This document shows, one piece after another, positions 1 through 64,000 of a stretch of 64,000 nucleotides of DNA. The DNA lies in NCBI RefSeq assembly GCF_044704955.1, contig NC_091995.1:49600001-49664000 (forward strand), written 5' to 3'. This DNA comes from Pristiophorus japonicus. Its lineage: Eukaryota. Each line of letters starts with the position of its first letter. Position 1 is the first letter of the stretch. Under the pieces are notes generated by a model. That model made no database searches and was not told the DNA's origin. It saw only the letters and a program-made list of their open reading frames with translations. Position numbers and translations under genes: made by a program.

Positions 1-666
1 CCCTATCCCCCTTCTCCCCCACCTCGCTTCTCCCCCTTCCCTCGCTGTCAGAAACACAGACACTGACAGACAGAGAGTGAGAGAGACACACACAGACAAA
101 CAGAGAGATAGAGACACTGACAGAGACACACTGGGGGGGCCGTCCCAGCACGCTGTTGGAGGACTCCCGGTGCTGCAGTCGGTAAGTAGAAAATGTTTTA
201 TTTATTGATTTTTTAATTTTTTAAAATTTTTTTTGATTGATTTATTGGTTGATTTATTGATGTATTTATCATTTATTATTGATGATGGCTCTTTATTTGT
301 AAAACCGAAGTGTTTAATGTTTGTAATCTTCCCTTTAAACGCCCCCCCCCCCCCATTCCCTACGTCTAATTTGTAACCTACGCCTGATTTTCTAAAGTGT
401 AGACAAGGTTTTTTCGAACGTACAAAAATCTTCACTTACTCCATTCTAAGTTAGTTTGGAATAAGTTTTCACTGCCTAAACTTTGAAAACAGGCGCAAGT
501 GGCCGGACACGCCCCCTTTTGAAAAAAAATTCTGTTCCAAAGTGAAACTGTTCTAACTGACTAGAACTGGAGCAAACTAAATGCCGAGAATTCAAATTTC
601 TAAGATACTCCATTCTAAACCAGTTGCTCCAAAAAACAGGAGCAACTCAGGCCGAAACTTGGCCCC
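1..666. mobile_element. Right part of a PIF/Harbinger-type non-autonomous DNA element (same family as 14312-15950 and 22912-24035)
   Basis: Ends in CGAAACTTGGCCCC followed by TAA. This is the reverse complement of the GGGGCCAAGTTTCG start at 14312, and the internal sequence is an inverted match to 14312-14720. Confidence 0.75.
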
Positions 667-1880
667 TAAAAGTGAGTTCTTAGGTGACTGAACAGTCCAA
701 TATGGGAATTATTCTCTGTCACAGCTGGGACAGACAGTCGTATCCCAGAGACTTAAGCGCTTCATAAGTGCCCGAGGATCACATGGGCTGGCCCAACTAA
801 TCAGATTAGGGGGTTCCCCATTCATACTTCTGGTGGTTCCAATCACCAGATGTACAAATGGGAATAGCCCCAAAAACACAGAAGCACTTAGGATAAATTG
901 AAGAAAAACATCACATATTGATCAGAATGGAGTTTAATTAATTATTTAGAACAAAAATCTAATTTTTTGAAAAATAAATTTATATATTTTAAAGGGTCTA
1001 AAAGTAAACTTTCCTTATTTAATAGGATGTTAAATGTTTAAATTATTGAAAGAAATGTGTTATTCTGTGCTTTAAAAGTCTTACACTGATGAAAGCAGGC
1101 TCTACGCCTGTCTTTATCAGGCATAAGAATTTGAAGGACATTCGCTGGACAGGAGTTGGACAAATAGCCCAACTCTCCTCCCGCGGAGGCCCTTTACTTC
1201 CGGAGACGTGCGATGTGTCGAGAGTATTCTTGATAGATCGCAAGTTCCGGGTTTAAGCGCATGCGCTTCGCATACCTTAACCCAGAAGTTGCAGGGACCC
1301 CACGGGTGTTTGCACACTTCGTACACGCCCGAGTTCACGGCCAATATATACAATGCGCTCGAATAACATGCTCATTTTCAAATCACCATTCGGCCCTGTG
1401 TTTCTCCCTCTTAGGAATTACAAGTGATTGCATGAGCGAAACACCAGCGAAAAGGAACTTGCACCATCTGCCGAATGATTGTGGCTTCCAAATGAAAGTT
1501 GTTTGAATGTGCATATTTTGCACCTGAAATCAGTATCCAAAACTTAGCTGCACAAATATTTTGCCAAATGTCCATGCAGCTTAGCTACAAGATCAGGCAA
1601 AACAAATAAGCAAGTGGAATATTTTTCTACACAAGAAAGAAGCACTTCCCTCAATACAGCACAACTATCTTTGCAGAATAGCTCTAGCTGGTAATGTTGA
1701 CAATCTATGCGAATAGATTGCAACCAATAATGAAAATAAGAACTATTTTTACAATTCCTACAAGTAGGGGCATCTTAACTGGGCTTTGAACGTCAAGACC
1801 AGCCGATGAAAGTGACGCAACACAGAGAGGGCCTCACGAACATGCTAGGGAACATCTCTGCCGACTGCTAGATTCTACAC

Positions 1881-2802
1881 CAGTGGTGGGCAAAATACGG
1901 CCCACGGGCCATATCTGGCCTGCCAAGTCATTCTATTCACCCCGCTGGACAGTTCAGAAATAGAACGTGACCTGGAGCTCGAGCTGCACATTCGTTTATC
2001 CACTTTCACTTCTTATGGGCCAGAGACAGACCCGAACTGCAGCCGAGGAAATAACATAGCAATACTTCATTCAATTAATAATTCGCAAAAGCGATTCTCC
2101 CCGGCCAGATTTTAAAGGATCTTTTCCACGATTCTGGGCCCCAATGGTGGACACCCATGCCCAGAATGCACTGTGGAGTCGAACATGCCCTATCCGATTT
2201 AGAATGGCGTCATGGCTGCTCATCTTCATGACTCTTTTACTGAAGAAAGTGACCGCGCTTTCCCTCCCGATCCCCAGAGGACGGCGGCAGGGGAGTTCTA
2301 ATCTGGCACCAAGTGGGATGGCATCAGTAATCTTTGCAGAGAGAAATAAGGATGACTGAGGTGGGGAATTGATGCTGACACAGGCTCTAAATCGGGCACA
2401 GTTCTATTTCACAGCACTGATTTACAGAGACCAGAAGATACCACAACATTTTCAACTTTTATCTTGGATTAATTTCTAACCAGTAACATATTGTGTATTT
2501 AAGGTAGCATCTGACTACTATCTGAATTTATGTTTATGCAATGTTTATGTTTGTGCAATGTTCCCTCTAATCTTGTTTCATGCGCGGTCCTTTTAAATTT
2601 GCTGCGAGACCAGCCACTATGCAGCTGCACACGCGCAATATCTCTTCCAGCGGCAGGAGCTGGGGAACAGCCTGCGTGGGACCACGCGATTGGTACACGA
2701 ACGTGTGGCCATGCACCTTAGGGGGAATATTGGTGGGCGGCCCTCAACAGCTCACCTAAACTTGTTATGTGGCCCTGCAGCCCAAATAATTGCCCAACCC
2801 TG
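1881..2802. mobile_element. hAT-type (Charlie-like) non-autonomous DNA transposon
   Basis: Imperfect TIRs CAGTGGTGGGCAA / TTGCCCAACCCTG and an 8-bp TSD TTCTACAC / CTCTACAC. No transposase ORF. Confidence 0.75.
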
Positions 2803-3305
2803 CTCTACACGGTCCCGTCAAACAGTCCAAGGGCAGGTAAAGCACGGGTTACAATGACTCATCAAACACTCTCAGGTCTTGTATTGCACGAGTTAGGTAT
2901 AGTGTAAATAACCCTCTTCACTGTTGTACCGAACAGTCCCAGGGCTGCTGCAGCACGGGTCAGGTAAAGGGTAAAGCTCCCTCTGCATCTAGCCATTAAA
3001 CAATCCCAGGACAGCTACAGCACAGCTTAGATACAGAGCAGAGCTCCCTCTACACTGTCCCATTAGACAATTCGATTGTAGGTATAGCACGGGTTACATA
3101 CAAAGCATAGCTCTCTCTACACTGACCCATCAAAGATTTCCAAGTCAGGTATCACACAGGTTAAGTATAGTTGTAAATATCCCCCTACACTGTCACACCA
3201 AACACACTCAGGTCAGGTACAGCATGTGTTAGATGTAGAGCAAAGCTCCCTCTACATTCTCCCAGCAAACACTCCCAAGTCAGGTACAGCACGGCTTAGA
3301 TGCAG
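2803..3305. repeat. 67-bp satellite array (degenerate)
   Basis: Monomer approx. GTAAAGCTCCCTCTACACTGTCCCATCAAACACTCCCAGGGCAGGTACAGCACGGGTTAGATACAGA, with 67-nt spacing (e.g. 3041 to 3108). Confidence 0.85.
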
Positions 3306-3499
3306 AGAGCAGGGGTAGGGAGGGGGCGAGGGGGGAGGGAGAGCGGGAGGATGTAGAATAGGGAAGGGAGAACCAGAGATTACAACTGAGATCCAGGAGT
3401 GAGAAACAAGGTCAAAATTATCTCACACAGCAAAAGGGAAACTTTGAATGTTAGTAAAAACACCATAGAATAAAAATAAACTGGAAGGAGAAAAGAAGA

Positions 3500-6235
3500 A
3501 TTACATAGGATATACGGCACAGAAATAGGCCATTCAGCCCAACCAGTCCATGCCGGCATTTATGTTCCACTCGAGCCTCCTCCCGTCTTTCCTCATCTAA
3601 ATCTATCACTATAACCCTCCATTCCCTTCTCTCTCATATACATGTCAAGCCTCCCCTTAAATGCATCTATACTATTCGCTTCAACCACTCCCCATGGTAG
3701 CGAGTTCCACATTCACATCATTCTTTGGGTTCAGAAATTTCCTCCGAATTCCCTGTTTGATATCTTGGTGACTTATCTTATATCGACAGCCCTTCCATCA
3801 AGCGGAAACATTCTCTCTGCATCCACTCCATCACAACCTTTCATAATTTTAAAGACCTCTTGTAGTTCACACCTCAGCCTTCCACCCCACCGCCCCGCCC
3901 CCCCCCCCCCCACCACCAAGAGAAAAGAGACCCATCCTTTCCTGATATGTATACCTTCGCATTTCTGGTATCATCCTTGTAAATCTTCCCTGCACCCTCT
4001 CCAGTGCCTCTATGTATCTTTTATAATATGGTGACCAGAACTGTACACAGTACTCTAAGTGTGGTCTAAGGAAGAGTTGACAGAGATTTAGCACAACTTC
4101 CCTACTTTTGTAACCGATAGCTCTAGAAATAAACCCAAGTGCTTGGTTTGCTTTTTTATGGCCTTGCTAACCTGTGTTGCAACTTTTAGTGATTTGTTTT
4201 TGTATTCCAAGATCCCTTTGTTCATCTACCCCACCTACCCCACCTAGACTTGAACCCTCCAAGTAATAAATGACCTCCCTATTCTTCCTACCAAAATGTA
4301 ACAACTCACATTTATCTGTGTTCAACTTCATTTGCCAATTATATGCCCATTCTGCTAAGTGTATTTGTTGCAGTCTACCTCAGCATTGACTATCTTCCAC
4401 CACCAATTTAATACCATCCAAAAATTTAGAAATTGTGTTTTGAATCCTAAGTCTAAATCGTTAATATAAATTGTGAACAACAGTGGACCCAGCACTGATC
4501 CTTGTGGACCACCACTACCCACCTTCAGCTACTGTGAATAGCTACCTTTTACCCCTACTCTCTGATTTTGGCCTTGAAGCCAGCTAGTTATCCATTCTGC
4601 TACTTGTCCCCTGACTCTGCATTCTCTGACCTTGTTCACCAATCTATTTTGTGGTACCTTATCGAAGGCCTTTTGAAAATCTAGATAAAATACATCTACT
4701 GCATTACCATTGTCTACTCTCTCTGTTGCCTCTTCAAACAATTCAATGAGGTTGGTCCAGCAGGACGTTTCCTTTTGAAATCCCTGCTGACTATTTATTA
4801 CTATATTTTTGGTTTCTAGATGTTCTTCAATTTTCTCCTTTAGTAGGGATTCCATTATTCTTCCTACCACCAATCTTAGCTGACTGGTCCATAACTCCCT
4901 GGACATATTCTATCCCCCTTCTTAAATATAGGTATTACGTTAGTTATCCGCTAGTCCTCTGGGACAACTTTTTCTAATGAATTATTAAATATCTGCAGTA
5001 ATGCCTGTTTCCCATTGCTGTTCCACATCGTTGTTTGACAATATCGTTACCCATTTTATTTTCCCAAGTTCTATTCTCAGTCCCGCGTAATCAGTTTTTC
5101 TCCAATCTATTATCCTGGTTTCGACCATACTAATGTCCTACTCAATTATCATCTTAAAGCGTATTATAGTTCGGAGTGACTGCTGCCAGTGAACCAGAAG
5201 CTGCACAGAAGCATTCTGTGCATAACTGTCAGATCACATATTTAAGTAATAACATTCACAGCAGATGGAGGTCTGTGTAAATGTCAACTCTAGCATTTTT
5301 TTCCCTTGTTGGAAATAATTTTATTCGAAATAAATGCAAGTAAAATTTAAAACACGCAACATTCTCCCATTAGCAATATGATTTATTAACACACAACTAG
5401 CAGGATAATGTTCACAGTGTTTTTTAGTAGATCTTTCCTATCATCTAGGCAGGAGGCATGCACAACTTCGCCATTAAACCTGCGACATCTTCGTGTCCAA
5501 ATACTTACATTGAATCATGGTCATTAGCATTTTACACGCATTATGATTTTATGAACAGTTACTGTCCTTTCCTAAACCTTTGGGGACTGTGGCCACATTT
5601 GAAAAGCAGGACTGTGAATTATTCTAGTGACCAGCAAAACTAACACAATTTCCATCCTATCAAAATGATTGCTGACTACGAAGTCTGGTAAGAACAACCA
5701 AGAGACCATTGGAACTGCGCGTGCGCAATGATTATATGTTGTTGGCAGTCATCGCGTCCATTATATTATGGTCACTATTGCCTAGAAGTTCCCCTACTTT
5801 TACTTCTCTTATCTGCTCTGGTTCATTTCTCATTACTAGGTCCAATAGCGAATCCTTGCTGGGCTTTTTACATATTCGGTTAGAAAGGAGTCCTGTACAC
5901 ATTGTAGGAACTCCATTCCCTTATTCCCTTTACCTACCTCTTCTGTCCAATTAATAGCAGGGTAGTTGAAAGTCCCCATGATTATTATTCTATGTTTTTT
6001 ACTCATTTCCCCAATTTTTCTGCATATTTCTTCCTCCACCTCCCTTCCACTATTAGGTGGTCTGTAGACTACACCTATTGTTGTGATTGATCCTTTATTA
6101 TCTTTTATCTCTATCCATATGGATTCTATTTCTGTCTTGCTGCTAGCTGCATCACTTTTTTCTACTACCATCATTTTATCACTAATATGTACAGCTACTT
6201 CACCTCCCCTTTTCCCTTCTTTATTGTTTACACAT
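3500..6235 (-). mobile_element. Degenerate CR1-clade LINE (RT and APE endonuclease remnants), copy A of the duplication
   Basis: ORF remnants [25 protein letters not shown], and GGEVAVHI...ESIWIEI...GVVYRPPN...IIMGTFNYP. Interrupted at 5170-5759. Confidence 0.9.
5170..5759. mobile_element. Unclassified TIR-like insertion inside CR1 (paralog at 18520-19105)
   Basis: Interrupts the CR1 sequence GCGTATTATA...TTATGGTCAC. The left end GACTGCTGCCAGTGA is the inverse of the right end of the paralog, TCGCTGGCAGCAGTC. Confidence 0.55.
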
Positions 6236-7419
6236 GCCCATTCCATTCCAACGTCTCATGCTTCTCTACTGAGATATACATTGCCTTACCTCATGGGGTA
6301 CAGGTACCCCGTTGACCTGTTGCTTATGCTAGCCTTGTCCTGACATCAGTAGAACAAGAATTTTCTCCTCGTAAGCATTGCGTCCTAGTCACAACCTGGG
6401 CAGTCCTCTTAATTGCACATGTTACAGGGTACAACCGAACTGACCTGCACTCTTCACACTGGCCCACTTTGTTTGTGGATTGTCCACGCCTACAAGGTGG
6501 TCAAGTATCAAACTGGGCTCAATCGCTCCAGGATCGGGATATCCCTCGTGTTCTGGGGAAACAGTCTAAAAATTAGAGACTGGCCTTTAAGGAGCGAAGT
6601 TAGCAAACACTTCTACACACAAAGAGTGGTAGAAGTTTGGAACTCTCTTCTGCAAATGACAATTGATGCGAGGTCAATTGTTAATTTTAAATCTGACATT
6701 GATAGGTTTTTGTTAACTAACGATATTAAAGATATGGGGCAAAGGTGGGTACATGGAGTTAAGTCACAGATCAGCCATGATCTCAAAGTGGCCTACTCTT
6801 GTTCCTTTGTTCCTATAATTACACTCTCACTTGTGTAAATACAATGGGCCTGAATTCACAGTTGGAAACTTTCAGTGGGCAAATGTCTCCGACCAGCAAA
6901 ATAACTAGGAACCTCCCTGATGGTTCTGGATCCACGGAGACTCGTGCTCCTGGGCCTCTCCGGTTACACGCCGGTCAAGGCTCACGTATCCCAGGGACGC
7001 ATGTGGTTCGCAAGCACCCCTGGGATCACGTGGGCTGGCCCAACCAATGAAAGAAATTGATCCTCATTCCTGCTCGGGGATTCCGTATGTACAGAAACAC
7101 CATAAGTATGAATGGGAACACCCTCAAAATACATGCACACATCAAATTAAAAAACATTACATATTTAAAATGAGTTAAAATGCCATTTAATTATATATTT
7201 AACAAGAAACATTTTTTTTGAAAAACAAATTTTAATGTTTTAAAGGTACTAAAAACAACCTCACCTTATTGTACAGGTTTTTTAATGTTTAATGATTGAA
7301 AAAAAATGTTTTAATGTTCATTTCAACTATTAGGCTGGAAATAGTAGGCCTTAGTCCAATCACAACAACAGCCAGGAATGATGTCACAAAGCAGCCTAAG
7401 CCACTCCCAGTCGCGGTAT

Positions 7420-7590
7420 CACCAGGATAGGTAGAGCACAGGTTAGATACACAGTAAAGCTCTTACACTGTCCCATCAAACAATCCCAGGTCAGGAATAG
7501 CTCAGGATAGAAAAAGAGTAAAGCTCCCTCTGCACTGCCCCATCTAACAATCCCAGGTCAGATATAGCATGGGTTAGATACAGAGTAAAA
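7420..7590. repeat. 67-bp satellite, short array
   Basis: Same monomer as 2803-3305. Confidence 0.8.
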
Positions 7591-8345
7591 AGAAACATTG
7601 TAGTGGAATGGGACAGTATCATTGGAGGGATAGGTACTGTTCTCTGCAGCTGAGAGCATGAGTCCGGAAGGCAGTGTTGCCTACCTGGTGCCAGGGTTAA
7701 GGACATCTCCTCTGGGCTGGAGAGGAACTTGGAGTGGGAGGGGGAAGATACAGTTGTGTGGTCCTTGTGGGTACCAACTGTGATGTATGTAGCACACAAA
7801 TCACTGACTCCACACGGTCTGGTGTTTATCTAACTGCTGTGACCTTGGTCCTTTATTAAACAGCTCCAGAGTGACTCTCAGGTGTGGTGGTCAGCCTTTT
7901 ATACTGCCTCTTGCAGGTACTTTCAGGTCTCCCACAACAGCGCCCTCTGTGGTGTACCATTGTGCTTATTATACATTTAAGGTACCAGGACGATACACAC
8001 ATCAATACATAACATCAATGACATAAGTAGGACAAATAAAGAGGTTCTGCTGAGGGATTATGAGCATCTAGGGGCCAAATTAAAAAGCAGAACCACAAAG
8101 GTAATAATCTCTGGATTACTACCTGGGCCACGAGCAAATTTGCATAGGGTAAATAAGATCAGAGAGTTAAACACGTGGTTCAAAGACTGGTGTGGGAGAA
8201 ATAGGTTTTGGTTCGTGGGACATTGGCACCAGTACTGGGGTAAGAGGGAGCTGTTCCGTTTGGACGGGCTCCACTTAGACCGTGCAGGGACTAGGGTGCT
8301 GGCGGATCAAATAACTAAGGCTGCAGAGAGGGTTTTAAACTAATT
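7590..8345 (+). mobile_element. CR1 ORF1 (SGNH esterase-like) remnant
   Basis: Remnant peptides CCLPGARVKDIS, VGTN and LFRLDGLHLDRAGTRVLA, typical of the CR1 ORF1 esterase. Split by a solo LTR. Confidence 0.7.
7779..8014. mobile_element. Solo LTR (236 bp)
   Basis: Ends TGTGATGTAT...ATACATAACA. Flanks CCAAC / TCAAT form a degraded 5-bp TSD. It interrupts CR1 ORF1 at GTACCAAC|GACATA. Confidence 0.7.
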
Positions 8346-8374
8346 ACTGCCAAGGGCGGAGGGGCAGGGGGCGG

Positions 8375-10270
8375 GACATTTGGAAAAGCATAATTCAATC
8401 AAGCAGAGTCAGCACGGTTTTATGAAAGGAAAATCATGTTTGACATATTTGCTGGAGTTCTTTGAGGATGTACCGAGCAGGGTGGATAAGGGGAACCAGT
8501 GGATGTGGTGTATTTGGATTTCAAAAAGGCATTCCACAAGGTGTCACATAAAAGATTACTGCACAAGATAAAAGTTCACGTGGTTGGCGGTAATATATTA
8601 GCATGGATAGAGGATTGACTAACTAACAGAAAACAGAGAGTTGGGTCATTTTCCGGTTGGCAAACAGTAACTAGTAGGGTGCCACAGGGATCGGTGCTGG
8701 GGCCTCAACTATTTATAATCTATATTGATGATTTGGATGAAGGGACTGAGTTACATGTAGCCAAGTTTGCTGATGATACAAAGATGGGTGGGAAAGCAAA
8801 TTGTGAGGAGGACACAAAAAAATCTGCAAAGAGATATAGACAGGCTAAATGAGTGGGAAAACATTTGGCAGATGGAGTATAATGTGGGAAAATGTGAGGT
8901 CATCCACTTTGGCAAAAAAATAGAAAAGCAAATTATAATTTAAATGGAGAAAATTTGCAAAGTGCTGCAGTGCAGCGGGATCTGCGGGTCCTTATGCATG
9001 AAACACAAAAAGTTAGTATGTAGGTATAGCAAATAATCAGGAAGGCAAATGGAATGTTGGTCTTTATTGCAAGGGGGATGGAGTATAAGAGCAGGGAAGT
9101 CCTGCTACAACTATAAAGGGTATTGATGAGGCCACACCTAGAGTATTGCGTACAGTTTTGGTCTCCATATTTAAGGAAGGATATACTTGCATTGGAGGCT
9201 GTTCAGAGAAGGTTCACTAGGTTGATTCCGGAGATGAAGATAGGTTGAGTAGGTTGTGCCTATACGCATTGGAATTCAGAAGATCTTATCGAAACAGATA
9301 AGCTGATGGGGGTGGCTCGACAAGGTGAATGCAGAGACGATATTTTCACCCATAGGGGAAACTAAAACTAAGGGACATAGGGTCAGAACTTGGTCAAAGC
9401 CAAGGCCCGCCCAAGTGCCACCCAAAGGATCGCCGAGAGTCCTGGCAGTACGTTGTCAAGAAAATTCCTCTAAAAGATATGCCAGTATGGCCCGGCGGCA
9501 AAAAACTGACCTACGCCGTGAATCTGGGTGGCAACGAGCGGGAGCTCCCAATCTTGGCGGCAAATGCGATCCTCGCCAAAGTGCTGCCGAGGATTGAGTC
9601 GGGCCCAGGGAGGAGGGAGCACATAGTAATAAAAATTTTCACCAAAAAAAACCACTGGAAGACCTTCCAGGGACCCCAAACACATAAATCGCTGAAAATA
9701 AATTATTAAAAGTTCATTAACCTTTTTTTGCAGGTCTTCTTACTTATGGTTGGGGTTAGACCTGCCTTCACGCAGGGGTCCTTCCCCCTGTTGCCACTAA
9801 TTCCTGCCCGCACCAAACTGGCAGCTCAGCGGGCGGGAAGACACTTACTCGTCAGCGAGCAGTTCCCAGCGGTACTCCCCTCCTGCCGGCGGGAGGCCTC
9901 CAAGAAAATGGCACCGAGGGGAGACCGCCCAAAAAACTCAGCGGCGGTGGGCAGTAAGGCACCAAGTTCGGGCCCATAGTCTCAGAATAAGGGGCCGCCC
10001 ATTTAAAACTGAGATGAGGAGGAATTTCTTCTCTCAGAGGGTTGTAAATCTATGGAATTCCCTGCCCCAGAGAGCTGTGGAGGCTGGGTCATTGAATATA
10101 TTTAAGGCGGAGATACAGATTTTTGAGCGATAAGGGAATAAAGGGTTATGGGGAGTAGGCGAGGAAGTGGAGCTGAGTCTATGATCAGATCAGCCATGAT
10201 CTTATTAAATGGCGTAGCAGGCTCAAGGGGCCCAATGAGCTTACTCATGCTCCTATTTTTTATGTTCTTA
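8375..10270 (+). mobile_element. 5'-truncated CR1 LINE (RT and 3' end), frameshifted
   Basis: [23 protein letters not shown]-like DNA, FADDTK, RPHLEYC and a CR1 3' tail. Interrupted at 9380-9975. Confidence 0.9.
9380..9975. mobile_element. Harbinger-type MITE
   Basis: TIRs GGGTCAGAACTTGGT / ACCAAGTTCGGGCCC and a 3-bp TSD ATA. Removing it restores the CR1 sequence GGGACATAGTCTCAG. Confidence 0.8.
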
Positions 10271-10709
10271 CTCCCATGCATGGGTTAGATACAGTGTAAT
10301 ATTCTCTCTAATCTATCCCATTAAACAGAACCTGAGCAGGTACGGCATGGGCTAAATATAGAGAGTAAAGCTCCCTCTACATTGTCACATCAAACAGTCC
10401 CAGGAAAGCAATAGCAGACTGGTTAGATACAGTGTAAAGCTCCCTCAACACTCTCCCAGCAAACAGTCACAGGGCAGGTACAGCAGGAGTCAGTAACAGA
10501 GTAAAGTGCCTTCTACAAAGATCCATCAAATACTCTCAAGTTAGGTATAGCACAGGTTGGACACAGATTAATGCTTACATCACACTATCCTATCAAACAG
10601 TCCCAAGGCAGGTACAGCATAGATTGGGAAAACAGTAAAGCTCCCTCTACACAGTCCAAGCAAACAATTGCAGGTCAGGAACAGTACTGATTCAATAAAG
10701 AGTCAATTT

Positions 10710-11355
10710 TCAGATGCTATATTAAATACACAACATGTATTCGATACTGTTTAGAAATGAATCCAAGATAAAAGTTGGAAATGTTATGGTTTCTTCTGGC
10801 ATCTGTAAATCAGTGCTGTGAAATAGAACTGTACCCTCTTTAGAGCCTATGTCAGCAATAATTCCCAACCACAGTCATTCTTATTTCTCTCTGCAAAAAT
10901 TACTAAAGCCGTCCCAATTGGTGCCAGATGAGAAACACCCTGCCATTATACTCTGGGTACCGGGAGGGAAAGATGCAGCGCCGGTCACGTTCTCCTGTAA
11001 AAGAGTCATGGATGAGCAGCCATGATGCCACTTTAAATCGGATAGGGCATATTCAAGTACGCAGTGCGTTCTGGGTACGGACGTCCGCCATTGGGGCTCA
11101 GAATCACGGAACGGATCATTTTAAGATCTGGCCGGGGAGAATCGCTTTTGTGAATTATTAATTTGAATGAAGTATTCCTATGGTTTTTCCTTGGCTGCAG
11201 TTCAGGTCTGTCTCTGACCCATGAGAAATGAAAGTGGATCGATGAATGTGCAGCTCAAGCTCTGGCTCGGGTTCTATTTCTGCCCATCCAGTGGACCGGG
11301 TAAAATGACTTGGAGGGCGAGATATGGCCCACGGGCTGTATTTTGCCCACTACTG
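10710..11355 (-). mobile_element. Inverted, truncated copy of the hAT element at 1881-2802
   Basis: Reverse-complement match to about 1881-2515. Ends TTGCCCACTACTG followed by CTCTACAC. Confidence 0.75.
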
Positions 11356-11734
11356 CTCTACACGGTCCCATCAAACAGTCCAAGGGCTGGTATAGCACAG
11401 GCTAAATGCGGAGTAAAGCCCCCTTTTAACGATCTCATGAAACAGTCCAAGAGTAGGTTTTGCACAGGTTAGATGCAGAGTAAAGCTCCCTCTAATTGAT
11501 CCCATCAATCAATATCTATATCAGATATAGCTTGGGTTAGGTTAAAGTTCCCTTTAAACTGCCCCTTCAAACACTCTCAAGTCAGGTATCGCACAGGTTA
11601 CGTATCATGTAAATTACCCTCCACACTGTCCCATAAAGCAATCCCAAGGTGGTTACAGCATAGGTTAGATACAGAGTAAAGCTCCCTCTACACCATCCCT
11701 TGAAAAAATCTTAAGGTAGGTAGAGCACAGCTTA

Positions 11735-12057
11735 CATATAAGGACACCCTCAAAGCCTCCCTGATAAAATGCAACATCCCCACTGAACCTGGGAGTCCCT
11801 GGCCAAAGGCCGCCTTAAGTGGAGGAAGCGCACCGGGGAGGGCGCTGAGCACCTCGAGTCTCATCGCTGAGAGCATGCAGAAATCAAGCGCAAGCAGCAG
11901 AAAGAGCGTGCGGCAAACAAGTCCCACCCACCCCTTCCCTCAACGGCTATGACAGAGACTGTGGTTCTCGAATTGGACTATACAGCCACATAAGAACCCA
12001 TGCTAAAAGTGGAAGCAAGTCTTCCTCAATTTTGAGGGACTGCCTATGCTGATGATG
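11735..12057 (+). mobile_element. RTE-clade LINE 3' fragment
   Basis: KDTLKASLIKCNI-like coding remnant and the 3' end GGAAGCAAGTCTTCCTC...GAGGGACTGCCTATG(GAT)n. Matches 47368-47870. Confidence 0.7.
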
Positions 12058-14311
12058 ACATGGTAAATCTCCCTCTACACTGTCCCATCACACACTCCTC
12101 GGGAAGGTACAGCACAGATATAGAGTAAAGCTCCCACTACACTATCAGATCAAATACTCCAAAGGCGGTACAGCATGGATTAGATACAGAGTAAATTTCC
12201 CTCAATACTGTCTCAACAAACACACCCAAGTCAGGTATAGCACAGGGTAGATAGAGAGTAAAGCTCCCGTTACAGATCAATCAAACAATTTCAGGACATG
12301 TATTGCACGGATTAGTTACAAAGTATAGCTTGGAACACTATCCCACCCAACAGCCCTAGGTCAAGTGTTGCACGGGATAGTTCTAGTGTAAATATCCCTC
12401 TACAAAATACCATCAAACAGGCTCAGGTGAGGTCTAACACAGGTTAGATACTAAGTAAAGTACCCTCTCACTGTCACATCAGGGCAAGTAAAGTATGAGT
12501 TAGATAAATAATAAAGCTCCTTTTACATTGTCTGAAGAAACACTCTCAGGTCAGGTGTAATGGTGGTTAGATACAGTGTAAAGTTTCCTCGACATTGTCC
12601 TATCAAACAATCCCAGGCGAGGTACAGCACGGATTAGATAAAGAGTAAAGTTCCCACAATACTGTCCCATCAACACCCTTAAACCAGTTGTCGCAACAAA
12701 TGCTCACAGGTCAGTTATACCTCAGTTTAGATATAGAGTAAGGTTCCCTCTACACTGTCCCATCAAACACAAACAGGGCAGAGAAAGCACGGATTAGATA
12801 CAGTATAAATATCAGTCTACATTGTCGCATCAAATACTCACAAGTCAGGAATGGTACGGGTTAGATATAGAGTAGAGCTCCCTCGATGCTATCCCATGAA
12901 ACAGTTCCAGGGCAGGTACAGCACGGGTTAGATACAACATAAAGTTCCCTCTACACTGTCCCATCTAACATTCCCAGGGCAGGCATAGCATGGGTTAGAT
13001 GTAGATTAAAGCTCCTTCTGCACTGTTCCATCAAACAATACCTATGTCAGGTATAGCGCAGGTGACACTGCCCCATCAAACACTCTTACATCATGTATTG
13101 CACGAGTTAGTTATAGTGTCAATAACCCTCTACACTGTTGTACCAAACAGTTCCAGATCACCTACAAAGATCAGCCACGGGTCAGATAAAGAGTAAAGCT
13201 CCCTTTACACGTAGCCATGAAACAATCACAGGGCAGGTACAGCACAGGTTAGATACAGAGGAAAGATTCCTATACACTGTACCATCAGAAAATTCGATGG
13301 TCGGTATAGCATGGGCTAGATACAGAGAACAGCTCACTCTACACTTCCCCAAATCAGGTATCATATGGGTTATGTATAGTGTAAATATTTCCCAAAACTT
13401 TCACACCAATCACTCTCAGGTCACGTATAGTATAGGTTTGATACTGTGTCATGTTCCATCTACACTGTTTCATCAAATAGTCCTAGGGCAAGTGCAGCAC
13501 GTGTTAGATACAGAGCAAAGCTCGCTCTACATTCTCCGATCAAACACTCCCAACCAGGTACAGCATGGCTTAGATGCAGACAGCGGGGTAGGGAGAGGGC
13601 AGGGTAGGGAGGAGGCGAAGCAGGGAGGGGGCGGGGCAGGGCGAGGCAGTGGGAGGGGGGATGGGGAGGGCGAGGATGGGGAGAGGGCGAGGCAGTCGGA
13701 GGGCGGGGATGGGGGAGGGCGGGAATGGGGAGGGCGAGGGCGAGGGAGGGGGAGGGCGGGGATGGGGGACTGCGGGGATGGGGGACAGTGAGGCAGGGGG
13801 AGGGCGAGGCAGTGGGAGGACGGGGATGGGAGAGCGGGAGGAGGTAGAACCATGGAGATTATAACTGAGATCCAGGAGTAAGAAAAGAGGAAACATTATC
13901 TCACACAGCAAAAGGGAGATTTAAATAACAGTAAAAACATAAATGAATAATGAACACCTCCAAGGAGAAAAGAAGAATTACATAGGATTACATGGGATAT
14001 ACAGCACAGATACAGGCCATTCAGCCCAACCGGTCCATGCTGGCTTTTATGATCCACTCGAGCATCTTCCCATCTTTCCTCACCTAAATCTATCAACATA
14101 ACCCTCTATTGCCATCCCCATCATATCCTTGTCGAGTCTCCCCTTAAATGCATCTGTACTATTCACTTCAACCACTCCCTGTGGTAGTGAGTCCCACATT
14201 CTTACCACACTTTGGGTTCAGAAGTTTCCTCTGAATTACCTGTTGGATATATTAGTGTCTATCTTATATTGATGGCCTCTAGTTATGTTCTGCCCCACAA
14301 GTGGAAACCTT

Positions 14312-15950
14312 GGGGCCAAGTTTCGGCCTGAGTTGCTCCTATTTTTTTGGAGCAACTAATTTAGAATGCAGCATCTTAGAAATTGCAATTCTCAACATTT
14401 AGTTTGCTCCAGTTCGAGTGAGTTAGAAGAGTTTCATTTTAGAATAGATTTCTTTTTCAAAAGGGGGCGTGTCCAGCCACTTACGCCTGTTTTGCAAGTT
14501 TAGGCAGTAAAATCTTACTCCAAACTAACTTAGAATGGAGTAACTGTAGATTTCTGTACGCTCAGAAAAACCTTGCCTACACTTACAAATCAGGCGTAAG
14601 TTACAAATCAGGCGTAGGGAACGAGATGCTGGAGGTGGGGGGAGGGGCGGGAGAAGTAATTAAATTTTACAAGCATTCAACAGTCTCAAATACAAATAAA
14701 GAGCCATCCTGAATAATAAATGAGAAATAAAGCAAATAAAAAATACATTGAATTTTCCTACCTGTCTGAAGCAGCAGCAGCAACCTTCGAGCCGAAGATT
14801 CAGGCCGTTCGGCCAGGGGACAGGGGCAGCGTCAGTACAACCACCCACAGCGACAGTAGCAGCAGCCTTCGAGCCGAAGATTCAGGCCGTTCGGCAGGGG
14901 ACAGGGACGGTGTACAAAGCACCAGCAGGGAGAGCCAGACAGTCAGCCAGCAAGTTTAAAAGTTAAATTTGTAATTCAAGTATGGGTGCTGCATTATCAA
15001 CACCACGGATTATGCAATGATTCGCCATCAATTCACTGCATAGGAGAAAATTAATTAGAGCTGACCACATTAGGAACATCATCTGCAAAGATTAAAATAT
15101 AACTTTTTACAGAGTGCATCTTTCTGTAGGGTGGGACATACAGATAGTCACATTTACAATTACGATTCCATTAAAAAATGAAAATATTATTTACACTTGA
15201 CCAAGGTCATGCCATTTCTTTTTACACTGGCTTCAAAATCTCGTGGTATGCACCACTGTGCAGTAAACTTCTGCAACTTGGTTCCAGCATTTCTTCATTT
15301 CTTTGGGTGGCACTTTTATGCAACCTCTGTTGCTGATATCCAGCTCCTGCCAACTCTGCTCAATGACATTAACTAATATCTCCGCTTCCTCATGCAAGAA
15401 ATTCTTTGTTCTTGGTGGACGTTTTTGACACTCTGATTTTTCAAAACACACAGTCCTTATTTTGCATGCACCTATGTAGCACTTGTTCTGGAAGTTTAGC
15501 AGCAAAAAGCAGCACTCACTGATTTCAGCAGGTGATTTCTTCAACAGTGCTGCTAAAAGCAGTCCTTCAGGCAAAAAAAAATCACCAAGATTCAATACCA
15601 AGCCATTCCACAGCTCCACAAAACAAATCAGCAGTTTTCCTCACGTACCTTTAAAAATGGCTGAGTGCCAATGTTTGTCTCACTGCGCGTGCGCGCACAC
15701 TCCAACGCACACGCACAAGGCTGCCGACACGACATCTTCTGCTCTGAGCTAGCCCTGCCCCCCTGCAGTCTCAAAATCGGTGCGACGCTTTGGCCCCGTC
15801 CCCCGCTGATCTCTGCACGCCGCACCGAGCTGCAAGGAAGCTGCTGCGAGGCCGAGAATTCCTCTAAGTTTTTGACGCACTTTTGAGCGCGGAAAACAGG
15901 CGTGGGTGTCGGGGCTGCGCCGTTCTAGGCACACCTCGAAACTTGAGCCC
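14312..15950 (-). mobile_element. PIF/Harbinger-derived element with a degenerate Myb/SANT-like DNA-binding domain
   Basis: TIRs GGGGCCAAGTTTCG / CGAAACTTGAGCCC with 3-bp flanks CTT / ATT inside CR1. The minus-strand peptide RTKNFLHEEAEILVNVIEQ...KKCWNQVAE...R(F*)SQCKKKWHDL resembles Harbinger Myb/SANT proteins. Confidence 0.75.
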
Positions 15951-17197
15951 ATTCACTTCCCATCCACTCTGTCAAAACCTTTCATAATTTTAAAACCCTC
16001 TCTTAGATCACCCCTCAGCCTTCCTATTTTCAAGAAAAATGAAATCCATCCTTTCTTGATAGGTATACCCTTGGAATAAGTGACCTCCCCATTCTTCCTA
16101 CCAAAATGTAATACTTCACATTTATCTGCTTCATGTGCCAATTATTTGCCCACTCTGCAAGTTTATTAACGTGCTCCTGTAATTTGTTGCTATCCTCCTC
16201 AGTATTGACTATCTTCCACCACCAATTTGGTGCCATCCAAAGATTTAGAAATTATGTTTTTGAATCCTAAATCTAAATCGTTAATATACATTGTGAACAA
16301 GTGGACCCAGCACTGGTCCTTGTGGAACACCACTACCCACCTTCAGCTACTATGAATAGCGACCTTTTACCCCTACTCTCTGCTTTCTGTCTTGAAGCCA
16401 GCTAGTTAGCCATTCTGTTACTTGTCCCCTAACTCTGCATTCTCTATTATGGGTTACCTTATCGAAAGCCTTTTAAATATCTAGATAAATTACATCTACT
16501 GCATTACCTTTGTCTGCTCTCTCTGTTACCTCTTCAAAAAATGTAATGAGGTTGGTCAAGCAGGACTTTCCCTTTTGAAATCCATGCTGACTATTTATTA
16601 CTATATTTTTGGTTTCCCTTTAGTAGGGATTCCATTATTTTTCTGACCACCAATGCTAAGCTGACTGGTCTATAACTTCCAGGACATGTTCTATCCCATT
16701 TCTTATATATCGGTATTATGTTAGCTATCCGCTAATCCTCTGGCACCACAACTTTTTCTAACGAATTATTAAATGTGTGGTGAGGCCTCTGCTATCTCTT
16801 CCCGAGATTATTTTCAAATGCGCAGATGAAATCTATCCGGACCAGGGATTTTATCCTTTTTAATTTTGATTAGTTTATTTAATATACCCCTCTTTTTATT
16901 TTAACTGCACTTATCTCATTACTAATATTCTTATTAATAATGTACTCATTATTTAATATTACTGCCATTTCTCTATCATTACCTGTGGTATTATCCTATC
17001 TATCCCTTAATGGTCCTATTCCCATCCCAACATTCCTTTTTTATTGATGTGCCTTTAAAATATTTTACTATTTTGTTTTATTTTCCGTGATAATTTAATT
17101 TCATAGTTGCTCTTTGCCTTCCTAATTGTTTTTTTGACTTCTCTCCTAATCTCTTCATATCCTTTCTTATCATGCGCTCCCCTACTGTCTACATACT

Positions 17198-18214
17198 GTG
17201 GCTGCAGAGCGCCCTATCGACAGGATGCACTGCAGCAACTCGCTAAAGTTTCTTCAGCAGCTGTCCTGATTGAGATATAGTGACCCGTGCTAGACAGTGG
17301 ATGTGGGCCACTCCGACCTGCGAGAGGACACCACCACAGGATAAAAGAGCTGGAGCGCGGGCCCTATAACATCGTGGGCATACCACTCACTACAGCTTCC
17401 AGCGCGAGTCGTCCCAAGTGTGCGACGACTTCGAGGTGGGCAACTGGGTGACATCATCAAGGCCCAGGTCACCGGTTAAAGCATGGGCAGGAACATCGGC
17501 AGGGCCCAGCCACAGCAGAGGAGTGGGAAGCTCAGGGTAGATGAGCGGCAAGAGATCGTGGCGTAAGTGCGGCGAATGATTGAGGTGGAGGAGCGGTGAG
17601 TAATCGTGGCTGAGATGTGACAAGAGATGAGCGGTGAGAGATCGTGGCGGAGTTGCAGCAAATGTTTGGTGCGGAGGTGCAGTGAGAGATTGTGGCGAAA
17701 GTGCAGTGAATGTTTTGTGGTGGAGGAGCGGCGAGAGATCGTGGCAGAGGAGCGGTGAGAAATCATGGCGGAGGAACGGTGAGAGATCGTGGCGGAGGAA
17801 CGGTGAGAGATCGTGGCGGAGGTGCGGCGAATGTTTGGTGCGGAGGTGCGGTGAGAGATTGTGGCGGAGGTGCAGCAAATGAGGGTGCGGGGTCCAGAAG
17901 AGCCGAGGACCCAAGGGCAGCACGGGCCAGCACACACTGCGATATATGTGCGCACTAGGTCCGTGCAGCAGAGCAGGTCTCCAGTTGTCCTGGTTTACCC
18001 TTGCCACTGGATAAAGGCTTAGCTCTGTGAAGCCCGTGTGGTGGCTGATGCGCAACGGTCACCACATGTTAAAAAAATCCACACACAGTCATCTTCCACA
18101 CCTCAAGTTCAGGACTGGAAGATCGGGTCCTCCATTGAAACATCTGTGAACTCAACCCTTTTGGTGTGGAAGCAAGTCATCCTCGTTCGAGGGACCGCCT
18201 ATGATGATGATGAT
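17198..18214 (+). mobile_element. Non-coding retroposon with an RTE-type 3' tail and an internal ~24-bp tandem repeat
   Basis: The 3' end GGAAGCAAGTCATCCTCG...GAGGGACCGCCTATGATGATGAT is shared with the RTE fragments. Internal GATCGTGGCGGAGGAGCGGTGAGA-like repeats. ATACT lies on both sides within CR1. Confidence 0.65.
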
Positions 18215-19844
18215 ATACTTCATGTATGCCTCTTTCCTTACCCTCAATTGCTGCTTTATGGCTTTATTCATCCATGGAGTCTCTTTAGTGTTTAGTTTGT
18301 TTTTTCCTTTTAATAGAATATATTGTTCCTGCACTCTGCTGAACACCATTTCAATGTTTCCCATTGCTGTTCTACATCGTTGTTTTACAATATTGTTACC
18401 CATTTTATTTTACCAAGTTCTATTCTCAGCTCCTCAAAATCAGCTTTTCTCCAATCTAGTATCGTGGTTTCCACATACTTATGTCCTACTCAATTATCAT
18501 CTTCAAGCGTATTATAGTTCGGATTGACACCTGCCAACTAACCAGAAGCTGCACAGAAGTATTCTGCGCATAACTGTCAGGTCCCAAATTTTAAAAATAA
18601 CCTTCACAATGAACGGAGATCTGCATGAATGCCAACGCTAACATGGTTTTCTCTTGTTGTAAATAATTTTATTTTCAAGAAATGCAAATAAAATTAAAAA
18701 CGCGCAACACTTTTCCATTAGCAATTTGATTTATAAACACACAACTAGCAGGATAATTACAGCCTTTTTTGTAAAGATCTTTCCTATCACCTAGACAGGG
18801 TGCATGCTCAACTTCGCCGTTAAACCTGCAACGTCTTCGTGTCCAAATATTTACATCGAATCAAATCGTGGTCATGAGCATTTTACACGCATTAGAATTT
18901 TATGAACTGTCCTTTCCTGAACCTTTGGAGACTGAGGCCACATTTGAGAAGCAGGACTGTGAATTATTCTAGTGACCAGCAAAACGAACACAATTTCCAT
19001 CCTATCAAAATGACTGCTGACTACGAAGTCCGGCAAGAACAACCCAGAGACCATTGGAACCGCGCATGTGCAACGATTTAATGTCGCTGGCAGCAGTCGC
19101 GTCCATTATATTATGGTCACTATTGCCTAAAAGTTCCTCTACTTTTACTTCTCTTATCTGCTCTGGTTCATTCCCCATTACTAGATCCAAAAGCGAATCC
19201 TCCCTTGTTAGGCGTTTTAAATACTGTGTTAGAAAGGACTCCTGTACACATTGTAGGAACTCCATTCCCTTATCCCCTTTACCTACCTCTTCTGTCCAAT
19301 TAATATCGGGGTAGTTGAAATCCCTCATGATTATTATTCTATGTTTTTCACTCACTTCCCTAATTTTTCTGCATATTTCTTCCTCCACCTCCCTTCCACT
19401 GTCAGGTAGTCTGTAGACTACACCTATTGGTGTGATTGATTCTTTATTATCTTTTATCTCTATCCATATGGATTCTATTTTTGTCTTGTTGATAGCTGAA
19501 TCACATTTTTCTACAGACATTATTTTATCACTAATAAGTACAGCTACTCCACCTCCCCTTTTCCCTTCTTTATTGTTTCTAAACATGTTATACCCTACAA
19601 TATTTAATTTCTAGTCCTGATTTCTCCATAGCCATGTCTCAGTAATCCTTATTATATCTAGTTCCTCGCAATGCAGGATTGTCTCCAGCTCCCCTTTTTT
19701 ATTACGGATACTGTGTGCATTGCTGTACAGGCAGTTTAACGAATGTTTAAAAAGATTTCCTCTCACTTTATGTTTAACCATCTTTTTAGACTCCTGTTCT
19801 AACTCTATTTCCTTGCCATCAATATCCTTCCGTACTGGTTGAAT

Positions 19845-20225
19845 TGAACATACGAACAAGAGTAGGCCATTCAGCCCCTCAAGACTGTTCTGCCCTATTT
19901 AATTAGATCATAGCTAATCTGCACCTTAACTCTTGGTTCTGTAACCTTTAATAACATTGCCTAACACAAATCTGTCAATCTCAGTTTGGAAATTTTCAAT
20001 TTACCCTCAGCCTCAACAGCTTTTTGAGGGAGAGAGTTCCAGATTTCTACTACCCTTTGGGTGAAGAAGTGCTTCCTGACTTCATCCCTTAACAGCCGAG
20101 CTCTATATTTGAGGTAATGCCCCCTTGTCCTCGACTCCCCCACCAGAGGAAATAGTTTATCTCTATCTACCCTATCAACTCCTTAAATCATCTGAAACAT
20201 ACAACCCTCAATCTTCTATACTCAA
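19845..20225 (-). mobile_element. CR1 3' fragment
   Basis: GESRTRGHYLKYRARLLRDEVRKHFFTQRVVEIWNSLP. Confidence 0.85.
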
Positions 20226-20604
20226 AGTAAGATCCAAGTGAATCCGATGTTCAAGGTTAAACCCCTCCCCATTGAATAGCTGCACAGCAGGTGTGTCATG
20301 GATCGGATATAATTTGAATAAATAGACTATCTTTGGTGTATCGGGTGCTTGTGTGCTGCTAGAATGAGCTCCCTCTACACCAAAGGTACTATTACTATTT
20401 TATACAGCTCTTGATTCTCAACTTCTGTATTCCTATTTTCTTCCTTGCAACCCCCATCAAAAAATAATAATTTTGGAATTCAACCTGAAATAATGTGCAA
20501 CATTTATATACACACACATTAAATACATTGGTATATCCTGTGTATGTGCATGGTACAGGCAATAACATATACTTTCATTTTACTGAGATACACAAACAAA
20601 TTGT

Positions 20605-20960
20605 GTCAGCCGAGGTTCAGTTGGTGGCACACTCACCTCCACTGTCAGAGATGCCGTCTTTCGGATGAGACATTAAACCGCGGCCTCGTCTGCCCTCTCA
20701 GGTGGATGTAAATGATCACCTGGCACTATTCAAAGAAAACCAAGGGAGTTATCCCCGCGGTTCTCGGCAATGTTTATCCTTCAACCAAAATCACTTTAAA
20801 AAACAGATTATCCAATCATTATCACGTTGCTCTTTGTGGAGCTGCCATGTTTCCTACATTACAACAGAGTTACTACATTTCAAAAGTATTTCATTGGCTG
20901 TAAAGCACTTTAGGACATCCCGAGGTCATGAAAGGCACTGTATAAATACAAGACTTTTCT
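20605..20960 (+). mobile_element. tRNA-derived DeuSINE-like SINE (SacSINE1-like), internally deleted
   Basis: A-box-like head GGTTCAGTTGGTGGCACACT and core GCCGTCTTTCGGATGAGACATTAAACCG...GGTGGATGTAAA...GGCACTATT, shared with other copies in the window. Confidence 0.7.
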
Positions 20961-22911
20961 TTATTTATATTTTATATTTCTCAACTCCTGCCCTAACAGC
21001 ACTGTGGAGAAGTTTCACCACATGGACTGCAGCGGTTCAAGAAGGCAGCTCATCACCACCTTAAAATGCCATGAGCAGTTACAGGAAGTAATCAACAAGC
21101 CTAATGGTCTTTAGATTTGGAGGACTAGAATTCAAGGATTTGAAGATACACTACAGCTATTGGTTAGAGCACACCTGCAGTACTGTAAGCATTAACTGTA
21201 ATGTCAACTCGCTCTAACGGAGAAATCGTTTACCCAGCATAGCCCAATCCCCGAGGGACCCGGATAATCGAGAGTTGCCTGTAGTTATATATTGTACCTG
21301 TGATGCGGTTGCTTTAGATAGTAATGATACCAGTAAAAAAGTATTGTACTCACCTTTGTGAAACTAGCAACAGACAATAAAAAAAAAACTTTGCGCTGGA
21401 AATTCGGTCCGTTGCCGCTTCTGTTCATGCCCCGGAGCAGCGGAAATCATTCCCGGGCAGGCGGCCAGCTTCCAGCGCCCCACCGGGACATTCGCTGCCG
21501 GTTTTTCAGGGTAGCAGAGTAGTACCGCCCGGGAGAGGCGAGCCGGTGTGCAACGTCCCGGGTTGTGACACTGTTATTAAATCTGTTTTCTGGGGGACCC
21601 GTAGCGACTTGTTGCTTGCCACAGTGGGACTGCCTGGGAAAGCAGACGGTCCCAGCTATACCGGCGGCTATGAGGGAAGGAATGACTATCTAAGGTAATT
21701 GCGATTGTATGTTTTATTTTTAATTGTTGTGATTTATGTTTATGTGGGGTGAGCAAGGTATTGGGAATGGTTTCTGTGTTTTTCTGGCCGTTTGTTTATT
21801 CCCCAGGGAAGCCTCTTTTTGGGCGCTCCGAGGCTGGGCTCTTTAACTGGGGATTTTCAGTTGCTCAGCCTTCCCAGCACCCTAAAAGAGGAATTGAACG
21901 CCTCCCTTAGCACTCCGCTCCACACACAGGGCCCAGCTGATGAATTTTTCGGCTGCAGACGCAAACCATTTCCTGCAGCAAAACAAAAAAGGGTGGTAGA
22001 AGTTTGGAACTCTCTTCTGTTAACGGTAATTGATGCAAGGTCAATTGTTAATTTTAAGTTTGAGATTGATAGATTTTTATTAACCAACGGTATTAAGGAT
22101 ATGGGGCAAAGGTGGGGACATGGAGTTAGGTCACAGATCAGCCATGATCTCACTGAATTACGCAACAGGTTCGAGGACTACGTGGTCTACTCGTTCCTAT
22201 AATTACACTCTCTCTCATGTAAATACAATGGGCCTGAATTTGCGGTCGGAGGCTTCCCATGGGCGGATGTCTCGACCGGCAAAAAAACTAGGACCTCCCT
22301 GATGGTTCTGGATCCACGGAGACTTCTGCTCCTGGGCCTCTCCGGGTGCACCCCGGTCGAGGCCCACGTATCCCAGGGGTCCATGTGGTTTGCAAGCACC
22401 CCTGGGATCACGTGGGCTAGCCCAACCAATGAAAGGGATCCCCATTCCTGCTCAGGGGGACTCCATATGTACAGAAACACCATAAGTATGAATGGGAATA
22501 CCCCAAAAATACATGCACACATCAAATAAAAAAAACATTGCTAATTTAAAATTAATTAAAATGCCATTTAATTAAATAAAACAAAAATTAAATTTTTTTG
22601 AAAAATAAATTTAAATGTTTTAAAGGTGCTAAAAATAACCTTACCTTATTATACAGATTTTTTAAATGTTTTAATTTCAACTATTATGTTGGAAAAAGCC
22701 AGCCTTAAGCCAATCACAAGAGCAGCCAGGAATTATGTCACAAAGCTGCCCAAGCCAATCCCAGTCCAGGTATTACCAAGGTAGATAGAGCACAGATTAG
22801 ATACATAGTAACGCTCCCTCGACACTGTCCCATCAAACAATCCCAGGTCAGGAATAGCATGGGTTAGATACAGAGTAAAGCTCCCTCTACACTGTCCCAT
22901 CAAACACATAT

Positions 22912-24035
22912 AGGCCCCAAGTTTCCACATGATTTGCTCCTGATTTTTAGGAGCAACTGGTGGAGAACGGATTATCTTAGAAATCGCAATTCTCCACATT
23001 TTCTTTTCTGCAGTTCTAGTCAGTTAGAACAGTTTCACTTTGGAACAGAATTTTTCTTCAAAAGGGGGCGTGTCCGGCCACTGACGCCTGATTTCAAAGT
23101 TTCCACAGTGAAAACGTACTCCAAACTAACTTAGAATGGAGCAAGTGAAGATTTTTGAAGGCCTGAAAAAACCTTGTCGACACATTAAAAAATCAGGCGC
23201 AGGTTACAAATTCGGCGTCCGGAACGAGGTGGGGGGGGGGGGGGGGGGGGGGAGGGAAGTCATTAAATTCTACAATAAATCCTTATTTATACTTATACAA
23301 ATATTATACAAATAAATCCAACCTGAATAAAAATTTATAAGCAAAGAAAAGATTAAATAAACCATCTTCCTACCTGTGTGAAAGTGCTTCAGGCAGGGAG
23401 AATGCTGCAGGAAGCCTCACAAGTTGAAGCAGCCGTTCCCGACGGCAGGTGGGGGGGAGGGAGTGAGGGCCCGACCAACCGCAGCGGGGGGGAGGCAGGG
23501 AGGAGGAGGCAGCCGTTCCCGACGGCAGGGAGGGGGTTGGAGGCAGTGAGAAGGCTGCAGGAAGCCTCAGAAGTTGAGGCAGCCATTCCCGACGGCAGGG
23601 GCGGGAGGCCGTCAGGAAACGCTGCCTCAACTTTCTGTGGCTTCCTGCAGCCTTCTCACTGCTGCAAGAAGCCTCAGTGCTGATCATGGAAGGGCAATGT
23701 GCTTTTATAAAAAAATTTTCAAAAATTAAACAGCTAGAAAGAACGACAAAAATGGCCGAGTGCCAATGTTTCCTTCAGACTGCGCGTGCGCGAACGCTCC
23801 AACGCGCAGTGTTGCCGGCACGAAAAAAAACTAATTTAAATGGTACCCGCCCGATCCCACTTACAAAATCGGCGCGAGTGGTAGGCTCCGCCTCCTGGGC
23901 GCCGCGCCAAGCTGCCATGGAGCTGCAGGGCGCTCCAGAATTGCGCGTTTTTTTTCAGGCGCCGTTTTCAGCGCGAAAAACGGGCGCCCAGCTCGGAGGG
24001 GCGCCCGTTTTGTAGCGTGTGGAAACTTGGGGCCT
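22912..24035. mobile_element. Harbinger-type non-autonomous element
   Basis: Perfect TIRs AGGCCCCAAGTTTCCAC / GTGGAAACTTGGGGCCT. Subterminal similarity to 14312-15950 and 1-666. Confidence 0.8.
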
Positions 24036-24067
24036 TTTATACTTCACCCTGCAGAATGCTACTAAAA

Positions 24068-24311
24068 CCTGCCCGATAACACTAACCCCTGCCCGATAAC
24101 ACTAACCCCTGCCCGATAACACTAACCCCTGCCCGATAACACTCAACCCTGCCCGATAACACTCAACCCTGCCCGATAACACTCAACCCTGCCCGATAAC
24201 ACTCAACCCTGCCCGATAACACTCAACCCTGCCCGATAACACTCAACCCTGCCCGATAACACTCAACCCTGCCCGATAACACTCAACCCTGCCCGATAAC
24301 ACTAAACCCTG
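24068..24311. repeat. 20-bp minisatellite, about 12 copies
   Basis: (GCCCGATAACACTCAACCCT)n with an ACTAACCCCT variant block. No spacers. Confidence 0.95.
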
Positions 24312-24886
24312 CTCTGCATAATAATTCTCACACCGCACTCCTTCATGCCGCTTTTGGTCACGCCATTAATCGTCACTCTGAGCTCCATCATGCAGTTCTA
24401 TATCACGCCATGGTCCATTGTGGCCCCCTCTATCATGTCACACTCCATCACGCCCCTTTCTATTACAGCATTCCCTCATTACTGGCACTGGGCGTATATA
24501 CATCTACCTCTGACAGTGCAGCGCTCCTTCAGCATTGGCACTGGGGTCTGTGGGCCTGGAATATGGAGCCCTAGAGTATATACAACTACCTCCGACAGTG
24601 CAGCGCTCCCACAGCATTGGCACCTGGGGGGCGGGGGGCTGGATTATGGAGCTTGAGACCTAGAGTGTTCACAGCTACCTCCGACAGTGCAGCGCTCCCT
24701 CAGTATTGGCACCGGGGGTGTGGGCCTGGATTATGATGTGAAATCGCCTGACTGCGAGGGGAGAGTGTGGGGAGCCAGTGAGCGGAGCTGGGAATGATAC
24801 TGAAATGTGTCAGAGGGGTGTGAGTGAATTTGAATATTTGGTTTTGGGGTTGGAGTTGATTTGTTTCCTTGTGTGTATGGGACAGA

Positions 24887-27860
24887 GAAACATAGAAACA
24901 TAGAAAATAGGTGCAGGAGCAGGCCATTCAGCCCTTCTAGCCTGCACCGCCATTCAATGAGTTCATGGCTGAACATGAAACTTCAGTACCCCCTTCCTGC
25001 TTTCTCGCCATACCCCTTGATCCCCCGAATAGTAAGGACTTCATCTAACTCCCTTTTGAATATATTTAGTGAATTGGCCCCAACCACTTTCTGTGGCAGA
25101 GAATTCCACAGGTTCACCACTCTCTGGGTGAAGAAGTCTCTCTTCATCTCGGTCCTAAATGGCTTACCCCTTATCCTTAGACTGTGACCCCTGGTTCTGG
25201 ACTTCCCCAACATTGGGAACATTCTTCCTGCATATAACCTGTCTAAACCCGTCAGAATTTTAAACGTTTCTATGAGGTCCCCTCTCATTCTTCTGAACTC
25301 CAGTGAATACAAGCCCAGTTGATCCAGTCTTTCTTGATAGGTCAGTCCCAGCATCCCGGGAATCAGTCTGGTGAATCTTCGCTGCACTCCCTCAATAGCA
25401 AGAATGTCCTTCCTCAAGTTAGGAGACCAAAATTGTACACAATACTCCAGGTGTGGCCTCACCAAGGCCCTGTACAACTGTAGCAACACCTCCCTGCCCC
25501 TGTACTCAAATCCCCTCGCTATGAAGGCCAACATCCCATTTGCTTTCTTAACTGCCTGCTGTACCTGCATGCCAACCTTCAATGACTGATGTACCATGAC
25601 ACCCAGGTCTCGTTGCACCTTCACTTTTCCTAATCTGTCACCATTCAGATAATAGTCTGTCTCTCTGTTTTTACCACCAAAGTGGATAACCTCACATTTA
25701 TCCACATTATACTTCATCTGCCATGCATTTGCCCACTCACCGAACCTATCCAAGTCACTCTGCAGCCTCATAGCATCCTCCTCGCAGCTCACACTGCCAC
25801 CCAACTTAGTGTCAACCGCAAATTTGGAGATACTACATTTAATCCCCTCGTCTAAATCATTAATGTACAATGTAAACAGCTGGGGCCCCAGCACAGAACC
25901 TTGCGGTACCCCACTAGTCACTGCCTGCCATTCTGAAAAGTACCCATTTACTCCTACTCTTTGCTTCCTGTCTGACAACCAGTTCTCAATCCACGTCAGC
26001 ACACTACCCCCAATCCCATGTGCTTTAACTTTGCACATTAATCTCTTGTGTGGGACCTTGTCGAAAGCCTTCTGAAAGTCCAAATATACCACATCAACTG
26101 GTTCTCCTTTGTCCACTTTACTGGAAACATCCTCAAAAAATTCCAGAAGATTTGTCAAGCATGGTTTCCCCTTCACAAATCCATGCTGACTTGGACCTAT
26201 CATGTCACCATTTTCCAAATGCGCTGCTATGACATCCTTAATAATTGATTCCATCATTTTACCCACTACTGAGGTCAGGCTGACTGGTCTATAATTCCCT
26301 GTTTTCTCTCTCCCTCCTTTTTTCAAAAGTGGCGTTACATTGGCTACCGTCCACTCGATAGGAACTGATCCAGAGTCAATGGAATGTTGGAAAATGACTG
26401 TCAATGCATCCGCTATTTCCAAGGCCACCTCCTTAAGTACTCTGAGATGCAGTCCATCAGGCCCTGGAGATTTATCGGCCTTCAATCCCATCAATTTCCC
26501 CAACACAATTTCCCGACTAATAAAGATTTCCCTCAGTTCCTCCTCCCGACTAGACCCTCTGACCCCTTTTGTATCCGGAAGGTTGTTTGTGTCCTCCTTA
26601 GTGAATACTGAACCAAAGTATTTGTTCAATTGGTCTGCCATTTCTTTGTTCCCCGTTATGACTTCCCCTGATTCTGACTACAGGGGACCTACGTTTGTCT
26701 TTACTAACCTTTTTCTCTTTACATACCTATGGAAACTTTTGCAATCCGCCTTAATGTTCCCTGCAAGCTTCTTCTCGTACTCCATTTTCCCTGCCCTAAT
26801 CAAACCCTTTGTCCTCCTCTGCTGAGTTCTAAATTTCTCCCAGTCCCCAGGTTCGCTGCTATTTCTGGCCAATTTGTATGCCACTTCCTTGACTTTAATA
26901 CTATCCCTGATTTCCCGAGATAGCCACGGTTGAGCCACCTTCTCTTTTTTATTTTTACGCCAGACAGGAATGTACAATTGTTGTAATTCATCCATGCGGT
27001 CTCTAAATGTCTGCCATTGCCCATCCACAGTCAACCTCTTAAGTATCATTCGCCAATCTATCCTAGCCAATTCACACCTCATATCTTCAAAGTTACCCTT
27101 CTTTAAGTTCTGGACCATGGTTTCTGAATTAACTGTATCATTCTCCATCCTAATGCAGAATTCCACCATATTATGGTCACTCTTCCCCAAGGGGCCTCGC
27201 ACAATGAGATTGCTAATTAGTCCTCTCTCATTACACAACACCCAGTCAAAGATGGCCTCCCCCCGAGTTGGTTCCTCGACATATTGGTCTAGAAAACCAT
27301 CCCTTATGCACTCCAGGAAATCCTCCTCCACCGTATTGCTTCCAGTTTGGCTAGCCCAATCTATGTGCATATTAAAGTCACCCATTATAACTGCTGTACC
27401 TTTATTGCATGCTCCCCTAATTTCCTGTTTGATGCCCTCCCCAACATCACTACTACTGTTTGGAGGTCTGTACACAACTCCCACTAACGTTTTTTGCCCT
27501 TGGGTGTTCTGCAGCTCTACCCATATAGATTCCACATCATGCAAGCTAATGTCTTTCCTAACTATTGCATTAATCTCCTCTTTAACCAGCAATGCTACCC
27601 CACCTCCTTTTCCTTTTATTCTATCCTTCCTGAATGTTGAATACCCCTGGATGTTGAGTTCCCAGCCCTGATCATCCTGGAGCCATGTCTCCGTAATCCC
27701 AATCACATCATATTTGTTAACATCTATTTGCACAGTTAATTCATCCACCTTATTGCGGATACTCCTTGCATTAAGACACAAAGCCTTCAGGCTTGTTTTT
27801 TTAACACCCTTTGTCCTTTTAGAATTCTGCCGCACAGTGGCCCTTCCTGTTCCCCGCCCC
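24887..27860 (-). mobile_element. Young CR1 LINE with a nearly intact ORF2 (APE endonuclease + reverse transcriptase)
   Basis: ORFs 26678-27979 and 24983-26641 share a frame and are separated by one TAG. Motifs [40 protein letters not shown] and FAVD (for FADD). (TTTCTATG)n tail. Confidence 0.95.
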
Positions 27861-29962
27861 GGGCCTCTCTGCCCCCCACCGCCCCCCATCTCCCCTCCAT
27901 CTCCTGCCTCTGCCTCCCAGCAAGCTTTGTTCAGCTGATGCATATTCCTGACCTGTTGATGAATAACCTGGGACCACAATCCAGGCCGCTCAATTCAGTC
28001 TACAATTACATTCAGAGATTGTTCACCGAGACAGATTATAAAGGCAGCAACCTTTTCAGTACCGACAAACATTCCAGCCCTCCTTCTCAATACTCGCTAG
28101 ATCTCTGGAGGATACCTGGGGAAATAAATTTCGCCACCACCCTCATAACTTGCGCCCAGAGATGGGATCCCTTGACTTGGAGCCCTGCAACAGGTCCCCA
28201 TGATCAACCTTTGGGCCAATAGCGTGAGCCAGAAAGGGGTCTCTTGGGTTGACCAGGCAAATGGCGTTTGACGCTGGTGGAACCCATTCCCCAGCACCAT
28301 CGGGAGAGGGGCAGGAGAAAGCTGGTGACACTGGAGACACACAGTGCTCAATGCCCACTCCAAAACTGCCCACCACAATTTGGGTTCTCTGAAGCATTGC
28401 CAAGGAACACAGTGCAGGGGGCGAAGGGAGAACAGATAAATCAAGAGATGACCTTCAGCTTTCTGGAGGCTTTGATAGAGTAGATCGGGGGAAACTGTTT
28501 CCAATGGCAGGAGGGTCGGTAACTAAAGGACACAGATTTAAGGTAATTGACAAAAGAACCAGAGGGGGAGATGGAGGAAAATGTTTCTACACAGCGAGTT
28601 GTTGTGATCTGGAATGCGTTGCCTGAAAGGACGGTGGAAGCAGATTTAATAGTAACTTTCAAAAGGAAATTGGATAATTATTTGAAGGGGAAATATTTGC
28701 AGGGCTCTGGGGACAGAATAGGGGGAGTGGGACTAATTGAATAACTCAAAGAGCCGGCAGAGGCACGATGAGACAAAGGCCTCCTTCTACGCTGTATGAT
28801 TCTAATAAAGGATCATCCTTCACACTCCACTGGATGACTCTGGCACGGGTCAGAATTTGAAAGCACTGCACTGGTTTGAAAGGATTTGCATGTTGTGATA
28901 GTGGAGGCCTCTCCGATGTCCCCCCCCTCCCCAAGGTACAGGAAGGAACCGGTTTTGGTCCAGGACTAGTAACCCAGAGGTTGCGAGTTCAAATCCCACC
29001 ATGACAAGTTGTGTAATTGAGCTGAATAAATCTGGTGGGCTGCACAAGCAAAAACACTCATGATATCTGCCGGCTCACATACAGTGTATGGCACAAAAAC
29101 AGGCCATTCGGCCCAACTGGTCTGTGTTTATGCTCCACACGACCCTCCTCCCACCCGTCTACATCTAAACCCATTGACATATCCTTCTATTCCTTTCTCC
29201 CTCGTGAGTTTATCTAGCTTCCCCTTAAATGTATCTATGCTATTCTCCTCAACCACTCCCTGTGGGAGCGAGTTCCAAATTCTCTCCACTCTCTGGGTAA
29301 AGGAATTGCTCCTAAATTCCTTAATGACGATCTTATATTATTAGTTCCTACATTACAACAGTGAAAACACTTGAAAAAGAAAGTAAGTCATTAGCTGTGA
29401 AGTGCTTTGGGATGTTTGGTTGGCAAAGGCACTATATAAATGCCAGTTCTTTCTTTATATTTATGCACTCTAGTTTTGGACTCTCCCCACAAGTAGAAAC
29501 ATTTTCTCTAAGTCTGCCCTATTGAACCCCCTCATAATCTTAAATACCTCTCTATCAGGTCACCCCTCAGTCTTCTCTTTTCTATCAAAAAGAGCCTCAG
29601 CCTGGTCAGTGTTTTCTGATGGATATTACCTCGCTGTTCTGGTATCAGCCTTGTGAATCTTTGCCTTAAATACAACCTGATGTCCCTCAGGGAAGGGAAC
29701 CTGCCGTCCCTCCCTGGGCTGCTGCTGACTGTGATGGGATTTCTCGAAGATGGCCCAGACTGGAGAAGGACAGCCCGCCGTCTGTCAGAGTTGTGGGCGG
29801 TGATGGGGAGGAGGGCGGTGGATGGTCCGAGGGTCTCCAGCAGTCTTTGATTCAGCTCCCAAACCGAACACAATTCACTCAATAGCTTCTCACGTCCCAT
29901 CAAACCCGGACAAGAGAAATAAGGAAACAAATTAAGTGCCTGGGCAACTGGGGAATGAGAGA

Positions 29963-30123
29963 CAAGGGGCCGGGGGCCGAGACCCAGAGTCAATGGACCA
30001 GTTACTGAGGGTCAAGGGGCCGGGGGCCGAGACCCAGCATCAATGGACCAGTTACTGAGGGTCAAGGGGCCGAGACCCAGCGTCAATGGACCAGTTACTG
30101 AGGGTCAGGGGGCCGGGGGCCGA
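29963..30123. repeat. ~50-bp tandem repeat, about 3.3 copies
   Basis: CAAGGGGCCGGGGGCCGAGACCCAG...CAATGGACCAGTTACTGAGGGT repeated. Confidence 0.85.
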
Positions 30124-30199
30124 CATTGTTAGCAAGGACTGACAGACAACCAGTGGGAATGTCTGCAGCAACATCAGGCGGAGAAGAAAGAACTGTTTG

Positions 30200-30600
30200 G
30201 ATGGAAACTGAAAATGCTCCGCTTTACCTGAAACTGGTGAAATGCCGGGGACCCGTGAGAGAGGGGGGAGCCTGGAAACAGAGCGGGAACCGCTCGATCG
30301 CCCGGGGTGAGGGGTGGGGAGCCTGGAAACAGAGCGGGAGCAGCTCGCGGGCCGTGGGGAGCCTGGAAACAGAGCGGGAGCCGCTCGCGGGCCCCCGGGG
30401 CGAGAGGGGAGAGAGGGGGGAGCCTGGAAACAGAGCAGGAGCCGCGAGGACAGGGAGGGGGTGGCGCGAGCACCAACCACCGGCCCGCGCTCACCGCCTG
30501 CTGACCTCTCACCTCACCAGGGCGGCCAATCAACTGCCAGGAGCCGCTGGGAGCGCGGGAGAAAAGACAATGGAGGAAGCCCCGCCCACCAACAACAACA
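30200..30600 (-). promoter_or_regulatory. CpG-rich promoter-like region with a candidate first exon of a minus-strand transcript
   Basis: High CpG density, GC box GCCCCGCCC (30579-30587), CCAAT (30526-30530), a minus-strand donor CAG|GTAAAG at 30228/30227, ISRE-like GGAAACTGAAAA (30203-30214), and four copies of GGAGCCTGGAAACAGAGC. Confidence 0.45.
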
Positions 30601-30919
30601 ACTTGTAATGATGCAGCGCCTTTACCGCAGGGAAACAGCCCAGGGGGCGAAATCAGACACAGGACTTCATGTCTATTTCCCAAAACAGTTTCCCCTCCTG
30701 TCTTGTTTGCAATGCATCACCTCCAGATCTACATTTTTAAAAACATTTTGCATTATTACCAATTTCAAAAAGATTTAACCTCTTTGGATCTTTCAAAAGG
30801 ATCTAACTCTCCTTTCCCCTCACCCACCGGGCCAGGTGTGGTTGACTCCTAAATGCCACTCAGTTGTATCACGCCGCTAGGAAAAACAACAACAATAATA
30901 AAACTGGATGGACCACCCG

Positions 30920-32910
30920 GCATCGACCTCGGCACTGGATCCGTACACGACAATGGACACCCCGCCCAGTCAATCCTGCAAAGTCCTCCTCACTAACATC
31001 TGGGGACTTGTGCCAAAATTGGGAGAGCTGTCCCACAGGCTATGAAAGAAAGACTTACATTTATATAGTGCCTTTCACGACCGTCGGATGGCTCACAGCG
31101 CTTTACACCCAATGAAGTACTTTTGGAGTGTAGTCACTGTTGTAATGTGGGAAACACGGCAGCCAATTTGCACACAGCAAGCTCCCACAAACAGCAACGT
31201 GATAATGACCAAATAATCAGTTTTTTGTTCTGTTGTTATGTTGAGAGATAAATATTGGTCAGGACACCGGGGATAACTCCCCTGCTCTTCTTCGAAATAG
31301 TGCCGTGGGATCTTTTACGTCCACCTGAGAGGGCAGACGGAGCCTTGGTTTACGACTCATCCAAAAGACAGCACCTCCAATAGTGCAGCCACTCCCTCAG
31401 CACTGCACTGTCAGCCTAGATTTATTTGCTCAAGTCCCTGGAGTTGGACTTGAACTCACAACCTTCTGACTCAGAGTTGAGAGTGCTACCCACTGAGCCA
31501 CTAGCTGACATCAAGCAACTTGAAGTCTCATGGCATCAGGTCAAGCATGGGCAAGGAAATCTCCTGCTGGTTACCAACGATCGCCCATCCTCAGCTGATG
31601 AATCAGTACTTCTCCATGTTGAACACCATTTGGAAAACGCACTGAGGATAGCCAGGGCACAGATTGTACTCTGGGTGGAGGACTTCAATGTCCATCACCA
31701 AGAGCACCACCACTGAGCTGGCTGAGTCCTGAAGGATATAGCTGCCAGACTGGGCCTGCAGTAGGTGGTGAGAGAACTAATACGAGGGAAAAATCTACTT
31801 TACCTCATCCTCAGCAATCTACCTGTCACAGATTAATTTGTCCATGACAGTATTGGCAGGAGTGACCACTGCAGTCTTTGTGGAGATGATGTCCCGTCTT
31901 AACACTGAGACCACCCTCCATCGCGGTGTGTGGCACTACCACCGTGCTTAAATGGGATAGATTCCAAAAAGATCTCGCAGCTCAAAACAGAACCCAGTCG
32001 CCACCCAATTCGGTTCACTCCACGTGATATCAAGAAACGGCTGAGTGCATTGGATACAGCAAAGGCTATGGGCCCCGACAACATCCCAGCGCTAGTGCTG
32101 AAGATTTGTGCTCCAGAACTAACCACACCACTAGTCAAGCTGTTCCAGTACAGCTGCAACACTGGCATCTACCCAACAAAGTGGAAAATTGCCTAAGTAT
32201 TGCCTGTTTACCAAAAGTAGAACAAATCAAATCCATCCAATTACCGCCCCATCAGCCTACTCTCAATCATCAGCAAAGTGATGGAAGGTGTCATCAACAG
32301 TGCTATTAAGCGGTACTTAGTCACCAATAACCTGCTCACCAATGCTCAGTTTGGGTTCTGCTAGAGCCACTTGGCCCAGGCCTCATTACTGCCTTGGTCC
32401 AAACATGGACAAAAGAGCTGGATTCTAATGGTGAGGTGAAAGATACTGTCTTCGACAACAAGCAACATTTGACCGAGTGTGGCACCAAGGAGCTTTAGTA
32501 AAATTGACGTCAATGGGAATCACAGGAAAACTATTCACTGGCTGGAATTAGCACAAGTGAAGTTTGTTGTGGTTGTTGGAGGCCAATCATCTCAGCCCCA
32601 GGGCATTGCTGCAGGAGTTCCTCAGGGCACTGTCCTAGGTTCAACCATCTTCAGCTGCTTCATCAATGACCTACCCTCCATCATAAGGTCAGAAGTGTGG
32701 ATGTTCGCTGATGATTGCAGTGTTCAGTTCCATTCGCAACTCCTCAGATAACGAAACAGTCCGTGCCCGCATGCAGCAAGAACTGGACAACATTCAGGCT
32801 TGGACTAATAAGTGGCAAGTGCCAGGCAATGACCATCTCAAACAAGAGAGAATTTAGCCACATGTCCTTGACATTCAAAGGCATTACAATCGCCGAATAC
32901 TCCACGATCA
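30920..32910 (+). mobile_element. Degenerate LINE of a second CR1/L2-group family, interrupted by a SINE
   Basis: LWVEDFNVHH (endonuclease), KAMGPDNIPALVLK...KWKIA, and AGVPQGTVLGSTIFSCFINDL...MFADD (RT). Confidence 0.8.
31046..31510 (-). mobile_element. DeuSINE-like SINE, near full length
   Basis: Reverse complement of a tRNA-like head (GGCTCAGTGGGTAGCACTCT...GTTCAAGTCC) plus the same core as 20605-20960 and 62995-63375. Confidence 0.75.
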
Positions 32911-35520
32911 ACATAAGAACGTAAGAACTAGGAGCAGGAGTAGGCCATACAGCACCTCGAGCCTGCTCCGCCATTTAATATGATCATGGCTGATCCAATC
33001 ATTGACTCAGGTCCACTTCCCTGCCCGCTCCCCATAACCCCTTATTCCCTTATCGGTTAAGAAATTGTCTATCTCTGTCTTAAATTTGTTCAATGACCCA
33101 GCTTCCACAGCTCTCTGAGGCAGCGAATTCCACAGATTTACAACCCTCAGAGAAGAAATTCCTCCTCTGCTCAGTTTTAAATGGGCAGCCCCTTATTCTA
33201 AAGATTATGCCCCCTAGTTCTAGTCTCCCCTATCAGTGGAAACATCTTCTCTCATCCATTTTGTCAAACCCTCTCATAATCTTATATGTTTCGATAAGAT
33301 CATTCTCATTCTTCTGAATTCCAATGAGTGGAGGCCCAACCTACTCAGCCTTTCCTCAGAAGTCAATCCCCTCATCTCTGGAATCAACCTCGTGAACCTT
33401 CTCTGAACTGCCTCCAAAGCAAGTATATCCTTTCTTAAATATGGAAAGCAAAACTGTACACAGTATTCCAGGTGTGGCCTCACCAATACCCTGTATAACT
33501 GCAGCAAGACTTCCCTGCTTTTATACTCCATCCCCTTTGCAATAAAGGCCAGATTCCATTGGCTTTCCTGATCACTTGCTGTACCTGCATACTAACCTTT
33601 TGTGTTTCATGCATCAGGACCCCCAGGTCCTGCTGTACTGCAGCACTTTGCAATTTTTCTCCATTTAAATAATAACTTGCTCTTTGATTTTTTTTTCTGC
33701 CAAAGTGCATAACCTCACACATCACAACATTTGACTCCATCTGCCAAATTTTTCTCTGCTCACTTAGCCTCTTGCATGTTTTTTGTGTCCTCCTCACACA
33801 TTGCTCTTCCTCCTATCTTTGTATCGTCAGCAAACTTGGTTACGTTACACTCAGTCCCTTTTATCCAATTCGTTAATATAGATTGTAAATAGTTGGGTTC
33901 CCAGCACTGATCCCAGCGACACCCCACTAGTTACTGATTGCCAACCCGAGAATGGACCATTTATCTCAACTCCCTGTTATTTAGCCAATCCTCTATCCAT
34001 GCTAATACATTACCCCCAACCCCGTGAACTTTTATCTTGTGCAGTAACCTTTTATGTGGCACCTTGTCAAATGCCTTCTGGAAGTCCAAATACACCACAT
34101 CCACTGGTTCCCCTTTATCCACCCTGTTCGTTACATTCTCAAAGAATTCCAGCAAATTTGTCAAACATGACTTCCCCTTCATAAATCCATGCTGACTCTG
34201 CCTGACCGAATTATGCTTTTCCAAATGTCCTGCTACTACTTCTTTAATAATGGACTCCAACATTTTCCCAACCACAGATGTTAGGCTAACTGGTTTATAG
34301 TTTCCTACTTTTTGTCTGCCTCCTTTTTTAAATAGGGGCATTACATTTGCAGCTTTCCAATCTGCTGGGACCCCCCCCAGAATCCAGGGAACTTTGGTAA
34401 ATTACAGCCAATGCATCCACTATCCCTGCCACTACTTTTCTTAACACCCAAGGATGCAAGCCATCAGGTCCAGGGGATTTATCTGCCTTTAGTTGCATTA
34501 TCTTACTGAGTACCACCTCCTTAGTGATTGTGATTGTGTTAAGTTCCTCCCCCCCTATAGGCTCTTGACGATCCACTGTTGGGATATTTTTATAGTGTCC
34601 TCTACCATAAAGACTGATACAAAATATTTGTTCAGAGTTTCTGCCATCTCCATGTTCCCCATCACTAATTCCCCGATCTCGTCCTCTAATGGACCAACAT
34701 TTACTTTAGCCACTCTTTTCCTTTTTATATACCTGTAGAAACTCTTGCTATCTGTTTTTATATTTTGTGCTAGTTTACTTTCAGAGTCTAACTTCCTTTT
34801 CTTAATCATTTTTTTAGTCATTCTTTGCTGGCTTTTAAAAGCTTCCCAATCTTCTGTCCTCCCACTAGTTTTGTGCACTTTGTATGCCCTTGTTTTTAAT
34901 TAGATACCATCATTTATTTCTTTAGTTAGCCACGGATGGCTATCTTTTCTTTTACACTTCTTTCTCCTCACTGGAATAAATTTTTCTTGAAAGTTATGAA
35001 ATATCTCCTTAAATGTATGCCACTGTTCATCAACCATCCTACACTTTAATCTATATTCCCAGTCCACTTTTGCTAACTCTCACCTCATACCTTTGTAGTC
35101 TCCTTTATTTAAGCTGAGTACGCTGGTTTGAGATCCAATTTTCTCGCCCTCCATCTGGATTTGAAATTCAACCATGCTATGATCACTCATTCCAAGGGGA
35201 TCCTTTACTAGGAGATTGGTTATTAATCCTGTCTCATTACACAGGACCAGAGCTAAGATAGCCTGCCCTCTGGTTGGTTCTGTTACATACTGTTCAAGGA
35301 ACCTGTCCCTTATGCACTTTATGAACTCTTCCTCAAGGCTATCATCACCAATTTGATTTGTCCAATCAATACAGAGGTTAAAATCACGCATGATTATTGC
35401 TGTTCCCTTTTTACAAGGCCCCACTATTTCTTGGTTCACTTTCTCCCCCCAGAATGCACTGTAGCCACTCGGTGACATCCTTGACCCTGGCACCAGGGAG
35501 GCAACATGCCATCCTGGTGT
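32910..35520 (-). mobile_element. Degenerate CR1 LINE (endonuclease to 3' tail)
   Basis: Frameshifted ORF remnants IMRDFN, SDHS, KSPGPDGLHP, YLDFQKAFDKVPH and RPHLEYC. Confidence 0.9.
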
Positions 35521-35603
35521 CTGTCTGCACTGCTGAACAGCCTGTAATGTATGCACCTGTGAGTATGTTCACAGGTTAGCCCGTCACTGGTAATGTGCAG
35601 TGT

Positions 35604-38600
35604 AAACCTTTGCTAATACTGCTACAACTACATTGAGAGTGAACCCAGGAGAGGAGGAGGAATAAAAGCTGCCTTCTAGGTACATCTACAGGAGGAATAC
35701 TGCTGCAGAGTTTGAGAGAGGGGGAAGGAACAGCTGCCATTCGACTACTCACCGGCTGTATTTGAGCCATTGCCAACATCAACAGGTGGGTGTATTTTGG
35801 TGCATTCCCCAAAAAAGACTTTGCTTAATCGGTGGGGGGAGGAAAGAAGATTAATAAGAACATTGTGGCAGGGGGTGGCTGTGCGTGCAAATGTGTGGGT
35901 TTCTTGTGAACAACTAGGCCCCACACACCACGGGAAACACCCCTCCCCCACTGCCTGGCCCGGGTTGGCTGGAACTACCCGGATGCAGTCTTTCCCAATT
36001 ACCTACTTAACATCGTTTGGAACGACTGTGCCTGGGTGGTTCCAGTCATCCCGGGTGAAGACATCTTCTTCTCCTCCCCCCCGCCAGAAGATTATAGAGA
36101 CTTTGTTTGTGATCCGGGGAGTGCACCCCCTGCAAGCAGCCACCCAATGCTGTGAGGAGTGCTGACCACAGCTTTCCTCTTTCCCTCTCTCCTCTCTCTG
36201 TCTCTGAGAGCCTCTTTTAAAATATATATATTTAAAAAAGCAACTACTGAGCGGAGGGAAACGGGCCCCTCCCCAATTGTCAAAAGTTAGGGAGAGGTGT
36301 GCCTCATTAAGAGCTCCCTCTGCTCATTAACGAGGCCAATCAAGACCTTTCAGGCCTGTGACTCTGGGATGAGTATAGCCCTTAAAGGGACCATGTAATG
36401 GCGAGTCCACCTATGCCGGTGGCAGGACCAGCAAAAACTTATGCGCATGTGGTGTCCACAGCCACGGCACCTCCTGCTGCCCTGCCACCATTTAAATGAA
36501 TAACTAGAAAACATGGGGTCAAGAGCGACACTCACCCCAACATGAGCATTGAGGAGTGCGTGCGGGCGATGGCTGGAGTAGTCGGCCACTTGGCCATTGT
36601 CGCCGCCTCCAAGATGTCCGGCAAGGCTGTGTTCTTCCTGGGGTCAGAGTGGGCAGTATCCCTGGCCCTTGTAAAGGGGCTCACGGTGGACGGGACCTTC
36701 CTGCCGGTGGACCCACTCGAGGCCAGCGTGCAGAGGGTCGTCCTCTCCAACGTCCCACCCTTTGTTCCTGGTGAGCTCTTCCTCCCCCACCTACATCAAC
36801 TGGGGGAGGTAAGGTCGGTGATAAACCCCATATCGCTCGGCCGCGGGGAGGCCAGCCTCTGTCATGTGTTCTCCTTCAGCAGCCAGCTTTTTGTTCAGCT
36901 GGCGCGGGAGGAGATAACGGAGAGAAGTTTTAGTGTGGTCCACGAGGGGACTGCCTACTGCGTCTTCTGGGCATCGGACGGCGTGCGGTGCCATGCCTTT
37001 AGGGAGGTGGGGCATGTTCGTAAGAACTGCCCCGACTCCAAGGCCGCTAAAACAGCCAAAGCAGCCAAGGTTGGCACCGCCGCCACTCCTCCCCCTAGTC
37101 CCGTCCGCGTGCCTGGAGCCGTAGGTGCGCGGGCATCGTCGGTGTAAAGTCCTGTCCCCTCAGTACAGATTCACACGAGGCATGTAGTGAAGCCAAGGTC
37201 ACTCTGGACCTGCACCTTTATTTCACAGCTCTGGAATGCTGCACTTGCCTGAGACCTGTGCTTATATATCTGTCTCTTGCAGTGCACCCCTGGTGGTAGG
37301 GTATGCTGGTGGTTACAGGTCATATCTTATTACAGTCATGTATAGCATGTTTGGATACAGTTATATATAACAATGTAAGATACATGACATCAACCTCCCC
37401 CAAGGTCTTATTGTCTTTATCGGTTCAGTCTCTCAGGTGGTCTACGCTCTCGCGTGCAGCGTCTAAGTTGTGTTTCAGTTGTTTGCCTTGATGTCTGTTT
37501 TTCTTTGGGTGTGGTTGCTGGTATCTCGCCTGGGCTGTCTGTTTCGATTGGTGTGATTGTTGTTGACTCACCTGAGCCATTGTCCATTTGTACTACCAGT
37601 AGCCTGTTTCCTTCCTTGCCCGTTACTGTCCCTGCAAGCCATTTGGGACCCCTGCCATAGCTTAGTACAAACACTTTGTCCCCAATCTCATTCCATCTCC
37701 CCGTCGAATTTCTGTCATGGTACTCAGTCAGCTTACGGCGCTTTGCCTCAACGATTTCGTGCATGTCTGGGAGGATTAATGAGAGCCTTGTTTTTAAAGT
37801 CCTTTTCATCAACAGTTCCGCGGGGGGATCCAAGTCAGTGAGGCATGACTACTTGGCTGCCCCACATCAGGCAGTCTGCTTGTAGTGATAGCTCATGCAT
37901 GCGCCTGTGAAAGGGTTTTAATTCCTCGGGGCAGGCATCGCGAGCCTCTGCCCAGTCACCGGTTAGGACACATCTTTTTACAAAGGATAACGTGAGGTCG
38001 CTGGCCGTCCAGGCTTTGATTTGGCGAGCCGTCATGGGCGAACCTGTAGACTCAAAGGCATTGATTGCCATGACTATCTCACAGTCCTGTTCATCAGACC
38101 CTTCCGTGGTCGCCAGGGGTAGCCTGCTGAGCGCGTCGGCACAGTTGTCTGTGCCTGGTCTTTGCCTTATTGTGTAGTCGTAGGACGCCAGCATGAGTGC
38201 CCACCGTTGAATTTGCGCCGAGGCGTTGGCGTTTATTGCCTTGCTCTCGGATAGGAGGGATGTAAGGGGCTTGTGGTCGGTTTCTAATGTGAACTTTCCC
38301 CGAAAAGGTATTGGTGCATCTTTTTGACACCGTACACGCACGCGAGCGCCTCCTTCTCTACCATTCCGTACCCGCGCTCCGCCCGCGAAAGTGACCTGGA
38401 GGCATAAGCTATGGGTTGTAATTTGCCCGCACTATTGTTGACATGTTGCAAAACGCACCCGACCCCATACGCTGACGCATCGCATGTGAGAACTAGCTTT
38501 TTACCTGGGTCAAAGAAAGTCAAAACACTTTTGAAACACAGAAGGTTGCGTGCCTTATTGAAGGCGCTTTCCTGGGCGTCCCCCCAAAACCAATCGCACC

Positions 38601-51633: not shown

Positions 51634-52125
51634 ATGCTGCTTGTTACTTTACTGAACATAAGAACATAAGAACATGGAACAGGAGTAGGCCATCTAGCCC
51701 CTCGAGCCTGCTCCGCCATTCAACAAGATCATGGCTGATCTGGCCGTGGACTCAGCTCCACTTACCCGCCTGCTCCCCATAACCCTTAATTCCCTTATTG
51801 GTTAAAAATCTATCTATCTGTGATTTGAATATATTCAATGAGCTAGCCTCAACTGCTTCCTTGGGCAGAGAATTCCACAGATTCACAACCCTCTGGGAGA
51901 AGAAATTCCTTCTCAACTCGGTTTTAAATTGGCTCCCCCATATTTTGAGGCTGTGCCCCCTAGTTCTAGTCTCCCCGACCAGTGGAAACAACCTCTCTGC
52001 CTCTATCTTGTCTATCCCTTTCATTATTTCAAATGTTTCTATAAGATCACCCCTCATCCTTCTGAACTCCAACGAGTAAAGACCCAGTCTGCTCAATGTT
52101 TACTGTGTGCCCACTGTCTCCTCTG
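51634..52125 (+). CDS. Leader (signal peptide) exon of the MHC class I-like gene, interrupted
   Basis: Joining 51634-51654 to 52098-52125 gives MLLVTLLVYCVPTVSS plus G, then a GTAAG donor in phase 1, matching the alpha1 acceptor. Confidence 0.6.
51655..52097 (-). mobile_element. 5'-truncated CR1 LINE inserted antisense in the leader exon
   Basis: Open ORF SRLGLYSLEFRRMRGDLIETF...WNSLP...GKWS and a (TTCTTATG)n tail. Confidence 0.9.
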
Positions 52126-52429
52126 GTAAGCAATTCAAACAGCTTATATCTGTGGGCAGTGTTTGAGGGGACCCCTGAGACTGACAGTATCATAAGATAA
52201 TATTGAGCGGTCCCTGGGCCTAGAGTATTTCATTGCCTTGGGTGTGTGTGAGCAATTCAGGGTAAGGATAATCCCTGTACAGGGGAGGGGTCACTGTCAG
52301 AAGTTGTGTTACAGATATGTTTGTAAAATCTTTGATCAAAACAGTTTTTTTAATGGACTGACAATTATTGTCAAGGCGCACACACAAAGAATAGGCATTT
52401 GGGCGTGAAGTATTAGAGCTGTACCTCAG

Positions 52430-52655
52430 AAGGGGAGGGAAGGGACAGGGAAGGGGAAGGAAAGGGAGAGGAATGGGAACAGGAGTGGAAATGAAGGAAT
52501 GGGAATGGGACAGGAAAGGGGAAAGGGAAAGGGGAAGGCGACAGGTGGAAGGGAAAGGAGAAAGGGGACGGAAAAGGGATAAGGGGGAGGGTAAGGGCGG
52601 GGGGGAGGGAAGGCAAAAGGGGAGAGGGAAAAGGGAAAGGGAAGGCTAGGAAGGG
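52430..52655 (+). repeat. Polypurine (G/A-rich) low-complexity tract in intron 1
   Basis: Nearly pure G/A runs such as GGGAAAGGGGAAGG. Confidence 0.85.
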
Positions 52656-53299
52656 ATTCCATATCCCAACATCCCTCTCCATTATAAATAACTGCTCCAA
52701 ATCGTCCCCTTTGCTCCTGTGGTGATGATGATAAATTTATGCCCTCCGGTTACTGACTCACCAAACAATGAGAAGTGTTGATTCTCTTTACTTGACCAAA
52801 CCTGAGAGTTTGGAGCCCTCTATCAGCTCCCCTCGACCTTCTCTGTTCCAGTGAAAATAATCCCAGTCTGTCCTCATAACACAACCCGCTCACAACCAGG
52901 GATCACCCGAGAAAATCTCTTCCACACCTTCTCCATGACCCTGACATCCCTCTGAACAAACGGTGTCCAACATTGGACACAATGTTCTAACTGTGATCTT
53001 TGTAATTCTCTACCCTAGAGGGCTGTGCATGGCCAGTCGATGAGTATATTCAAGACAGAGATCGATAGATTCTTGGGCACTAGGAGAATCAAGGGACATG
53101 GGAGGAACAGTTGAGTTGAGGTGGAAGATCAGCCATGATCTTATTGAATGGCGGAGCAGGCTCGAGGGCCGTATGACCTACTCCTGCTCCTAATTCTTAT
53201 GTTCAAATCAGTTTTAGCGTCAACCACTGCTAATTCCACTTTGGGTTACTTTACAATCTGTGGCATTTTTGAGACTGGTTTCTGTTTTTGATCTAGCAG

Positions 53300-53560
53300 A
53301 TTATCACATCCTGGCATTTTACTACCTCCTGAACCATGGCTGGGCCGAGCTGCCCGAGTACAGTTTGGTGGTGATGCTGGATGACTATCAGATCGCGTAT
53401 TTCGACAGCATGTTGCAGCGGACTGTGCCCAGACAGCGGTGGATGGCCAACTCCTTCCAGAGGGATCACTGGGACGCCATGGCTATCACAATGGCGGGCT
53501 TCCACGGCCTGGTCAAAGGAAACACCGAGATATTTTACCGCCAGCGCCAGGGTGCCTCGA
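53300..53560 (+). CDS. MHC class I-like alpha1 domain exon (261 nt)
   Basis: Acceptor TAGCAG|, donor |GTAAGT, phase 1/1. DYHILAFYY...LPEYSLVVMLDDYQIAYFDS...VPRQRWM...HWD aligns with class I alpha1 motifs (H3, D29-D30, FDS, PR..W, W60). Confidence 0.85.
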
Positions 53561-53859
53561 GTAAGTGACCTGACAGACGGTGCAGCGACCCTGTGACAGT
53601 AGGAAGGGATTTGTATCGATACGGAGCCTTACGTGTCTCTCAGAAACGGCCCGCACCACCTCACACCCAATAACTGACTTGGAATTAGCTGGCGATTGTC
53701 CCTTCCTGGGAGCAGCATGGCAGGCATTTGGTGCACAGCAAATAGCAATGAGATGAATGATTTGTTCATCTGCTTTTGTTGGTGTGCATTGAACTGTGTC
53801 ATGAAACTGGGAGCAATCCTTGGTACGTTCGACGGGGCCTCAAATTAATGTTGCATCTA

Positions 53860-54066
53860 AAAGAAGGCATCTTCGACACTCCAGCACTCCCTCAGTACTG
53901 CCCCTCCGACCATGTGGCGCTCCCTCAGTACTGCCCCTCCGACCATGTGGCGCTCCCTCAGTACTGCCCCTCCGACCATGTGGCGCTCCCTCAGTACTGT
54001 CCCTCCGATAGTGCAGCGCTCCCTCAGTACTGCCCCTCCGGCAGTGCAGTGCCCCCTCAGTACTGT
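53860..54066. repeat. 33-bp tandem repeat derived from a DeuSINE segment
   Basis: (GCGCTCCCTCAGTACTGCCCCTCCGACCATGTG)n, about 5.5 copies. It is the reverse complement of the SINE segment GCAGTGCTGAGGGAGTG...GCACTGTC. Confidence 0.85.
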
Positions 54067-54186
54067 CAGAAAGAAATACCGTCTTGGCACGGTGAATCCA
54101 TCAGCTTCCTCTCCCTCCCACAATCGTATAATCTCCTGGGAGAGGCAAAGTAAAAAGAGGAAAAAAACTGTCGGCCAATTAGGAAG

Positions 54187-54730
54187 CATAGAAACACAGA
54201 AACATAGAAAATAGGAGCAGGAGTAGGCCATTCAGCCATTTGAGTCTGCACCTCCATTCAATATAATCATGGCTGATCCTCTATCTCAACACCATATTCC
54301 CGCTTTTTCCCCATACCCCTTGATGCCTTTTGTTTCTAGAAATCTATCTATCTCCCTCTTAAATATATTCACTGACTTGGCCTCCACAGCCTTCTGTGGT
54401 AGAGAATTCCACAGGTTCACCACCCTCTGAGTGAAAACATTTCTCCTCATCTCGATCCTAAATTTCTTACCCCGTATCCTGAGACTGTGACCCCTTGCTC
54501 TAAACTTCCCAGCCAGGGGAAACATCCTCCCCGCATCCAGTCTATCCAACCCAGTCGAATTTTATACGTTTCAATGAGATCCCCTCTCATTCTTCTAAAT
54601 TCTAGTGAGTACAGTCCTAGTCAACCCAATCTCTCCTCATACGACAGTCCTGCCATCCCAGGAATCAGTCTGGTGAACCTTCGCTGCACTCCCTCTATGA
54701 CAAGTGTATCCTTTCTTAGGTAAGGAAACA
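54187..54730 (-). mobile_element. CR1 3' fragment
   Basis: [26 protein letters not shown]...WNSLP, and a (TTTCTATG)n tail. Confidence 0.9.
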
Positions 54731-54994
54731 AAATCTCTGGGAAATTCCGCTCCGTCCCCCGTAGGGGATCGAGGAAGGTGCAGGAGACACCTGTGGCTGA
54801 CATCACTGGTGCCTGTTAACCCCAGCCACCTTCTATAACTCAAGATATTGGCCAGCTCCCTTTGCAACACTTGCAGCCTATTCCCACTCAGTGCAGGTCC
54901 TGGCAACATGTTTCCGAGATCGATGACTCTGTGAAAAGATGTACCTCCTGGCATCTAACCTACTGCTAAGGTTAAAGTTGAGCAGAGCGGAACA

Positions 54995-57900
54995 TGAATG
55001 GCGGCAGATTAGGAAAAGGGGAGGTGCAACGAGACCTGGATGTCATGGTTCATCAGTCACTGAAATTGGGCACGCAGGTACAGCAGGCGGTGAAGAAGGC
55101 AAATGGTATGTTGGCCTTCATAGCCAGGGGATTTGAATATAGCAGGGAGGTCTTACTGCAGTTGTACAGGGCCTTAGTGAGGCCTCACCTGGAATATTGT
55201 GTTCAGTTTTGGTCTCCTAGTCTGAGGAAGGACGTTCTTGCTATTGAGAGAGTGCAGCAAAGGTTCACCAGACTGATTCAAGGGATGGCTGGTGTGATGT
55301 CTGTAAGTGCTGTAAGCTTGTAATGCTTGTAGCTCCATACTGTGGATGTGACATATTGTGTACTGCAGAGTTATAATAAACAGATAGGCAGCTTCCGGAC
55401 CAAGCAGCCTCCATGTTAAGAGCTGTGTGTGTGTGCTCTGTGAAGATATCACAGTTGGCGACTGAGGATGGAGAGTTTTCGGATGCTTGAAGCTTAAATT
55501 TTGTTGGTGAAGGATTCAGCCACCCGACAGAAGACTTTGGAAGTTTCTGTCTTTGGAAAACAAAGCTACAAAATCCGAGGTAAACTACAGCACATGGTGA
55601 GAACAGCTAGAGTTTAAACATGGCAGGTGTAATCGGATATTTGGGTGAATATAGACATGACCAGGAACATTTTAAAGCATATGTGGATTGGCTAGAAATG
55701 GATTTCACTGCAAATAACATAATCGAAGTTCCAGACAATGCAGTCCAGAACCAGGCTGTGTTGGAACGGAAGAAAGCGATTTTCTTATCCGTGGCAGGTC
55801 CGACATTGTACGAAACCCTTGTAAATCTGCTTGTGCCTGACGAGCCAAAGGACACAACGCTTAAAGAGATTTTAACGAAGCTGGAGCAGCACTATAACCC
55901 CAAACCGTTAGAAATTGCTGAAAGCTATCGTTTCGGGATACGGAATCAAAAGACTGATGGAAGTATCAGTGATTACATCATAGCATTAAAAAAGCTATCG
56001 ATGCACTGTAATTTTGGGAACTTTCAAAACGGAGCATTACGGGATTGTTTTGTTTGTGGGGTGAAAAATGATGCGATCAGAAGGAAGTTATTGATGACAG
56101 ATGACTTGACTTTTGAGATTGCTTGTCAGACAGCGAGGTCAATGAGCATGGCCGAATAATATTCCCGAGAATTAAATAATGATTACGGTCATTAGTCAAC
56201 CGAGGTAAATCACCTGCAGGTTCAAAGTAAAAGACGGCCAGGGCCGAAAGTCTCAGAAACTGGAAATTCTACCAGAGCGTCGAAGTCGTGCTATAGGTGC
56301 CTGGGTCCTTAGTGTTTCTTCTGCAGAAAGACTGGGCATATTGCGAAGGCATGCCGACTGAAGGATAAACCAGCTTTTAAAGCTATGAGTCCAGCGTTCA
56401 AAGCTATGAGTAGTAATCCAAAGAGACTGCATGGCTTGGAAGAATAACAGCAGGATGAGGAGATATTAGAATTACACGTCATCAGGAGCACGAGTTTAAC
56501 GGGCAACGATTCGGAAAGTATCAAAATCCACATAGATGTTGCCGGATTCAAGATACCAATGGAAATTGACACGGGTGCCTCCATGAGTGTAGTACCGGAG
56601 TCACTGCACCGCGAAAAATTGCGTGATTTCGAACTGGAGAAATCCAAGATAGAGCTGCGAGGCTACTCTGGAGAGAAAATTCCTGTAGTAGGCTGTACCA
56701 CCGTACCGGTGAAATATAAAGATCAATTTCAGAACTTGCCTCTAATAATAGTGAAAGGAGACAAGACTGCTTTACTAGGAAGAAATTGGTTAAGCTCACT
56801 GAGGCTGGATTGGAATAAGATCTTCTCTGTGGAAGTGAGATTTTCATCAACGGATGAGGTTATCAAGCAGTATCCGAAGGTGTTCTGCAAAACGGGCAGT
56901 CCAATCCAAGGCTTCAAGGCGAGTGTTAGGATACAGAAGGACGCTAGATTGGTTTACTACAAGCCACGTTCCGTACCATATGCACTCAAAGAGAAAGTTG
57001 AGCAAGAACTCAAAAGGCTAGAGACTGAGAACATTATTTGTAAGATAGATCGATGTAATTGGGCTACACCCATTGTTGTTGTACCTTAGTCTGATGGTAA
57101 AGTAAGATTGTGTGGTGATTATAAGGTAGCCATAAACCAGGTTCCAGAGGGTAATGTCCCCAATACATTGCCTAATATAGAAGATTTGTTCACAACACTG
57201 ACAGGTGGTCAGATCCTCTCAAAACTGGATCTTACGAATGCCTACTTACAGCTTGAACTAGATGAGGAGACCAAGTCATGTTTGACTATAAACATTTATC
57301 TAGGCTTTTATCAATTTAATAGGCTACCGTTTGGAGTGTCTTCCGCCCCTGCCATATTCCAAGGAGTGATGAACCAGATTTTGCAAGGTATTGAAGGGGT
57401 AGTATGTTATTTAGAGGACATACTAATTTCAGCAACTAATTTCACCAAATAGGCAACTTCATAATAAGATATTGAATGAAGTCCTCAAACAGCTAGAGAA
57501 GCACAGAGTACGAGTGTCTGCTCATAAGTGTGAGTTATTTAAAAACTCAGTGGAGTACTTAGGGTACAGAGTAGACAAAGATGGTTTACATCCGACGAAG
57601 GAAAAATTGGATGCAATTAGAAATGTACCCACTCCCAGGAATGTCACTGAACGTCGTTCATTCTTGGGTCTTTTGAACTATTATGGGAAGTTCCTACCAA
57701 ATTTGGCTACAGTATTACTTCCACTGAATGAACTTTTGAAAAAACAGGTCCACTGGAAGTGGTCAAAAGAATGCGATCCAGCATTCAAGGAGTGTAAAAA
57801 CAAATTGGTAGAGAGCACCATGTTAGTCCACTATGACATATCAAAGGAGATTAAACTAGCATGTGATGCCTCTCCGTATGGAGTTGGGGCAGTAATCTCT

Positions 57901-60385
57901 CATGTATTGAGTAGTGGGGAGGAGAGACCAATTTCTTTTGTTTCACACACTCTCAGTGCCAGTGAGAAATTATGCGCAAATTGAAAGGGAAGCTTTGGCA
58001 TTAATTTTTGGGGTCAAGAAGTTTCTCAAATACTTGTATGGTCGTAAGTTTACTATCGTTACAGCCCGTAACAGCAATCCTCCATCCAAAGTCCCCAGTT
58101 CCAACATTAGCTGCAGCCCAAATGCAGAGATGGGCTTTGATTTTGTCAGCATATATATATGATATTGAATACAGACGATCAGCTGATCAGAGTAATGCTG
58201 ATGCAATGCCTAGATTGCCTTCCCCATCATAGAGTACACCTGATAGGGAAGAAGTGTTTTATTTTTCATACATTGATGAACTACCAGTCACAGCTGAAGA
58301 GATTGGTAGAGCAACCAAATGTGACCCCGTGATGTCAAAGTGTATGAGTAAATTGCAAATGGATGGCCAAACCAGGTAACAGACAAAGATACACATCCAT
58401 TCTTCATTCATAAGAATGAATTATCAGTAGATAAAGATTGTATCATGTGGGGTGCAAGAGTGGTTATACCAAAGAAATTCAGGTCCAAATTATTAGGAGA
58501 CCTCCATTACCAGCACCTGGGAATGTGCTTGACCAAGAGTTTTGCATGCAGTTATTTATGGTGGCCAGGTCTTGATAAAGATATAGAGTACATTGTGAGT
58601 CAGTGTACGACATGTCAATCAGTAAGCAAGCAACCACCACCAGTACCATTACAGCCATGGAAATGTGGCAAAGGCTACATATTGATTCTGCTGAGTTAAA
58701 TGGACAACAATTGTTCATTGTAATTGATAGCCATTCAAAGTGGGTTGAGGTGTTTCCAATATGGAAAATAACAACAAGTAAAACATTGGACATTTTACGA
58801 AAATTATTTTCTGCATTTGGCCTCCTTGAAGAAATTGTTTTGGATAATGGACCACAATTTCGTTCAGAAGAATTTGCACAATTCACAAGTGAAACATATC
58901 AAGGTTCCACCATACCACCCTGCTTCGAATGGTGCAGCAGAGCGCACTGTACAAATTGTCAAACGTACCCTCATAAAACAAATGTTGATCCAAATCCAAG
59001 AAAACATCAGTTGTCATTGGATCACAAATTGGCTAATTTTTTGATTACATATCGAAATACTCCTCATACAACTACTGGTAGAATGCCAGCAGAGTTGTTG
59101 CTCAAACGACAGCCACGAACCACATTCTCATTGTTAAAGCTAAATTTGGCACAGTCTGTAGAAGAGACACAAAATAGACAAAAAGAGAATCATGATAAAG
59201 GGAGACAAAAAGTGAGGAGTGAAATTAAACCAGAAGGTGAGAGTGAAGTGAAGAACCATCACCATAAATGGTTAAAGTGGTTACCCGGAAGAGTGGTGAA
59301 GATATTTGATAAAGATGTTTGATAATGGACAGGTTAGGGTTGTCCATTTTGATCATATTTTACCTACAGACATGGAAGGAGTTGAAGGTGGGAATGATTC
59401 AATTATTTCTGACTCATCAGATAGTTTTGATATACCAACAGCAAATCCTAAATCCAATGTACTGGAAACAAATCCAGGAGAGAATCAGAATGAAAGTCTG
59501 AGTCCAAGTCAGGGAAACAAAGAGCCTGAAGTTAGAGTGAGTGCAAATGAAAATCAAGGAAATTTCATGGAGGAAAATGTTCCTCAGGATGAGCCTCAAA
59601 TGAGTGTGAAATCAACACCATGTTTGGAAGGTTCTGTTCGAGAGCGAAGGTATCCTCTTCGAAACAGAAAACAAGTTGTAAAGTTAAATTTGTAAATATG
59701 TATAAAAATGAAGTTATTTATGATTTTTGTTATGATGGATTTTTTCATTAAGGAGGGAGAAGTGTGATGTCTAAGTGCTGTAAGCTTGTAATGCTTGTAG
59801 CTCCATACTGTGGATGTGGACGTATTGTGTACTGCAGCTGCAGAGTTATAATAAACAGGCAGCTTCCGAACCAAGCATCCTCCATGTTAAGAGCTCTGTG
59901 TGTGTGTGCTCTGTGAAGATATCACAGCTGGGCTGTCATATGAGGAGAGACTGGATCAACTGGGCCTTTATTGACTGGAGTTTAGAAGGATGAGAGGGGA
60001 TCTCATAGAAACATATAAGATTCTGACGGGACTGGACAGGTTAGATGCGGGAAGAATGTTCCCGATGTTGGGGAAGTCCAGAACCAGGGGACATAGTCTT
60101 AGGATAAGGGGTAGGCCATATAGGACTGAGATGAGGAGAAACTTCTTCACTCAGAGAGTTGTTAACCTGTGGAATTCCCTGCCGCAGAGAGTTGTTGATG
60201 CCAGTTCATTGGATATATTCAAGAGGGAGTTCGATATGGCTCTTACGGTTAAGGGGATCAAGGGGTATGGAGAGAAAGCAGGAAAGGGGTACTGAAGGAA
60301 TGATCATCCATGATCTTATTGAATGGCAGTGCAGGCGCGAAGGGCCAAATGGCCTACTCCTGCACCAATTTTCTATGTCTATGTC
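54995..60385 (+). mobile_element. CR1 3' fragment split by a Gypsy provirus
   Basis: [13 protein letters not shown]...RLIQGMAG at 55292 resumes at 59932 as LSYEERLDQLG. Confidence 0.9.
55293..59926 (+). mobile_element. Full-length degenerate Ty3/Gypsy provirus in MHC intron 2
   Basis: LTRs 55293-55453 and 59763-59926 (TGTGAT...ATCACA). TSD GCTGG, PBS TGGCGAC(T)GAGGATGG (tRNA-Ser-like), PPT AGGAGGGAGAAG. Gag, protease IDTGAS, RT YLED, RNase H CDAS, integrase LHID...DNGPQF. Many stops and frameshifts. Confidence 0.95.
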
Positions 60386-60724
60386 TAGGAACCTCAATGC
60401 AATACAACTGCTTCACAACACAGGAACCGGAGGAGCCCATTCAGCCCCTCGAGTCTGCTCCGCCACTCAACTAGGTCACGGCTGATCTGTACCTCAACTC
60501 CATTTCCTCGCCTTTGCTCCCTACCCCGCACTATGCTTACTGAACACAAATCTATCAATCTCAGGCTTGAAAGCTCCAATTGACCCGCAGCATCCACAGG
60601 CTTTTGGGGGAGAGAGTTCCAGATTTCTAGCACCCTTTGTGTGAAGAAATGCTTCCTGATCTGACTTCTGGATAGCTGAGCTGCAACTTTAAAATAATGC
60701 CAACCTGTTCTTGATTCCCCCACC

Positions 60725-62207
60725 CAGGGCCGGATTAAGGGTCTGATGGGCCTGGGGCAAACTGATCCAAATGGGCCTATAGTTATGTTTCTTCATGATC
60801 ATTACATTACGTGTATATGATTCTGAGTATGAAAACATAGGCCAGTATATTCAACAATGAAAGCGTATATTTACAGAAGGCTTTCAATAAGATGCCACAT
60901 AAGAGGTTACTGCACAAGATAAAAGCTCACGGGGTCGGGGGTAATATACTAGCATGGATAAATGATTGGCTAATGAACAGAAAACAGGGAGTCAGGATAA
61001 ATGGGTCATTTTCCGGTTGGCAAACAGTGACTAGTGGGGTGCCGCAGGGATCAGTGCTGGGTCTTCAACTATTTACAATCTATATTAATGACTTGGATGA
61101 AGGGACCGAGTGTAATGTAGCCAAGTTTGCTAATGATACAAAGATGGGTGGGAAAGCAAATTGTGAGGACATAAAAAATCTGTAAGGGGATATAGACAGG
61201 CTAAGTGAGTGGGAAAAAAATTTGGCAGATGGAGTATAATGTGGGAAAATGTGAGGTTATCCACTTTGGTAGAAATAATAGAAAAGCAAATTATAATTTA
61301 AATGGAGAAAAATTGCAAAGTGCTGCAGTACAGAGAGACCTGGGTGTTAATTGTGCATGAAACACAAAAAGTTAGTATGCAGGTACAGCATGTGATCAGG
61401 AAGGCAAATGCAATGTTGGCCTTTATTGCAAGAGGGATAGAGTCTAAAAGCAGAGAAGTCCTGCTACAACTGTACAGGGTATTGGTGAGGCCACACCTGG
61501 AGTACTGCATGCAGTTTTGGTCTCCGTATTTAAGGAAGGATATACTTGCATTGGAGGCTGTTCAGAGAAGTTTCACTCGGTTGATTCCAAAGATGAGGGG
61601 TTTGGCTTATGGGGATAGTTTCAGTAGGTTGGGCCTTTACACATTGGCGCTCAGAAGAATGAGAGGTGATCTTATTGAAACATATAAGATAACGATGGGG
61701 CTCGATAAGGTGGATGCAGGGAGGATATTTCCACTCATAGGGGAAACAAAAACTAGGGGATATAGTCTCAGAATAAGGGGCCGCCCATTTAAAATTGAGA
61801 TGAGGGGAAATTTCTTCTCTCAGAGGGTTGTAAATCGATGGAATTCTCTGCCCCAAAAAGCTGTGGATGCTGGGTCATTGAATATATTTAAGGCGGGAAT
61901 GGACCGATTTTTGAGCAATGAGAGCAAAGGGTTATGGAGAGTGGGCAGGGAAGTGGAGCCGAGTCCATGATCAGATCAACCATGATCTTATTGAATGGCG
62001 GAGCAGGCTCGAGGGGCTGAATGACCTATTCCTGCTCCTATTACTTATGTTCTATATCAAGTAGGTATATATTCTGGTTCTGGTAACATTGCAATACTGT
62101 GCTAGATTCCTATACATATATGCAAATTTCTCTCAATTTGGTGGGCCTATGTTCTTTGGTGGGTCTGGGGCTGCAGCCCCATCCGCCCCCTGGTTAATCC
62201 ACCCCTG
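60725..62207. mobile_element. hAT-type MITE carrying a nested CR1
   Basis: TIRs CAGGGCCGGATTAA / TTAATCCACCCCTG and an 8-bp TSD CCCCCACC / CCCGCACC. It sits in an antisense CR1 fragment (60400-60724). Confidence 0.75.
60872..62053 (+). mobile_element. 5'-truncated CR1 LINE
   Basis: [38 protein letters not shown] and a 3' tail. Confidence 0.9.
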
Positions 62208-62481
62208 CCCGCACCAGAGGATATTGGTTCTCCCTAAACCTCTCCACCTCTCTCTCCTCCTTTTAAGACGCTCCTGAAAACCTACCCCTTCATCCACGCT
62301 TTTGGTCATCTGCCCTAGTAACTCCTTATATGGCTCAGTGTCAGATCTTGTTAATATTCCTGTGAGGTGCCCTGGGACATTTTACGATGTTAAAGGTGCT
62401 ATATAAATGCAAGTTGTTGGATCTACCCGATTGAATCTTTTTCCACACTGTAAAGTGATTTGAGTATTAATTTTCCCCCAG

Positions 62482-62757
62482 GTGTTTTCTTTGTCCAGGG
62501 AATGTGTGGCTGTGAGGTGATGGATGATAATTCCACAGACGGGTTTATAAAGTTGGGATATGGTGGGGAGGATGCGTATGTTTTTGACAAGGACACATCG
62601 AGTTGGATGGCGCTGAATCCAGAGTTCCGGGCGTTAGCAGAGCGGTGGAATGCCAACTCCTTCATGAACAAATACTTCAAGGCTCTGTTGGAGAAGGACT
62701 GCGTGAAATGGCTGCTGACATACGTCGAGTGTGGGCAAGGAGCACTGCAGAGGAGAG
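62482..62757 (+). CDS. MHC class I-like alpha2 domain exon (276 nt)
   Basis: Acceptor TTTTCCCCCAG|, donor AG|GTACAT, phase 1/1, canonical length. QGMCGCEV...GYGGED...FDKDTSSW...ERWN...CVKWLLTYVECG..ALQRR retains the C101-C164 pair, W133, W147, W167 and Y171. Confidence 0.92.
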
Positions 62758-62994
62758 GTACATTGTGGGACCGGCGACTGGAGGGAGTGTTCCCGACGGC
62801 TCAGGTGGGGAGTGTGGTACAGACTGGGTTTTTATTTCCGGCTCTGTCCCGAGCCAGCTGTTCTTGGACAGGGTAGCAGTAAAGTGGCACTGCAACTGGC
62901 CTCAGTACCCTTTGCTTCGGGGCAGCGGGGGAGGGGAGGTGGTGTAGGAATTCGGGCAAGTGACCTAAATCCGATTATTTACCCGGTAAGTAAG

Positions 62995-63375
62995 TAAAAT
63001 CTACGCTGACACTCCAGTGCAGTGCTGAGGGAGTGGCTGCACTGTCAGAGGTGCCGTCTTTCAGATGAGACGTTAAACCGAGGCCCTGTCTGCGTCAGGT
63101 GGATGTAAAAGATCCCACGGCACTATTTCGAAGAAGAGCAGGGGAGTCACCCGTGGTATCCTGGGGCCAATATTTATCACTCAATCAACATCTTGAAACA
63201 GATTATCCGGGTCATTATCACATTGTTGTTTCTGGGAGCTTGCTGCACGCAAATTGCTGCTGCGTTTCCCACATTACAACAGTGACTCCACTCCAAAAGT
63301 ACTTAATTGGCTGTAAAGAGCTTAGAGACATCTGGTGGTCATTAAAGGCGCTATATAAATGCAAGTCTTTCTTTC
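62995..63375 (+). mobile_element. DeuSINE-like SINE
   Basis: GCTGACACTCCAGTGCAGTGCTGAGGGAG...GTGCCGTCTTTCAGATGAGACGTTAAACCGAGG...GGCGCTATATAAATGCAAGTCTTTCTTT. Confidence 0.8.
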
Positions 63376-63529
63376 TTTCAGTCACCTTGGCTGGAAAGTG
63401 CATGCATGTTGACATCGGGTGAGGATAGGATTAGACTAAGCTATAAGACCCCCTTGGTTGAATAGCTTCCTCACTGTGTCGGCCCACTCGTGAACGCTGG
63501 GTACTTGTGTGTGGTACAAGAGTGTGGCT

Positions 63530-63910
63530 TTACATAGAATTACATCGAATGTACAGCATAGGAAGAGGCTATTCGCTCAACTGGTCGATGCTGGCGATTA
63601 TGCTCCACTCGAGCCTCCTCCTACCCCAGTTCAGCATATCCTTCATTCTTTTCTCCCTCACGTGCTTAGCTAGTGTCCCTCAAAGTATTTGTGTTATTTG
63701 CCGCAACTACTCCCTGTGGTAGCGGGTTCCACATTCTCACCACTCTCTGGGTAAAGAGGTTTCTCCTGAATTCCCGATTGGATTTATTAGTGACTATCTT
63801 ATATTGATGGCCTCTAGTTCTGGTCTTTCCCACAATTGGGAACATTCTCTCTGCATCGACTCTATCAAATCCCTTCATAATGTTAAACACCTCACCCCCC
63901 AGCCTTCTCT
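63530..63910 (-). mobile_element. CR1 3' fragment
   Basis: IMKGFDRVDAERMFP...TRGHQYKI...FTQRVVRMWNPLP. Confidence 0.85.
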
Positions 63911-64000
63911 TGTTCTCTTTCCTCTTGCTGTATCTCAGCATCAGTCACCTGCCTCCATCGAAGAAAGTTGATGGTGGGGGGGCAGAGGAAAGGAACAAAT

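What the first reader, a model, noticed from the sequence alone, without database searches (positions are those of the whole stretch)
51634..52130. Leader exon of the MHC-like gene is cut in two by an antisense CR1 insertion
Seen: ATGCTGCTTGTTACTTTACTG, then 443 bp of antisense CR1, then GTTTACTGTGTGCCCACTGTCTCCTCTG|GTAAG. Removing the insert gives a 16-aa signal peptide, MLLVTLLVYCVPTVSS, in the phase needed for alpha1. With the insert, translation stops at 51667 and the downstream half has no in-frame ATG (TAA at 52077). The alpha1 and alpha2 exons are undamaged and the CR1 fragment's ORF is still open. This suggests a recent, possibly polymorphic knockout, or rescue by another first exon. 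Caveat: TTTACTG occurs on both sides and could be a TSD, in which case the ATG was already out of frame.
Basis: partly seen in the sequence, partly recalled or inferred. Interest (0 to 1): 0.75.

Follow-up and report, generated by a model that had tools for sequence, protein, structure and literature searches.

The report
Retrotransposon hit in dead MHC duplicate
A young 438-base retrotransposon fragment splits the signal-peptide exon of a duplicated shark immune (MHC class I-like) gene, but this copy also has a stop codon further downstream and an intact copy lies nearby, so this is likely ordinary decay of a spare gene copy.

Summary
The insertion is real. An antisense, 5'-truncated CR1-type LINE fragment (51657-52094, 438 bp, AA on both sides) splits the leader exon; 7 of 7 other leader copies in this genome lack it. 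The true leader has 17 aa, not 16, and both TTTACTG copies are native, not a target-site duplication. The insert looks young (nearest scored copy 98.2%; 0 private substitutions).

It did not knock out an otherwise intact gene. The alpha3 exon, 0.6 kb past the window's end, has an in-frame TAG before its second cysteine. Read-derived contigs confirm it, and depth suggests both haplotypes carry it. The copy's coding changes fit neutral drift (12 N: 6 S). It is one of 7 duplicates (plus an orphan leader) of a non-classical class I lineage seen once per species in 11 other sharks and rays; only the copy at C19:44.97 Mb is intact.

Verdict: ordinary birth-and-death pseudogene. Polymorphism and expression could not be tested. 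A more interesting side finding: eight intact, intronless, classical-type class I copies on C3.

The parts
51340..51633 (+). Upstream/5' region of the gene, conserved among paralogs; the window copy has a private 17-bp deletion near 51410
   Evidence: 98.4% to the intact copy over 51410-51656
51634..51656 (+). 5' half of the leader (signal peptide) exon: ATG, codons 1-7 and the AA of codon 8
   Evidence: 23-nt exact match to the intact paralog's leader exon
51657..52094 (-). 438-bp 5'-truncated CR1-type LINE fragment: last ~111 codons of ORF2, 3' UTR and an 8-nt tandem-repeat tail facing the ATG side. Brings TAA 51667 into the ATG frame and TAA 52077 into the phase-1 frame
   Evidence: best copies 97-98% identical (40 scored of 914 candidates)
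52095..52125 (+). 3' half of the leader exon (AAT codon 8 to the phase-1 base), donor GTAAGC at 52126; AA 52095-52096 repeats AA 51655-51656
   Evidence: 1 synonymous mismatch to the intact paralog
53300..53560 (+). alpha1 exon, open (tandem acceptor also at 53297)
   Evidence: Pfam MHC_I weak, E 0.0019, below cut-off; PDB 9ch4_A E 2e-22; 98.1% to intact copy, 5 non-synonymous changes
55293..59925 (+). LTR retrotransposon (protease, RT, RNase H; several stops) inside a CR1 fragment in intron 2. The ~5.4-kb block is absent from the intact copy; its 5' part (to 58118) is shared with the 52.48-Mb copy, marking the two as sisters. End coordinate approximate
62482..62757 (+). alpha2 exon, open
   Evidence: Pfam MHC_I E 6e-17; 98.2% to intact copy
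62758..64000 (+). Start of intron 3, which runs out of the window. Beyond the window lie the alpha3 exon (G000:C19:49664573-49664842 = L028:573-842; in-frame 3-nt deletion and TAG at C19:49664782, before the second Ig cysteine, 58 nt from the exon end) and the open TM/cytoplasmic exon (from G000:C19:49672945; 1 difference from the intact copy in its first 122 nt)
   Evidence: exact-match read contigs over the TAG in runs X2 and X4

Best explanation
This is a broken duplicate of a non-classical shark MHC class I gene with two separate disabling lesions, a CR1-type LINE fragment in the leader exon and a stop codon in the alpha3 exon, and the LINE likely landed after the copy was already free of selection. 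Shown: the insertion, its junctions, its absence from paralogs, the stops, one intact paralog and several other broken ones. Inferred: (a) the fragment arose by target-primed reverse transcription from the repeat tail, with early 5' truncation joined at a 2-3 nt microhomology; (b) any transcript gives only an 11-aa peptide from the native ATG and would likely be degraded by nonsense-mediated decay; (c) order of events: local duplication, an LTR element in intron 2 of the ancestor of this copy and the 52.48-Mb copy, neutral decay including the alpha3 stop, then the CR1 insertion; (d) the function is likely carried by the intact copy at C19:44.97 Mb, so the insertion has little or no phenotype.
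For: 7 of 7 other leader matches lack the insert. In 10 of 11 nearest CR1 copies the element continues with AAT at the truncation point, the same letters as the target site. TAG and 3-nt deletion in alpha3; exact-match contigs in 2 of 3 DNA runs of one sample; depth ratio 1.47-1.48 against 1.61 expected if all three alpha3 loci are on both haplotypes and 3.2-4.2 if the TAG is on one. Changes assigned to the window lineage: 12 N: 6 S on 661/254 sites, p = 0.60 against neutrality, p = 0.005 against an assumed omega of 0.2. Intron divergence from the intact copy is 3.7% in unique pieces and 5-10% along the gene, while the insert is 1.8% from its nearest copy with 0 private sites. Other broken copies: 48.54 Mb (TGA in alpha2, no TM exon in the four tiles searched, 40 kb beyond alpha1), 52.48 Mb (24-bp deletion removing the ATG), 44.91 Mb (1-nt deletion in alpha1), 57.07 Mb (leader, no alpha1 in 20 kb), C23 (ATA start, 2 stops). 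Only 3 alpha2 and 3 TM matches genome-wide. One protein per species in 11 other elasmobranchs.
Against: The order of the two lesions is inferred from divergences, not seen. The omega of a working copy was assumed; the intact lineage's own count is 4 N: 3 S (omega about 0.5, 7 changes), which does not itself show strong constraint. Alpha3 differs from the intact copy far more than alpha1, alpha2 and TM do (15 of 270 against 11 of 659 sites, Fisher p = 0.003), which uniform decay does not predict. The depth argument uses two runs of one sample, probably the assembled one, and contigs that may merge bubbles (in X1 only a paralog-type path was listed). No expression data. The N-masked stretches 49023-49926 upstream could hide another exon.
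Confidence: 0.85

Rival explanations
1. The CR1 insertion was the primary hit on a still-working second copy; the alpha3 stop and deletion came afterwards.
For: Alpha1, alpha2, TM and the proximal upstream region are only 0.8-1.9% from the intact copy. The intact lineage's own N:S does not prove strong constraint.
Against: The insert has 0 private substitutions in 438 nt, while alpha3 has 11 window-lineage substitutions plus an indel in 270 nt. Alpha1+alpha2 window-lineage changes are 6 N: 1 S (p = 0.008 against omega 0.2), and some are shared with the sister copy that lacks the CR1.
Confidence: 0.08
2. After losing alpha3, the copy went on working as an alpha3-skipped alpha1-alpha2-TM molecule (all exons are phase 1, so the skip is in frame) until the recent, perhaps still segregating, CR1 insertion knocked it out.
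For: Divergence from the intact copy is concentrated in alpha3 (p = 0.003 for all sites; p = 0.02 for synonymous sites). The alpha1, alpha2 and TM exons and their splice sites are intact.
Against: The excess in alpha3 is also synonymous, which points to gene conversion or rate variation rather than protein-level selection. Alpha1+alpha2 changes are mostly non-synonymous (6:1). The alpha3 splice sites are intact, so nothing in the sequence favours skipping.
Confidence: 0.04
3. The leader is rescued by another first exon or by the near-cognate CTG at 52089, giving a short leader and some protein.
For: An in-frame CTG follows TAA 52077. The upstream region is largely intact, and masked N stretches could hide an exon.
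Against: No phase-1 ATG lies after 52077. ATG 52096 is out of frame and stops within alpha1. 0 of 5 GT/AG pairs tested give an open in-frame leader. A CTG start gives only 12 residues. Any product would still stop in alpha3 before the second cysteine and the TM segment.
Confidence: 0.03

Closest known systems
MHC class I pseudogenes formed by birth-and-death evolution (example: newt MHC, PMC12863176, passages read)
   Same: Recent local duplicates in a class I cluster, most broken by stops, deletions, truncations or insertions, beside an intact copy.
   Different: Here in a shark non-classical lineage that shows one protein per species elsewhere; one lesion is a LINE inside the leader exon.
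[quoted passage not shown]
   Same: Class I fold (Pfam MHC_I + C1-set), found in sharks and rays, one protein per species in 11 other species, lies in a large class I cluster, lacks most classical peptide anchors.
   Different: Expanded to about 7 copies in this genome, 1 intact. Which named lineage it is could not be fixed: no named reference sequences were available, and the two lineage papers were not held.
PDB 9ch4_A ('Ig-like domain-containing protein')
   Same: Best solved-structure match to alpha1 (E 2e-22) and to the intact paralog (E 5e-72).
   Different: Only about half the alpha1 residues are identical (read from the alignment), so it is probably a related lineage, not an ortholog; the tool gives no lineage name.
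CR1-clade LINEs of sharks (HER1 listed as the LINE partner of the shark HE1 SINE in PMC3747384, table passage)
   Same: 5'-truncated 3' end of an RT-coding LINE with an 8-nt tandem tail and no long TSD; abundant near-identical copies (914 candidates).
   Different: Clade assignment rests on recalled features (tail type, ORF2 C-terminus); no comparison with a named HER1 or CR1 sequence was possible.

Membership tests
MHC class I heavy-chain gene | Leader, alpha1, alpha2, alpha3 (C1-set), TM/cytoplasmic exons joined in phase 1 | tested here: met
   All five exons located with AG/GT sites; intact paralog P0002 passes Pfam MHC_I and C1-set cut-offs.
Functional MHC class I gene (this copy) | Open frame from ATG through a signal peptide into alpha1 | tested here: not met
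   TAA 51667; 440-nt addition; no in-frame ATG after TAA 52077.
Functional MHC class I gene (this copy) | Complete alpha3 Ig domain with both cysteines, leading into the TM exon | tested here: not met
   TAG at C19:49664782 before the second cysteine.
Functional MHC class I gene (this copy) | Transcribed and spliced mRNA | not testable with these tools
   No run on record as RNA was listed.
Classical class Ia (UAA type) | Eight peptide-anchoring residues (7, 59, 84, 143, 146, 147, 159, 171; numbering recalled) | tested here: not met
   Read from alignment A2: P0002 has F, H, Q, L, R, W, L, Y, so 2 of 8 are kept.
Named shark class Ib lineage (UDA, UFA or UGA) | Single or low copy number across sharks and rays | tested here: met
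   One protein each in 11 other species among 13 hits at E <= 1e-60; clusters at 90% identity could hide close copies.
Named shark class Ib lineage (UDA, UFA or UGA) | Clusters in a tree with named reference sequences | not testable with these tools
   No hit carried a lineage name; papers not held; supplements of PMC10751288 were not opened and may list them.
CR1-clade non-LTR retrotransposon insertion | 3' end of an RT-coding ORF2, 3' UTR, tandem-repeat tail, 5' truncation | tested here: met
   Insert matches residues 452-562 of an RVT_1 ORF; 10 of 11 nearest copies extend further into ORF2.
CR1-clade non-LTR retrotransposon insertion | Empty orthologous or paralogous site | tested here: met
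   7 of 7 paralogous leaders are uninterrupted.
CR1-clade non-LTR retrotransposon insertion | RT phylogeny placing it in CR1 rather than L2 | not tested
Segregating (polymorphic) insertion | Both filled and empty alleles at this locus in the species | tested here: inconclusive
   No second allele among the 8 matches in the assembly; the read lay was swamped by CR1 contigs, and only one sample had DNA runs holding half the words.

The most novel reading that the evidence does not exclude
This copy had become an alpha3-less (alpha1-alpha2-TM) non-classical class I molecule made by exon skipping, and a very young CR1 insertion that may still be segregating knocks it out, giving a natural null allele of an unusual shark MHC-like receptor.
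Probability: 0.04. Interest if true: 0.6.

Novelty: new member of a known kind. Interest (0 to 1): 0.13.

Why it matters
It matters little as biology: it is one more broken duplicate in an MHC class I cluster, and it shows that a lineage reported as single- or low-copy can expand and decay locally. In practice it is a clean junction marker for dating duplications in this cluster, and a warning that exon-level searches overcount this lineage (5 alpha1 matches at 94% or more, 1 intact gene). It would matter more only if CR1-free alleles were expressed as an alpha3-skipped protein.

Tried and rejected
TTTACTG as a TSD: rejected, both copies stand in the empty paralogs. The 16-aa reconstruction: rejected, it drops Asn8. 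Rescue by ATG 52096 or by cryptic splicing: ATG out of frame; 0 of 5 donor/acceptor pairs open (only GT donors before the first stop and AG acceptors at 51980-52110 were tried). Alpha3 stop as an assembly error: rejected, exact contigs in X2 and X4. Expression: no RNA holder listed; runs X6-X8 of unrecorded kind covered almost only repeats; this blank is no evidence either way. Genotyping the insertion from reads: uninformative, 145,308 contigs of X1, mostly CR1, were laid and table 8 was cut. The tree of the copies was poorly resolved (bootstrap 31-68), so the sister relation rests on the shared intron-2 element. The phase-1 translations used an exon end one base off and were redone. In one search the L031 row was cut at wrong coordinates; searches give it. 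The first TM check had no positive control and was redone. Naming the lineage: paper searches gave descriptions only; PMC8454915 and PMC7002201 are not held. No signal-peptide predictor was available; only hydropathy was computed. Earlier scan notes: none. No structure or complex prediction was run, as it could not change the verdict.

Full report
Setting. The window is G000:C19:49,600,001-49,664,000 of a 5.9-Gb genome. The gene's relatives are shark and ray proteins, and P0002 is identical over its exons to a copy at C19:44.97 Mb of this genome. Upstream of the gene the long ORFs of the window look like repeats and retroelements (by eye), and no other exon of this gene lies in the window.

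The observation. The ATG is at 51634 and the donor GT at 52126. A search with the left flank gave 8 places including this one. All 7 others have an uninterrupted leader. In the intact copy it is 52 coding nt: 17 aa plus one phase-1 base. The window matches it for 23 nt (to 51656) and again from 52095, so the insert is 51657-52094 (438 bp) with AA on both sides, 440 nt extra in all. In 10 of 11 nearest copies the element continues with AAT at the truncation point, the same letters as the target. The junction is therefore a 2-bp duplication or microhomology; the two cannot be told apart. Both TTTACTG are part of the empty exon, so that caveat falls. P0005, from another shark, starts with nearly the same leader. 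The other orthologs' predicted N-termini differ or are missing, probably from gene prediction (inference).

The element. Its antisense ORF matches residues 452-562 of an RVT_1-bearing LINE ORF in the window, and it ends in an 8-nt tandem tail. 914 candidates were found and 40 scored, at 97-98% identity. It differs from the majority of the 11 nearest at 5 of 438 sites, none private to it, whereas each neighbour has 2-5 private sites (biased, since neighbours were chosen for likeness). It is young: at most about 0.9% per lineage. With the epaulette shark rate of 7e-10 per generation (PMC10587355, passages; a borrowed rate) that allows anything from now to about 10 million generations.

Effect on the leader. 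Translation from 51634 stops at 51667. In the phase-1 frame TAA 52077 is followed by no ATG; ATG 52096 is out of frame; 0 of 5 GT/AG pairs restore a frame. An in-frame CTG at 52089 would give a 12-residue stub.

Alpha1 and alpha2 are open. Alpha3 (C19:49664573-49664842) has a 3-nt deletion and GAG to TAG, 58 nt before the exon end and before the second cysteine. Contigs of runs X2 and X4 match L028:707-855 with no difference; X1 listed only a paralog-type path. The three runs are one sample, perhaps the assembled one, so this rules out a consensus error but is not independent population evidence. The depth ratio of the two paths (1.47-1.48) is near the 1.61 expected if all three alpha3 loci are on both haplotypes, and far from 3.2-4.2 for a heterozygous stop (rough). 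The TM exon is open.

The family in this genome. 44.97 Mb is intact. 48.54 Mb has TGA in alpha2 and no TM exon nearby. 52.48 Mb has a 24-bp deletion that removes the ATG and no alpha2. 44.91 Mb has a 1-nt deletion in alpha1 and no alpha2. 57.07 Mb has a leader and no alpha1 in 20 kb. C23 has an ATA start and stops. C11 holds an orphan leader with a dead donor. DNA searches found 3 alpha2 and 3 TM matches. The window copy and 52.48 Mb share an intron-2 LTR element absent from the intact copy, at about 3% divergence from each other. So both sisters lost their leader, by different events. In other sharks and rays one protein per species was found (11 species). The lineage keeps 2 of 8 classical anchor residues (numbering recalled), so it is non-classical. 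PMC10751288 (section 9, passages) and PMC12562908 (passages) describe single- or low-copy lineages UDA, UFA and UGA; I could not tell which this is. Supplements of these papers were not opened and may settle it.

Selection and order. Window-lineage coding changes are 12 N: 6 S. This fits neutrality (p = 0.60) and not an assumed omega of 0.1-0.3 (p = 3e-5 to 0.04). Had the very young CR1 been the first hit, most of the lineage's history should show constraint. Against this reading: omega for a working copy was assumed, the intact lineage shows 4 N: 3 S, and alpha3 is more diverged than the other exons (p = 0.003), which needs gene conversion, rate variation or a period of alpha3-independent function. 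The last is my novel case. It is weak because the alpha3 excess is also synonymous and alpha1+alpha2 changes are 6 N: 1 S.

What is known. Broken class I duplicates are the textbook result of birth-and-death evolution (PMC12863176, passages, for newts). A search for this kind of lesion (9 papers, listings only) showed no paper on this locus, and none was expected. Earlier scan notes held nothing.

Verdict. It is best read as a late hit on a duplicate that is also broken in alpha3, beside an intact copy. Interest 0.13. The intronless class I cluster on C3, seen in passing, deserves its own look.

Noticed in passing
G000:C3:316.6-319.3 Mb (L063:4041-5105 minus; L064:4116-5180 plus): Eight full-length, stop-free, intronless MHC class I ORFs (leader to cytoplasmic tail, 354-355 aa, 99-100% identical) plus one broken copy, spread over 2.7 Mb off the C19 cluster; the two fetched lie behind a minisatellite. 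The one aligned keeps 8 of 8 classical anchor residues (numbering recalled). The best exon-wise relatives on C19 are only 64-82% identical, so this looks like an old retrocopy kept intact and then amplified. PMC10751288 section 9 says no elasmobranch class I genes were found outside the MHC; one paper search (listings only) showed no report. Expression and assembly correctness untested.
   Followed up: partly
G000, many contigs, e.g. C7:107425891, C14:156675316, C8:211079267: Dozens of 5'-truncated processed copies of classical-type class I mRNA (alpha3-TM-tail in one piece, about 65-77% identity, many with stops): class I transcripts were retroposed often in this genome.
   Followed up: no
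G000:C19:52478751-52478990 (L035): The sister copy lost its start codon through a 24-bp deletion, independently of the CR1 insertion, and stops matching the window near 58118, inside the shared LTR element.
   Followed up: yes
window 55293-59925: LTR retrotransposon nested in a CR1 fragment, apparently with a 5-bp target duplication; the two LTRs differ by 4 substitutions and 5 gaps over 176 columns; ORFs broken by stops.
   Followed up: partly
G000:C11:188194775 (L037): Orphan copy of the leader exon and the start of intron 1 on another contig, with a dead donor and no alpha1 within the 10 kb fetched.
   Followed up: partly
G000:C19:50926375-50926561: A third TM exon (97%) on the minus strand with no alpha2 or alpha3 match nearby; may be the displaced 3' end of another copy.
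   Followed up: no
G000:C19:40.2-51.5 Mb (L007-L018): A second expanded class I-like lineage (alpha1 32-50% identical to this one), several copies with stops, interleaved with this family.
   Followed up: no
L039 (intact copy, TM/cytoplasmic exon): The intact copy's cytoplasmic tail is lengthened by a coding minisatellite (416 aa against about 350 in orthologs); the repeat differs in length in the window copy.
   Followed up: no
window 53297-53300: Tandem NAGNAG acceptor at alpha1; the source annotation of P0002 uses the upstream AG (extra Ala), that of P0005 has no such residue.
   Followed up: no
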